Source: Clostridia bacterium (lineage in GTDB: Bacteria > Bacillota > Clostridia > Christensenellales > UBA1242). Taken from it: a DNA stretch of 61,236 nt. Made by a program: the position numbers and the translations under genes. The stretch's first letter is position 1; every line of letters starts with the position of its first letter. Under the pieces are notes generated by a model, which worked only from the letters and a program-made list of their open reading frames with translations, was not told the DNA's origin and searched no databases. Location of the stretch: NCBI GenBank assembly GCA_017625505.1, contig JAGAKV010000008.1, forward strand, positions 1 to 61,236, given 5' to 3'. Positions 1 through 61,236 of this stretch are shown one piece after another.

Positions 1-939
1 AAAGTTGAGAAACACATCATTGAAAACGACTCAATCATCACTCTTACAGTTGCAAGTGCTTCACTTTCTGTAAACGACAATTCTATGGACCTTCACTATA
101 AAGATCAAGATGAATACAAACTTGAAGATTCAATTGAAATCATCAAACCTATTGTAGACTTCAATGGTAATGTTGATATTGATGAAGAAAGAACAACTGT
201 TACAATCACTAAGAATTCTACAACTCTTGCTTCAATTAAGCTCAGCGAGTGGGCAGATAACAAGGGTATCTCTCTTAAGGATTATGTAAAAGTTGAAGAC
301 GGGAAAATCAGTCTTATCTTCAAAGATGATGGAAAATATACAATTTCTTACAAGGTTGAAGGAACTGTAGGTGCTGGCGATACTTACTCTGTTACATTAA
401 GTGCAGGTGACGTGGTTGCTCCAGAACTCGAAATTGGAGACAACATCCTCAACGAAAAGTCATACAACGTTGACACTCCACTTTCAATTTCATTCTCAAA
501 CAAAGATTTAGATGATTCAATCCTTTCATTTAGTGATATCAACACCAATGAGGACGAACTTCTTGAAACTTTGGTAGTTAAGATTAAGTATGAAGACGGC
601 GCTTATGAAGAGCTTGAAAACGTTGCAGTAAACAGTGACGCAGACAAAGCTGAAGGAAAAGTAAACTATGTTTACAACTATGAATTCGAGCAAAAGGGTA
701 AATATACACTTTCATTCACAATCACAGATAAGGCTGGAAACAAGACTACAAAATACAAAGAAATTGAAGTAGGTGTTGATGAAGCTTCATCTGCTGATGT
801 TGCAGAAATCATGGGCGGAGTTTTAATCGGACTTTCAGTTGTTCTTCTTGCTGGTGTAGTTGTATACTTTGTAGCAAGCAAGAAAAAACTTGACAAGAAA
901 GAAAAATCTTATCGCAGAGAAACAAAATCTAAAAAATAA
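1..939 (+). CDS. C-terminal part of a large surface protein with a C-terminal transmembrane anchor (5' end lies outside the window)
   Basis: The frame of ORF 85..939 stays open back to base 1. Composition is T/S/D/E/K-rich and looks beta-rich. Hydrophobic segment GGVLIGLSVVLLAGVVVYFV is followed by a K/R-rich tail. A terminator follows. Confidence 0.6.
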   Translation, partial: KVEKHIIENDSIITLTVASASLSVNDNSMDLHYKDQDEYKLEDSIEIIKPIVDFNGNVDIDEERTTVTITKNSTTLASIKLSEWADNKGISLKDYVKVEDGKISLIFKDDGKYTISYKVEGTVGAGDTYSVTLSAGDVVAPELEIGDNILNEKSYNVDTPLSISFSNKDLDDSILSFSDINTNEDELLETLVVKIKYEDGAYEELENVAVNSDADKAEGKVNYVYNYEFEQKGKYTLSFTITDKAGNKTTKYKEIEVGVDEASSADVAEIMGGVLIGLSVVLLAGVVVYFVASKKKLDKKEKSYRRETKSKK

Positions 940-1082
940 TAAGTTTTCACAATTAAAAAGTTGAAAATATGGTTGAGAGGGCAAACTCTCTCAGATGCTT
1001 GAAACGCTTGATGTGGCTTTGAAATAATTATTCAATCTTCCGCAAGAAAGCGTTGGCAGACTTCAAAGAGATAAGAAGAAAA

Positions 1083-1107
1083 AGACTTGAATTTTCAAGT
1101 CTTTTTT
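1083..1107 (+). terminator. Rho-independent terminator
   Basis: Stem AGACTTGA / TCAAGTCT with a 4-nt loop, followed by a T-run. Confidence 0.7.
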
Positions 1108-1118
1108 CATGTTTTTTA

Positions 1119-1147
1119 TTGACAAATCAGCTCTACTATGCTATAAT
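1119..1147 (+). promoter_or_regulatory. Sigma-A type promoter of the rplU operon
   Basis: TTGACA (1119-1124), 17-nt spacer, TGcTATAAT extended -10 (1139-1147). Confidence 0.7.
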
Positions 1148-1254
1148 AACACACGTATCCGCATGTGTAGGGTTCAAAAGGCTGATGATTGACACCGTCA
1201 AAAGACTTCAGCACCCGAAATAAAACAGCGAGTTTGGTTAGAGGAGGTAAAGAA
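1148..1254 (+). promoter_or_regulatory. 5' leader of rplU, candidate Firmicute L21-leader type autoregulatory element
   Basis: About 105-nt untranslated leader between a strong promoter and the rplU SD (GAGGAGG). Contains an ACACA..TGTGT hairpin. Assigned by position only. Confidence 0.35.
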
Positions 1255-1563
1255 ATGTTTGCTATAATTGAATGTGGTGGAAAGCAATATAAGGTTAGTG
1301 AAAACGACGTAATCAGTGTTGAAAAACTTGACAATGCTGTTGGCGATAAAGTATCACTCAACGTTTTGCTTGTTAGTGATAACGGAAATGTTGTTGCTGG
1401 AAATCCTATCGTTTCAGGCGCAGTATGTGAAGCTGAAGTAGTTGCTCACGGAAAAGGCGATAAAATCGTTGTTTTCAAGTACAAACCAAAGAAAAACGAA
1501 AGAAAGAAACAAGGACACAGACAACCTTTCACACAATTAAGAATTTTATCTATTAAAAAGTAA
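1255..1563 (+). CDS. rplU: 50S ribosomal protein L21
   Basis: [15 protein letters not shown]-terminus preceded by GAGGAGG. The upstream part of ORF 1189.. lies in the leader. Confidence 0.93.
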
Positions 1564-1571
1564 GGTTTGAT

Positions 1572-1898
1572 ATGACAAATATCACTTTTTATAAGAAAAA
1601 TGACAAAATTATAGGTTTTGAGGTTTTCGGACACGCTGGAAAAAACAGAAGAAACGGGCATGACCTGCTATGCTGTGAAATCTCAACGGTAAGTCAATTG
1701 GCTGTTGTTGGGATTGATGAGGTTGCGGGGATAAAAAAATGCTATAAAATCGAGGATGGTTATTTAAAGATTATGCTTGATGAGCATGTTGCCAGCAATG
1801 AGAAAATTCAATTTCTCTTTGAAACTTGTCTCCAGTCGCTTAAATCTATAGTTTATGATGAAGAAAAATACGCAAAATTGGAGGTAAAAAATGTTTAA
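1572..1898 (+). CDS. prp: Ribosomal-processing cysteine protease Prp (YsxB family)
   Basis: 108-aa protein between rplU and rpmA. Conserved His (FGHAG) and Cys (LLCCEIS) are present. Confidence 0.85.
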
Positions 1899-2160
1899 GT
1901 TTAATTCTCAACTTTTTGCTCACCATAAAGGTGGTGGTAGTACTAAAAACGGCCGTGATTCACAAGCAAAACGTCTTGGCGTTAAAGCTTATGGCGGCGA
2001 AAACGTAACTGCTGGCTCAATTATCGTAAGACAAAGAGGAACTAGAATTTATCCAGGTACAAACGTTGGCATGGGTAAAGACTACACTCTCTTCGCTCTT
2101 TGCGCAGGAAAAGTTAAATTTACAACTCACAACGGCAAAAAGATTGTTACAGTTGAATAA
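1891..2160 (+). CDS. rpmA: 50S ribosomal protein L27 with a cleavable N-terminal extension
   Basis: [24 protein letters not shown]. Overlaps prp by 8 nt. Confidence 0.93.
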
Positions 2161-2270
2161 TAAAATTTAAAAAGACGTACATTAGTCTAACACTTTTGAA
2201 ACTAGTGTAATAATTAAGAGAATTAGAAAAATAATCTAGTTCTCTTTTTTCTTGTAAAGCATTTAGAGAA

Positions 2271-2486
2271 TTGAAAGAAGAAATTATTGCAAAGAATTTT
2301 GTTAAATACTCTATGATGAAAGAAAATTTTAACATACAAGATATGTATAAAGAAATTAATAACGAAACCAAGATAATTTTTAGGGAAGCAGCTAAAAGCG
2401 TTATGTTTAAAACAGAAGAAAAAAACGATTCACTTAACATTGTAAAAGCGTTTAATAATGAAGACGCAGAAGAAAAGAGTTTATAA
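2271..2486 (+). CDS. Small acidic hypothetical protein (71 aa, TTG start); doubtful
   Basis: ORF lies between two hairpin terminators. The SD is weak and no motif was recognised. Confidence 0.25.
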   Translation: MKEEIIAKNFVKYSMMKENFNIQDMYKEINNETKIIFREAAKSVMFKTEEKNDSLNIVKAFNNEDAEEKSL

Positions 2487-2492
2487 AAAATG

Positions 2493-2535
2493 AAAAGAGC
2501 AAAAGTAATCATCACCTTTGCTCTTTTTTATTTTT
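2493..2535. terminator. Bidirectional hairpin terminator
   Basis: AAAAGAGCAAA / TTTGCTCTTTT stem with A- and T-runs on either side. Sits between convergent ORFs. Confidence 0.6.
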
Positions 2536-3139
2536 AATTATACAATATCTCTGGGAACAATTTATAGAGATTATAGCCCAGCATATCATCAAAATATTGT
2601 TTAAGTTTTTGTGCTTCTGTTAAGTGATAAACAGTGTTTGAGAAAACCCCATAACGAAGTGCTAAATTTATCAATCGTTTTTCCATAGTCATTGTTTCTT
2701 GAAAGCACATCAAATCACATAAGTTAATAAGTTTTTCTAAAACAGTGTATTCGTGTTTTTTTATAAAATCTCTGACAAATTCATATTTATATCTGTCTTT
2801 GTTTGGAATTCCACCTGCAACACAATTGATATCATTGTTAAGATAAGAGTGGGTTAAGCATATGTTTGCATATTCTTCGCCAACTCCTATACTTAATAAG
2901 TATTCATAACCACCAATTCCATGAGGAACAACATCGCTTCCTCTTCCAACTCCATTTCTTTTTCCAATGTCATGAATATATCCAAGAGCTTTTGCCATAT
3001 CTTCATCTAAATTTAATGCTTTTGCTATCACAGCTGCGGTATTGCCAACACAAATGGAATGTTCAATCCAATAATCACTTTCCGCCATTCCTCGCGCTTC
3101 ATTTAATAATTCTAATGCTTTTTCACTTGTCAATTTCAT
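2534..3139 (-). CDS. HD-domain metal-dependent phosphohydrolase
   Basis: H..(IEHS), YIHDIGK and a later H (PHGIGG) follow the HD superfamily pattern. ATGA overlap with the upstream gene. Confidence 0.7.
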   Translation of the reverse strand: MKLTSEKALELLNEARGMAESDYWIEHSICVGNTAAVIAKALNLDEDMAKALGYIHDIGKRNGVGRGSDVVPHGIGGYEYLLSIGVGEEYANICLTHSYLNNDINCVAGGIPNKDRYKYEFVRDFIKKHEYTVLEKLINLCDLMCFQETMTMEKRLINLALRYGVFSNTVYHLTEAQKLKQYFDDMLGYNLYKLFPEILYN

Positions 3140-4032
3140 AATTGCTCCTTGTTTTTATATCCCATTTTAATAAAGAAATCTTTGTATATTTCGTGCCTAT
3201 TCAAATCATTTACAAAAGTAACTTTATGTTTATCTTTTGTATATTTGTAAGAAGTATCATCAAGAATTTCTGGACAACTTATTTCTTGCGTTTTAAACCA
3301 ATCTTTATTAAGAAGATAGGCAATGGCACTTAAATCCCATAGTGTTTTACTCTCACCAATAATATCGTTTGGCTCTTTTCTATAAGCCTTTTTGCAATTC
3401 TTAAATATTTCGCATAAGTATTGTCCTATCTTGCCTTGTCCAGCCAAATAATGCTCTAATTCATAGATTGTAGTTGTTAAGTTAGACGCAACATTTCTGC
3501 AAGGAATAACAACTAATGGCGCTTTTGAATTATAAACAACTCTTACAGCTTCAACATCTTGTCTAAAATTAAATTCAGTATTCTTTTCAGATAGAAAACT
3601 ATTTCCACCAAGCCAAATAATATCTATCTTGTTTACAATCTCTGGTGCGTGATAAATGGCTAGTGCAATATTAGTTATTGCCCCTATTGCAATAATCGTT
3701 GTATGTTCGTTTGCTTTTGCTAGTTCAATTAATTTAGAACTAGCTGGGTTTAGCTTTTTGCTTTCAAAGAAATATGAAGTTGCCCCTTTATACATAATGT
3801 CTTTATAAGCACTTGCATTTAGCATATCTAAAACTTTGCTAGCTGTATTAAAAGACAAATCAATTCCTTCTGTAAGATTTTTAACAGGAGCATAGCCACT
3901 TCCCATAAATGGAGCAATGGTTATTGCTTGTAAATTAACACTATCTAACGATTTGATAAGATAACACAAAGCAAATTGGTCATCAACTTCGTTTGATATA
4001 TCTGTATCTAAAATAACATTTCTTTTTTGCAT
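3136..4032 (-). CDS. Nucleoside hydrolase (inosine-uridine preferring family-like)
   Basis: N-terminal aspartate cluster ILDTDISNEVDDQFAL. Length is about 300 aa. Confidence 0.7.
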   Translation of the reverse strand: MQKRNVILDTDISNEVDDQFALCYLIKSLDSVNLQAITIAPFMGSGYAPVKNLTEGIDLSFNTASKVLDMLNASAYKDIMYKGATSYFFESKKLNPASSKLIELAKANEHTTIIAIGAITNIALAIYHAPEIVNKIDIIWLGGNSFLSEKNTEFNFRQDVEAVRVVYNSKAPLVVIPCRNVASNLTTTIYELEHYLAGQGKIGQYLCEIFKNCKKAYRKEPNDIIGESKTLWDLSAIAYLLNKDWFKTQEISCPEILDDTSYKYTKDKHKVTFVNDLNRHEIYKDFFIKMGYKNKEQL

Positions 4033-4601
4033 AATCTGGTAATCTCCTCATATAGATTTTTCCAACTTGTAGCAAAAGGCAAATCTTCTTTGTCTTTGCG
4101 GTTATACTTAGTAAACATTAGCATACAATTTATACCATTTGCTCTCATTTTTTTACATTGACCAGCGCGGTCATCAATCATAATATCAATTTTATATTCT
4201 CTGCACTCTTTCGTTTTATCTGGTGCTTCCGATAAAATGAGTTTTGTGTAATTTATTTTGTTTTTTTCAAGCCAATCAAGAGTTGTCTTTTCTGCGTTTA
4301 AATAATGTGGGTAGGCTCTATGAGATATAAGATAAAGTTTGTGTCCATCTTGTAAAAGTTTATCCATATATTTTTTGCAGTTTCTTCTAGGTTTTAAGTC
4401 CTTTGCAATTCGTTCCATATTGTTATTATAAAACTCATCAACTTCTTCTTGTGTCCAATCAAACATTCCGTGATTGATATGTCTAGCATTCTTATTGATA
4501 ACACCAGTATTTCTTTTATTCTTATCTTCTAATAAAAATTCTTTTAAAATATCATTATCGAAAGCTGTTATAACATTGTCAATATCTAATCCTATGTTCA
4601 T
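4008..4601 (-). CDS. HAD-superfamily 5'(3')-deoxyribonucleotidase-like phosphatase
   Basis: MNIGLDIDNVIT (DxDxV/T nucleophile motif), LISHR, IMIDDR. Overlaps the next gene by 25 nt. Confidence 0.55.
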   Translation of the reverse strand: MNIGLDIDNVITAFDNDILKEFLLEDKNKRNTGVINKNARHINHGMFDWTQEEVDEFYNNNMERIAKDLKPRRNCKKYMDKLLQDGHKLYLISHRAYPHYLNAEKTTLDWLEKNKINYTKLILSEAPDKTKECREYKIDIMIDDRAGQCKKMRANGINCMLMFTKYNRKDKEDLPFATSWKNLYEEITRLCKKEMLF

Positions 4602-4797
4602 AAAAATCTCCTAATAAGCATATTATAGCATAAATTTTTTGCTTTTGTATTAAAAATTAAAAAATACTTTATCAATTTAACGATAAAGTACTTTTTAAAT
4701 AAATTTATTTCATTAGTTTCAAAAGGCATAGCCCTTATGTCCATCTTTTTTTTGTGGGTACGTGTGAGCAGAAAATATTTTTTAAAGCACAAATTTC

Positions 4798-4826
4798 TTG
4801 CTTTTTGCGTTATATTTATGTAAAAT
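4798..4826 (+). promoter_or_regulatory. Promoter abutting the ogg start codon (leaderless geometry)
   Basis: TTGCTT (4798-4803), 17-nt spacer, TAAAAT (4821-4826). ATG at 4827 and 4833. No SD. Confidence 0.5.
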
Positions 4827-5669
4827 ATGGCTATGAATTATCAACTGACATGTGAAGGAATAAAAATTTTTGATAAGCGGCAATTCAGCCCTCGCCATAT
4901 TCTCGATTGTGGTCAGGTTTTTTGCTATGATAAACGCGGAGACAACTATATAAGTTATCCACAAAATCAGTTTGCTGAAATTATTGAATTTGAAAAATAT
5001 TATCTAATCAAGACCAAAAATGTGGATTTTTTTGTGGATTACTTTGATTTATCAACAAACTACGAAAAAATAAAGTGTGAATTAGGTTCTTTTCAAATGC
5101 TTAAAGAGCCAATTTTGTTTGGTTATGGGATACGCATTTTAAATCAAGATCTGTTTGAAACGCTTTTGTCCTTTATTATTTCCGCAAACAACAATATTAA
5201 GCGAATCAAAGTAATATTGAACAATATTAGAAGGGCGCTTGGCGAAAAAATAGGTGATAATGTCTATTCGCTGCCTACTTATGAGGTGCTTAAGGCGCAA
5301 GATGAAGACTTTTATAAGAAAGCAGGTGCAGGATATCGTGCTAAATACCTTATTAAGATGCTGCATCAAATTACTCCGCAATTACTGGAAGAATGGAGAA
5401 AACTTGACACTGCAGCCCTTCGCACAAAGCTGGTTTCCATTGCAGGTGTTGGACCTAAAGTGGCAGACTGCATTCTGTTGTTTGGCTATCATAGGGGCGA
5501 CAGCTTTCCTGTGGATACATGGATGGCCAAAATGTACAATATGTATTTTGAGCCTATTGAAAACAGAAATATCATGCGCGATAACCTTGTGAAACAGTTT
5601 GGAAAAAACTCGGGCTATGCTCAACAATATCTCTTTTACTATATTAAAGAAAACAATCAAAAAAGTTAA
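4827..5669 (+). CDS. ogg: 8-oxoguanine DNA glycosylase / HhH-GPD family (likely true start at ATG 4833)
   Basis: IAGVGPKVADCILLFG...FPVDTW matches the OGG1 HhH-GPD motif, including the catalytic Lys and Asp. Confidence 0.8.
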   Translation: MAMNYQLTCEGIKIFDKRQFSPRHILDCGQVFCYDKRGDNYISYPQNQFAEIIEFEKYYLIKTKNVDFFVDYFDLSTNYEKIKCELGSFQMLKEPILFGYGIRILNQDLFETLLSFIISANNNIKRIKVILNNIRRALGEKIGDNVYSLPTYEVLKAQDEDFYKKAGAGYRAKYLIKMLHQITPQLLEEWRKLDTAALRTKLVSIAGVGPKVADCILLFGYHRGDSFPVDTWMAKMYNMYFEPIENRNIMRDNLVKQFGKNSGYAQQYLFYYIKENNQKS

Positions 5670-5678
5670 ATTTACCTA

Positions 5679-5707
5679 TTTACAACCGCTTTGTTATGTG
5701 CTATAAT
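5679..5707 (+). promoter_or_regulatory. floA promoter
   Basis: TTTACA, 17-nt spacer, TGcTATAAT. The -10 lies inside the 5696 ORF extension, which argues for the 5729 start. Confidence 0.55.
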
Positions 5708-5728
5708 ACGCGTAACGGAGGAATAAAT

Positions 5729-6775
5729 ATGGCAAATTTATTGTTGTTTGGAACGCCTGAAATTGTCACTGTATCAGTGTTTGGGGCGCTTTTTGTAGGA
5801 TTTATTATTTATTTGATTTTTGTGCCAATGAAGAGCTGGTTTACCGCGCTTTTTGGAGGGGCTTACATTCCGACATTTAAGCTTCTGGCGATGAAAAACA
5901 GACAAATTGATGTTGGCAAAGTGGTTGGTGCATACATATTGTCAAAAAAATCTAAGCTCGGAATAAAACTTTCGCAAATTGAAAGTTTTGTGCAGTCGGG
6001 TGGAGATATTATGGAGGTGCTTACTGCACTTAATTTTGCAAAAGACGCAGGGATCGCACTTTCTTTTGATCTTGCTTGTGCAATTGACAGGGCAAATCAT
6101 AATGTAGTTGAGTGTGTTCAAAATCATCTTAATTCCAAAGTAATTGCTGTTGATGATATTAGAGGCTTTACTAAAGATGAATATGAGATTATTACTGCAG
6201 CAAGAGTCTCTGTAAAACTTGATCTTGCAAATTATGTAAATGGACTTGGCGAGGAAGATTTGAAAAGCACGGTAAATGCTTGGGTGCTTGAAAATATTTC
6301 TCATTGTCCAAACCATAAAAACATTTTAAACGATCCAAATAAAACACTGCTTGGGAATTTTGACCTTCACATTGTTGGTCAAAAATCTATGTACGACATC
6401 CTTGATGCATCAATATGCAAAGTGGAGGTTGGCAGAAATTTAAACATGGAAAAGCAAATTCAGGAGGCTGAAAAAGCCAAAGTTTATGCTCAAATTGAAG
6501 CAGAGAGAATGAAAAATGCTGAAGAAGTAAAAGAGCTTCAAATGAGAACAAAGACAGAGGAGATGAAAGCAGAAATGCTTCAAGCGGAAGCAGAAGTTCC
6601 AAAAGCTCTTTCTCAGGCAATCAAAGAAGGCAGATTTTCTGTAATGGATTATTATAAGCTTATGAATCTTCAAGCGGATACAGCGCTTCGCAGGTCTATA
6701 ATTGCAAATGAACAAAATCAAAAAGCTGAGAGTGATTTTAGTTTTAACGATGATGAAGGAGATTTGTTTGAATGA
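5729..6775 (+). CDS. floA: Flotillin-like protein FloA (YqfA/UPF0365, SPFH superfamily)
   Basis: N-terminal TM segment. C-terminal AEAEVPKALSQAIKEGRFSVMDYYKLMNLQADT closely resembles B. subtilis FloA. GGAGG lies before ATG 5729. Confidence 0.85.
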   Translation: MANLLLFGTPEIVTVSVFGALFVGFIIYLIFVPMKSWFTALFGGAYIPTFKLLAMKNRQIDVGKVVGAYILSKKSKLGIKLSQIESFVQSGGDIMEVLTALNFAKDAGIALSFDLACAIDRANHNVVECVQNHLNSKVIAVDDIRGFTKDEYEIITAARVSVKLDLANYVNGLGEEDLKSTVNAWVLENISHCPNHKNILNDPNKTLLGNFDLHIVGQKSMYDILDASICKVEVGRNLNMEKQIQEAEKAKVYAQIEAERMKNAEEVKELQMRTKTEEMKAEMLQAEAEVPKALSQAIKEGRFSVMDYYKLMNLQADTALRRSIIANEQNQKAESDFSFNDDEGDLFE

Positions 6776-7317
6776 TTTGGTGGATTATAGCAGGCTGTGC
6801 AGTTGTGCTTATAGCAAGTCTTGTACTAACAGTCATTCTTGCAAAGAAAAAGGGCAAGAAAAACGCTAAAAAACTTGATGAAAATATCAGCAAATTTAAA
6901 ACTGAAAAAGAAGAAATTGAAAAGAAAGAGCAGGCTGATGCGGAAGAAAAGAAGGAAAAAGAAGCCTTTAAAAACATCACCTTGACAGAAGATGTTGAAG
7001 AGGAATTTAAGGATTTGTTTCAGCCGCATCTAGCCAGTGTAAAAGAAAAAGATGATTTTGATTTTCCAGAATTGTCGAAAGCTGATTTTTCAAATTCAAA
7101 ATTTAACGACTTTGATGACGATTTCTTCAAAAATCTTGACAAACCAAGTAAAAAATCAAAAGCGTTGACTAGAGATGAAGAATTTGAACAGTTTTTAAAT
7201 GAACATTCTTTCTCTCGTCGAGTTCTAGACAAGGATATTTTGGACGAAATTAAAAGCCTATCACCAAAAATGAAGGCGATTGTACTGGGCAACGTTTTCA
7301 ATAAATTTGATGAATAA
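6772..7317 (+). CDS. Membrane-anchored K/E/D-rich protein in the position of B. subtilis yqfB
   Basis: ATGA overlap with floA. One N-terminal TM segment, then a charged low-complexity region. Confidence 0.55.
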   Translation: MIWWIIAGCAVVLIASLVLTVILAKKKGKKNAKKLDENISKFKTEKEEIEKKEQADAEEKKEKEAFKNITLTEDVEEEFKDLFQPHLASVKEKDDFDFPELSKADFSNSKFNDFDDDFFKNLDKPSKKSKALTRDEEFEQFLNEHSFSRRVLDKDILDEIKSLSPKMKAIVLGNVFNKFDE

Positions 7318-7365
7318 AGTTAAATATTATATTAAACACGCATATCTTACCATGAGGAGAGAGGC

Positions 7366-7626
7366 GTGTTTAATTTTTTTGATGAGATTAAAGCAAAAAT
7401 GGGCATAAAAGATGATGCGCTATATGATTACAACATTGTCAATGTATCAGGCAGATTGCTTTATGCTGAAGGGCATAAAGGCCTTGTTGTGTTGTCTGAC
7501 AGGCAAATTGTTTTTAAACTGAAAAGCGGACAGGCGGTGGTTGAAGGCAGCGGATTAATCCTTGCCGAACTTGCGCAAAACACGCTGTTTATTAAAGGTA
7601 AAATAACAAAGGTGGAGCTTCAATAA
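7366..7626 (+). CDS. yqfC: YabP/YqfC-family sporulation protein
   Basis: 86 aa, GTG start after GAGGAGAGAGG. Sits immediately upstream of a yqfD-like gene as in Bacillus. Confidence 0.6.
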   Translation: MFNFFDEIKAKMGIKDDALYDYNIVNVSGRLLYAEGHKGLVVLSDRQIVFKLKSGQAVVEGSGLILAELAQNTLFIKGKITKVELQ

Positions 7627-7628
7627 AT

Positions 7629-8750
7629 ATGATAAAAAACCGCACTAAAGTGACAATAAAAGGTTTTAATCAAGAGCGCACTCTCAATCAAATATCGCAA
7701 AAAATAAAAATATACAATTTCAAACGGGAAGAAAACGGCATTTCTCATTTTGAGGTGGACTTTAAAGACAGAAAACAAATAAAAAATATGCTTAAGTCAA
7801 GCGGAATTCAAGTGATAAGTTACTCTTCTTACGGCCTTAAAAAATTTATTAAAAATTTGATCCGCAGCTACGGCATCTTAGCTGCAGTTGCCGCCATTCT
7901 GCTTTGTTATATCGGACAATATAATTTTATTCTTAAGGTAGATGTTTTTGGTCAAGAAGAGACGATAAACCGCCAAATAGAACGTTTTACAGAAGAAAGC
8001 CTTCACTCAAGATTAAAATCGAAAATAGACACCAAAAAACTCGAAATTCTTATTATGGAGAAGTTTGATGAGGTTTCATCAGTTAGCGCAGCAATTGTTG
8101 GGCAAAGTTTGGTGATTAATGTGCATCAAGTGGAACTGCCAGAAGAACTTGAAGGTGAGTTTGCTCCCATTATAAGTCAGTATGAGGGGCGCATAACTAA
8201 GATTCATTTAATTCAAGGGACGTTGGCGGTCAATGAAGGGGATATTGTGCAGAAGGGCGACATTCTTGTATATCCCTATGTTGTCGACTCGCAAGGTGAG
8301 CGTCGCGACACTCACGCAAAAGCACAGATTTATGCAGACATCTGGCTGGAAGGTGTGCAGACTCACTATGATTGTCGATATAAGACGCAGAGGACGGGAG
8401 AAAAACATATTTACAGTGAAATTTTTTTTAATAATCTCCTCATATTTTCAAATAAAAAAGATGTAAATTTTAAACAATACGAAAGTGAAAATAGCATGAG
8501 ATTTTTAAGTAAAAATCTATTGCTGCCTCTTTATATAAGAAAAACGATAGTGTACGAAGTAGAAACAATTGAGATAAAATCAGATTTTTTGAAAGAAAAA
8601 ACACAAATTATTGAAAATGCTCGCCAAAAAGCCTTGATTTTTTTACAAGAAAATGAGATAATAAAAGAAGAAATAATTACAATAAAGGAAGAAAGCGGAT
8701 GGCATGAAGTTCGGCTGGTGCTGACCGTCAATCGAAACATTGGAGGATGA
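7629..8750 (+). CDS. yqfD: Sporulation protein YqfD-like
   Basis: 373 aa with a single central TM segment (GILAAVAAILLCYIG). yqfC-yqfD-ybeY-era synteny. Confidence 0.62.
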   Translation: MIKNRTKVTIKGFNQERTLNQISQKIKIYNFKREENGISHFEVDFKDRKQIKNMLKSSGIQVISYSSYGLKKFIKNLIRSYGILAAVAAILLCYIGQYNFILKVDVFGQEETINRQIERFTEESLHSRLKSKIDTKKLEILIMEKFDEVSSVSAAIVGQSLVINVHQVELPEELEGEFAPIISQYEGRITKIHLIQGTLAVNEGDIVQKGDILVYPYVVDSQGERRDTHAKAQIYADIWLEGVQTHYDCRYKTQRTGEKHIYSEIFFNNLLIFSNKKDVNFKQYESENSMRFLSKNLLLPLYIRKTIVYEVETIEIKSDFLKEKTQIIENARQKALIFLQENEIIKEEIITIKEESGWHEVRLVLTVNRNIGG

Positions 8751-9233
8751 ATGGTAATAAATTTTGAAGGCGTTGGCTTTCGTTACAGAAGATTAATTAA
8801 GAAAATTTATGCACAGGCGTTAAAACTTACAAACAACGACATGGATGGGCTTGAGGTTACGCTATCATTTGTGGATGCACAGAAGATTCAGGAATACAAC
8901 AAGCAGTATAGACAGGTTGATAAGGCGACAGATGTATTGTCATTTCCTATGCTCAATATCACTTATGATCAAACGGTAAAGGAGTTTGCAGATGAGGTGC
9001 TTCCAAACGGGACTCTCTATCTTGGTGATGTGGTTATTTGCAAAAAGATAGCAAGACTTCAAGCGAAGCAATATGGGCACAGTTTAAAGAGAGAAGTCGC
9101 ATTTCTTGCTCTTCATGGATTGCTGCATGTATTGGGTTACGACCATATCGAGAAGGAAGAAGAAACTATTATGATGCAAAAAAGCGAAGAGGTTTTATCG
9201 TCGCTAGGAATAGGCAGGGGCGGCAATGTTTAA
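8751..9233 (+). CDS. ybeY: rRNA maturation endoribonuclease YbeY
   Basis: HGLLHVLGYDH zinc-binding motif. Confidence 0.9.
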   Translation: MVINFEGVGFRYRRLIKKIYAQALKLTNNDMDGLEVTLSFVDAQKIQEYNKQYRQVDKATDVLSFPMLNITYDQTVKEFADEVLPNGTLYLGDVVICKKIARLQAKQYGHSLKREVAFLALHGLLHVLGYDHIEKEEETIMMQKSEEVLSSLGIGRGGNV

Positions 9234-10062
9234 AGCGGGATATGTTGCCCTTGTGGGAAGACCAAATGCAGGGAAAAGCAGCCTTTTGAATGCTATAATT
9301 GGTGAAAAAGTGGCAATTGTTTCCTCAAAACCTCAAACCACACGAGATAATATTTTGGGGATTCTTACGACCGAAGAGTATCAGCTTGTTTTTGTGGATA
9401 CGCCGGGGGTTCATCACAGCAAAAACCTTCTTGACAAGGCAATGATGAAAAATGTGCGTAGCGCACTTGCAGGTGTGGATTGTGTTGTTTATCTTGTTGA
9501 TGGAAGCAAGGCGCCGGATGAAGAGGAACTTGATTATATCAATCATATCGAAGGGGACAAGATTGTTGTAAAAACAAAGACCGATCTTCCAAAACTTCAA
9601 GAGTTCGATTGCGACATTGCTCTGTCGTCAAAGACTGGTGAAAATGTAGATCTTCTTATATCAAAAATTCTTGAGTCTATTCCGGAGTATGAAGAGCAAT
9701 ATTACATCTATCCGCCGGACTATTACACTGATAAAAGTGTAAAATTTTTGATCAGTGAAGAAATACGTGAGAAGGCACTACATCTTTTAAATCAAGAAGT
9801 TCCTCATGGAATTGCAGTCGAAATCATTCGTTTTTACGAAGGCGAAAACGTTGTTGAGATTGATGCCGATATTGTTTGTGAACAAGAGCGTCATAAGGGG
9901 ATGATTATTGGCAAGGGCGGCGCCACGCTTAAAGAGATAGGCATGGCTGCAAGAAAGTTTGCAACTCAACTGCTTGATAAAAAAGTTATGCTCAAACTCT
10001 TTGTCAAAGTTGAAAAAGATTGGCGCAATAAGCCGCAAAAAGTAAAAAATCTGGGCTATTAA
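9226..10062 (+). CDS. era: GTPase Era
   Basis: GRPNAGKSS (G1), DTPG (G3), TKTD (G4), C-terminal KH region (IIGKGGATLKEIG). Confidence 0.92.
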   Translation: MFKAGYVALVGRPNAGKSSLLNAIIGEKVAIVSSKPQTTRDNILGILTTEEYQLVFVDTPGVHHSKNLLDKAMMKNVRSALAGVDCVVYLVDGSKAPDEEELDYINHIEGDKIVVKTKTDLPKLQEFDCDIALSSKTGENVDLLISKILESIPEYEEQYYIYPPDYYTDKSVKFLISEEIREKALHLLNQEVPHGIAVEIIRFYEGENVVEIDADIVCEQERHKGMIIGKGGATLKEIGMAARKFATQLLDKKVMLKLFVKVEKDWRNKPQKVKNLGY

Positions 10063-10150
10063 ACGCTGTCTTAATCAAAAAAAACAAGTTGATTTTAGAA
10101 GTTTGTGGCAATTGCAGTAAAGAAGAGATGAGTCGTTGTATAGAATAGTA

Positions 10151-10182
10151 AAAAACGAAAGCGGTCAATGCTTTCGTTTTTT
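10151..10182 (+). terminator. Rho-independent terminator after era
   Basis: AACGAAAGC / GCTTTCGTT stem plus a T-run. Confidence 0.7.
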
Positions 10183-10336
10183 CTTGCTTCGATGCGTATA
10201 TATACTTATTTTTTTATAGAAATGCGTTATAATTTTTAATAAAGACGGATATCAAGGGACACGTATGCATCAACTTATTACTTTATGTTAATAAACTTCC
10301 AATATATTGTTGGAGCTTATCATTTTGATATTATAA

Positions 10337-11077
10337 TTATATTTCAAAATAGTGGTCACTAGTCTCAAAAACAAATCCTGCTGATTTTGCAGCTTTGTTT
10401 GACCTTATGTTATCATTATCACATACCCAATACACATTTTTATCTTTTCTTTGACAACGTAATAAAAATGCGTTGGTTAGTTTTTTAGCATAACCTAAAC
10501 CTTGAAATTTATCATCTATCCAAATATTAGCACCAAGACTATCTTTAAGACTATATTCACTTAAACAAAATCCAACAACCTCATCATTAATAACTAATGC
10601 TACACCAACACCTGTTTTAAAAAAGTCTTTCATATTTGTGTAGGAATAAAGTTCATCTATTATTAAATTTGAATTTTTATAATTTTTCATCATAAATTCT
10701 GGAGTTATTTCCACTATATGTTCATCTTCAATATAATTAATATCTTTTCTAACATCGAAAATATATGAATTGATTTGTTTATCTATTAATCTATCAGAAA
10801 GTTTTGATTTGAGAAATGAACACCATTTGTTATCTGGCACATACAAATATTGTGGTGAACTTAAATCTTTTAAGTAGGAAACCAATTGTTCGCCATTTTC
10901 TTTTGAAAAATTACCGCCAACAAATATACTTAGTCCCCAAGATAGTATCAAGCCATCATTATTTACTAGATCTGTCGCTTTGCCTTGTTTTCTTTGTAAA
11001 AGTGATTGTATTAAGTTTGGATAAATGAAATAATCATATAAATATAAATCATTCTCTTTTAAAATTCTGTTTTCCAT
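10337..11077 (-). CDS. GNAT-family N-acetyltransferase with an N-terminal extra domain (ZmaR-like architecture)
   Basis: C-terminal acetyl-CoA region IWIDDKFQGLGYAKKLTNAFL...IRSNKAAKSAGF. Confidence 0.65.
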   Translation of the reverse strand: MENRILKENDLYLYDYFIYPNLIQSLLQRKQGKATDLVNNDGLILSWGLSIFVGGNFSKENGEQLVSYLKDLSSPQYLYVPDNKWCSFLKSKLSDRLIDKQINSYIFDVRKDINYIEDEHIVEITPEFMMKNYKNSNLIIDELYSYTNMKDFFKTGVGVALVINDEVVGFCLSEYSLKDSLGANIWIDDKFQGLGYAKKLTNAFLLRCQRKDKNVYWVCDNDNIRSNKAAKSAGFVFETSDHYFEI

Positions 11078-11123
11078 AATCTTCTCCTTTTATTATTTTT
11101 ATCTTCATTTTATTGTAACATTA

Positions 11124-11807
11124 TTATATTGATTTTGTGTCGCATTTTAAGCTTTTTATTAATCCAAAATGTTGTTCAACTTGCGCCAATGTATTTTCAA
11201 CTGTGGAATTTTCATTTCTTTCAATATAAAAGAATTGGCTATTTTTTATTGTTTGACATCTTTCTTCGTTAACTATTCTAAGAACTTCATTGCAATTTTG
11301 TTTTGCTTTTGTTGGATTTGTTGAAGAATGAATAAATCTATTAAACCCAACATGGCTAGGTCTATGACAATAATCATCAATAATGTTGTCATTATTTTCT
11401 CTCATTAAAAACACAACTTGATTTGGATTTGCAAGCTTTTCAGCTTCTTCAACAGTTAAGTGTAAATCACAAACAACTATTTGATTTTTAGATAATTCCA
11501 CCAAATCTGCCAAAATAAATTCCATTTGTTCAGCTGAATTGTCTTTTAACCATTGAACATACTCATTTGTGTCACGCAAGAAAAACTCATCTGCATCTTT
11601 AAAAGTTTTATTCATATTAGGTTGGTATGTTGGATTTGAAAGTTTTTTATGTTCATCAAATCTTTCATCAACATCATAACGAAGCCAACCATATTTTTCT
11701 GCCAATGCTTTAGATATTGTTGTTTTACCACCTGTGGCAGTTCCTGTTATAAAATATACATTTTTAAATTGTTCTTTTTTATATTTTTCTAAATATACTT
11801 TTCCCAA
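11124..11807 (-). CDS. P-loop kinase-like protein (small-molecule/nucleotide kinase fold)
   Basis: Walker A ITGTATGGKTTISKAL. About 227 aa. No other motif was recognised. Confidence 0.55.
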   Translation of the reverse strand: MGKVYLEKYKKEQFKNVYFITGTATGGKTTISKALAEKYGWLRYDVDERFDEHKKLSNPTYQPNMNKTFKDADEFFLRDTNEYVQWLKDNSAEQMEFILADLVELSKNQIVVCDLHLTVEEAEKLANPNQVVFLMRENNDNIIDDYCHRPSHVGFNRFIHSSTNPTKAKQNCNEVLRIVNEERCQTIKNSQFFYIERNENSTVENTLAQVEQHFGLIKSLKCDTKSI

Positions 11808-11818
11808 AATTTATCTCC

Positions 11819-13474
11819 TTAAATTTTATTTATTTTTCCATTCTTCAACTCATAAACATTATCAAAACAATCATAGTTGTTAAGTTTGTGTGCTATAACA
11901 AATATTGTCTTGTGTTGTTTTAATTCGGTTAAAGTTTTAAATAATTTTGTTTGATTTTCGCTGTCCAACGCACTTGTTGGCTCATCTAAACATATAATTT
12001 TGCTATTCTTTAAAATTGCTCTTGCAATTTCAATTCTTTGTTTTTGTCCACCACTAAGATTTGTTCCGTTTTCAGTTAAAATAGTGTTGTATTCATTTTC
12101 AAAAGAAATAATTTCTTCGTGAATGTTTGCGAGTTTGCAAGCATTTTCTATTTCTTCAAGAGTAGCGTTTGGTTTAACAATCTTGATGTTGTTTAAAATT
12201 GTATCACTAAATATAAATGGTTCTTGGTTTACAATACAAACATTTTCTCTAAATGATTTTTCAGCAATGTCGTTTATATCAACATCATCAAAGAATATTT
12301 TACCATTATCAACTTCATATAGTTTAGATAACAACAAAAACAATGTTGATTTACCACTTCCAGAACTGCCAACCAAAACATTCAAACTATTAGGCTGTAA
12401 TTCAAGGTTGATATTATCTAAAATCTTCTTTTCATCATAAGCAAAAGTTAAATTTTTAATTGTTATTTTACCTTGATTGAAAGTATTTGTAAATTCTCCA
12501 AATTCTTCTTTGTTTGGTGTGTCAATTATCTCTAAAACTCTTTTTGCGTAATAATTGCCATTAACATAATAGCCTTTAAGTTTAGAGAAAAATCCAACCG
12601 TGTCATACATCAGACTCTTATAATTAAATATTAAAAGTAATGTAACAATTTCGATTTGACCAGTAGGCAGCAGCCACAACATACTCATAAACACTAAGAC
12701 ACTATCTATAACCCATTGAGTGTATGTTGCAATTCTTGAAATAAGTTCAAATTTAGTGTTTTTCTTATAAGTTTTTTCAAGTAAGTCATTATTTGATTTA
12801 CTCATTTTATTGTTAATTTCTGCCTTAACTCCAAAACCTTTTATATCTTTAATTCCATATATAATTTCATTAAATTCAGAGTTCGCTTTTTCAGTAGATT
12901 TCTTAACCAACTCTAAATTTTTAAGGTCTGCATTTACTTTTATGCTTTCAATCATAAATAATAGTGCAACACCAATGGTAAAGAATAATCCACATTGCCA
13001 GCTTAATATATAGATTATAACTAAAAATCCAAAATTTGTGAACACATCAACGAGAGTTCCTGCAACATTCCCAACAAAGGCGCTAATTTCGTTAACATCA
13101 TCATTTAATCTCTCTAAATAGTATCCTGAACCATTTTCTTTGATTGCTGAATATTTTGTGTTTAATAAATTTGATACTATATCTTTTTTAATATCAGCAG
13201 ATACTTTCTTTGAAAGAGTATAAGCAAATTTACTCCATAAAAACCAGTTAATGTGATGAATAGTAACAACAGCTAAAACATATATTGTAAATCTAATAGC
13301 AGTTTTTGCAATTCCGCTAGTTATTCCAATAAGTTGTTCGCTCATAAGATATGACATAAACACACCAGCAGAACTTGCTATAAGCATTACAGAGAGTAAT
13401 GCAATAATTAATTTTAAGTGCTTTTTGTAATAAGGTTTAAAAGCGCATAAATTCTTAAATCTTTTTAAAAACAT
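11819..13474 (-). CDS. ABC exporter, fused permease-ATPase half transporter
   Basis: N-terminal multi-TM domain. GSSGSGKST Walker A, LSGGQKQRIEIARAIL signature, ICLDEPTSALD Walker B. Confidence 0.88.
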   Translation of the reverse strand: MFLKRFKNLCAFKPYYKKHLKLIIALLSVMLIASSAGVFMSYLMSEQLIGITSGIAKTAIRFTIYVLAVVTIHHINWFLWSKFAYTLSKKVSADIKKDIVSNLLNTKYSAIKENGSGYYLERLNDDVNEISAFVGNVAGTLVDVFTNFGFLVIIYILSWQCGLFFTIGVALLFMIESIKVNADLKNLELVKKSTEKANSEFNEIIYGIKDIKGFGVKAEINNKMSKSNNDLLEKTYKKNTKFELISRIATYTQWVIDSVLVFMSMLWLLPTGQIEIVTLLLIFNYKSLMYDTVGFFSKLKGYYVNGNYYAKRVLEIIDTPNKEEFGEFTNTFNQGKITIKNLTFAYDEKKILDNINLELQPNSLNVLVGSSGSGKSTLFLLLSKLYEVDNGKIFFDDVDINDIAEKSFRENVCIVNQEPFIFSDTILNNIKIVKPNATLEEIENACKLANIHEEIISFENEYNTILTENGTNLSGGQKQRIEIARAILKNSKIICLDEPTSALDSENQTKLFKTLTELKQHKTIFVIAHKLNNYDCFDNVYELKNGKINKI

Positions 13475-13532
13475 AATATTCTCCTTAAATTTATATTTCG
13501 GCGGGGAATATAAAACTAAGGAACTTTTATCT

Positions 13533-13574
13533 AAAAAACAAAAGAAAAAAGTCCACCCAAAATCTAAGTGAACT
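13533..13574 (-). terminator. Second terminator-like hairpin inside the leader of the ABC operon
   Basis: Minus-strand AGTTCAC / GTGGACT stem (one G-U pair), 11-nt loop, long U-run. Confidence 0.4.
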
Positions 13575-13611
13575 TTATCTTTATATATAACAATGCAATT
13601 ACAAAATCAAT

Positions 13612-13683
13612 CACAAAAAATAGATAAAACCCACTAGTTTTATATGCTTACTACACATAAAACTAGCCGAGTAGTTTTATGTG
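13612..13683 (-). promoter_or_regulatory. Three-arm mutually exclusive hairpin element (antiterminator/terminator candidate)
   Basis: Minus-strand arm1 CACATAAAACTA, arm2 TAGTTTTATGTG, arm3 CATATAAAACTAG. 1:2 is a perfect 12 bp. 2:3 is 13 bp with one G-U, followed by UGGGUUUUAUCUAUUUUUUG. Confidence 0.5.
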
Positions 13684-13684
13684 G

Positions 13685-13717
13685 CTATTTAGTTCTTAAT
13701 TTCATAATTGTACACAT
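13685..13717 (-). CDS. Candidate 10-codon leader peptide MCTIMKLRTK
   Basis: AAAGGAGA SD lies 7 nt before the ATG. The TAG stop lies 1 nt before arm1 of the hairpin element. Confidence 0.45.
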   Translation of the reverse strand: MCTIMKLRTK

Positions 13718-13741
13718 AATATTTCTCCTTTTGATGTTCAT

Positions 13742-13770
13742 ATATTAGCAAAATTTAAATCAAAAGTCAA
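13742..13770 (-). promoter_or_regulatory. Strong promoter of the leader/ABC operon
   Basis: Minus strand: TTGACT, 17-nt spacer, TGcTAATAT extended -10. Confidence 0.6.
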
Positions 13771-13801
13771 TACCTTTTTTAAAAAAATATTTTCTCTCAT
13801 A

Positions 13802-14656
13802 TTAGTGTATAATTTCAACCTCTTCTTCAAGCAGCACATTAAATTTGCTTTGGACTTCCTCTTTGCAATAATCAATCAAATATTTGACATCGTCAAATGT
13901 TGCGTTTGCTTCGTTGATGATGAAATTGGCGTGCTTTTGTGAAATGATAGCTCCGCCTTTTCTTTTGCCTTTAAGGCCGCACTGATCTATCAGGTTACCT
14001 GCGCTGTAACCTTCTGGATTTTTAAAAACACAGCCACAGCTGAAACCCTTTGGCTGAATCTCGTTGCGATATAAGATAGCCTCATGATAGCTTTTGGCAA
14101 CAGTTTCGCTGTTTTGTTGTTTAAGTCTAAAGGTTGCCGAAATGATTATACCGGAGGGGAGTTGTGTGTGCCGGTATGAGTAAACGCACTGTGACTTTTT
14201 TAGAGTAATAATTTTATCCTCATGCAACATTGTGATTTTCTCAAGATGAGAGAACGCATCCTGCCCCATAAAGGAGGCGTTATTTTTAATGAAGCCACCA
14301 ACTGATGCAGGGATTGTGCAGGCTTTTTCTATACCAATTAATCCAGCTTCTTTGCATGAGATGTAAAGCTGTGAAAGTGGCGTATTTGAGGAAACTGTTA
14401 GAAAATCGCCATTTATTTTGATTTTTTTATGCATTTTGCTTAAATTTATACAAATTTTTGCTGTTTGAGGCGAAATTAAAAGATTGCTCCCTTTTCCAAT
14501 GACGAAATAACTGAGGTTGAGTTTGTTAAATTTCTCTAATAAATATTTGCACTGTCCAATTGTTTTTGGGGAAACGACAACAGGCAGGTTCCCTTGCGTT
14601 TTGTATGTGGTCAAGTCCTTGATTGGAACATCTAAATCATATTCTATTTTGCTCAT
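13802..14656 (-). CDS. murB: UDP-N-acetylenolpyruvoylglucosamine reductase
   Basis: FAD-binding VIGKGSNLL. C-terminal GGAIISQKHANFIIN. 284 aa. Confidence 0.88.
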   Translation of the reverse strand: MSKIEYDLDVPIKDLTTYKTQGNLPVVVSPKTIGQCKYLLEKFNKLNLSYFVIGKGSNLLISPQTAKICINLSKMHKKIKINGDFLTVSSNTPLSQLYISCKEAGLIGIEKACTIPASVGGFIKNNASFMGQDAFSHLEKITMLHEDKIITLKKSQCVYSYRHTQLPSGIIISATFRLKQQNSETVAKSYHEAILYRNEIQPKGFSCGCVFKNPEGYSAGNLIDQCGLKGKRKGGAIISQKHANFIINEANATFDDVKYLIDYCKEEVQSKFNVLLEEEVEIIH

Positions 14657-14721
14657 AATATTATCTATGTTAAATAATAATTTTTGACACGGAAAAGGAA
14701 AGAAAAAGCATATATCTTACT

Positions 14722-16059
14722 ATGTTTGAGAATATTAATAGCGTATATTTTATCGGTATTGGCGGGATTAGTATGTCAGCACTTGCTATGCTAATACAGT
14801 CTAAGGGGATTAAAGTTTGTGGCTCGGACGACAATCTTTCCTCTGTTACTGAGAATTTGCAGAAGAAGGGCATCGAAGTTATAGAAGGCAGGGCGCCAAA
14901 TTTGGTTAAAGAATGTGACATTTGTGTTGTAAGTGGGGCGATAAGCGATGACAATGAAGATTTGTTTTTGGCAAATAGGCTGGGTAAGAAAATTTTGTCT
15001 CGCGCCGAACTGTTAGGGGAACTTGCTAGTGAGAAAAAATGTATTTCAATTGCAGGGACTCATGGCAAAACGACCACGACTGGGATGTTGGCGACCATTA
15101 TGCTTAAGGCCGGACTAGATCCAACTATTCATATAGGCGGCATTCTTAATGAAATAGATTCTAATCTACATATAGGCAGTGGCGAGTATTTTTTGACGGA
15201 GGCATGCGAATACAAAGATAGTTTTTTGTCTTTATCGAGTGATATATCGGTTGTTTTGAATGTCGAACCTGATCATCTTGACTATTTTAAATCTTTTGAT
15301 AATTTGCGGAACTCGTTTAAAAAATTTGTAAAAAACACTAAAAAATATGGTTTTTCTGTAATAAATGGTGACATTTTAAGTAATTTTGAACAAAATGTAA
15401 ATGTTTTAACGTTTGGTTTGGGCGAGGAAAATGTCATAACTGCAAAAAATATTCGAGAGTATGCGGCTGGGAAATTTGCTTATGATTTATATGTTGAAGA
15501 GGAGTTTGTTGGGGAAATATCTCTTTCTTCTTTTGGCAAACATAATGTGGAAAACTCTCTTGCAGCTGTTGCGGTGTCTCTTCTTCTTGACATTGATTTT
15601 GCTGTTATTCAAGCGGGACTTGCGGAGTACAAAGGGGCAAAAAGACGAATGGATGTTGTTCGTGAGAAGTCGCCGATGATTATTCATGATTATGCGCATC
15701 ACCCCACAGAAATTGAGGGCACGCTGCTTACCTGCAAGTCTATAAATAAAAAAGTTATAGCAATTTTTCAGCCGCATACATATTCAAGGACGAGGGATTT
15801 GTATGAACAGTTCTTGTCATGCTTTTCGTTATGCGAGCAGGTGTGGCTGCTGCCTATTTATTCAGCTCGTGAAGAGCCGATTGAAAACATATCTTCTTTA
15901 AGGCTTTCGAAAGAGTTGAATGTGCGAGGGATCAAAAGCAAGTATTTCGCTTCAATGCAGGATTGTCAAAATGCGATAAAGGGTGTTAAAAATGATTGCT
16001 TGTTTGCAGTACTTGGTGCAGGGGATATAGAAAAACTAGCTGAGTTGTTAAGAAAATAG
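14722..16059 (+). CDS. murC: UDP-N-acetylmuramate--L-alanine ligase
   Basis: IGIGGISMSALA, GTHGKTTTTGM, Mur ligase C-terminal region. Divergent from murB. Confidence 0.92.
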   Translation: MFENINSVYFIGIGGISMSALAMLIQSKGIKVCGSDDNLSSVTENLQKKGIEVIEGRAPNLVKECDICVVSGAISDDNEDLFLANRLGKKILSRAELLGELASEKKCISIAGTHGKTTTTGMLATIMLKAGLDPTIHIGGILNEIDSNLHIGSGEYFLTEACEYKDSFLSLSSDISVVLNVEPDHLDYFKSFDNLRNSFKKFVKNTKKYGFSVINGDILSNFEQNVNVLTFGLGEENVITAKNIREYAAGKFAYDLYVEEEFVGEISLSSFGKHNVENSLAAVAVSLLLDIDFAVIQAGLAEYKGAKRRMDVVREKSPMIIHDYAHHPTEIEGTLLTCKSINKKVIAIFQPHTYSRTRDLYEQFLSCFSLCEQVWLLPIYSAREEPIENISSLRLSKELNVRGIKSKYFASMQDCQNAIKGVKNDCLFAVLGAGDIEKLAELLRK

Positions 16060-16146
16060 CCAAAAGGTTGTTATTTTATCTGAAATTAATTGATTTTTAT
16101 TGTTTCTTTTGCTATAATACAAATGTTAATCAAAGAGAGGTGACTT

Positions 16147-16473
16147 ATGGATCCAATTGTGATTGAAATTATCGGAATAGTTTCAACTGTTTTAATATTG
16201 TTTTCAATGTTGTTTAAAACTACAACACTTGTTGGGGATATAAGGATGAGGGCGCTCAACCTTGTAGGCTCGGTTGTGTTTGTGGTGTATGGAGCGCTTC
16301 TTCCTGCGATCAGTACGGCTGTTTTGAATGGCGCACTTGTTATAGTAAACACATTTCATTTAATTTCGCTTTGCAGGCAGTATAAAAAGGAAAAGCAAGA
16401 AAAAAACGCCGAGAAAACAGAGCGACTAAGCGATAAAACAGCAACAGCAACTGAAGAGAAAAAAGAAAATTAG
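16147..16473 (+). CDS. Small three-TM membrane protein with a K/E-rich tail
   Basis: Three hydrophobic segments. SD AGAGAGGTGA. TGCTATAAT promoter upstream (about 16113-16121). Confidence 0.5.
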   Translation: MDPIVIEIIGIVSTVLILFSMLFKTTTLVGDIRMRALNLVGSVVFVVYGALLPAISTAVLNGALVIVNTFHLISLCRQYKKEKQEKNAEKTERLSDKTATATEEKKEN

Positions 16474-16585
16474 AATTTTGTTTGGACACTTTTGTGCATT
16501 GTTTAAATCCTAACACGACAAATCTATAAAAACAACAAGGGGAGTGCTTGTAGTATGACGACGTAACATGAAATGAGCACTTCCT

Positions 16586-16628
16586 GCTGTTATGGCTCAG
16601 CAGGTAGAGCAGCACCTTGGTAAGGGGC
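16586..16628 (+). pseudogene. 5' fragment of a tRNA-Thr(GGU) gene (acceptor 5' arm, D-arm, anticodon arm only)
   Basis: GCTGTTA TG GCTC AGCAGGTA GAGC A GCACC TTGGTAA GGGGC. No T-arm or 3' acceptor strand follows. Confidence 0.55.
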
Positions 16629-16697
16629 CGCAGACGGCTTTTTCAAATGAATTTATGGGGCATTAATTTGCCCCTAAAAATTCTTAAAATTTAATAT

Positions 16698-16773
16698 GCT
16701 GATATACCTCAGGCGGTAGAGGACGCGCTTGGTAAGCGCGCTGCCCCGGGTTCGAGTCCCGGTATCAGCTCCA
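16698..16773 (+). tRNA. tRNA-Thr (anticodon GGT), CCA encoded
   Basis: Hand-folded cloverleaf: acceptor GCTGATA/TATCAGC, D CCTC/GAGG, anticodon stem CGCGC/GCGCG with loop TTGGTAA, T stem CCGGG/CCCGG with TTCGAGT, then T-CCA. Confidence 0.93.
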
Positions 16774-16780
16774 ATTGCTA

Positions 16781-16807
16781 AAACCCTTTATTTATAAGGG
16801 TTTTTTT
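16781..16807 (+). terminator. Terminator after tRNA-Thr
   Basis: AAACCCTT / AAGGGTTT stem plus a T-run. Confidence 0.7.
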
Positions 16808-17007
16808 GATGTCCGGACGCCTATTTGATGTCAAAACAATTTCCTTTATTACACATTCAAAATTTTATTTTTATACGACTTTTAACTAATTATAACATCT
16901 AAAAATTGTTATAACAAATAAGATTTTCGGTCAATTTTGACAAATCATCAAAAATCATTTAAAATCGCCTAAAATCGTATGCGTTGATGTCAAATTGATG
17001 TCAAATG
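16806..17007. repeat. Iteron-like array of TTGATGTC(A/C) copies plus phased AAATC repeats
   Basis: TTGATGTC at 16806, 16825, 16984 and 16995 (the last two are tandem at an 11-nt period). Palindrome GTCAATTTTGAC at 16930-16941. (A/C)AAATC at 16941, 16951, 16961 and 16971, with exact 10-bp phasing. Confidence 0.6.
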
Positions 17008-17032
17008 TTAAATAAAAAAAAATGGGAGCACG

Positions 17033-17070
17033 ATTGCTCCCGTTTTACATTTCAAAATCTTACTTGTGCT
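17033..17070. repeat. Direct repeat A (hairpin terminator module) flanking the 403-aa gene cassette
   Basis: GGGAGCAcgatTGCTCCCgTTTTacaTTTCAAAATcTT. Similar to 18374..18413. Confidence 0.6.
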
Positions 17071-17090
17071 TGAATTTTGATTTTATTATA

Positions 17091-25286: not shown

Positions 25287-25309
25287 GGGGCATTATATGC
25301 CCCTTTTTT
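25287..25309 (+). terminator. Terminator after rbr
   Basis: GGGGCAT/ATGCCCC stem plus T6. Confidence 0.75.
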
Positions 25310-25533
25310 ATATTTCATTTTCAATATCTTGTTCAAAAAAGAGTTGTGTTTTTATTGCCACTTCATCTTAAAATTGTGTTGTATGTGACTGGTGTGTGCA
25401 TAATTGCCTCCAAATATGTATGTATTCTCGCATATCAACGACATAAAGTCAAGTGTGGACCATAACAAGGCATTATTTAGTTTAGAAAAATCTGCTATTC
25501 ATTTGCACTTTTTGGTGTATTTGTGTAAACGAT

Positions 25534-25558
25534 GAAAAAAATGCACATTTTTGTGCAT
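25534..25558 (-). terminator. Terminator of the 232-aa gene
   Basis: ATGCACA/TGTGCAT stem. U-run on the minus strand. Confidence 0.6.
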
Positions 25559-25562
25559 TGTT

Positions 25563-26261
25563 TTATATTGAGTTTTCAATGTCCTCCCTTTCAAGAAAAA
25601 TGCTGACAGGTTTTATGAGTGCACCTGTATATTTGCAACGCAAACCTCTACAATAGCCTGTTATTATAAGCTGATCGGAACTTGTTCTTGCTGGAGCATC
25701 TGCTATCTCGATAATTCTTTGTCTTTCATCATAGATAAGTCTTTCATCATAGTCGCTCAGCTTTTTTCCACGCTCAACATGGATTTCTTCATATCCTGCT
25801 TCGCGTATCATCTTAGACAGTTGATTTTTTAGCGTTTTTACAAGAGACAGATTCTCTTTTTCTTTTGCTGTCATTGTGTTGTATTTTATGCCCTGGTGTA
25901 TAGCAAAGTCGATACTGTCCAAACACTGACTTATCTTGTCTGCAAATCCATGAGTTTCTTGACGTACATCCAAAAATTTCTGTGTAAGGACACATTTTGG
26001 AAGTGTTTGATGGTTTCCGTAAGTTTGGTTGATTAATCGGATAATAGGCAAAAGCTTTTCAGGATCACCATCCCGGGTGGCAAGGCCCAACAGGTTCTTT
26101 ATGTCCGAACAATAATAATCAATGTCCCATTCTTCAGCAGTTTTGCTCGCGAGCATCTCCTTTGCCTCTTCAAGCAAGTTTTTTGCCTCTCTATATGCGT
26201 TACGGTAATTGTCAATGTATTCAATGATAGTGTTGTGGGTGATGTTTTCGTAGTTTTCCAT
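25563..26261 (-). CDS. Hypothetical protein, helical N-terminus plus a C-terminus faintly resembling the GrpE beta-domain
   Basis: EAGYEEIHVERGKKLSDYDE...ITGYCRGLRCKYTGALIKPVSIFL compared with the GrpE pattern G.e.I...G..FDP..H...GY....R.lRPa.V.V. Confidence 0.55.
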   Translation of the reverse strand: MENYENITHNTIIEYIDNYRNAYREAKNLLEEAKEMLASKTAEEWDIDYYCSDIKNLLGLATRDGDPEKLLPIIRLINQTYGNHQTLPKCVLTQKFLDVRQETHGFADKISQCLDSIDFAIHQGIKYNTMTAKEKENLSLVKTLKNQLSKMIREAGYEEIHVERGKKLSDYDERLIYDERQRIIEIADAPARTSSDQLIITGYCRGLRCKYTGALIKPVSIFLEREDIENSI

Positions 26262-26310
26262 AAAAATATTCTCCTCAAAGTTTATTTGTCCTTGTCAGGA
26301 TATCACACAT

Positions 26311-26339
26311 TTGACAAGATGTCAATAATAAATTATTAT
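26311..26339 (+). promoter_or_regulatory. Promoter of the SPFH operon; its -35 is half of a palindrome shared with the divergent gene
   Basis: TTGACA aga TGTCAA (26311-26325). Spacer of 17 nt to TATTAT (26334-26339). Confidence 0.45.
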
Positions 26340-26402
26340 TTTATTTTGATTTATAAAAAAAATGTTGTAAAATAAAACTAATTACAATAAAAGGAGATAA
26401 TT

Positions 26403-27473
26403 ATGGGATTTTTTAAAAAGCAATTACTTGAAGTGATTGAGTGGACAGATGAAAGCAAAGATATAATTGTTTATCGCTATCCACAACAAAAAAGAGAGGA
26501 GATTATGAACAGCTCAACCCTTGTTGTTCGTCCATCTCAAACTGCAGTATTTGTTCACAAGGGACAAATTGCTGACATTTTTGCGCCTGGCAGCTACAAA
26601 CTGGCAACCGAGAACATTCCTTTCCTTACTAAAATGCTCTCTCTTCCAACAGGGTTTGATTCTCCAATCAAAGCAGAAATTTATTTTATCAATACAAAAC
26701 AATTTACAGGGCTTAAGTGGGGCACTCAAAACCCAATCATGATGAGGGATGCTGATTTTGGCAATGTTCGACTTCGCGGATATGGTTCTTACGCTTTCAA
26801 GGTTGTAAACGTACGTGCGTTCATGGAAGAAGTGTTTGGAACAAATGAGCTTTACAAAGTTTCTGATATTGAAGAGTACAACCGACCTCTTATCATTCAA
26901 GGAATGACTGATGCTCTTGGTGAAGGACAGGTTTCAGCGCTCGATCTTGCTGCAAACTATAAAGAATTTGCAAACAAGATTAAAGAACAGACTAATCCAG
27001 AATTTTTAAAACTTGGAATGAAACTTTCAAGCGTGGTAATTGAAAACATTTCTCTCCCTGAGGAGATTGAGAAAGCGCTTGATGAGCGTACAAGACTTGG
27101 CATGCTTGAAGACCGCGTGGATACTTACACCAAACTTAAAGCAGCTGATGCTCTTGGCGACGCAGCTAAAAACGAGGGGGCAGGGATAAACTTTGCAGGA
27201 ATCGGAGTTGGTATTGGGGCAGGCTCAACGCTTGGTCAAGTGCTCTCTGGTGGCGTAGCAGCTGCTACTGCGCCAGCGCAGCCTCAGCAACAAACTGCGC
27301 CTAAAGGTGGCAAGGTATGTGCAAAATGCGGTGCTCATAATGGCGCTCGGGCAAAGTTCTGCAGTGAGTGCGGAGAGAAAATTGCTGCAAGTGCATTTTG
27401 TCCAAAATGCGGCGCAGAAGTGAAAAAGAACGCAAAATTTTGCAGCGAATGCGGCAAAAAATTGGGTGAGTAA
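26403..27473 (+). CDS. SPFH-domain protein with a C-terminal double zinc ribbon (YdjI/COG4260-like)
   Basis: MGFFKKQLLEVIEWTD... family-typical N-terminus. C-terminus CAKCG..CSECG..CPKCG..CSECG. Confidence 0.8.
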   Translation: MGFFKKQLLEVIEWTDESKDIIVYRYPQQKREEIMNSSTLVVRPSQTAVFVHKGQIADIFAPGSYKLATENIPFLTKMLSLPTGFDSPIKAEIYFINTKQFTGLKWGTQNPIMMRDADFGNVRLRGYGSYAFKVVNVRAFMEEVFGTNELYKVSDIEEYNRPLIIQGMTDALGEGQVSALDLAANYKEFANKIKEQTNPEFLKLGMKLSSVVIENISLPEEIEKALDERTRLGMLEDRVDTYTKLKAADALGDAAKNEGAGINFAGIGVGIGAGSTLGQVLSGGVAAATAPAQPQQQTAPKGGKVCAKCGAHNGARAKFCSECGEKIAASAFCPKCGAEVKKNAKFCSECGKKLGE

Positions 27474-28414
27474 TGGATAAGAGCAATCTATCTGCACACT
27501 CATGCCGCTGTGATGGATGTGGCAGTGATATGATTTATAATCCTGACAGAGGTGCGCTCTATTGTGACTCATGCAAAAAAGCCAAAGCAGTTGTGGCAAA
27601 CAAGGAGTATTCAAAGCATGACCTGCACAATATGAGCCCTGTTGGCGATGCCAATAAAGCATGGGCAGAAGAAAACAAAGCGTTGAAATGCAAAAATTGT
27701 GGTGCAAGTGTTGTGCTGCAGGGCTATCAACTTTCCTGTCATTGTCCCTATTGCAGTAGTGCGCTTGTTGCTGATGAAAAGGTTGTTGTTGGGCATAAAC
27801 CAGATGCGGTTGTACCTTTCAGGTTTGGCAAAGGCAGAGCAGAAGAACTTTTTAAGGCCAAAATTAAAAAGAACTGGTTTGCTCCTAAAAAATTCAAGCA
27901 AAATGTAGCTGCTGACAACATAGAAGCGTACTATTTTCCTGCGTTTGTGTATGATTGCGATTGCAGGTCGACATATAGTGGAGAGCTTTATGAATCGTAC
28001 ACCGTACATCGAAGAGATGGAAGGACAGATACAAGACGTAGATATTTTTATATCAGTGGAAATAGATCGACAAGACATGAAGGTGTAGAAATTGAGGCAA
28101 GTACTAAGCTGGAACAGCATCAGCTCAACTCAGTTCGTCCTTACGATATCAGTCAGGCGGTAGGCTATAGCAATGAATACATTGCGGGTTATCCACTTGA
28201 AACTTATTCGTCTGGAATCAAAGAGACTTTTCAAGTTGCTACAAAAATTATCAAAGATGACATTAGAAGAGAAATTTTAAGCGGCTATCGCTATGATGGA
28301 GTGGTGTCGTTTAACATGCAGACGCAATTTTTCAATGAGAAATATACTTATTGCATCTTGCCAATGTATAGAATCAACTATAAATATAAAAAAAAAATTA
28401 TTCAAATGTTATGA
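27473..28414 (+). CDS. Zinc-ribbon protein (YdjG-like by context), truncated as read; see the A10 frameshift
   Basis: CRCDGCGS...CDSCKK and CKNCGA...CPYCSS ribbons. ATGA-type start overlap with the upstream gene. Confidence 0.7.
   Translation: MDKSNLSAHSCRCDGCGSDMIYNPDRGALYCDSCKKAKAVVANKEYSKHDLHNMSPVGDANKAWAEENKALKCKNCGASVVLQGYQLSCHCPYCSSALVADEKVVVGHKPDAVVPFRFGKGRAEELFKAKIKKNWFAPKKFKQNVAADNIEAYYFPAFVYDCDCRSTYSGELYESYTVHRRDGRTDTRRRYFYISGNRSTRHEGVEIEASTKLEQHQLNSVRPYDISQAVGYSNEYIAGYPLETYSSGIKETFQVATKIIKDDIRREILSGYRYDGVVSFNMQTQFFNEKYTYCILPMYRINYKYKKKIIQML
28388..28397 (+). repeat. A10 homopolymer at the frame break
   Basis: Ten consecutive A residues, read as K-K-K-I in frame 0. Confidence 0.9.
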
Positions 28415-28533
28415 ATGGTCAGACGGGCGCACTTGGAGGGAAAACACCAAAATCAGGGGTGAAAATCACAATGTGCGTGCTGCTTCCTATTCTGTTTATA
28501 CTTGCAATCATTCTTGCAGTAAATCTTATTTAA
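28396..28533 (+). other. -1 frame continuation that encodes the missing C-terminal linker and TM anchor of the zinc-ribbon protein
   Basis: The -1 frame reads NYSNVMNGQTGALGGKTPKSGVKITMCVLLPILFILAIILAVNLI-stop. Its stop lies just before the AAGGAGGAG SD of the next gene. Confidence 0.55.
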
Positions 28534-28548
28534 TTAAGGAGGAGAAAA

Positions 28549-28896
28549 ATGAATATTATTGAGAAGAGAAAAGGGCAACTTAAGGGTTTTGGAATCATTC
28601 TGTTGTTTATCGGGGTGGCGGCACTCGTTGGCGGCATTCTTATGATTGCACTTGGATCGTCAAATCCATGGATGATTATTGGAGGAATTATCGTCGGTGT
28701 TCTTGGCCTTGCTGGAGTAATCGTGGGAATCATATTTACTTGGGTATCAAGTGCGGTTAAGGCAACCCATGGATCAATAGCAGAAGAAAATCTTGCAATT
28801 GGTACGGTAAATATTCATAAGTGCGAAAATTGCGGAGCGCAAGTTGAAGAGGGCGTTCAAATCTGCAAAAAGTGCGAAGAAAACTTAAAACCATAA
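28549..28896 (+). CDS. Small two-TM membrane protein with a C-terminal zinc ribbon
   Basis: Gly-rich TM pair, then CENCGAQ...CKKCE. Strong SD. Confidence 0.7.
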   Translation: MNIIEKRKGQLKGFGIILLFIGVAALVGGILMIALGSSNPWMIIGGIIVGVLGLAGVIVGIIFTWVSSAVKATHGSIAEENLAIGTVNIHKCENCGAQVEEGVQICKKCEENLKP

Positions 28897-28928
28897 CAAA
28901 AAAAGATGCACAGTTGCATCTTTTTTTT
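28897..28928. terminator. Bidirectional terminator
   Basis: AGATGCA/TGCATCT stem flanked by an A-run and a T-run. Confidence 0.75.
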
Positions 28929-28930
28929 GT

Positions 28931-29647
28931 TTATATATGATTTTCTGCTTCGTCGGGGAGTGTAATGCCGCCAAGATATCTATTATTCTCTGGACTGATA
29001 AGTTCGTCATATGAGGAAAGGATAAGGCGATAGTATTGGTCAATATTGTTTATTAATTGAAGAGTGGCAATATAATTTTTGTTTTCCTCTGCAGGCAAGA
29101 TTTGACAACCTTCTTTTTCAATGCAGTGCATATAGTTTTCAAGTGGTTTTAAGTAAAATTTGTTTGAAGGTTGTGTGTACTTGTTTTCTTTTGAATGAAT
29201 GGCAGAAGAAAGATCAATGACATACGTCTTATTGCAAAGAGTTTTTGTGTTGATTGCGTGTCCTACTACAGCTTGATTTGATTGTTTAAAACGGCAAGTT
29301 GTATAGTTGAACAGCCAGCCTTTTCTAGAGTCTAGATAATCAATTAATGTCAAAAGAGAAAAAGCTTGGGCAAGTTGTGCGCACACACCGCGACCTTCCG
29401 TAAGTAAAGTGTAAAGTGCGTTTTCATTATATTCAAAAGTGTCTTGATGCTGTTCTGCCGTTACTTCGCCATAGCGATGATCATCATACGAAAAGTTATT
29501 CACAAAATAGTCGACATATTTGCCTAGACGAGAAAGTTCGTCAACATCTTTAGTTTGGTTGTATAATGCTGTCAAGTAGTTGATAATATATTCTTTCTTT
29601 GTTGATCCCTTTATTGATGTTGTATCGATCTTTTTATTACCATTCAT
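28931..29647 (-). CDS. Transglutaminase-like / papain-fold cysteine protease-like protein (tentative)
   Basis: GRGVCAQLAQAF (Cys), VVGHAINT (His), YVIDLS (Asp) occur in the Cys-His-Asp order. AAGGAGA lies before ATG 29647. Confidence 0.5.
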   Translation of the reverse strand: MNGNKKIDTTSIKGSTKKEYIINYLTALYNQTKDVDELSRLGKYVDYFVNNFSYDDHRYGEVTAEQHQDTFEYNENALYTLLTEGRGVCAQLAQAFSLLTLIDYLDSRKGWLFNYTTCRFKQSNQAVVGHAINTKTLCNKTYVIDLSSAIHSKENKYTQPSNKFYLKPLENYMHCIEKEGCQILPAEENKNYIATLQLINNIDQYYRLILSSYDELISPENNRYLGGITLPDEAENHI

Positions 29648-29691
29648 AGTTTTTCTCCTTTGTAGTTGTTGCAACTGTTTTTTATTATAAT

Positions 29692-30396
29692 TTACAGCTC
29701 AATAATCATCCCTTCTTCGGCTCGTTTATCTTGAAGAAGTGGAAGGTTGTAAACGTCCTCATCGCAATGCGCTGCAAGAAGTTTTTTTGTAGGATATTTA
29801 GTCGTGAGCTGTTTGAAGGTGTCAATCCCCAGATGTTTTGGATTTGTTTTCGTTCGGCTTATGTTCATTATGCAGATATCACACTTTTTGACAAAATCAT
29901 AAAGGGCAGGGACAAGGGTTGTGTCACCAGTATATCCAAACCTTTTGCCGTTTTCTTCGAAATTGTATCCAAAATCAACTACATCCCCATGGTCAAGTTT
30001 GACTGGTGTAATTGTGATGTTATCAAATTTAAAGTTTTTTCCGTCTTCTGCTTCAACGAAGTTTATTTCGTCAGAAAAGTCATGCTTGATAAGATTGCAT
30101 GTTTCAAATACTCGCTCGCACATAGCTTGAATTCCTTTTGGCCCAACTATTGTAGGCTTCTCGCCTTGATTTCCAAGACGATGAATGCGTGTCAGAAAAA
30201 CATTCAATCCATATATGTGGTCGGCGTGAAAGTGGGTGATGAGAAACAATTTTATATCGCTAAGCTTTTTGCCTTCTTTGAAATATGCCTTGTATGCGTC
30301 ACAACCGCAATCCATTAAAATATTTTCATTTATAAGATAGCACGAGGTAAATCGTGGCGTCCAAGAATTAGAACAGCCCAGAACTTTTATTTTCAT
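29692..30396 (-). CDS. Metallo-beta-lactamase-fold hydrolase
   Basis: ITHFHADHIYG motif. Later LDHGD and GYTGDT. Start MKIKVLGC follows an SD. Confidence 0.75.
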   Translation of the reverse strand: MKIKVLGCSNSWTPRFTSCYLINENILMDCGCDAYKAYFKEGKKLSDIKLFLITHFHADHIYGLNVFLTRIHRLGNQGEKPTIVGPKGIQAMCERVFETCNLIKHDFSDEINFVEAEDGKNFKFDNITITPVKLDHGDVVDFGYNFEENGKRFGYTGDTTLVPALYDFVKKCDICIMNISRTKTNPKHLGIDTFKQLTTKYPTKKLLAAHCDEDVYNLPLLQDKRAEEGMIIEL

Positions 30397-30760
30397 ATAT
30401 TCCTTCCTTTGTGTGAGTTTAGTATAGCATAATATGATAAAAAACGCAAGGGATTTGTCTGTGTTTGTTGATGTGAGTTGCAAAGATAAAACGCCAAAGA
30501 AGACAAACAAACAAAAAATTTTAAAAATATTGTTTTTATATGCTTTAATGGCTATACTCCAGTAATAATAAGGTGTAAAGCGATTTTTGGCTTGATTTAC
30601 GTAATTTGATAAAATTGTATTAAAAACGACTTTTCTCCTTTAAAATAAAGGGATATAGCGATTGTATAATAAAAGTTTAAAAAAATCGTAAAAATGTTTG
30701 GAGAATTTTTTTTTATGTGTTATAGTATTCACGAATTGTTTTTTCAAAAGGGGAATGAAA

Positions 30761-31972
30761 ATGGAAAGAAAAGATTTATTTGATAAGGTTTACAAAGAAG
30801 AACATATTTATGACATAGCAAGAGAAAAAGGAGTTTATCCTTATTTTCACCAACTTACTTCTGGACAAGATACAGTTGTAACTATGGAAGGTCGCAGAAC
30901 TATTATGCTTGGCTCAAACAACTACCTTGCACTTACAAATCATCCGGATGTAATCAAAGCAGGTGTTGAAGCTGTTGAGAAGTACGGCAGTGGTATGTCT
31001 GGCTCTAGATTCTTAAATGGAACGCTTGATCTTCACGTGAAACTTGAAGAAGAGCTTGCAGAGTTTTTACACAAAGAAAAGGTTATCACTTTTTCAACTG
31101 GCTTCCAAAGCAATCTTGGAATCATTTCTGCGATTGTTGGCAGAAATGACTATATGATTTGTGACAAGGAAAACCATGCCTCTATTTATGATGGATGCAG
31201 ACTCAGTTATGGAAAAATGCTTCGTTATAATCATAGTGATATGGAGGATCTTGAAAGAAAACTTGCTTCAGTTCCTGAAAACTGCGGAATTTTAATTATT
31301 ACAGACGGCGTGTTCTCAATGGGCGGAGATATCGCAAAACTTCCTGAAATCGTTGCTCTTGCAAAAAAATATGGTGCAAGAATTATGGTTGATGACGCTC
31401 ATGGTCTTGGCGTTGTTGGTGAAGGCGGAAGAGGAACTGCTAGTCACTTTGGGCTTGAAGATGAAGTTGATATTTATATGGGTACATTCTCAAAATCCCT
31501 CGCTTCTCTCGGTGGGTATATGGCTGGAAAGAAAGAGGTTGTTGAATATGTTCAACACGCGTCTCGTCCATTTATTTTCTCTGCGTCAATCACTCCAGCA
31601 TCAGTTTGTTGCGCTAGGGCTGCACTTAAAATTCTCAGAGAACACCCAGAACGTGTTGAAAAGCTTCATGATATCAGTGCATACATGAGAAAATGCTTGA
31701 AAGAGCGCGGCGTAAAAATCATCGAAAGTGATACACCAATTATTCCAATATACGTTTATCAAGACGAGAAAGCATTCCTTGCATGCAAACTCTTGCTTGA
31801 AAGAGGGGTTTATGTAAACCCAGTTATCACCCCAGCTACTCCAGTTGGACAGGCACTTCTGCGTACAAGCTATACTGCAAATCATACAAAAGAGCAATGC
31901 GAAGAAGCTGCCGACAAGATTAAAGAAGTTTTGGATATTCTTGATTCAATGCCAGCAGAAATGTTTAACTAA
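30761..31972 (+). CDS. PLP-dependent alpha-oxoamine synthase family enzyme (Kbl/BioF/serine palmitoyltransferase-like)
   Basis: SGSRFLNGT, DDAHGLGVVG, GTFSKSLASLGGY (PLP lysine). Confidence 0.82.
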   Translation: MERKDLFDKVYKEEHIYDIAREKGVYPYFHQLTSGQDTVVTMEGRRTIMLGSNNYLALTNHPDVIKAGVEAVEKYGSGMSGSRFLNGTLDLHVKLEEELAEFLHKEKVITFSTGFQSNLGIISAIVGRNDYMICDKENHASIYDGCRLSYGKMLRYNHSDMEDLERKLASVPENCGILIITDGVFSMGGDIAKLPEIVALAKKYGARIMVDDAHGLGVVGEGGRGTASHFGLEDEVDIYMGTFSKSLASLGGYMAGKKEVVEYVQHASRPFIFSASITPASVCCARAALKILREHPERVEKLHDISAYMRKCLKERGVKIIESDTPIIPIYVYQDEKAFLACKLLLERGVYVNPVITPATPVGQALLRTSYTANHTKEQCEEAADKIKEVLDILDSMPAEMFN

Positions 31973-31980
31973 AAATCATC

Positions 31981-32005
31981 TCTCCCGATGGGGGAGATTT
32001 TTTTA
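31981..32005 (+). terminator. Terminator
   Basis: TCTCCC/GGGAGA stem plus T7. Confidence 0.65.
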
Positions 32006-32075
32006 GTTGTTAAGTATTTGATATGTTTTCATAAACACTTCTTGGCAAAATTTCTAAGATTTTTATGTTTCCCTC

Positions 32076-32104
32076 TTGAAAAATAAAAAGGCCTGGTGTA
32101 TAAT
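32076..32104 (+). promoter_or_regulatory. Promoter of the ThyX-like gene
   Basis: TTGAAA, 17-nt spacer, TATAAT. Confidence 0.55.
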
Positions 32105-32126
32105 GGTGACAAAAGGGGAGGAAATT

Positions 32127-33668
32127 ATGAATATTCAAATTAAAATGCATAGTGAACTTGACTGCTCGTTGAAACCTGATATGGTGATTATAAAGCAGGC
32201 ATTGGAGGCAATGGAAAAAGACTCTAAATATAATAGAGATCTGCTTAAATGTTTGCGTAATAAAATTAATGAATATAGTGGACATACTTTTCTTGAAGAG
32301 GAATGGACGCAAGCTGTAAAAAACGCATCAACGCCAGAAGAAAAAGAAAAGGCAAAGTTTGAAAAGAAGTGCGCTATTGACAAAACAAATGCTCTTCTTG
32401 ATGATTGCTTTGACCTGGTTTGTATGTTGGGCGGCAAGACGCTATATCGCTATACATATGATCACTATTTCAATCAAATTGTTGCAGGCCTTATGGGAAG
32501 CACATGTTATATGAAAGACACATTTGCCGATCTTGAGAATAAGCGTATTAAAGATATTCGCGTGATTGCAAAGACGGTTGAAAACAATGGTCACCATTCA
32601 ACGTTTGGTCACTCTCATCTCACACTTGAGATTACTGGAATACCAAAACTTCTTGCAATGATTTTGAATAACGAGCAAGAATACAACACAAGCGAAAAGA
32701 GTGCAAGATATACTCAAATGGATGATATCGCTGAAGATGAAAGTGAACTTTTCCACAAGTGGAAAGCTATCTTTGAAAAGGAAATTGCAAGAAGATATGC
32801 CACAAAACAACCATTTTTTGATGCAAAAGGCGTAAAGATAAGCAAACTTGCACAAGAAAATGCAAGATATATGATTTCTTCCTACACGCCAACAAACATG
32901 GTGTATACAACAAGTTTCAGACAATTCAATTACATTTGCCACTGGTTTGAAGATGTGATTGCATCAAATAATCCAAATGAGGTGTACGCTCAGCTGATTC
33001 CATATATGAGCGAGTTTGTTCAGTGGTTTAAGGATAACGGACTGTACGGAGAAAATCTGGCTGACGGCAAAGATCGAAAACTCTCATTCTTTGGCGAGCC
33101 TCTTATCAAAGAGACTAGAAATAGCGATGTGTTTGCGATTAAAAACGAACTGTCAGTTGCAGCCCTTGCACAAAGTCATAGACACAGAACAAATCATCAC
33201 CATATCAGTGAATTTGAATTTTTTAACAGAGAAAGAAAGTACTTTGTGCCTCCAATCATCAAGGGGACGGATCTTGAGCCTCAATGGCTTGCTGACATTA
33301 AGTCAGTTGAAAAGGCCTTCCCGCAAGGGACTCTTCTGCCTGTTGTAGAAAAGGGGACAACGTCAAATTATTTGATGAAAGCAAAAGAGCGTGTTTGCGT
33401 TCTTGCACAAAAGGAAATACGCGACATGACGCAAGAGCAGTGCAAAGAATTTGCAAAAGCGCTTGAAAGTGAAATTCAACAGCTTGATAAAGAGATGTTT
33501 ACAAAAGATCCCGTTATGCTTCAGTTGTTGATGGCAAAGAAAGCAAGCGTTCAAGCGATGCTTGACAAATTTAGCAAGATGTCTAAGACAGCAAGATGTA
33601 CTGCTGGATATCACTGTACAAGCCCATGCAAGTTTGGCGAAGGAGTAAGTCTTACAAGCTTAGTTTAA
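32127..33668 (+). CDS. ThyX-fold (FAD-dependent thymidylate synthase-like) protein, unusually long, signature partly degenerate
   Basis: HHSTFGHSHLTLEITGIPKLLAMILNNEQEYNTSEKSARY aligns with T. maritima [46 protein letters not shown] lies before ATG 32127. Confidence 0.6.
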   Translation: MNIQIKMHSELDCSLKPDMVIIKQALEAMEKDSKYNRDLLKCLRNKINEYSGHTFLEEEWTQAVKNASTPEEKEKAKFEKKCAIDKTNALLDDCFDLVCMLGGKTLYRYTYDHYFNQIVAGLMGSTCYMKDTFADLENKRIKDIRVIAKTVENNGHHSTFGHSHLTLEITGIPKLLAMILNNEQEYNTSEKSARYTQMDDIAEDESELFHKWKAIFEKEIARRYATKQPFFDAKGVKISKLAQENARYMISSYTPTNMVYTTSFRQFNYICHWFEDVIASNNPNEVYAQLIPYMSEFVQWFKDNGLYGENLADGKDRKLSFFGEPLIKETRNSDVFAIKNELSVAALAQSHRHRTNHHHISEFEFFNRERKYFVPPIIKGTDLEPQWLADIKSVEKAFPQGTLLPVVEKGTTSNYLMKAKERVCVLAQKEIRDMTQEQCKEFAKALESEIQQLDKEMFTKDPVMLQLLMAKKASVQAMLDKFSKMSKTARCTAGYHCTSPCKFGEGVSLTSLV

Positions 33669-33673
33669 AATGC

Positions 33674-33707
33674 AAAGAGATGCAAAGGTTGCATCTCTTT
33701 TTTTTTA
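33674..33707 (+). terminator. Terminator
   Basis: AAAGAGATGCAA/TTGCATCTCTTT 12-bp stem plus a T-run. Confidence 0.8.
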
Positions 33708-33797
33708 TTGTTTACGTCGCTTTAGGGGCTTTTATGTGCGCTTTGATAAAGAACAAATATATAAAAATAAAAAAAATATTTTTTTTATGAAAATTGC

Positions 33798-33827
33798 TTG
33801 CTTTTTGTAATAAATATATTGTATAAT
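33798..33827 (+). promoter_or_regulatory. Promoter upstream of the ABC-2 operon leader
   Basis: TTGCTT, 18-nt spacer, TATAAT (33822-33827). Confidence 0.45.
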
Positions 33828-33876
33828 AAACACAATGTCGTTATTTTTGATCAACTAAATATTTTTACTCGCAGGG

Positions 33877-33901
33877 GCTTCTTTGAAAAAGAGGCTTTTT
33901 T
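33877..33901 (+). terminator. Promoter-proximal terminator hairpin in the operon leader
   Basis: GCTTCTTT/AAAGAGGC stem (one G-U), 3-nt loop, T6. Lies 45 nt upstream of the GTG start. Confidence 0.45.
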
Positions 33902-33945
33902 GTCGTTCTTAAGTAATGACAAAATAAAAAAAAGGAGGAAAAATT

Positions 33946-34923
33946 GTGATTGAAATTAAAAATCTGACTAAGACTTTTAAGGTTGCTGAAAAAGACAAGG
34001 GCTTTTGGGGCAGTGTAAAAGGCTTATTCAAAAGAAGGTATCACGAAAAACGGGCGCTTGATGATGTTTCTTTTAGCATCGATGAAGGCGAAATTGTGGG
34101 ATACCTTGGGCCAAATGGGGCAGGAAAAAGCACCACAATCAAGATTATGTGTGGAATTTTGACCCCATCGTCAGGCGATTGCAAGATCAATGGATTTACA
34201 CCGTGGAAAGACAGAGAAAAATATGTGAAGGACATAGGCGTTGTCTTTGGACAACGAAGTCAGCTTTGGTGGGATGTCCCTGTTATTGACTCCTTTCATC
34301 TATTAAAGGATATTTACAAACTGCCAAAAGAGGAGTTTGAAACGCAGCTTAATCTTCTTGTGGAGAAGCTAGACCTAAAACCACTTTTACATGTTCCGTT
34401 ACGTCAACTTTCGCTTGGCCAGAAAATGAAGTGCGAACTCGCTGGCTCGCTGCTGCATAAGCCCAAAATTCTCTTTTTGGATGAACCAACAATTGGCCTT
34501 GATGCGATTAGCAAGCTTAAGGTGCGCGAGTTTGTTAAGACGATTAATAAAGAAATGGGGATCACGGTGATTTTGACAACCCATGACATGAATGATATTG
34601 AGGCGCTCACAAATCGCATTATTATCATCGGGAAAGGGAAGCTTCTTTATGACGGCTCTTTTGATCAAATCAAGTACAAATACTCCAACATTCGCACCAT
34701 CGAAATTGAAATGGAAGAAGATTATGGAGATATTGAAATTGAGGGGTGTGAGTTCGTCTCTAAAATTGACAAAAAGTACACGTTTAAAACAGCAGACAAG
34801 CATTTTAAGCTCACATCTTTCGTTGAAAAACTTAGTAAAAAATATAAGATGTATGATGTCAATATCGATCCGATCAACTTGGAAGAGGTGATTTCAAAAT
34901 TATATGAGGAGCTTGGCATATGA
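33946..34923 (+). CDS. ABC transporter ATP-binding protein (COG4586-like)
   Basis: GPNGAGKSTT, LSLGQKMKCELA, LFLDEPTIGLD. GTG start after AAGGAGG. Confidence 0.85.
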   Translation: MIEIKNLTKTFKVAEKDKGFWGSVKGLFKRRYHEKRALDDVSFSIDEGEIVGYLGPNGAGKSTTIKIMCGILTPSSGDCKINGFTPWKDREKYVKDIGVVFGQRSQLWWDVPVIDSFHLLKDIYKLPKEEFETQLNLLVEKLDLKPLLHVPLRQLSLGQKMKCELAGSLLHKPKILFLDEPTIGLDAISKLKVREFVKTINKEMGITVILTTHDMNDIEALTNRIIIIGKGKLLYDGSFDQIKYKYSNIRTIEIEMEEDYGDIEIEGCEFVSKIDKKYTFKTADKHFKLTSFVEKLSKKYKMYDVNIDPINLEEVISKLYEELGI

Positions 34924-35723
34924 GAGCGTATGGATCAATTTTTAAAATAAGGTTTATCAACACGCTTCAATATCGCACGGCAGCGTTTGCAGGAGTAGCG
35001 ACGCAGATTTGCTTTGGACTTATGTATGTATTCCTCTTCACAGCATTTTATAATCAGGGAAATGCACCAAGCGACTTTACTCAACTTCAAATGGTGTCAT
35101 ATTTATGGCTTCAGCAAATGTTTTTCGCTTACTTCTTTCCACTTGATCAAAACAAAAACATGATTGCGCAGATTGAACAAGGCAACATATGCTACGAACT
35201 TGTTAGACCAATGAAACTCTACAACAATTGGTCGGTTACTCTGTTTGCCGAGAAAATTGCCAAAACGCTTTTAAGGTTTTTGCCAGTCCTAATCTTTGCA
35301 ATCTTGATGCCTACTGGGCTTGGCATTGAATTGCCAGCGTCCGTTGGTGCGCTTATGTTGTCGCTTTTTAATCTTATAGTAAGCGGAATGCTTATTGTTG
35401 CAATGAATATGGTTTGTTATTGTCTGCTTTTCAAAACTATGTCTTCGCTTGGAATCTTTTCAATCTATGCGACAATCGCAAGTCTACTGAGCGGCGCAAT
35501 GATTCCTATTCCGATGATGCCAGCGTGGGCACAAACGGTTTTAAACTTCTTGCCATTTAGATATACTTCTGATTTGACTTTTAGAACCTATGTTGGAAGT
35601 ATAGATATTACAACTGCACTAATTCAGACATTGATTCAAATAGCTTGGCTTGTATTTTTTGTTATTGTTGGCAAACTGCTGATGAAAAGATGTTTGAAAA
35701 AAGTGGAAGTTCAAGGAGGTTAG
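34920..35723 (+). CDS. ABC-2 type permease
   Basis: Six hydrophobic segments. ATGA overlap with the ATPase gene. Confidence 0.65.
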   Translation: MRAYGSIFKIRFINTLQYRTAAFAGVATQICFGLMYVFLFTAFYNQGNAPSDFTQLQMVSYLWLQQMFFAYFFPLDQNKNMIAQIEQGNICYELVRPMKLYNNWSVTLFAEKIAKTLLRFLPVLIFAILMPTGLGIELPASVGALMLSLFNLIVSGMLIVAMNMVCYCLLFKTMSSLGIFSIYATIASLLSGAMIPIPMMPAWAQTVLNFLPFRYTSDLTFRTYVGSIDITTALIQTLIQIAWLVFFVIVGKLLMKRCLKKVEVQGG

Positions 35724-35725
35724 AA

Positions 35726-36505
35726 ATGTTGTATTTCAAATTTGCAAAAATGCATCTTAAAAAGATGACGCAGTATAGGCTTTCGTTTTTTCTAAGTTTA
35801 CTATCTCAGGCTATTGTTTCGCTTGCGGCACTAGCAAGTATGTACTTTCTGTTTGATCGTTTTAATGTCGTCGAGGGGTGGAGTTTTTCTCAAGTCGCCG
35901 TTTCGTATGCTGTTGTGTACTTTTGCTTTTCTTTTGCTGAATGTTTCTTCCGCGGCTTTGATGTGTTTGCACGTCTAATTAAATCAGGAGGACTAGACGC
36001 GTTCTTCGTTCGCCCAAGAAGCATTTTCTATCAGACGCTTTGCAGTAATGTTGAATTTTCAAAGATTGGAAGATTGGTTGTGTCACTCGCTGTTCTCGTT
36101 TACTCTTGTGCTATTCAACCATTTGCTTGGGGAGTTGACAAAATTGCAGTCCTGATCGGTATGTTGGTGTGCGGCATAGTAATTTTTCTTGCACTGTTTA
36201 TGCTGGGCGCGTCATTCAGTATTTTTACTGTTGAGGGGATTGAGGTTGTCAATATTTTTACTGACGGCGGTCGAGATTTGTGTCAATATCCCCTGAATAT
36301 TTACCCTCAAGCGCTGACAAAAATTTTTACATACATCATCCCGTTTGCCTGCTTCAACTATTTGCCGATGATGTATCTGTTTGATATGCCAGGCGTGACA
36401 ATTTGGGGCAATGCGCTTGCGCCTCTTTACGGCATGGTGATCATTATTCCGGCCTATCTGATTTTTAAATGGTCGCTTAAGAAATATAACTCTACAGGAA
36501 CTTAA
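35726..36505 (+). CDS. ABC-2 type permease (second subunit)
   Basis: Multi-TM. AAGGAGG lies before ATG 35726. The upstream ORF extension overlaps the previous gene. Confidence 0.65.
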   Translation: MLYFKFAKMHLKKMTQYRLSFFLSLLSQAIVSLAALASMYFLFDRFNVVEGWSFSQVAVSYAVVYFCFSFAECFFRGFDVFARLIKSGGLDAFFVRPRSIFYQTLCSNVEFSKIGRLVVSLAVLVYSCAIQPFAWGVDKIAVLIGMLVCGIVIFLALFMLGASFSIFTVEGIEVVNIFTDGGRDLCQYPLNIYPQALTKIFTYIIPFACFNYLPMMYLFDMPGVTIWGNALAPLYGMVIIIPAYLIFKWSLKKYNSTGT

Positions 36506-36568
36506 AGATTTAGATTTTATAAGAAATTTTGTGAGGCGATTTTAGAAAAATTTTATGCTTATTCAATA

Positions 36569-36612
36569 AAATAAGCTGCAGCAAATAAGCTGCAGCAAAT
36601 AAGCATTGCTGC
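36569..36612. repeat. 14-nt tandem repeat (about 2.6 copies) ending in a hairpin
   Basis: AAATAAGCTGCAGC twice, then a partial copy. GCAGCAA/TTGCTGC stem. Confidence 0.7.
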
Positions 36613-36734
36613 TTTACTTGTAACGGCTATCAAAAGGTTGGGAAAATTTTCTCAACTTTTTTCGTTTTACTATTGAAATTCTACTTAATGTATGTTATAT
36701 TTAAATTAATAAAATATAAATCTTAGGAGAAGAC

Positions 36735-39239
36735 ATGTCAAACGATTTCGAAATGCTTAAAAGTATGAGTGCGATTTACAGGTGTGCGTTCTTTCATCAG
36801 TCCATTCACAAAAACACAATGAAAAATCAACTGCTTTTTAGAAAGAAGATTACTTCACAAAACAAATTTTTTCAAGCGTTTGACAGGCTGGTTGCGCAAG
36901 GCGGGTTAATCAAGGATAAAGATATGGTGTCAATCAATCCTGCCTTTGTGGTAAGCGGTTTTCTTCATCAAGAAAATCCAGACGAATTTTATGTTGTTTT
37001 TCCTGACAATAAACTTCGCTATCGCATAAGCAAAAGTGTTGCTTCAAGCTATAAAGACGGAGACTCTCTTCATGTCGTGCTTCAAGATATAGGCGGACAG
37101 ATTGAAGCGATTGTGCTTGGGAAAAATTATGATGAAAATTTTGCTGTTTATCAAGATCGAAGAACAAGAGAACAAGAAGAAAAACTGGCAAAAGGCAATT
37201 TGGTGCTTGGAAGAGTGGTAAAACTTAGTCATGACAATCTTGTTTTTATTCCAAATAAAAAGAATCTCCCTGTCCGTCAAGTGCCAATCTTAAATGACAA
37301 GCAAGAGTGGTCTTCTTTCCAAGATAAAATTTGTATTATGCGGTTTGCTGACAATGCAGATCCTGCGATGGGCGGCTTTATTACAGAAGTGAAGGGCGAC
37401 GCCGGCAATCCAATTCATGAATATGACGCTATTGCAGAAAGCTATGGCGCGATTATGAGCTGGGAAGGGGACAAAATTGAAAGAGAAATTGCAAAAATTC
37501 CAACAAGAGTTGATGTAGACGCGCTCAAGCTTATTTCTGAAGCTCAGGCGAAAAAAGAACAAAGAGGAAGCGTTGTCGATCTTCGACATATTCCATTTGC
37601 AACTGTCGATCCTGCAACCTGCAAAGATATGGACGATGCAATTTATTCAACTTTCAACGAAAATGGAGACATAGTGTGCTACATTGCGGTTGCAAATGTT
37701 ACGAAATATGTTGACCTAAACAGCGAAATTGGCAGAAGATACATTGAAGGCGGGTTTACAATTTATGCACCAAACAAGGCATACAATATTCTTCCAACAA
37801 AACTCTCAACAGGCATCTGTTCGCTCAACCCTGATGAAGATAGGCTTGCTTTTGTTGTAAAGGCAACCATCGACAAACGTACGGGCAAGATGAAAAAATC
37901 TAAAATTTATGACGCGCTCATCCAAAGCAGAAAGAAGTATAGCTATGAAGAGGCGCAGGCGATTGTAGATGAAAATGAAGAAGAGTTTACAAGAGGCTAC
38001 TTGATGGCAAAACATCTTAGCGGCGAGGAATTATCGTTAGACGAGCAAATTGTAATGAACTACTATGCGGCAAAAACAATCAAACAGGGGTTTGAAGAAC
38101 GAGGGATGATTCGCTTTGTCGCAAATAAAGAAAGAGAAGTCGAATTTGATGAAGATCTTCAAAATGTTGTTGATATCAAGCAAATTCCACACCTATACTA
38201 TCATGAAGTAATTGAAGCGTTTATGATTACGGCAAATGAAGCGACAGCAAAATTTGCGCAAGATCACAACCTTGATAATGTATACCGTGTCCATGCCGAG
38301 CCAAACGCTCAAAAGTTAAATAGAGCAAACGAATTTTTCAATATTCTTGGTATTGACTTTGACGGGGACTTGTCAGCGGAAGGAACGAGGGGGCTGCTTG
38401 AAATGATTGCTGGCACAGTAAATGAAGAAGTGATCAATCATTTCCTTATCAAGATGCAGTCAAGAGCGGTATACAGCGATCACCCTTATGATGAAGATGA
38501 TGACGAAGAGTATATGGAAGGGGAAGGCGAGCGCATTTCACACTATGCACTTCAGTCACCTCATTACAGCCATACAACATCTCCAATTCGAAGAGTGCCT
38601 GACTATATCACTCAATTCAATATTCTTGCACAAATGCATGGAAAAGAACCAATTAGTCCTGGCAAACTTAAGAAGATTGTCGACATTGCCAACTCAAGAC
38701 AAATAGAAGTTGATCAAGCAGAGCGTGATTTTGAAGATGTAAACAGTGCGATGTATTGTGAACAACACATAGGTGAGAAGATGCACGGGCGAGTTACTAA
38801 AATTAGGCTTGCTACACCAGAAGAAGGATATGAAGATGATATTATTGTTATCGTGAAAGATCAAGCAAAGGGCATTCACGCCGAAGTGCCTCTGTCGCAA
38901 ATTACAGGCAGACCTTCAAATGAGTACTACCTTTCAAAAGAAGGATGTGCCGTTTATGATGCAAAAGGCAATATTGTCATTACATTATGCAAGCCAATTG
39001 ATTTTATCATTGCAAGCGCAGATCGCAAGTCGATGAAGGTTGTAGGTAAAACTGATTGTAGTTTAGTTAAATCTGCCGAGAAAAGAGAGTTTGAACACAT
39101 TGGCAGACAAGGTTTAACAAAAGAACAAGCAACTATGCCAGCGGCATTTCATAATCGCAGCAAGCATTCAAGAAAAACACGCATTGAAAACAAAAAGCGT
39201 GACCGTAGATATAGCTATGACGAAGAAGATTATAAATAA
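36735..39239 (+). CDS. rnr: Ribonuclease R (RNB family 3'-5' exoribonuclease)
   Basis: DPATCKDMDDAIY RNB motif. HYALQSPHYSHTTSPIRRVPDY. S1-like C-terminus and a K/R-rich tail. Confidence 0.85.
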   Translation: MSNDFEMLKSMSAIYRCAFFHQSIHKNTMKNQLLFRKKITSQNKFFQAFDRLVAQGGLIKDKDMVSINPAFVVSGFLHQENPDEFYVVFPDNKLRYRISKSVASSYKDGDSLHVVLQDIGGQIEAIVLGKNYDENFAVYQDRRTREQEEKLAKGNLVLGRVVKLSHDNLVFIPNKKNLPVRQVPILNDKQEWSSFQDKICIMRFADNADPAMGGFITEVKGDAGNPIHEYDAIAESYGAIMSWEGDKIEREIAKIPTRVDVDALKLISEAQAKKEQRGSVVDLRHIPFATVDPATCKDMDDAIYSTFNENGDIVCYIAVANVTKYVDLNSEIGRRYIEGGFTIYAPNKAYNILPTKLSTGICSLNPDEDRLAFVVKATIDKRTGKMKKSKIYDALIQSRKKYSYEEAQAIVDENEEEFTRGYLMAKHLSGEELSLDEQIVMNYYAAKTIKQGFEERGMIRFVANKEREVEFDEDLQNVVDIKQIPHLYYHEVIEAFMITANEATAKFAQDHNLDNVYRVHAEPNAQKLNRANEFFNILGIDFDGDLSAEGTRGLLEMIAGTVNEEVINHFLIKMQSRAVYSDHPYDEDDDEEYMEGEGERISHYALQSPHYSHTTSPIRRVPDYITQFNILAQMHGKEPISPGKLKKIVDIANSRQIEVDQAERDFEDVNSAMYCEQHIGEKMHGRVTKIRLATPEEGYEDDIIVIVKDQAKGIHAEVPLSQITGRPSNEYYLSKEGCAVYDAKGNIVITLCKPIDFIIASADRKSMKVVGKTDCSLVKSAEKREFEHIGRQGLTKEQATMPAAFHNRSKHSRKTRIENKKRDRRYSYDEEDYK

Positions 39240-39245
39240 ACTTGA

Positions 39246-39274
39246 AAAAGATGAGATTCGTCTCATCTTTTTTT
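39246..39274 (+). terminator. Terminator after rnr
   Basis: AAGATGAGA/TCTCATCTT stem plus a T-run. Confidence 0.8.
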
Positions 39275-39388
39275 ATGTAGTGATAGGACGCGGTGAAGAC
39301 GCGGTTTTATTTATTAAACTTTAAAAATTTTCATTTTAAATTTGACTTTTAGGTGGCGGAAAATATACAATACAAGAAAGGGGAGATT

Positions 39389-40000
39389 ATGAACAAGCTG
39401 TATTTTCGATATGGTGCTATGGGCAGCTCAAAAACCGCTCAGGCGCTTATGCTGAAATTTAATTATGAGCAAAAAGGACACACTGTTTTTCTGTTTAAAC
39501 CTGTCGTTGATAAAAGGTGCGAAGAAAATGGAAAAGCGTACGTTGCCAGCCGCATAGGACTAAAGGCGGAATGCATTGAATTTTCAAGCCAAGATGATTT
39601 TTGGCAGCTAAGTCAAGAATATGCTATTTTAAACGTAAAAACCGTAAGCAAAAATGTTATTATTATTGACGAGTGTCAATTTTTGACAGCAAAACAGGTG
39701 GAGCAGCTTAAAGAAATTTCGCTATATTTGCCAGTTTTATGCTTTGGACTATTGACGAATTATAAAACAGAACTGTTTGAAGGAAGCAAACGCTTGATCG
39801 AACTTGCTGACTCAATCGCAGAGGTTAAATCTGTGTGCAAATGTGGACGCAAGGCAACAATCAATGTAAGGCTGTCTAAAGGTCTGATTGTTACTCAAGG
39901 CAACGAGATTGAAATTGGCGGCGATGATAAGTATGAGGGGATGTGCTACTATTGTTATAAAAAGAAACTTTTATCCCAACAAAAGAAATATAATAAATAG
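39389..40000 (+). CDS. tdk: Thymidine kinase
   Basis: YGAMGSSKTAQAL P-loop, IIIDECQFLT, CKCGRKAT...C..CY zinc site. Collinear with E. coli Tdk. Confidence 0.87.
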   Translation: MNKLYFRYGAMGSSKTAQALMLKFNYEQKGHTVFLFKPVVDKRCEENGKAYVASRIGLKAECIEFSSQDDFWQLSQEYAILNVKTVSKNVIIIDECQFLTAKQVEQLKEISLYLPVLCFGLLTNYKTELFEGSKRLIELADSIAEVKSVCKCGRKATINVRLSKGLIVTQGNEIEIGGDDKYEGMCYYCYKKKLLSQQKKYNK

Positions 40001-40009
40001 GGAGGAAAC

Positions 40010-42352
40010 ATGAATTATAACGGAAAAAAATATCTTGAAAAATTGGATCAATATTATAGAGCGGCAAACTACATTTCGCTTGCTCAGCTCTATCTTCTTC
40101 GCAATCCACTTTTGAAACAACCACTTAAAAAGGAAGATATAAAAAAGAAGATTGTTGGCCACTGGGGGACTGTGCCGGGACAAAACTTTGTTTATGCACA
40201 TATGAACAGGGCTATTACAAAATATGACCTTGACATGATTCTTGTCTCAGGCCCAGGACATGGCGGCAACTTTTTCCTTGCAAACTCATATCTTGAGGGC
40301 ACTTACAGCGAGTATTATCCAGAGTGCAGCCAAGATGAAAAGGGAATGACCAAATTCTGCAAGCAATTTTCTTTTCCTTATGGGGTGTCTTCGCACGTAG
40401 CGCCTCAGGTGCCAGGCTCAATTCATGAGGGCGGCGAACTTGGCTACAGCCTTCTTCATGGCTTTGGTGCGGTTTTTGACAATAAAGATCTCATTGCAAC
40501 GGTTATAGTTGGTGATGGTGAGGCGGAGACTGGTCCTCTTGCGACGTCGTGGCTTTCAAATAAGTTTATCAATCCTGCGCGTGATGGCGCGGTACTTCCA
40601 GTGCTTCATCTAAACGGCTATAAAATTGCAAATCCGACTGTGCTTGCGAGAATGACAAATCATGATCTTCGCAACTATTTTTACGGACTTGGCTGGGATG
40701 CTGTTTTTGTTGAAGGAGAGGCGCCAAAGCAAATGCATAGGCTGATGGCAAAGGCAGTTGACAAGGCAATTGAAAAAATCAAGTCAATCCAAAAACAAGC
40801 TCGAGAGGGTTTTGTTTTTGACAGTATAAAGTGGCCAATGATTATCCTTCGCACTCCAAAGGGGTGGAGCATTCCAAAGTACGTTGATGGAAAACAAATT
40901 GAAGGCTCATTCAGGGCGCATCAAGTCCCTGTTGACATGACAAAGCCAGAGCATTTTGATATTCTGGAAAATTGGCTTAAAAGTTATAGACCGGAAGAAC
41001 TTTTCAACGATGATTATACGCTCAACGATGATATTGCAGCAATTTTGCCTCGAGGGGATAAACGAATAAGCGCAAACCCACATACAAACGCGGGGGTAAG
41101 CAATCTCATCCTTCCTTCTCTTCGTGATTATGGCGTTGAGATTGAAGGGCATGGCAAAGTGAAAAAGCAAGATATGATTGAGCTTGGTGCTTATATTAGA
41201 GATGTATTTAAACTTAACAAGGAAAATCAAAATTATCGAATTTTTGCACCAGATGAGGCTAAATCAAACAGGCTTAATAAGGCTTTTGAAGCTGAAAAAC
41301 GCATGTGGGCGGGCAAAATTTATGAAAATGATGAAGATCTTGCAAAAGACGGGCGTATTATGGACAGCTTTTTGTCAGAACATGCCTGCGAAGGATGGCT
41401 TGAGGGGTATCTTTTGACAGGCAGACACGGCATGTTTGCAACTTATGAGGCCTTTGCAAGAGTTGTTGACAGTATGGTGTCTCAGCACGCAAAATGGATA
41501 AAAGAAATCAAATCAATTCCATGGCGCAAACCAATATCTTCGCTCAACTTAATTCTTACTTCAAATGTATGGCAACAAGATCACAATGGTTATTCTCATC
41601 AAGAGCCGGGATTCCTCGATCATCTTGTAAACAAGAAGGCAGACATTGTAAGAATCTATCTTCCACCAGATGCAAACTGCTTGATTTCGTGCTATGATCA
41701 TATTCAGGCAACGCAAAACTATATCAACGCAATTGTTGCATCAAAACATCCAAGCTGGCAGTGGCTTAATATGGAAGAGGCAATTGAACATTGTACAAAA
41801 GGTGCAAGTGAGTGGAAATGGGCTTCAAATTGTGGCAATAAAAAGCCAGATATCGTGCTTGCTTGTGCGGGCGACACAACAACGCTTGAGATGATGGCGT
41901 GTGCTGATCTTATCAAAAAGCATCTTCCAAAAATCAAATATAAGTTTGTCAATGTGGTAGATCTTATGCGTCTTCCAAGCGATAGCGAACATCCACACGG
42001 GCTTACTGACGAAGAGTTTAATAAGCTTTTCACTCAAGACAAGCCAGTGCTGTTTAATTATCATGGCTATGATAGTTTGATACTAGAGCTTATTTCTGCA
42101 AGAAAAAACAACAACTTCCATGTGCATGGCTATCAAGAGGAGGGAAGCATAACAACAGCTTTTGATATGAGGGTGCGAAACGGCGTTGATCGTTATCATT
42201 TGCTTCTTGACACAATCAAAATCTTAGGTCTTGAAGAAAAAGAATCACAGCTTGTTGATGAAATCAATAAAAAACTTAAAAAGCACAAAACATATATTGC
42301 AAAGTATGGTGTAGATATGCCAGAAGTTGCAAATTGGCAATGGAAAGACTAA
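40010..42352 (+). CDS. xfp: Xylulose-5-phosphate/fructose-6-phosphate phosphoketolase
   Basis: GHWGTVPGQNFVYAHMNR, EGGELGYSL, about 780 aa. Confidence 0.92.
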   Translation: MNYNGKKYLEKLDQYYRAANYISLAQLYLLRNPLLKQPLKKEDIKKKIVGHWGTVPGQNFVYAHMNRAITKYDLDMILVSGPGHGGNFFLANSYLEGTYSEYYPECSQDEKGMTKFCKQFSFPYGVSSHVAPQVPGSIHEGGELGYSLLHGFGAVFDNKDLIATVIVGDGEAETGPLATSWLSNKFINPARDGAVLPVLHLNGYKIANPTVLARMTNHDLRNYFYGLGWDAVFVEGEAPKQMHRLMAKAVDKAIEKIKSIQKQAREGFVFDSIKWPMIILRTPKGWSIPKYVDGKQIEGSFRAHQVPVDMTKPEHFDILENWLKSYRPEELFNDDYTLNDDIAAILPRGDKRISANPHTNAGVSNLILPSLRDYGVEIEGHGKVKKQDMIELGAYIRDVFKLNKENQNYRIFAPDEAKSNRLNKAFEAEKRMWAGKIYENDEDLAKDGRIMDSFLSEHACEGWLEGYLLTGRHGMFATYEAFARVVDSMVSQHAKWIKEIKSIPWRKPISSLNLILTSNVWQQDHNGYSHQEPGFLDHLVNKKADIVRIYLPPDANCLISCYDHIQATQNYINAIVASKHPSWQWLNMEEAIEHCTKGASEWKWASNCGNKKPDIVLACAGDTTTLEMMACADLIKKHLPKIKYKFVNVVDLMRLPSDSEHPHGLTDEEFNKLFTQDKPVLFNYHGYDSLILELISARKNNNFHVHGYQEEGSITTAFDMRVRNGVDRYHLLLDTIKILGLEEKESQLVDEINKKLKKHKTYIAKYGVDMPEVANWQWKD

Positions 42353-42472
42353 CTTTTTCAGCGTGAAAAAGTTACAAAAAGCGCTGGGGATTGCGATTTC
42401 CCCAGCCCCTTGAAACGCTTTTATAAGGTTTCATTAAAATCGATCTTTACCAAAAAAGATGAGAAAAATTTC

Positions 42473-42694
42473 TCATCTTTTTGTTTTTCGGTTATAAAAA
42501 ATGTCTTTGATATGAATGCCCATTGCTTTTGCAACTTTGAAAACAGGCAGAACTGTTAAACCTTGTTCGTCTCCCATGATTTTTGCAAATGTGACGGGTG
42601 AAATTTTGCACATTTTGCAAAACGCAGTTTTTGATAAACTGTTCTCCTTCATAAAATTCTCGATAAGCTCATAGTTAATAAATTTTTCTTTCAT
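42473..42694 (-). CDS. Small XRE/Cro-type HTH regulator
   Basis: 73 aa. LSKTAFCKMCKISPVTFAKIM HTH. Confidence 0.7.
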   Translation of the reverse strand: MKEKFINYELIENFMKENSLSKTAFCKMCKISPVTFAKIMGDEQGLTVLPVFKVAKAMGIHIKDIFYNRKTKR

Positions 42695-42708
42695 ATTTTT
42701 CTCCTCTC

Positions 42709-42784
42709 AGTTCCAAATGGAATTATTTGTATTATACAGTTCCAGTTGGTATTATGTCAAGTAAATTGTTCCAATTGGTATAAA
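42709..42784. promoter_or_regulatory. Three operator-like repeats spaced 29 bp apart, overlapping divergent promoters
   Basis: AGTTCCAAATGGAATTAT (42709), AGTTCCAGTTGGTATTAT (42738), TGTTCCAATTGGTATAAA (42767). Minus-strand promoter TTGACA/TATAAT lies between them. Plus-strand TGgTATAAA overlaps repeat 3. Confidence 0.6.
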
Positions 42785-42804
42785 ATGTTTGCGAGGTTAT
42801 AAAA

Positions 42805-43011
42805 ATGAATAAATTTGCAAAGAGACTCAAAGAATTGAGAGAAGAGAAAGGTTTTTCAAAAACTAAGTTAGCAAAAGAGTTAAATACGACAGAAGCCAAT
42901 ATTTGCAGATGGGAAAATGGAACAAGATCGCCAAATATTGACAGCATAATTTTGTTATGTCAATATTTCAAATGCACATCGGACTATTTAATTGGCCTTA
43001 CCGATTTTTAG
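42805..43011 (+). CDS. Small XRE-family HTH regulator
   Basis: 68 aa. LKELREEKGFSKTKLAKELNTTEANICRWENG. Confidence 0.8.
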   Translation: MNKFAKRLKELREEKGFSKTKLAKELNTTEANICRWENGTRSPNIDSIILLCQYFKCTSDYLIGLTDF

Positions 43012-43012
43012 T

Positions 43013-43200
43013 GCTGAGAAGTTTAACGAAAGGCTAAATGCGAGAGCATAAAGTCGCTTAGAGTAAATTCAATTGGCTGCGGGGGCAATCAATCAGTTAT
43101 TGTAAAATGGAAAAAAGAGTGGCAGGGGGGCTAAACAAGGAATGCTTCACTTTTCTTGCTGAGTTTTTAGTGCATCAATTAATGATTTTGCGTGGGTGTA
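43013..43200 (+). pseudogene. Decayed paralog of the adjacent XRE HTH gene (four in-frame stops)
   Basis: Reads EKFNERLNARA*SRLE*IQLAAGAINQLL*NGKKSGRGAKQGMLHFSC*VFSASINDFAWV. ttg taa aat gga occupies the place of tgg gaa aat gga (WENG). Confidence 0.5.
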
Positions 43201-43372
43201 AGATTTCAATTTGATCGAATAAAAAAGCCGATAACTTTATATCAATGCATATTTAGTTTAATTGTTGTAAATTAATGTTTTTTGCGTTTTTGGTTTGGGT
43301 GAAAAATTATGTTTTTTCGTTTCTAGTTTCAACTTTCTAGCTTTTATTTTTATTATTTATTGATTTATCAAT

Positions 43373-43417
43373 AAAAAATAGCATAGTTATGTTTTGATAA
43401 CTATGCTATTTTTGTTT
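43373..43417. terminator. Bidirectional terminator
   Basis: 14-bp stem AATAGCATAGTTAT/ATAACTATGCTATT flanked by A- and T-runs. Confidence 0.8.
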
Positions 43418-43474
43418 CGGTTGTCATAGATGAGGGGGATAAAGCTTGGGAAAGGAAGGAGGCAAAATGGGAGA

Positions 43475-44641
43475 TTATAAGCTTTTTCCGACAATATATC
43501 CGCTTGTCCATGCCCATTGCAGGTTGAAGCCGCCGCAGATTCCGTCAACGTCGCATGCCTCACCACAGAAATAAAGGTTGTCAAGTTCTTTTGCTTGAAG
43601 ATTGTCGTCAAGCGCAGAAAGCAGTACTCCTCCCGAGTAAATTTGGTTGTTGTCGTAATTGCCTTGCACGATAAACTCTAGCGCTTTCATATGATCAATC
43701 ATCATTTCAAGCTGGCCTTCAGTTAAGCTGGTGGAGGAGGCGCTTTCGTTAAATTTGCATTTGTTGAGAATGTAATAAGCGATTGGGTTTGCTAAAAAAC
43801 CTTCAAAAAACTTGCTTATAGGCAGATCAAGCTCGCGACGGCGCATAAGAACGTCGATAAGTTCTTCTTTTTCAATTTCAGGAACAAGATCGACAACCAG
43901 TTTTCCTTCATAACACCCTCGTCGAGCGAATTCGCTTGAGAGGTTAAACGCACATATTCCGCTAAGCCCGCTGTCCTTAAACAGAAGCTCGCCAAACTGT
44001 TGGTTGTAAAGATTGCCGTTTGGCGAATAGGCGAATATATGTACAGGGGAGACTTTACATCCGGAAAGAAGTTTTGTATTTTGTGTTTTGAGTGCGCATA
44101 AGCTTGGCACAAAATTTCGGTGCTTGATATTAAAAGATTGAATCACGCTTTCACTTGCTTTTCCGCCGAGGGCACATACGAGTTTTTTCACGCAATATGT
44201 TTCGCCTGACGTTTTAACAATAAAAACGTCATCTTCTTTGCTGACATTTAAGATTTCTTCATTCATGGCAAGGGTGACATTTTTCTTTTTTGCAAGCGCG
44301 TTGCAAATTACATCAATCACGCTTTTTGCGCTGTCTGAAAAAGGATAAATTCGTCCCTCTTCGTCGTTGTAGAAAACAAGCCCGTTGTCGCTAAAATATT
44401 CAAGAGTGGCGGGCACGTCAAAGCGAGAGAAAAAACCTTCTAAATCATGGTTATAAAATTCTTCATTTGGCTCTATTTGTGCGTTTGAGAGGTTGCACTT
44501 GCCGTTGCCTGTTGCCATAAGTTTTTTTGCGGGGTAAGACGCCTTGTCAATCAAAACAACGCTTTGCCTTTCATCTGTTTGCAGTGCGCACATGCAGCCA
44601 CTTGCTCCTGCGCCTAAAATTGCAATATCAAAATATTTCAT
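43475..44641 (-). CDS. HI0933/YhiN-family FAD-dependent oxidoreductase
   Basis: DIAILGAGASGCMCAL dinucleotide-binding motif. C-terminus FCGEACDVDGICGGFNLQWAWTSG. Confidence 0.8.
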   Translation of the reverse strand: MKYFDIAILGAGASGCMCALQTDERQSVVLIDKASYPAKKLMATGNGKCNLSNAQIEPNEEFYNHDLEGFFSRFDVPATLEYFSDNGLVFYNDEEGRIYPFSDSAKSVIDVICNALAKKKNVTLAMNEEILNVSKEDDVFIVKTSGETYCVKKLVCALGGKASESVIQSFNIKHRNFVPSLCALKTQNTKLLSGCKVSPVHIFAYSPNGNLYNQQFGELLFKDSGLSGICAFNLSSEFARRGCYEGKLVVDLVPEIEKEELIDVLMRRRELDLPISKFFEGFLANPIAYYILNKCKFNESASSTSLTEGQLEMMIDHMKALEFIVQGNYDNNQIYSGGVLLSALDDNLQAKELDNLYFCGEACDVDGICGGFNLQWAWTSGYIVGKSL

Positions 44642-44699
44642 GTTGTGTTTCCTTTTTGCTACATAATAGCATATTTTTAAAAATAATACAACAATGCAC

Positions 44700-44728
44700 T
44701 TGCTTTTTTTGTCAAATTTTGCTAAAAT
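44700..44728 (+). promoter_or_regulatory. Promoter with leaderless geometry for mtaB
   Basis: TTGCTT, 17-nt spacer (including the TGc extension), TAAAAT. 6 nt separate the -10 from ATG 44735. No SD. Confidence 0.55.
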
Positions 44729-44734
44729 TTTTAT

Positions 44735-46027
44735 ATGAAAATTGCAATTCTGACACTTGGCTGTAAGGTCAATAAATATGAAAGCGACGCGCTCGCTGAA
44801 AACTTAACTCTTAAAGGATATGAAACGACAGACGCTTTAGAGGCTGCCGATGTTTATGTCATCAACTCTTGCGCAGTAACTGCTGAGGCGGAAAAAAAGT
44901 CAAGGCAGATGATTGCAAGGTGTCGAAAGTTCAACGCAGAAGCGAAGATTTTTGTATGTGGTTGTGCATCGCAAAACAATCCGCAGCAATTTCTTGATAA
45001 GGATGTTGAATATGTCAGCGGTGTTGCAGGCAAACTGAAAATCAGTGAATATATTGATAATTTTGCTAAAAATGGCAAAAAAATGCCCAAAAGAGCAAAA
45101 AAAGTTGCAAAATTGCCAAAAGAATACGAAGATGAGCTGATTGCAAAGCAAAGTAGAATTCGAGCTTATATCAAAATTCAGGACGGCTGCAACAACTTTT
45201 GCTCTTATTGCATTATTCCATATCTGCGAGGACGAAGCCGTTCGCGCGAGATATTTTCAATCATCAATGAGGCCAACAGCTTAGATGAAAATATCAAGGA
45301 AATTGTGCTGACGGGCATCAATGTTACTGATTATAAAATAGATGGTCAGCCTGCGCTGTTGACGCTGCTCGAACAACTTGACAGGCTTGGCAAGCGTATT
45401 CGTCTTGGGTCAGTTGAGGACACTGTGGTAAGCGAGGAGTTTATAAAAGGGCTGAGCAAACTAAATAATTTTTGTCCGCATTTTCACCTCTCTTTGCAAA
45501 GTGGTTGCGATAGCGTATTGAAACGAATGAATAGGCATTATAGCTCCAACCAGTTTGCGCACTCGGTTGCACTTATCCGAAAATACTTTCCAAATGCCGG
45601 TATTACAACCGATGTGATTGTAGGTTTTTGTGACGAAAGCGAGGAAGAATTTACAACTACTTGTCAGTTTGTAAAAAGAGTAAAATTTTCTCAACTTCAC
45701 GTTTTTCCTTACTCAAAACGAGAGGGGACTGCAGCGGCAAAATTATACAAAGATTTGCCTAAGGAAGTAAAAACAAAAAGGGTTCAGATGCTCGAGAAGA
45801 TAGGCGATAAACTTAAAAGACGCTTTATAAAACAAAATAAGACAGGCAAAGTGCTTATCGAAGAGCAGCAAGGCGAATATTTTGTAGGATACACCGAAAA
45901 TTATATACGTGTTTATATTCCTGCTGAAAAACAAAATGATGAGCTTATAAACAAGATATTGACAGTAAAACTTAAAAAACTCTATAAAGATGGTGCAATC
46001 GCAAAGATTGTGCGAAAAATGAATTAA
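44735..46027 (+). CDS. mtaB: MiaB/MtaB-family radical-SAM methylthiotransferase (MtaB-like)
   Basis: N-terminal LGCKVN..ES. GCNNFCSYCIIPYLRG radical SAM cluster. C-terminal TRAM-like region. Confidence 0.8.
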   Translation: MKIAILTLGCKVNKYESDALAENLTLKGYETTDALEAADVYVINSCAVTAEAEKKSRQMIARCRKFNAEAKIFVCGCASQNNPQQFLDKDVEYVSGVAGKLKISEYIDNFAKNGKKMPKRAKKVAKLPKEYEDELIAKQSRIRAYIKIQDGCNNFCSYCIIPYLRGRSRSREIFSIINEANSLDENIKEIVLTGINVTDYKIDGQPALLTLLEQLDRLGKRIRLGSVEDTVVSEEFIKGLSKLNNFCPHFHLSLQSGCDSVLKRMNRHYSSNQFAHSVALIRKYFPNAGITTDVIVGFCDESEEEFTTTCQFVKRVKFSQLHVFPYSKREGTAAAKLYKDLPKEVKTKRVQMLEKIGDKLKRRFIKQNKTGKVLIEEQQGEYFVGYTENYIRVYIPAEKQNDELINKILTVKLKKLYKDGAIAKIVRKMN

Positions 46028-46036
46028 AACTGGGTA

Positions 46037-46065
46037 TTGACTTTGCGGGAGTTGTGTGCTATTCT
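46037..46065 (+). promoter_or_regulatory. Promoter with leaderless geometry for the secreted metalloprotease gene
   Basis: TTGACT, 17-nt spacer (including the TGc extension), TATTCT. 6 nt separate the -10 from ATG 46072. No SD. Confidence 0.45.
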
Positions 46066-46071
46066 TAAGCC

Positions 46072-47277
46072 ATGCGAAAACTAATTTTAAAATATAGTTT
46101 TATTACAATGATATCATTACATGCGTTTTTTTCAGTGGTTGGTATGTTTCTTTTTGTAGTGTCAGAAGTGGTGCATGCAGATAATTCGTCGACAGAACAG
46201 ACGATTTATTTGCAGCAGCTTTTTGGCGCTAATGCCAATTATAGACAAGCTAATTATGGCAGATTGAGACACAACAATGGCGAGGCGATTTATATAAGTT
46301 TAGAAAAAAACTCATTTTCTGAGAATCAAACACAAACGATTGTATCTGCTGTAGACTATATCTTCAAGCTGATTGGCGATATTAACGAAAATTATCATTA
46401 TCAACTTGTAGAAGACGTGAATAATGTGGAATATTGTGGCAAATCAAGCATTACTTTTTCTACTGGAGCGCTTAAAAATGCAAATGGATGTGCGGTAAGA
46501 GAAAACTCATTTTTTTCTTTTGGCTCTAAGGGGAATTTTAATCAAAACTGCAAAATTATGTATGATAAAAATTTTTTGAAGAACAACGAAAAGCGTTTAT
46601 ACTACACTACGCTGCATGAGCTTTTGCATGTTTTTGGGCTGGAAGATGTTTATAGCGATGCGGTGCGATATCTCAATACGTATATGAATGTCAATACAAA
46701 TGAGAGTTTGACAATGATTACACCAAATGATTACAAGATTTTGGTTGCATGTTATGCAAAAAACTTTTCTAGATTTGATGAGAAACAAGATTACATAAAT
46801 TTACTGCTTGAGAAAGTTGAAAAATATTCTAGTGAATATTACCAATATTACAGCCATCAGCAATTGGAGAATAAAAAGCAAGGATGGCTTGAATGCGGCT
46901 ATTCTGAAGAAGAAGTACAACAAATCTTTAGTTATTCGAAACTTGGTGAAAAACTATCATGTTCTTTTGATGTTTGTTTGACAACTGGTGGCGAGAGGGT
47001 GAGTGTGTTGGTAGATGAAGGGCAGTACAGTCTTTTCACGTTTGATAAAAATGACGTTTTGCTAGAAAGTTGTTTTGGAAGTGCATACAATGTAAATGGT
47101 GAAATTTACCTTGAAAGCGTGCATTTAAATAGCTTTACATATGGCAAAGAAACATATGCAGATATGTACATATATTTGCCAGAGAAAAGCACAAATCAGC
47201 ATTGTAGATTATACGACACGCTTAATCATTGCTATAGTGGAACAGGTGTGTTGACTGAGTCGGCTGCACAAGCTTGA
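46072..47277 (+). CDS. Secreted or membrane-anchored HExxH zinc metalloprotease-like protein
   Basis: N-terminal hydrophobic signal/anchor. TLHELLHVFGLEDVY. Confidence 0.6.
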   Translation: MRKLILKYSFITMISLHAFFSVVGMFLFVVSEVVHADNSSTEQTIYLQQLFGANANYRQANYGRLRHNNGEAIYISLEKNSFSENQTQTIVSAVDYIFKLIGDINENYHYQLVEDVNNVEYCGKSSITFSTGALKNANGCAVRENSFFSFGSKGNFNQNCKIMYDKNFLKNNEKRLYYTTLHELLHVFGLEDVYSDAVRYLNTYMNVNTNESLTMITPNDYKILVACYAKNFSRFDEKQDYINLLLEKVEKYSSEYYQYYSHQQLENKKQGWLECGYSEEEVQQIFSYSKLGEKLSCSFDVCLTTGGERVSVLVDEGQYSLFTFDKNDVLLESCFGSAYNVNGEIYLESVHLNSFTYGKETYADMYIYLPEKSTNQHCRLYDTLNHCYSGTGVLTESAAQA

Positions 47278-47306
47278 TATAAAATTTTAGAAAAATAAAA
47301 AAATAC

Positions 47307-47335
47307 TTGACAAAGCATATCAAAATATCTATAAT
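47307..47335 (+). promoter_or_regulatory. rpsU promoter
   Basis: TTGACA, 17-nt spacer, TATAAT. Confidence 0.7.
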
Positions 47336-47360
47336 AGAAGAGAACTTTAAAAAATAGAAG

Positions 47361-47555
47361 GTGGTGAGAAGATTGACAACTGTTAAAGTAGGCGAAAACG
47401 AGACACTTGAAAGCGCTCTTAAAAGATTTAAGAGAAAATGCCAAAAAGACGGCATCATTGGCGATATCAGAAGAAAAGAAGCTTATGACAAGCCAAGCGT
47501 TGCTAAGAAAAAGAAAAGTGAAGCCGCTCGTAAGAGAGCAAGAAAAAGAGGTTAA
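47361..47555 (+). CDS. rpsU: 30S ribosomal protein S21 (probable start at TTG 47373)
   Basis: [25 protein letters not shown]...[26 protein letters not shown] lies before TTG 47373. Confidence 0.9.
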
Positions 47556-47610
47556 AACCACCTTGTGCAAATATGGCACATAAATAAAAATTTATAAAAG
47601 GAGAAATAAA

Positions 47611-47961
47611 ATGGCTAATATCATTGACCAAATCGAGAAAGAAAACATGAAAGAAACTCTCCCTGAATTTAATATCGGCGACACTGTAAGAGTTGGCGTT
47701 AAAATTAAGGAAGGAGACAAAGAAAGAATCCAAGCTTACGAAGGCGTTGTTATCGCTCGTAAAAATGGTGGAATCAGAGAAACTTTCACTGTTAGAAAAA
47801 TTTCAAACGGCGTTGGCGTTGAAAGAACTTTCCCTATGCACTCTCCACTTGTAACAAGTGTTGAAGTTGTAAGAAAGGGTAAACCAAGAAGAGCAAAACT
47901 CTACTATGTAAGAGAACTCACTGGTAAAGCTGCAAAAATCAAATCTGCAGACAACAGATAA
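47611..47961 (+). CDS. rplS: 50S ribosomal protein L19
   Basis: [35 protein letters not shown]...RRAKLYY. Confidence 0.93.
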
Positions 47962-47969
47962 TGTATATA

Positions 47970-48000
47970 AAACTTGGAATATTTTCCAAGTTTTTATTTT
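47970..48000 (+). terminator. Terminator after rplS
   Basis: AAACTTGGAA/TTCCAAGTTT 10-bp stem plus a T-rich tail. Confidence 0.8.
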
Positions 48001-48108
48001 GTCATTTGTTGTGAAATTTTTAGAATGAGAAAGGGCTGCGCTGCAGTAAAAATGAAACGCAATTTCCATGCAGCAAATTTTGTTAAATTAAAATTAGGAA
48101 GAATGATT

Positions 48109-48762
48109 ATGAAAGAAATTGAAAGGTTTTTGAGTGAGAATAGTGACGAGAAGAAAGCGAAATTTGATCGGGGGCTTATAAACACAAAATATGAAATTTT
48201 GGGGATAAATATCAAAACAATCGAAGAATTTGCCAAAAAAATCGCAAAAAATACTGATATTTTGCAAAATATCAATATTTCCAGCCATGAGGAAGTTCTT
48301 CTCTGTGGCTTTGCAATAGCCTATTGCCGGGACTCAAATGAGAAGAAGGTTGAGCATATTATGAAGCTGTTGCCATACATCGATAACTGGGCGACAACGG
48401 ATAGTATTGTGCCAAGACTCAAAAATATGGAAAGTCAGAGATGCTTTTTTGAAGGGCTTCTGTCTCACCCAAATCCATTTTATGTGCGTTTTGGCATTGT
48501 TTGGCTTAAGAGGTTTGCACTTAAACAAGATCTTGCAAATGTAATAAAATTGCTTGGACAGGTAAAGGCGCAAGACTACTATATCAAAATGGCAATAGCG
48601 TGGACATATCAAGAGGCGCTGACGATTGATTTTGATTTTATGTTTGATGTTATAAAAAGATTGCAGGACAATTTTATTCGAAATAAAACAATTTCGAAGG
48701 CTTGTGATAGCTTTCGCATAACTGCTGAAAACAAAGAAAAGTTGAAGGCTTTAAGGATTTAG
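48109..48762 (+). CDS. DNA alkylation repair (AlkD-like HEAT-repeat) family protein
   Basis: Helical-repeat protein of about 217 aa. IDNWATTDSIVP matches the family W..D motif. The terminator at 47970-48000 excludes the longer ORF start. Confidence 0.55.
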   Translation: MKEIERFLSENSDEKKAKFDRGLINTKYEILGINIKTIEEFAKKIAKNTDILQNINISSHEEVLLCGFAIAYCRDSNEKKVEHIMKLLPYIDNWATTDSIVPRLKNMESQRCFFEGLLSHPNPFYVRFGIVWLKRFALKQDLANVIKLLGQVKAQDYYIKMAIAWTYQEALTIDFDFMFDVIKRLQDNFIRNKTISKACDSFRITAENKEKLKALRI

Positions 48763-48836
48763 CATGGAAAATGGGATATATTGTTTGCAAAATTCAAAAA
48801 AGTGTTGTATAATCTAAAGTTAGAATTGGAGAAAAA

Positions 48837-50369
48837 ATGTTATCAAAAGTACAAAGTTTTGGTTTGAAAGGGATTGAAGGCTTTCCGATTGACGTTGAAA
48901 CAGATGTCAGCAATGGACTGCCTGGATTTGACGTGGTTGGTCTTGCCGATACTGCGATCAAAGAGGCGAAAGAAAGGGTGAAAAATGCCATTCGAAATTC
49001 GGCTTTTACCTATCCCATTAAAAAGATAACCATCAATTTAGCACCTGCTGACGTAAAGAAAGAAGGGTCGCTTTATGATCTTGCTATGGCAGTTGCAATT
49101 CTTTCTTGCGATGAAGAGTTGAAAATCAAAAACGAAAGAAAATATGTGTATATTGGTGAGCTTTCTTTTGATGGAAGTGTCAAGAAGGTGAAGGGCGTTC
49201 TTCCTCTTCTGATTTCTGCAAGAGAGGCGGGCTTTAAAGAATTTTTGATTCCAAAAGAAAACCTTGCTGAAGCAAGCTTTATTGAGGGGATCAATGTTTA
49301 TGGAGTTGAAAACTTAAGAGAAGCGATTTCCTTTTTGAAAGGAGAGCATCAAATCGATCCGGTTGAAGTTTGCAAATTTGAAAATACCCTCAATCAAAAC
49401 CGATATGGGCTTGACTTTGCTAATGTCAAAGGGCAAAAAATGGCAAAACGTGCACTTGAGATTGCAGCGGCAGGCGGACATAATCTTATTATGATTGGGC
49501 CTCCAGGAAGCGGAAAAAGTATGCTTGCAAAGTGTTTTCCAACAATTTTATCAGACCTTACCTTTGATGAAGCGCTGGAAGTTACAAAAATCCACTCAGT
49601 TGCAGGAGAACTTGATGGCGAAAAGGGGATTGTAAACTGTAGGCCATTTAGGAGTCCTCACCATACAGCCACAACGGTGGCGCTTACAGGCGGTGGAAAT
49701 AATGCTAAACCAGGGGAAATTTCGCTGGCAGATCATGGAGTACTGTTTTTGGATGAATTTCCTGAGTATTCTCGCCAATCAATCGAGGTGCTAAGGCAGC
49801 CACTTGAGGACGGAATAATTACTGTTGCTCGAAACAAATCAACAGTGTCATATCCAGCAAATTTTACCCTTATTGCCAGCATGAATCCTTGTCCTTGCGG
49901 TCATTATGGATCTAAAGATCGTGAGTGCCACTGCTCGGCGGGGCAAATAAGCAAATATTTATCAAAATTATCTGGTCCAATTATGGATCGCATTGATATT
50001 CATATTGAAGTTGAAAACGTCACATATGATCAGCTTAAAAGTGATAGCCTAGAAGAGCCTTCTTGTGAAATAAAAAAGAGGGTTGATCGGGCAAGACTGA
50101 TTCAACTTGAAAGGTTTAAAGGCGCAAAGAATTTCTCAAACGCGAAAATGAGCGTTGCGCAAACAAAAAAATATTGCAAACTTGACATAAACAGCGAACA
50201 TCTGCTGCGAGTTGCTTTCGAGAAACTAAAGTTGTCTGCTCGTGCGCATGATCGTATTTTAAAAGTTGCAAGAACGATTGCTGATCTTGAGGGGTGCGAA
50301 AATATCGGCGCAAATCATATTGCTGAAGCAATTTCGTACAGAACGCTTGATCGAAAATACTGGAACTAG
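48837..50369 (+). CDS. comM: Mg-chelatase-like AAA+ protein YifB/ComM
   Basis: N-terminal Lon-like domain. GPPGSGKSM, LFLDEFPE, zinc-like CPCGHYGS..CHC. Confidence 0.88.
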   Translation: MLSKVQSFGLKGIEGFPIDVETDVSNGLPGFDVVGLADTAIKEAKERVKNAIRNSAFTYPIKKITINLAPADVKKEGSLYDLAMAVAILSCDEELKIKNERKYVYIGELSFDGSVKKVKGVLPLLISAREAGFKEFLIPKENLAEASFIEGINVYGVENLREAISFLKGEHQIDPVEVCKFENTLNQNRYGLDFANVKGQKMAKRALEIAAAGGHNLIMIGPPGSGKSMLAKCFPTILSDLTFDEALEVTKIHSVAGELDGEKGIVNCRPFRSPHHTATTVALTGGGNNAKPGEISLADHGVLFLDEFPEYSRQSIEVLRQPLEDGIITVARNKSTVSYPANFTLIASMNPCPCGHYGSKDRECHCSAGQISKYLSKLSGPIMDRIDIHIEVENVTYDQLKSDSLEEPSCEIKKRVDRARLIQLERFKGAKNFSNAKMSVAQTKKYCKLDINSEHLLRVAFEKLKLSARAHDRILKVARTIADLEGCENIGANHIAEAISYRTLDRKYWN

Positions 50370-50389
50370 CAATAATAAAAGGAGGGGAA

Positions 50390-51460
50390 ATGGACAAAAG
50401 AGATTATTTTATTGTTTTCTTGTCGCAGTTTGATTTGACTTCATCAAAAATTGCTCAGATTATTGATGAGATGAGCGAGCCAAGTATTCAGGCCTTCAAA
50501 AAGACAAAGTTTGATGAAAAAATTATTAAGCAAGAAAGCTATCACAAAATGCTTGAATGTGCAGATCCAATCCTTGTTGAAACATATGTTAAAAATTTGC
50601 ATGACCGCGATATAGAAATTGTTACAATTTTTGATGAGCGATATCCGCAAAAACTGCGTGAGATGACAGACAGTCCATATATTCTTTATTATAAGGGTGA
50701 CCTGTCGCTTGCAAACAAACCTTCACTTTCTGTTGTTGGATCAAGAAAACCGACAAGCTATGGGAAAATAGCAACAGAGAAAATTGTAAGAGATGTTGCA
50801 AGTGGCGGCGTTGTGGTTGTCAGTGGGCTTGCCTATGGCGTTGACAGCATCGCACATAGAGCGGCGCTTGATAATGGCGGGAAAACGATTGCTGTGCTTG
50901 GCAGCGGGTTTGATCATGTCTATCCGTCCGAGCATCAGTCTCTTGCTGATGAAATTGCCAAAAAGGGGTTGCTTATCAGCGAGCAGCGTCCCAAACGCAC
51001 TGCAAGCAAATATCTTTTTCCGCTGCGCAATCGAATCATTGCGGCCTTAAGTGAGGGGACGCTTATCACAGAGGCGAGCATAAAAAGCGGAACAATTCAC
51101 ACCAAAGATTTTGCCCTAGATTATGGGCGAAATATTTATGCTGTGCCAGGAAATATTGACAGCACTTCAAGCGAACTTACTAATGAAGTTATCAAAACAG
51201 GGCAGGCGCAGTGTGTAACTTGCGGGAAAGATATTTTAGATGACTATGATATAAAAGCAGAGAATAAGCAAAGAGGGCAGGAACACCTGTCAGAAGACGA
51301 GCGAAAAATTGTCTCACTGCTTGAAGACGGAATGAAAAGTATAGATTTTCTTACAAAAAATTCGCAATTAGATATAAATAATTTCAATACTTGTTTGACA
51401 ATGCTTGAAATTCGTGGGATAATAACAAGACTACCAGGCGGAAGTGTTGCCTTAAATTAA
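50390..51460 (+). CDS. dprA: DNA-processing protein DprA (Smf)
   Basis: VVGSRKPTSYG, SGLAYGVDSIAHRAAL, FPLRNRIIAALS. Confidence 0.88.
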   Translation: MDKRDYFIVFLSQFDLTSSKIAQIIDEMSEPSIQAFKKTKFDEKIIKQESYHKMLECADPILVETYVKNLHDRDIEIVTIFDERYPQKLREMTDSPYILYYKGDLSLANKPSLSVVGSRKPTSYGKIATEKIVRDVASGGVVVVSGLAYGVDSIAHRAALDNGGKTIAVLGSGFDHVYPSEHQSLADEIAKKGLLISEQRPKRTASKYLFPLRNRIIAALSEGTLITEASIKSGTIHTKDFALDYGRNIYAVPGNIDSTSSELTNEVIKTGQAQCVTCGKDILDDYDIKAENKQRGQEHLSEDERKIVSLLEDGMKSIDFLTKNSQLDINNFNTCLTMLEIRGIITRLPGGSVALN

Positions 51461-51473
51461 TCGGAGGAATAAA

Positions 51474-53543
51474 TTGAAACTAGTTATAATAGAGTCACCA
51501 GCAAAAAGAGAAGCACTGAAAAAATATTTGGGAGATGGCTTTGAAGTCTTTGCGACAAAAGGACATATAAGAGACCTTCCTCAAAAGAGTTTGGGGATTG
51601 ATATTAGAAATAATTTCGAACCAAAATATGAAATTGTATCAGATAAAAAAGAACTTATTGCAGACCTGAAACGTCGGGCGGATAAAGCTGATCAAGTTTA
51701 CATCGCAACCGACCCGGATAGAGAAGGGGAAGCAATATCTTGGCACGTTGCCAACATTTTAGGCTATGACAGCGAAAGAGCGTGTCGCATTCAGTTTAAC
51801 GAAATTTCGAAAAAAGCGGTCTCAAAAGCGCTTACAGAGCCTAGAAAAATTGATCTAAAACTTGTTGACGCACAGCAGGCTCGAAGAACACTTGATAGGC
51901 TTGTGGGATATAAACTCTCACCAATCATCTGTAAAAAAATAGCACCAAAGCTTAGCGCAGGAAGAGTTCAATCAGTTGCGCTTAAGCTTGTTGTTGATCG
52001 TGAAATTGAAATCGAAAAGTTTGTTCCAGAAGAATACTGGACAGTAAATGCGCTTCTTAAGAAGGGTGCTGCCGATATTAAAACGGCACTTGCAACTTAT
52101 AAAAAGAAAAAGTTTGTGCCAAAAAATAAAGAAGAAGTTGACGCTATGTTAGGCGTGATTGATGGCAAGGATTTTCTTGTAAAGGAAGTGAAAAAATCTA
52201 AGACAAAATCACACGCTCCAGCACCATTTACGACAAGTACAATGCAGCAAGATGCGCTTAATAAACTTGGTATGAGCCTTGCAAAAACATCTCAGGCAGC
52301 TCAGCAACTTTATGAAGGAGTTGAGGTTAAGGGAGAGGGCAAGATTGCGCTTATCACGTATATCAGAACTGACTCCGTTCGTGTGTCGACGGACGCTCAA
52401 AATGCATGCCGAGAGTTTATTAAGAATAAATACGGCGCAGAATTTGTTCCAGAAAAACCAAATATCTATCACACAAAAGACTCAGCTCAAGACGCGCACG
52501 AAGCTATTCGCCCAATTACAATGGATATTACGCCAGAAATGGTTAAAGAGACATTATCGGCTGATAATTATAAGCTTTATAAACTTATTTACGAACGTTT
52601 TCTTGCCAGCCAAATGAGTGAAGCGGAGTATGCAAGTGTGACAATCAATTTTGATTGCGAAGAGTATGGCTTTAAAGTAAGCGGAAAGACAATGGAGTTT
52701 CCGGGCTATACCAATGTGTACAAAGAATTTGTTGAAGATGACAACAAAGAGGGTATGGCAGGCAGACTTCCAAAACTTGAAGAAGGGGAAATGCTTCCAT
52801 GCTCTAAAATTCTTCCAGAGCAAAAGTTTACAAAGCCTCCAACTAGGTATACAGAGGCTACGCTTGTGAAGGCAATGGAAGAAAAAGGAATTGGCAGACC
52901 AGCCACTTACTCGGCAACAATTACAATTCTTTCAAGCAGAAAATACACTGAAAAAGAGGGAAAATATCTTATTCCAACCGAGCTTGGTAGAAAAATTACA
53001 GCCTATCTTGATCAATTCTTCAGTAGTGTCATCAATGTTAAATTTACCGCTTATATGGAGGGAAGGCTTGATGATGTTGCATCAAAAGATGAAGACTGGA
53101 AAGAAGTTGTCTCATCATTTTGGAATGGTTTTGAAAGGCTGCTTGCAAGGGCGGATGCAAGCTCTGTTTCAATGAAAGAGCCTCCAAAAGAAACAGATAT
53201 AATTTGTGAAAAATGTGGCAGTAAAATGCTTATCAGAAATGGCAAGTTTGGAGAATTTTTGGCCTGCTCAAACTTTCCAAAATGTAAAAATACAAGGCCA
53301 TTAAACGAGACAAAGAAAGTGGTTGGAAAATGCCCAGAATGCGGAGCTGATATGGTGGAGCGGAAGAGTAAAAGAGGAAAAATTTTCTTCTCTTGTGACC
53401 GTTATCCAGACTGCAAATTTATGAGCTGGGACGCAACAACTGGGGCAAAATGCCCTAAATGTCAAAGCCCTATTATAATCAAGGGAAAGACTGTCAAATG
53501 CAGCAACAACGCATGTGATTATAAGGAGAACAATGATAAATAA
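51474..53543 (+). CDS. topA: DNA topoisomerase I
   Basis: TOPRIM LVIIESPAKR, DPDREGE, YIRTDS active-site Tyr, three C-terminal Cys4 zinc ribbons. TTG start. Confidence 0.93.
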   Translation: MKLVIIESPAKREALKKYLGDGFEVFATKGHIRDLPQKSLGIDIRNNFEPKYEIVSDKKELIADLKRRADKADQVYIATDPDREGEAISWHVANILGYDSERACRIQFNEISKKAVSKALTEPRKIDLKLVDAQQARRTLDRLVGYKLSPIICKKIAPKLSAGRVQSVALKLVVDREIEIEKFVPEEYWTVNALLKKGAADIKTALATYKKKKFVPKNKEEVDAMLGVIDGKDFLVKEVKKSKTKSHAPAPFTTSTMQQDALNKLGMSLAKTSQAAQQLYEGVEVKGEGKIALITYIRTDSVRVSTDAQNACREFIKNKYGAEFVPEKPNIYHTKDSAQDAHEAIRPITMDITPEMVKETLSADNYKLYKLIYERFLASQMSEAEYASVTINFDCEEYGFKVSGKTMEFPGYTNVYKEFVEDDNKEGMAGRLPKLEEGEMLPCSKILPEQKFTKPPTRYTEATLVKAMEEKGIGRPATYSATITILSSRKYTEKEGKYLIPTELGRKITAYLDQFFSSVINVKFTAYMEGRLDDVASKDEDWKEVVSSFWNGFERLLARADASSVSMKEPPKETDIICEKCGSKMLIRNGKFGEFLACSNFPKCKNTRPLNETKKVVGKCPECGADMVERKSKRGKIFFSCDRYPDCKFMSWDATTGAKCPKCQSPIIIKGKTVKCSNNACDYKENNDK

Positions 53544-54771
53544 AAGAGTTGTAAACATTATAGGAAGCGGATACGCAGGGATTGAAGCTGCACTCTTTTT
53601 GGCTGGACATGATATCAAGGTGCATGTTTTTAGTAATGAAAAAATGTACAAAGAAACTGGGAAGCTCGGCGGCAACAAACAGACTCAAAGCGGGGATGTT
53701 TACGAAAAACTGCTGACAAAAGAGTTGTGTCTGCTTGGCAGCCCGCTTGCAAGAAAAAAGGTTGCACTTTCGCAGGAAAATGTAAGCTGCATCGATCCAC
53801 TTTTACTAAGCTATGGTCTTAATATGATTAATGACAACGAAAATATCGAAGTTTTCGATGCGACGGTAAGCGAGATAAGCCCCTTTGAAATCACCATAAT
53901 AGCTACAGGTCAGCACACTGAAGGGAAGATGTATGACTATCTGATCAATAAGTACGGAACCATGAAGTGTGTGCGAGCGCTTCCTGTGTTTCCTATTGTT
54001 GAAGGAATTGAAGACGCGTTTGTGTTTCAGCGTGGGGATGAGTTTTTAGTATCGCTTACCGAGACAGAATACTATATGTTTGTGCGTGAGATTATACGTC
54101 ACGCAATGGAAGAACGCAAGAATAATGAAGAATTTAGGATATATCAAAATACAATTGAAGACTTGGCTCTTCATTATAAAGAAAATCTTCGCTCTTATGC
54201 GATGATGCCGCAGCGGGTGTATGACGGAATAAAACCATATGCTACGATTACACTTAAGGCCACCGATCAAGGATTTGCCATGCAAAATATATCTTCAAAC
54301 TTGCCAGAATATAGGCAAGAGGCGATATTCAAAATGCTGAACGCTTTTCGAAATTGCAAATTTAAAAGATATGCGGGGATTACAAAAGGTCGATTTGTAA
54401 ATCCAATCCATATGACAAGCGAATTTTGTCAATCAAATCAAGAGAAAAACGTGTTTTTTGCCGGTGGAGTTATGGGGCTTGGTGGGCATATAAACAGCAT
54501 AGCCAGCGGCCTATGGACAGCCATGAATGTTTATAAATTTATTCAAAGAAAACAAATGGTACATATTTCAACCGATTGTGCCTTTGGAAAACTTATACAA
54601 AAACTTACACAAGACAAATCAACAAAAGTTAGACCACTGATTACAAATGATGATATACTTGACAGCAGCGAAATTATTGATGCAGATCGATTTGTAGAAG
54701 AGAGTTATCAAAAATCAGTGAGGGCACTAGAAAAATTTAAGGAGGACTATCAAAATGGGAAGTATGTTTAG
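53533..54771 (+). CDS. trmFO: TrmFO-like FAD-binding protein at the syntenic trmFO (gid) position, divergent
   Basis: [18 protein letters not shown] and [20 protein letters not shown] align with B. subtilis TrmFO. AAGGAG lies before ATG 53533. Confidence 0.6.
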
Positions 54772-55291
54772 AGCCACAACAATATGTGGGGTAAAAAAGG
54801 ATGGCAAGGTTGCGCTTGCGGGGGATGGACAGGTGACTATGAGCGAGTCAATCATTTTCAAATCATCCGCTCATAAGGTAAGAAGAATTTACAACGGTAA
54901 GGTTGTTATCGGTTTTGCGGGCGGTGCTGCAGATGCATTTGCTCTTTGCGAAAAATTCGAAAATATGCTCAACAAGTTCTCGGGCAATCTTATGAGAAGT
55001 GCGGTAGAACTTGCTGAAACATGGAGAAATGATAAGGCAAGACAGCTTGAGGCAATGATGATTGTTGCCGATAAAGATTCTCTTTTGGTTGTAAGCGGAA
55101 ATGGCGATGTAATCGAGCCTGACGAAGGTGTTGTGGCAATCGGATCGGGTGGAAATTATGCCCTTGCTGCAGCCAAAGCACTCAATCAAAACACAAATCT
55201 TTCAGCGAAAGAAATCGCAAGAAAGGCGCTTGAAATTGCCAGCCAAATTTGCGTATTTACAAATGACAACATCACAGTAGAGGAGGTGTAA
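54755..55291 (+). CDS. hslV: ATP-dependent protease subunit HslV (ClpQ)
   Basis: [43 protein letters not shown]. Confidence 0.92.
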
Positions 55292-55292
55292 A

Positions 55293-56588
55293 ATGAATTT
55301 ATCACCAAGACAAATAGTTGAAGAGCTTGACAAATATATCATTGGACAGCCAAAGGCAAAACGTGCTGTTGCAATTGCTCTTAGAAATAGATATAGAAGA
55401 AGCAAACTTCCAAAGGAGCTTCGCGAAGAAATTACTCCAAAAAACATCATTATGAAAGGGCCAACAGGTGTTGGTAAAACGGAAATTGCCAGAAGACTTG
55501 CAAAACTTGTAAAAGCGCCTTTTATCAAAATTGAAGCAACAAAATATACAGAAGTTGGTTATGTTGGAAGAGATGTTGAAAGCATGGTGCGCGATCTCGT
55601 TGAAACTGCTGTAAGAATGGTTAAAGACGAAAAAGCGCATGAAGTTGAGTCAAAGGTAAAACCAACAGTTGATGCAAAACTTATTGATGCAATTTGTGAC
55701 TCAAGACGTGCCAAAGATATTGCTGTTGACAAAACGATTGTGACAGAAGAACTTGCTGCAGGCAAACTTGAAGATGAGCAGATTGAAATCAACATCATTG
55801 AGCAGCAAAAACCGATGCTTGCTATTGGTGGTCCAGAGATTAATCTAGGCTCTATGTTTGACGGAATGATGCCTCCAAAGCGCAAGAAGAGAAAACTGAC
55901 TGTTGCTCATGCAAGAGAAGTTCTTACTGCTGAAGAGTGCGAAAGAGTGATTGATAAAGATAATGTTTTTGCTGAGGCAATTAAGAGAACAGAGGAAGAG
56001 GGAATCATCTTCATCGACGAAATTGACAAAATAATCGGCAAAGCGGGCGGATCAAATCATCAAGATGTTTCACGCGAAGGTGTTCAAAGAGACATTCTCC
56101 CAATCGTTGAAGGAAGTACGGTTGCGACAAAATATGGCAATGTAAAAACTGATTTCATTCTCTTTATTGCGTCAGGTGCATTCCATCTTGCAAACATTGA
56201 GGATATGATTCCAGAGCTTCAAGGCCGCTTCCCAATCAGAGTAGAACTTGATAATCTTACTAAAGATGATTTCAAGAAAATTTTATCAGAGACAAAAAAT
56301 TCGATTATACTGCAATATGCAAGCATTTTAAAAGTTGACAACATTGAATTGAAGTTTACTGATGACGCAATGGATGAAATTGCGCAGATGACCGAACAGG
56401 AAAATGAGTCAAGTGAAAATATCGGGGCAAGGAGACTGCATACCATTATGGAGCTTCTTCTTGAGGACATATCTTTCAATGCGACAGGTGATCATCCTCT
56501 TATGGAAGTTGTGATTGACCGGGCATACGTTCAAAATGCCTTCAAAGAAACAAGCAAAAAATATGATATTAAAAAGTTTATTTTATAA
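55293..56588 (+). CDS. hslU: ATP-dependent protease ATPase subunit HslU (ClpY)
   Basis: PRQIVEELDKYIIGQ..AKRAVAIALRNRYRR, GPTGVGKTEIARRLA, IIFIDEIDK. Confidence 0.93.
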   Translation: MNLSPRQIVEELDKYIIGQPKAKRAVAIALRNRYRRSKLPKELREEITPKNIIMKGPTGVGKTEIARRLAKLVKAPFIKIEATKYTEVGYVGRDVESMVRDLVETAVRMVKDEKAHEVESKVKPTVDAKLIDAICDSRRAKDIAVDKTIVTEELAAGKLEDEQIEINIIEQQKPMLAIGGPEINLGSMFDGMMPPKRKKRKLTVAHAREVLTAEECERVIDKDNVFAEAIKRTEEEGIIFIDEIDKIIGKAGGSNHQDVSREGVQRDILPIVEGSTVATKYGNVKTDFILFIASGAFHLANIEDMIPELQGRFPIRVELDNLTKDDFKKILSETKNSIILQYASILKVDNIELKFTDDAMDEIAQMTEQENESSENIGARRLHTIMELLLEDISFNATGDHPLMEVVIDRAYVQNAFKETSKKYDIKKFIL

Positions 56589-56597
56589 GGGCAATAT

Positions 56598-57275
56598 ATG
56601 GACAAAAGCAGAACAGAACTTCTTGTAGGAAAAGAGGGGATAGAAAAACTTGCAAGCAAGCATATCACGATTGTTGGCTGTGGCGGCGTTGGAGGGTACT
56701 GCGCGGTTATGCTGGCACGTGCCGGAATTGAGCGTATGACGATCATTGATTTTGACAGCGTTTCATCGTCAAATGTCAATAGGCAAATTATTGCCTTTGA
56801 GGACACGATTGACAGGGCAAAAGTTGACGTTTTAAGCGAAATGATGCAAAAAATCAATAAAAACATCAAAATTGACGCTAAAAATGAGAAATTAACTGCA
56901 GAAAATGTAAATTATCTTGTTGGAAAGACCGATTTAGTCATTGACGCGATTGACAGTGTCCCTGATAAAATTGCGTTGATAGTTTTCTGTAAAAAGAACA
57001 ATATAAATATAGTTTCTGCAATGGGCGCAGGCAATAGATGCGACATTCCTGTGTTTGAAGTTGTTGATATTTATAAAACTTACAATGACGGCCTTGCAAA
57101 AGTTGTAAGAAAAAAATTGAAGGAAGAAGGGGTTGTCTCTTTAAATGTTGTCACTTCTTTCTCAAAACCAGCCGCGGCTGTAAGGCCGGTTGGAAGTATA
57201 AGTTACTATCCGGCTATGTGTGGTTGCACACTTGCGGCATGGGTGATTAATCAAATTTTGGAGGAAAAAATATGA
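56598..57275 (+). CDS. tcdA: ThiF/MoeB-fold tRNA threonylcarbamoyladenosine dehydratase-like protein
   Basis: ITIVGCGGVGGYCAVMLARAGIERMTIIDFDSVSSSNVNRQ. Confidence 0.72.
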   Translation: MDKSRTELLVGKEGIEKLASKHITIVGCGGVGGYCAVMLARAGIERMTIIDFDSVSSSNVNRQIIAFEDTIDRAKVDVLSEMMQKINKNIKIDAKNEKLTAENVNYLVGKTDLVIDAIDSVPDKIALIVFCKKNNINIVSAMGAGNRCDIPVFEVVDIYKTYNDGLAKVVRKKLKEEGVVSLNVVTSFSKPAAAVRPVGSISYYPAMCGCTLAAWVINQILEEKI

Positions 57276-57583
57276 AGGTAATCAAAGAAAATGAGTTTGA
57301 AAATGAAGTTTCAAAGGGAGTGACTCTTGTAGATTTTTATGCTACTTGGTGTGGCCCATGCCGAGTTATGGGGACAATCTTGGAAGATATTGAAGAGGCT
57401 CTTGGTGGCAGCGCAAACATCATTAAAGTTGATGTAGATGAATGCGAAAATATTGCAAGAAAATTTGGCATTATGTCTATTCCGACCTTGCTTGTCTTTA
57501 AAGATGGCGAGTTGAAAGAAAAACATATTGGCATCTGGGACAAAGATGATTGCATTGCAACTATTGAAAGTTATAATTCATAG
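57272..57583 (+). CDS. trxA: Thioredoxin
   Basis: WCGPC active site. 103 aa. ATGA overlap with tcdA. Confidence 0.92.
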   Translation: MKVIKENEFENEVSKGVTLVDFYATWCGPCRVMGTILEDIEEALGGSANIIKVDVDECENIARKFGIMSIPTLLVFKDGELKEKHIGIWDKDDCIATIESYNS

Positions 57584-57745
57584 TTTTTTCATAAAAAATT
57601 GCTTTTTTAATAAAAATAAGCCTTGATTTTGATTTAATTGCTTAAATATAAGCAAAAATTATCAAATTTGGCTTTTTTTATTTTGTCCTACTATTGACAA
57701 TAAATCTTTTTAGTGATAAAATTAAATAGAAAAAAGGAGTTTTAA

Positions 57746-58921
57746 ATGGGAAGAAAAGTTTATCTTGATACTGCAGCAACAACGTTTGTTTCAAGCGAAG
57801 TTCTGACAGAAATGCTGCCTTGCTTTAATGCGATTTATGGCAACAGCAATTCAGTGCACAGCTATGGCAGAGATGCGCTTGCAATTGTTGATCGTGCAAG
57901 AGATAGGGTTGCACATGCAATTGGCGCTGCAAAATCAAATGAAATATATTTCACATCAGGCGGGACCGAAGCTGACAACTGGGCCATTCTAGGTATTGCA
58001 AGGGCCAACAAGGAAAAAGGAAAACACATCATCACAAGTCAAATCGAGCATCACGCGGTTTTGGACGCATGCAAACAACTTGAGAAAGAAGGCTTTGAGG
58101 TTACATACGTTCCTGTGGACAAAACAGGGCTTGTAAATATTGCGGAGATCATTCATGCAATCAGAAAAGATACAACAATGATTTCTATTATGGCAGTAAA
58201 CAACGAGGTTGGTACCATTCAAAACATAAAAGCAATTGCAAAACTTGCTCATGAATATGGCATCATCTTCCATACTGATGCGGTTCAAGCGATGGGAGCG
58301 ATTAAACTTGATGTTCAAGACATGGAGATTGATGCAATGACAATCTCTGGCCACAAAATTTATGGCCCAAAGGGAAGCGGCTGTCTATATGTGAAAAATG
58401 GAATTAAAATTGACAATATGCTTTTTGGTGGAAGTCAAGAAAGGGGAAAACGCGGTGGTACGCTCAATGTTCCTGCAATTGCCGGTTTTGGAAAAGCGGT
58501 TGAGCTTGCAGTACGCGATATGTCAATCAACCAACAAAAAATTAAGGCAGAGCGTGAATACTTTTTGAAAAACGTAAAAGAGAAAATTCCTTATATTCAA
58601 ATCAATGGTCATCCACAGCAAAAGGTAAACAGCATTGTAAACATGTCCTTTGAAATGGTGGATAAAGAATCCCTCCTTATGCTTCTTGATATGGACGGAG
58701 TTGCGGTAAGCACAGGTTCGGCGTGTACATCAAACGCAGTGGAGGAATCTCATGTGCTCAAGGCGATGAATGTAGAAAGCGAATTTGCAAACAGTGCAAT
58801 AAGATTTTCTTTTGGAAAGAATGTGTCAAAATCGGATATTGATTATGCTGTTGATATTCTTGTGAAGTCGGTTGAAAGATTAAGATCAATTTCAGCATTT
58901 ACTAAAGCAGGGAGGAAATAA
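57746..58921 (+). CDS. nifS: Cysteine desulfurase (NifS/IscS class)
   Basis: SGHKIYGPKG (PLP Lys). GSACTS active-site Cys loop. Confidence 0.9.
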   Translation: MGRKVYLDTAATTFVSSEVLTEMLPCFNAIYGNSNSVHSYGRDALAIVDRARDRVAHAIGAAKSNEIYFTSGGTEADNWAILGIARANKEKGKHIITSQIEHHAVLDACKQLEKEGFEVTYVPVDKTGLVNIAEIIHAIRKDTTMISIMAVNNEVGTIQNIKAIAKLAHEYGIIFHTDAVQAMGAIKLDVQDMEIDAMTISGHKIYGPKGSGCLYVKNGIKIDNMLFGGSQERGKRGGTLNVPAIAGFGKAVELAVRDMSINQQKIKAEREYFLKNVKEKIPYIQINGHPQQKVNSIVNMSFEMVDKESLLMLLDMDGVAVSTGSACTSNAVEESHVLKAMNVESEFANSAIRFSFGKNVSKSDIDYAVDILVKSVERLRSISAFTKAGRK

Positions 58922-58923
58922 TT

Positions 58924-59307
58924 ATGTATAGCAAAAAGATATTAGAAAGATTTTCAAACCTTTCATATGCTGGAGGACTGCGTGGAGGAGATGGTACCGG
59001 CAAAGCAGAAAACGGAAATGAGGTTGTTAAGGTTTATATCAGCGTTGACGAACGTGGCGAAATTGATACAATCAAGTTTAAGGCTTTTGGCGGAGTTTGT
59101 ACAATTGTTGCATGTGATATTGCATGCGAGCTGGTTGAAGGCAGGACGCTTAGTCAGGCACTTGCTTTGACTGCTCAAGAAATTCTTGACGTGATCGAAC
59201 TTCCTGAAAATAAACACGCAAGCGCTCATCTCGCGCAGGAGGCTGTAAAACTTGCAGTTGAAGATTACTTTGAAAAGAAAGAAAAAGAGATGAAGAAGAA
59301 ACAATAA
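58924..59307 (+). CDS. IscU/NifU-like scaffold homolog lacking canonical cluster ligands
   Basis: Collinear with clostridial NifU N-domain proteins, but CGD is replaced by GNE, GCGAAIAS by GGVCTIVA, and HCS by ASA. Confidence 0.75.
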   Translation: MYSKKILERFSNLSYAGGLRGGDGTGKAENGNEVVKVYISVDERGEIDTIKFKAFGGVCTIVACDIACELVEGRTLSQALALTAQEILDVIELPENKHASAHLAQEAVKLAVEDYFEKKEKEMKKKQ

Positions 59308-59311
59308 TCAA

Positions 59312-59338
59312 AAAGACCTACCATAGCGTAGGTTTTTT
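59312..59338 (+). terminator. Terminator after the iscU-like gene
   Basis: ACCTAC/GTAGGT stem plus T6. Confidence 0.65.
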
Positions 59339-59348
59339 ATTTTGTATG

Positions 59349-59378
59349 AAAAAAACACCCTCCTGAGTGGAAGGGTGC
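59349..59378 (-). terminator. Terminator of the 329-aa gene
   Basis: Minus-strand CACCCT..AGGGTG stem plus U7. Confidence 0.65.
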
Positions 59379-59390
59379 AACCAAACTTCA

Positions 59391-60380
59391 TTAAGCGTTT
59401 TCTATTGCATTCAATTCTGTTGAATATTCATTTTCTGCGTCTTGCAGGTCTTGTAGTGAGGTTTTTCGACCTTTCATTTCTAGATAATAAGAATTTCCAA
59501 GCTCTTGTAGTTTTACATTAGCAGGAAGGAGGTTTTCTATTTCTTCAGGCTGATAATATTCAGTTTCTGTAACGGTTTCATATTGAGCTCCATCACGCTC
59601 GTATTCTTCAAAACTTTGAGGAATTTGCGTCTCATAAGTATGTGTATATGATAAATCTATAAGACCAACTTCTCCATATGCTTCAAATTTTGCAGATGGA
59701 ATATGGTTGTAGATTGCGTCTTTTGTCTTTGTGTTATTCTTCTCTTTTTGCGATCTAGCGATGCTAAAGATTTTCTCCATATAATCAGCGGCGTCGCTAT
59801 CATTAAAAGAATGTTTTACATCAGATTCATAGCTTAGAAGCCATGGTATATAATAAAAATCTTGTAAGTTTGTGTATGTTTGATCGATTGCAGTTAGCAA
59901 CTCTTTTTGCTGGAGTTTGCGTTGAATTAAAACCATGTCCATTGTGGTGAGTTTGTTTTCAGATTCAGCGCGTTGATTAATGCCAATACTTTCTCTGATC
60001 TTATTTTCTGCGCCAAAAATGTCTATTATGTTTTCTAGTGACTGTTGGCTGATTTTTCCTGCTTTATATTCTTTTGCAAATAGGGCGATAATGTCTTTTC
60101 TTCTTTGTAGAATATCTTTTACAACGATGTCTTTGTTTTGAAGCTCAAAAAATACTGAAGTTGAGTCTAGTAATTTTAGATCCATAAGAGAGAATTCGCG
60201 ACTGATTGCTGAAAAGTTTTTAATAAAGTCCGCTCTTGCTGAGAGCAATTCTTCTTCATCTGCTTGTTTTTCAATCAACTCTTTGATTTTTTGTTCATAT
60301 TGTTGGTATAGGGGGAATCTTTTTGCAAAATTAGCTGTGCTTGCAAGATCTTCGTTTTCAAATTTTATATCATATGTCAT
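59391..60380 (-). CDS. Hypothetical, largely helical/acidic protein
   Basis: AAAGGAGA SD lies before ATG 60380 (MTYDIKF...). No motif was recognised. Confidence 0.6.
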   Translation of the reverse strand: MTYDIKFENEDLASTANFAKRFPLYQQYEQKIKELIEKQADEEELLSARADFIKNFSAISREFSLMDLKLLDSTSVFFELQNKDIVVKDILQRRKDIIALFAKEYKAGKISQQSLENIIDIFGAENKIRESIGINQRAESENKLTTMDMVLIQRKLQQKELLTAIDQTYTNLQDFYYIPWLLSYESDVKHSFNDSDAADYMEKIFSIARSQKEKNNTKTKDAIYNHIPSAKFEAYGEVGLIDLSYTHTYETQIPQSFEEYERDGAQYETVTETEYYQPEEIENLLPANVKLQELGNSYYLEMKGRKTSLQDLQDAENEYSTELNAIENA

Positions 60381-60520
60381 AAGTTTCTCCTTTGTTAAAA
60401 CAACTATAACACAATAATGGATTATAGTCAAGAGATTTTATATTTATTGACAAAAACAAAAACATTATTGTTTATGTATATATTATAATAATTTGTGCAC
60501 ACTATAATCAAGGAGGGGGT

Positions 60521-60733
60521 ATGAAAGAAACAGCAATGCTTTTCGGATTTGGTTTGGGGCTTATAACCGGCGCACTTTTATACAAATACAATACTTGCGC
60601 AAAAAAGATTGTAGATAAAGGTGAAAAAGCAGTTATGGATGAAGTTGAAAACATGGAACAAAAAGCAAAGAAAGCCATCAAACAAGTTGAATCAAACATG
60701 GAAAAGAAAGCAGAAAAAGTAAAAAATGCTTAA
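60521..60733 (+). CDS. YtxH-like small membrane-anchored stress protein
   Basis: N-terminal TM segment LFGFGLGLITGALLY, then a K/E-rich helix. AAGGAGGGGG SD. Confidence 0.65.
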   Translation: MKETAMLFGFGLGLITGALLYKYNTCAKKIVDKGEKAVMDEVENMEQKAKKAIKQVESNMEKKAEKVKNA

Positions 60734-60798
60734 AATTTTGCTTAATTTTGCAATTTTTCTAAACAAAAAGCGATATTTTGTGCATGTTATAAAAAAGA

Positions 60799-60836
60799 AG
60801 CGAAGGTTGAACACTTTCGCTTTTTATTTTTTTTGT
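60799..60836. terminator. Terminator between convergent genes
   Basis: AGCGAAGG/CACTTTCGCT-type stem (one G-U) plus a long T-run. Confidence 0.6.
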
Positions 60837-60853
60837 TGGTTGTGTGGGAAGTT

Positions 60854-61236
60854 TTATTGTTCTTCCTGCGGAAGGGTAACGATAGAGAATGACAAACCTC
60901 CGTCGTTATCGCTGTGGCAATAGGCATTGCGGTTTACATTGGCAACGGCAATTGTTACAACAATTACTTGCAATTTGTTTTCACTGTCAAGATAGCATGA
61001 GCGCTGTCCTGCTGCCGTCGCGAGGGAGATTGACTTATCTCTTAAAAATTCGGACGGAAGGTCTTCGAGATTGTTTAAATGCTGGCAGTTTACAAGAATG
61101 TTTTTATTGTTGGTCGTTTCTTCTTCGCTGACTGAGTCTAAGTTGTCTTGCAAATCAGTCCACATTGGAGTGATTTTAATGACATCGTCACTGCTGTTTT
61201 CAAAAATATAAATCAATCGTACAGCGCTTCTTTGAG
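60854..61236 (-). CDS. Hypothetical protein, N-terminus probably outside the window
   Basis: The frame remains open from 61216 to the window edge. No motif was recognised. Confidence 0.45.
   Translation of the reverse strand, partial: QRSAVRLIYIFENSSDDVIKITPMWTDLQDNLDSVSEEETTNNKNILVNCQHLNNLEDLPSEFLRDKSISLATAAGQRSCYLDSENKLQVIVVTIAVANVNRNAYCHSDNDGGLSFSIVTLPQEEQ

Follow-up and report, generated by a model that had tools for sequence, protein, structure and literature searches.

A putative ribosome-stalling leader-peptide attenuator of the '+x+' class upstream of an ABC exporter, kinase-like and GNAT operon in a gut Clostridia bacterium

What regulates an operon in which an ABC exporter gene is followed by genes for a P-loop kinase-like protein and a GNAT protein? 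In the window, the whole 61,236-nt stretch of DNA from a Clostridia bacterium that was analysed, the operon is read on the minus strand, downstream of murB, whose stop codon is at 13802. A sequence-only reading of the intervening DNA had described a promoter, a very short ORF, three repeat arms and a second hairpin, and had proposed a drug-inducible leader-peptide attenuator of the cat/erm/ABC-F type. Read on the minus strand, all of these elements are present at the positions given, and comparative analysis supports the assignment. The leader probably belongs to the erm(D)/erm(K)/mef/msr '+x+' attenuators, in which a leader peptide stalls the ribosome, and would control transcription termination as well as the initiation of translation. 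Because the same leader stands before ribosome-protection, efflux and kinase-like genes in relatives, we regard it as a genuine antibiotic-sensing switch of a familiar type.

The 266-nt leader fold has a z-score of -6.2 against dinucleotide shuffles, and four terminator-like sites are found across 1.2 kb, compared with 0.4 expected from shuffles. Together with the pairing statistics given below, these values indicate that the original observation was accurate and non-random. A search of 13000-14200 with the Rfam 15 covariance models at E <= 10 gave no match, only two sub-threshold chance hits. The leader starts with the following elements.

13742..13770, minus strand: promoter, with -35 box TTGACT (13770-13765), 17-nt spacer and extended -10 box TGcTAATAT (13750-13742)
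13724..13732, minus strand: Shine-Dalgarno (SD) sequence of the leader ORF, AAAGGAGA (= AAAAGGAGA), 6 nt 5' of the ATG, from direct sequence reading
13685..13717, minus strand: leader ORF MCTIMKLRTK*, 10 codons plus TAG, with K6-L7-R8 as '+x+' motif in the ErmDL register

A consensus scan of the promoter gives 9 of 12 matches plus the TG extension. All homologous leaders retain the -35 and the TGn-extended -10 box at identical spacing, despite differing DNA upstream. The SD is kept in most of the 18 leaders that we aligned and is weakest in L031. As is characteristic of +x+ leader peptides, a short uORF with its own SD lies upstream of the regulated gene, and the ORF is probably translated. 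A single spacer nucleotide separates its stop codon from the first of a series of pairing segments.

13672..13683, minus strand: arm A1, CACATAAAACTA (= CACAUAAAACUA), complementary to A2 at 12 of 12 positions
13654..13667, minus strand: arm A2, (GC)UAGUUUUAUGUG, core TAGTTTTATGTG at 13665-13654, partner of A1 or A3
13634..13646, minus strand: arm A3, CATATAAAACTAG, pairing with A2 over 13 nt
13622..13646, minus strand: A3 plus A4, CAUAUAAAACUAG UG GGUUUUAUCU, the central switching strand with three alternative partner sets
13684..13711, minus strand: 5' strand of the closing helix P0/P1, from ORF codon 3 to the stop codon plus 1 nt
13595..13623, minus strand: 3' strand of the closing helix P1/P0, including the U-run 13620-13615

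The repeat search reproduces both pairings claimed for the arms: A1 and A2 are perfectly complementary over 12 bp, enclosing the loop CTCGGC, and A2 and A3 pair over 13 nt with 92% Watson-Crick pairs and a single exception, a G-U. Folding energies of the alternatives, suggested earlier as a check, are -11.9 kcal/mol for the A1:A2 hairpin and -17.3 kcal/mol for A2:A3; the two are near iso-energetic in all 18 leaders, with an estimated barrier of 8-18 kcal/mol for the change from 1:2 to 2:3. The strand A3+A4 can pair with A2 and A1 in a rod (OFF), with the 5' arm of the downstream terminator T2 (antiterminator) or with the segment B3/C1 (SD anti-sequestor), and contains perfect sub-helices of 11 and 9 bp (inverted repeats I5 and I10). 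A1 covaries in the L027 and L033 lineages, and one position in L027 covaries across four strands, namely A1, A2, A3 and the T2 loop. Formal covariation counts were weak on the first alignment because most arms are highly conserved.

Beyond the three arms, the ORF itself is part of a helix. The 5' strand of P0/P1 spans the same nucleotides that a ribosome with L7 in its P site would occupy. The duplex has an energy of -17.3 kcal/mol (RNAduplex), with 0 of 200 shuffles as good, a mean z of -2.8 against shuffles across the leaders, and is part of the minimum free energy (MFE) rod in nearly all of them. In its 3' strand, CUAUUU pairs with AAAUAG (the last codon and stop) and seg5, GUGAUUGAUUUUGUAAUUGC, pairs with the K-L-R codons. 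The pair GGCA:UGCU is used instead in L030 and L033, and in L067 the ORF encodes a different peptide yet pairs with its own seg5. Since ORF nucleotides also pair with seg5, part of the conservation of the ORF could act at the level of the RNA rather than of the peptide.

Towards the exporter gene, the leader contains a second set of alternative structures.

13533..13576, minus strand: intrinsic terminator T2, stem 13576-13548 with -10.3 kcal/mol, U-tract UUUCUUUUGUUUUUU at 13547-13533, from the terminator scan
13564..13580, minus strand: B1, AGAUAAAGUUCACUUAG, 3' strand of the antiterminator, also the T2 5' arm and first loop bases, inverted repeat I6
13507..13533, minus strand: B3 plus C1, UAGAUAAAAGUUCCUUAGUUUUAUAUU, a diverged direct repeat (D1) of B1 and the loop, with inverted repeats I1, I5 and I10
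13472..13522, minus strand: SD-sequestering hairpin, arms 13522-13507 and 13497-13482, repeat I1 of 16 nt with 88% complementarity

T2 corresponds to the second terminator-like hairpin described earlier, which the terminator scan recovers at 13576..13548 with its U-tract. A homologous hairpin and U-run are found in 18/18 leaders, and T2 is the only terminator conserved in all 18. The antiterminator consists of 13637-13622 paired with 13580-13564. Its duplex energy is -13.5 kcal/mol, with 2 of 200 shuffles as good and a mean z of -2.6 across the leaders; its columns are 83% paired, compared with 37-50% for slid controls. Compensatory changes in B1 replace A-U by G-C in L027 and U-A by G-C in L067.

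The region of the SD-sequestering hairpin, which is seen in the local fold of nearly all leaders, holds the exporter SD AAGGAG (13486-13481) and the ATG (13474-13472). B3/C1, which pairs with either C2/SD or A3+A4, includes the anti-SD CCUU (13521-13518). The pairing of A3A4 with B3C1 has an energy of -20.2 kcal/mol here, with 0 of 200 shuffles as good; across the family the mean z is -3.7, 13 of the 18 leaders likewise show 0/200 shuffles as good, and at least 10 positions are changed on both sides. A single RNA strand appears to govern termination as well as access to the SD. Pairing of the T2 3' arm with B3 had been considered as the SD-freeing step; it is unsupported across homologs (mean z = -0.2) and was replaced by A3A4:B3C1.

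From these elements we propose the following mechanism. The promoter at 13770-13742 would drive a leader of about 260 nt, in which the ORF presents K6-L7-R8 in the register of ErmDL R6-L7-R8. With the ORF free of ribosomes, the RNA would zip into a long rod, pairing codons 3 to stop with the segment after arm 4 (P0/P1), A1 with A4 and A2 with A3. The rod would sequester the whole strand CUAGUGGGUUUUAUCU, and T2 would then form, giving the OFF state; any read-through RNA in this state would keep the exporter SD locked in its hairpin. A ribosome running to the stop codon would melt A1 and favour A2:A3 as an anti-antiterminator, and the switch would again be OFF. Arrested with L7 in its P site, a drug-bound ribosome would cover exactly the 5' strand of P0/P1 and end 1-2 nt before A1. 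A1:A2 could then form and trap A2, which would leave A3 and A4 free, and the A3 end with A4 would pair with the T2 5' arm as antiterminator, allowing RNA polymerase to read through. After read-through, A3+A4 would pair with the duplicated B3/C1 and pull the anti-SD off the SD. The relay would run from 1:2 against 2:3, through 2:3 against the antiterminator (arm 3/4 with the T2 5' arm), to the antiterminator against T2. Translation of the ORF, stalling at K-L-R, a macrolide or ketolide as inducer and the kinetic order of folding are the predicted parts of this scheme, which is thermodynamically plausible.

The same polarity had been put forward before, with early stalling leaving arm 1 free for 1:2 pairing (ON) and a ribosome at the stop codon favouring 2:3 (OFF), and the comparative data and constrained folding both agree with it. 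The antiterminator formed by the arm 3 end and arm 4 with the T2 5' arm, the closing helix between ORF and seg5, the SD-sequestering hairpin with its long-range competitor and the ErmDL-like K-L-R motif were not mentioned in that reading.

Ribosome-constrained folding supports this direction: in the models, stalling at K-L-R gives ON, and both a ribosome-free leader and one with its ribosome at the stop codon give OFF. Before the T2 3' arm exists, the modelled probability of an already formed antiterminator is 0.00 for 14/16 leaders if no ribosome is present. It averages 0.59-0.64 with the P site on codons 4-7 and drops to 0.32-0.37 on the last three codons. In the divergent leader L034, even the MFE structure follows these ribosome positions, alternating between terminator and antiterminator. 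Formation of the antiterminator, mutually exclusive with the terminator, is predicted from these models to depend on the ribosome position on the uORF. Spurious AU pairing added noise to a generic measure of 'B1 paired upstream'. The T2 hairpin has an equilibrium probability of about 0.9 or higher in most leaders at any ribosome position, and SD accessibility is unchanged with ribosome position in equilibrium folding, the SD hairpin still being favoured. A purely thermodynamic switch was rejected, since the T2 and SD hairpins are favoured at equilibrium whatever the ribosome position; we assume that the switch must therefore be kinetic.

A search for the same leader upstream of homologous operons, proposed earlier as a check, was productive. 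Covariance-model and protein-anchored searches yield about 18 distinct leaders in 21 of 401 genomes and 12 genera, upstream of several types of cargo. The 12 genera belong to one family of small-genome gut Clostridia (Christensenellales-like). An order-level covariance-model search of about 400 genomes sampled across the order found no leader, its candidate L077 being a false positive, and a genus-level re-search added nothing new. A pattern scan of metagenomes returned 52 stretches, one of them a real leader, and plasmid and phage collections gave no leader match.

The peptide core across the 18 leaders is I-[LM]-K-L-[RK]. Conservation is seen at the peptide level, with synonymous variants (AAA/AAG, TTA/TTG, AGA/CGT) and conservative R/K swaps; in L071, for example, the second Arg codon AGA is changed to the synonymous CGT. 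A +x+ motif is found in 16 of the 18 leaders as K-L-R, K-L-K, R-F-R or R-I-R, in L061 only as R7-T8-K9, and is missing from both ABC-F-linked leaders (MKIIIKLTTK and MKKIVNKQI). Motif and arm 1 are always 16-18 nt apart. The N-terminus reads MCTIM, MFTIL or MIIL and differs from the M-T-(H/A)-S-M context of ErmDL-type peptides, with M1 and, in part of the leaders, M5 as the sole residues in common. At the last position, K/R is not conserved; E, N, M or I also occur.

In the MsrDL, vmlR and lmo0919 leaders of ABC-F genes, a tiny uORF ends beside the RNA structure that decides an intrinsic terminator. MsrDL arrests the ribosome at the stop codon and obstructs the terminator directly, whereas here the predicted arrest lies three codons ahead of the stop and would act via a helix relay. 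The vmlR leader combines transcriptional and translational attenuation. The leader also resembles Mef(E)L/MefAL of mef(E)/mel (msrD) and Msr(A)L of streptococci and staphylococci, with peptides MTASMRLR for Mef(E)L and MTASMRLK for Msr(A)L, compared with MTHSMRLR.. for ErmDL/ErmKL (PMC4335068). As here, an SD-preceded short uORF of the form M-x-x-x-M-(R/K)-L-(R/K) carries +x+ at residues 6-8, transcription is attenuated in a ribosome-mediated manner via several inverted repeats and an intrinsic terminator, and efflux and ABC-F genes are controlled (PMC4335068). In contrast to these systems, our leader has neither nucleotide similarity to them nor an Rfam family, its ORF runs two codons past the motif, its repeat arms are AU-rich, its relay is longer and an SD-sequestering hairpin is added. 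The cargo also differs, including an MsbA-like exporter, a MATE pump and the kinase-like/GNAT pair, as does the host, uncultured gut Clostridia.

Ribosomes translating ErmDL stall when L7 occupies the P site and R8 the A site, and Lys can stand in at the +x+ positions (PMC8298421). This R6-L7-R8 arrest site of the Bacillus ErmDL/ErmKL peptides matches K6-L7-R8 here. ErmDL has 14 residues and an MTHSM N-terminus, which contributes to erythromycin-dependent arrest (PMC8298421), whereas the present ORF has 10 codons and a hydrophobic N-terminus (MCTIM, MFTIL). The erm(D)/erm(K) leaders regulate a methyltransferase gene, here an exporter operon follows. The bmrB leader of bmrCD in Bacillus subtilis is likewise a ribosome-mediated attenuator of an ABC multidrug exporter with at least three alternative stem-loops, and uORF translation is required in bmrB (PMC4191407). 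In contrast, the BmrB peptide is much longer and lacks +x+, the terminator lies inside its coding region and the transporter is heterodimeric. The principle is already well known from erm, mef/msr, bmrCD and vmlR.

Other readings of the same elements have to be weighed against the proposed switch. The assignment of A2:A3 and its U-rich tract as the regulated terminator, with 1:2 as the direct antiterminator, had been made in the sequence-only reading; T2 would then be a back-up only. The hairpin itself stands: it is strong at -17.3 kcal/mol, is flagged by the terminator scan and is followed directly 3' of A3 by the tract TGGGTTTTATCTATTTTTTG, and erm(K) indeed uses transcription attenuation with two tandem terminators (PMC4335068). 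Its role as regulated terminator does not hold up as well, and we regard it as unlikely. GGG stands between the stem and the first U's, the U-run is largely explained by P1 pairing with the last codon and stop codon, the U-tract is missing from L031, L032, L068, L069 and L071 while T2 is universal, and a polymerase passing 2:3 alone would still meet T2. Given the absence of the U-tract in five leaders, we conclude that 2:3 serves mainly as an anti-antiterminator and is at best a weak extra terminator or pause site. A switch of the opposite polarity, similar to MsrDL, would also explain part of the data. Here, arrest at the ORF end or stop would mask A1, and the resulting A2:A3 would free A4 to pair with the T2 5' arm (ON), the resting OFF state being A1:A2, A3:A4 and T2. 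The chain of eight segments is self-consistent in A4-bearing leaders, arrest at a stop codon beside a terminator has its precedent in MsrDL, and R8-T9-K10 is a second +x+ motif in the peptide. We nevertheless consider this polarity rather unlikely, since L069 has no A4 and L068 only a vestigial 5-bp A4-like stem without U-run, although both retain the ORF, A1-A3 and T2. Furthermore, the antiterminator and the SD anti-sequestor use and covary with A3 (its 3' end or the whole arm), which A2:A3 would lock, and neither the variable last residue nor the modelled fall in antiterminator probability on the last three codons fits arrest at the ORF end.

The nature of the signal could also be different. 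As a ribosome delayed for any reason on codons 4-7 should, by the models, favour the antiterminator, the leader might sense general translation capacity, the supply of aminoacyl-tRNA (Lys, Leu, Arg) or another translation stress instead of drug-specific arrest, much like bmrB, which reacts to rare codons as well as several classes of drug (PMC4191407). We find this quite improbable in view of the cargo, which comprises efflux, ribosome-protection and modification-type genes and not amino-acid biosynthesis, and of the +x+ motif being kept through different codons and middle residues. It appears highly improbable that the ORF is untranslated and that the region just terminates murB transcription, or acts as a structured non-coding RNA or as a leader bound by protein. 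The position just downstream of murB and the participation of ORF nucleotides in an RNA helix would fit such a reading. Against it, the leader carries a conserved promoter and SD of its own, is not beside murB in other genomes (in G005, murB is on a different contig), conserves reading frame and length with synonymous changes, and matches no Rfam family.

The proposed stalling switch would regulate the following genes.

11819..13474, minus strand: gene 1, 551-aa MsbA/LmrA-type ABC half-transporter (exporter), Pfam ABC_membrane and ABC_tran
11124-11807, minus strand: gene 2, 227-aa P-loop kinase-like protein, part of the block 10337..11807
10337-11077, minus strand: gene 3, 246-aa GNAT protein, part of the same block

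NCBIfam matches of the exporter are well under every equivalog cut-off, and neither the exporter nor the kinase-like protein nor the GNAT protein matched a characterised resistance family above its cut-off. A PDB sequence search with the kinase-like protein gave no informative match. The kinase-like and GNAT genes are joined to the ABC gene via a remnant of the SD region of their own leader. Among the leaders, the cargo is an ABC exporter 10 times and the P-loop kinase-like gene 3 times, with or without GNAT, besides a MATE pump (L061) and two ABC-F ribosome-protection genes; the L066 protein passes the NCBIfam cut-off for ribosomal-protection ABC-F proteins (408.9 vs 380 bits). In other Clostridia, kinase-like and GNAT domains are fused as one protein. 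In one other lineage, such a kinase-GNAT fusion lies behind an independent +x+ leader, MVAFLRTRNI (L133). A Lachnospiraceae homolog of the kinase-like gene (L130) lacks the leader described here.

Arrest-motif leader peptides are reliable markers of genes that are switched on by ribosome poisoning. More tentatively, and with considerable doubt, the leader may be a portable macrolide/ketolide-sensing cassette of herbivore-gut Christensenellales-like bacteria. Its cargo may then comprise new determinants of resistance to ribosome-targeting antibiotics, the MsbA-like half-transporter and above all the kinase-like protein with its GNAT partner, this pair being a possible new family of drug-modifying enzymes, and A3+A4 may control termination and translation via its duplicated partner sites. 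The leader would also provide a compact model of a multi-helix relay, in which the footprint of the stalled ribosome is one strand of the closing helix. Lying outside Rfam, the leader family ties four gene types, encoding an ABC exporter, an ABC-F ribosome-protection protein, a MATE pump and a widespread P-loop kinase-like protein with or without GNAT, to one sensor in abundant uncultured livestock gut commensals, and therefore offers a testable handle on possible unrecognised macrolide-class resistance in the gut resistome.

Minus-strand reading of the window places the promoter, the Shine–Dalgarno (SD) sequence, the mini-ORF, the three arms and the U-rich tract of the sequence-only reading exactly where that reading had them, and its second terminator-like hairpin (T2) is present with a long U-tract.

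Elements of the leader (direct reading unless noted) and the downstream genes
13802, minus strand: murB stop codon (direct reading of 13300-13950)
13770-13765, minus strand: promoter -35 element TTGACT, 17-nt spacer to the -10
to 13742, minus strand: extended -10 element TGcTAATAT (direct reading and consensus scan)
minus strand: SD of the leader ORF, AAAGGAGA
13717-13685, minus strand: leader ORF, MCTIMKLRTK, one spacer base before A1
13683-13672, minus strand: arm A1
between A1 and A2, minus strand: A1:A2 loop CUCGGC
13665-13654, minus strand: arm A2
13646-13634, minus strand: arm A3
3' of A3, minus strand: tract UGGGUUUUAUCUAUUUUUUG
13576-13548, minus strand: second hairpin (T2) and long U-tract
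13474 (ATG), minus strand: SD and start codon of the 551-aa ABC exporter
downstream gene 1, minus strand: MsbA/LmrA-type ABC half-transporter, 551 aa
11124-11807, minus strand: P-loop kinase-like protein, 227 aa (weak AAA_18/SKI matches)
10337-11077, minus strand: GNAT protein, 246 aa

Both pairings proposed earlier were recovered by a repeat search, A1 with A2 (12 bp) at 12/12 and A2 with A3 (13 bp) over 13 nt at 92%. Terminator-like sites number 4 in 1.2 kb versus 0.4 expected, and the fold of the 266-nt leader has z = -6.2; on these statistics the structure is not due to chance. Rfam holds no family for the leader. In a motif scan the promoter shows 9 of 12 consensus matches plus the TG extension. 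The A/T-rich upstream element, TTGACW and TG-extended -10 of the promoter region (13742-13790, minus strand) match dozens of other sites across the genus, among them L005-L022; the promoter looks like a generic consensus for strong promoters in this lineage.

The window belongs to a genome of ~1.04 Mb in 59 contigs, and the related records are uncultured Clostridia or Christensenella-like MAGs from animal guts. A DNA search in the genus gave one clear homolog, in genome G005, that is 77% identical and has different DNA upstream, and 12 loci came from retrieving ABC orthologs with the protein as anchor. Two covariance models detect the leader in 21 of the family's 401 genomes, which represent 12 genera. 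No real match was obtained in 401 genomes sampled across the order, a metagenome pattern scan returned only one, and plasmid and phage collections gave none. All in all, the searches yield ~18 distinct versions of the leader, and since only these related sequences exist, covariation statistics are modest. Within the genus only the window genome (G000) and G005 carry the leader, and murB of G005 lies on another contig. Hence the arms are not just the murB terminator that their position 3' of murB might suggest, and the cassette is accessory. The DNA 5' of the G005 leader (L004:1380-1500, ...GACTTCGTCGCGCTTGGTTCGGCTTCCGATAATAT) is unrelated to murB and comparatively GC-rich; a structured RNA gene, or some other gene, might end there.

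Compared across loci, the leader ORF is conserved as a peptide. The 18 versions read MCTIMKLRTK, MCIIMKLRTK, MIVILKLRNK, MCIILKLRTK, MFTILKLRTK, MIILKLKIN, MICCILKLRNK, MIILKLRIK, MYSVMKLRTK, MCVVRKLRTK, MCTILKLRTE, MFTIFKLRIM, MYSIMKLRTE, MFCLERFRINK, MYNIVLRIRLI, MVQTELRTK, MKIIIKLTTK and MKKIVNKQI (13-18). Inside the [KR]-x-[KR] (+x+) motif we find synonymous changes (AAA/AAG, UUA/UUG), a conservative change (AGA to AAA) and, for the second Arg of L071, AGA to CGU. The distance from the middle residue of the motif to A1 is constant at 16-18 nt, though the N-terminal length varies. A more distant, 20-codon version, MCTILKLKKYSLNANVFYLD, precedes a 45%-identical ABC ortholog (L034:2760-3000); its N-terminal 8 residues are the same, its downstream arms are entirely different, and its antiterminator strand overlaps the last ORF codons and the stop codon.

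Unconstrained minimum free energy (MFE) folds of nearly all 18 leaders share three features: a long rod of four helices (P0, P1, A1:A4 and, at the apex, A2:A3), the T2 hairpin with its U-tract, and a hairpin of an anti-SD CCUU with the exporter SD. P0 pairs the K-L-R codons with seg5, just 3' of the U-run, and P1 pairs AAAUAG (last codon and stop) with CUAUUU. P0/P1 amounts to -17.3 kcal/mol in the window (0/200 shuffles as good; family mean z = -2.8) and covaries as GGCA:UGCU in L030 and L033; in L067 the peptide is unrelated and the ORF still pairs with its own seg5. The antiterminator joins CUAGUGGGUUUUAUCU (13637-13622, the A3 3' end and A4) over 16 bp to AGAUAAAGUUCAC-UUAG (13580-13564), which is the T2 5' arm together with the first bases of its loop (B1). 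This duplex amounts to -13.5 kcal/mol in the window (2/200 shuffles as good; family mean z = -2.6), 83% of its column cells are paired versus 37-50% with the partner slid, and L027 and L067 carry compensatory changes. One position has changed coherently in four strands of the L027 lineage (A1 A to G, A2 U to C, A3 A to G, T2 loop U to C), which gives direct evidence of the chain A1:A2 / A2:A3 / A3-A4:B1 / B1:B2. Of the two terminators read earlier, T2 holds in 18/18 leaders and the U-tract behind A2:A3 is missing in five (L031, L032, L068, L069, L071), so T2 is the conserved terminator. In L026, before an ABC gene at 777, an insertion ~150 nt into the leader separates a first B1-like hairpin lacking a U-run (AGAUAAAGUUCACAAAGGAAUGUGAACU) from the real T2, so that the T2 5'-arm motif is duplicated.

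A second, predicted output concerns access to the exporter SD. In the repeat search, 11 nt of A3 show full complementarity to C1 (the SD-hairpin 5' arm) and 9 nt of A4 to B3, and B3+C1 is a diverged direct repeat of B1 and its loop. The A3A4:B3C1 duplex amounts to -15 to -21 kcal/mol (0/200 shuffles as good in 13/18 leaders; mean z = -3.7), with at least 10 positions changed on both sides in a table that, coming from free duplex registers, leans towards pairing. If formed, it would take C1 and the anti-SD off the SD; because the whole of A3 must be free, it is only possible with A2 held by A1. UCGGC in the A1:A2 loop (13666-13670, minus strand) is complementary to GCCGA in the SD-hairpin loop (13498-13502, minus strand), the sole GC-rich motifs of the leader. 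Most leaders keep this pairing, with an extension to 8 bp in L061 and L068; in L062 both partners have changed (UUGGC/GCCAA), and L030 has lost both. It could be a kissing-loop contact.

The alternative structures in the window have folding energies of -11.9 kcal/mol for the isolated A1:A2 hairpin (-12.5 evaluated on the A1–A3 stretch), -17.3 for A2:A3, -3.9 for A3:A4 and -10.3 for T2. A1:A2 and A2:A3 are near iso-energetic in 18/18 leaders and estimated refolding barriers are 8-18 kcal/mol, so A1:A2, which forms first, is a kinetic trap unless unwound. When L7 occupies the P site, the ribosome covers ORF nt 7-33, exactly the 5' strand of P0/P1, and its footprint ends 1-2 nt short of A1; a ribosome on the stop codon reaches into A1. 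Constrained partition functions, calculated on the transcript just before the T2 3' arm is made, give an antiterminator-core probability of 0.00 in 14/16 leaders with no ribosome, a mean of 0.59-0.64 with the P site at codons -6 to -3 from the last sense codon (codons 4-7), and 0.32-0.37 on the last three codons. The MFE fold of the divergent L034 is the terminator when the ribosome is absent or at the stop codon, and the antiterminator when it is at L7. Both calculations match the direction proposed earlier, in which an early stall would leave arm 1 free and switch expression on. From the moment the T2 3' arm is present, equilibrium favours T2 in all ribosome states, and likewise the SD hairpin; the window rod beats A1:A2 plus antiterminator by 12.6 kcal/mol without and by ~4-6 kcal/mol with a ribosome. 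The switch would therefore have to be kinetic, as in classical attenuators.

The mechanism we propose builds on the elements, conservation and covariation, cargo and energetics observed here; we infer translation of the leader ORF, an arrest site at K-L-R and the folding kinetics. With no ribosome, the rod would sequester the antiterminator strand, T2 would terminate and the SD would stay masked. During normal translation, a ribosome at the stop codon would melt A1, A2:A3 would form, and the rod would close after release; the 2:3 hairpin, whose U-tract is interrupted, may also cause a pause or terminate weakly. Arrest at K-L-R would block P0/P1 and let A1:A2 persist, A3/A4 would pair with B1, RNA polymerase would read through T2, and A3A4 would then pair with B3C1 and expose the SD.

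Its nearest known counterparts are the MRLR-type leaders of mef/msr and erm(D)/erm(K) and, for the ABC exporter cargo, bmrB-bmrCD (PMC4191407). Mef(E)L is MTASMRLR, Msr(A)L is MTASMRLK and ErmKL/ErmDL is MTHA/SMRLRFPTLNQ; transcription attenuation controls mef(E)/mel and erm(K) (PMC4335068). On ErmDL the ribosome arrests at R6-L7-R8, its P site occupied by L7 and its A site by R8; no substitute other than Lys is tolerated (PMC8298421). MCTIMKLR keeps the ErmDL-type register (M1, M5, +6, L7, +8); it lacks the N-terminal MTxSM, a context that contributes to the sensing of erythromycin. By analogy, motif and register point to a macrolide or ketolide as the probable inducer. Logic and motif are common to the window leader and these systems, but the nucleotide sequence is not.

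The cargo is, judged by gene content, modular and of resistance type: the ABC exporter at 10 loci, the kinase-like gene directly behind the leader at L056 (then GNAT), L062 and L071, a MATE efflux pump at L061, and ABC-F proteins at L066 and L067, that of L066 exceeding the NCBIfam 'ribosomal protection-like ABC-F' cut-off (408.9 vs 380 bits). All other genomes have the exporter by itself behind its leader, and the kinase-like gene, with or without GNAT, elsewhere comes with its own leader. In the window this gene starts with TTG 11 nt past the ABC stop codon, which overlaps ...AAAUUUAAGGAGA (11800-11830, minus strand), resembling a leader 3' end (C2 and SD). Given this remnant and the separate cassettes in all other genomes, the three-gene operon looks like a local deletion fusion of two cassettes.

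The kinase-like protein has ~900 homologs in gut Clostridia and Lachnospiraceae, named 'shikimate kinase' or 'AAA family ATPase' in the sources; a PDB sequence search with it gave no informative match. Many homologs, at 360-370 aa, carry a fused GNAT domain at the C-terminus, a sign of a functional kinase-like/GNAT pair. In another lineage, L133:2380-2500 holds a GAGGAGG SD and a 10-codon ORF, MVAFLRTRNI* (R-T-R as +x+), 5' of the kinase-GNAT fusion P0106 (2501-3613), and alternative pairings AACUAU / AAAUAGUUUU / AAAACUAUUU adjoin the SD of the fusion gene; TetR, beta-lactamase-fold and MerR/GyrI-like genes are neighbours. We read L133 as a separate, independent case of a +x+ leader in front of this protein family.

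Relative to the known systems the relay is longer and the predicted output dual; the cargo is new, and the host lineage is an uncultured one from the gut. The most novel possibility is the kinase-like/GNAT pair: with ~900 homologs, many of them GNAT fusions and one behind an independent +x+ leader, it might be a new drug-modifying resistance function.
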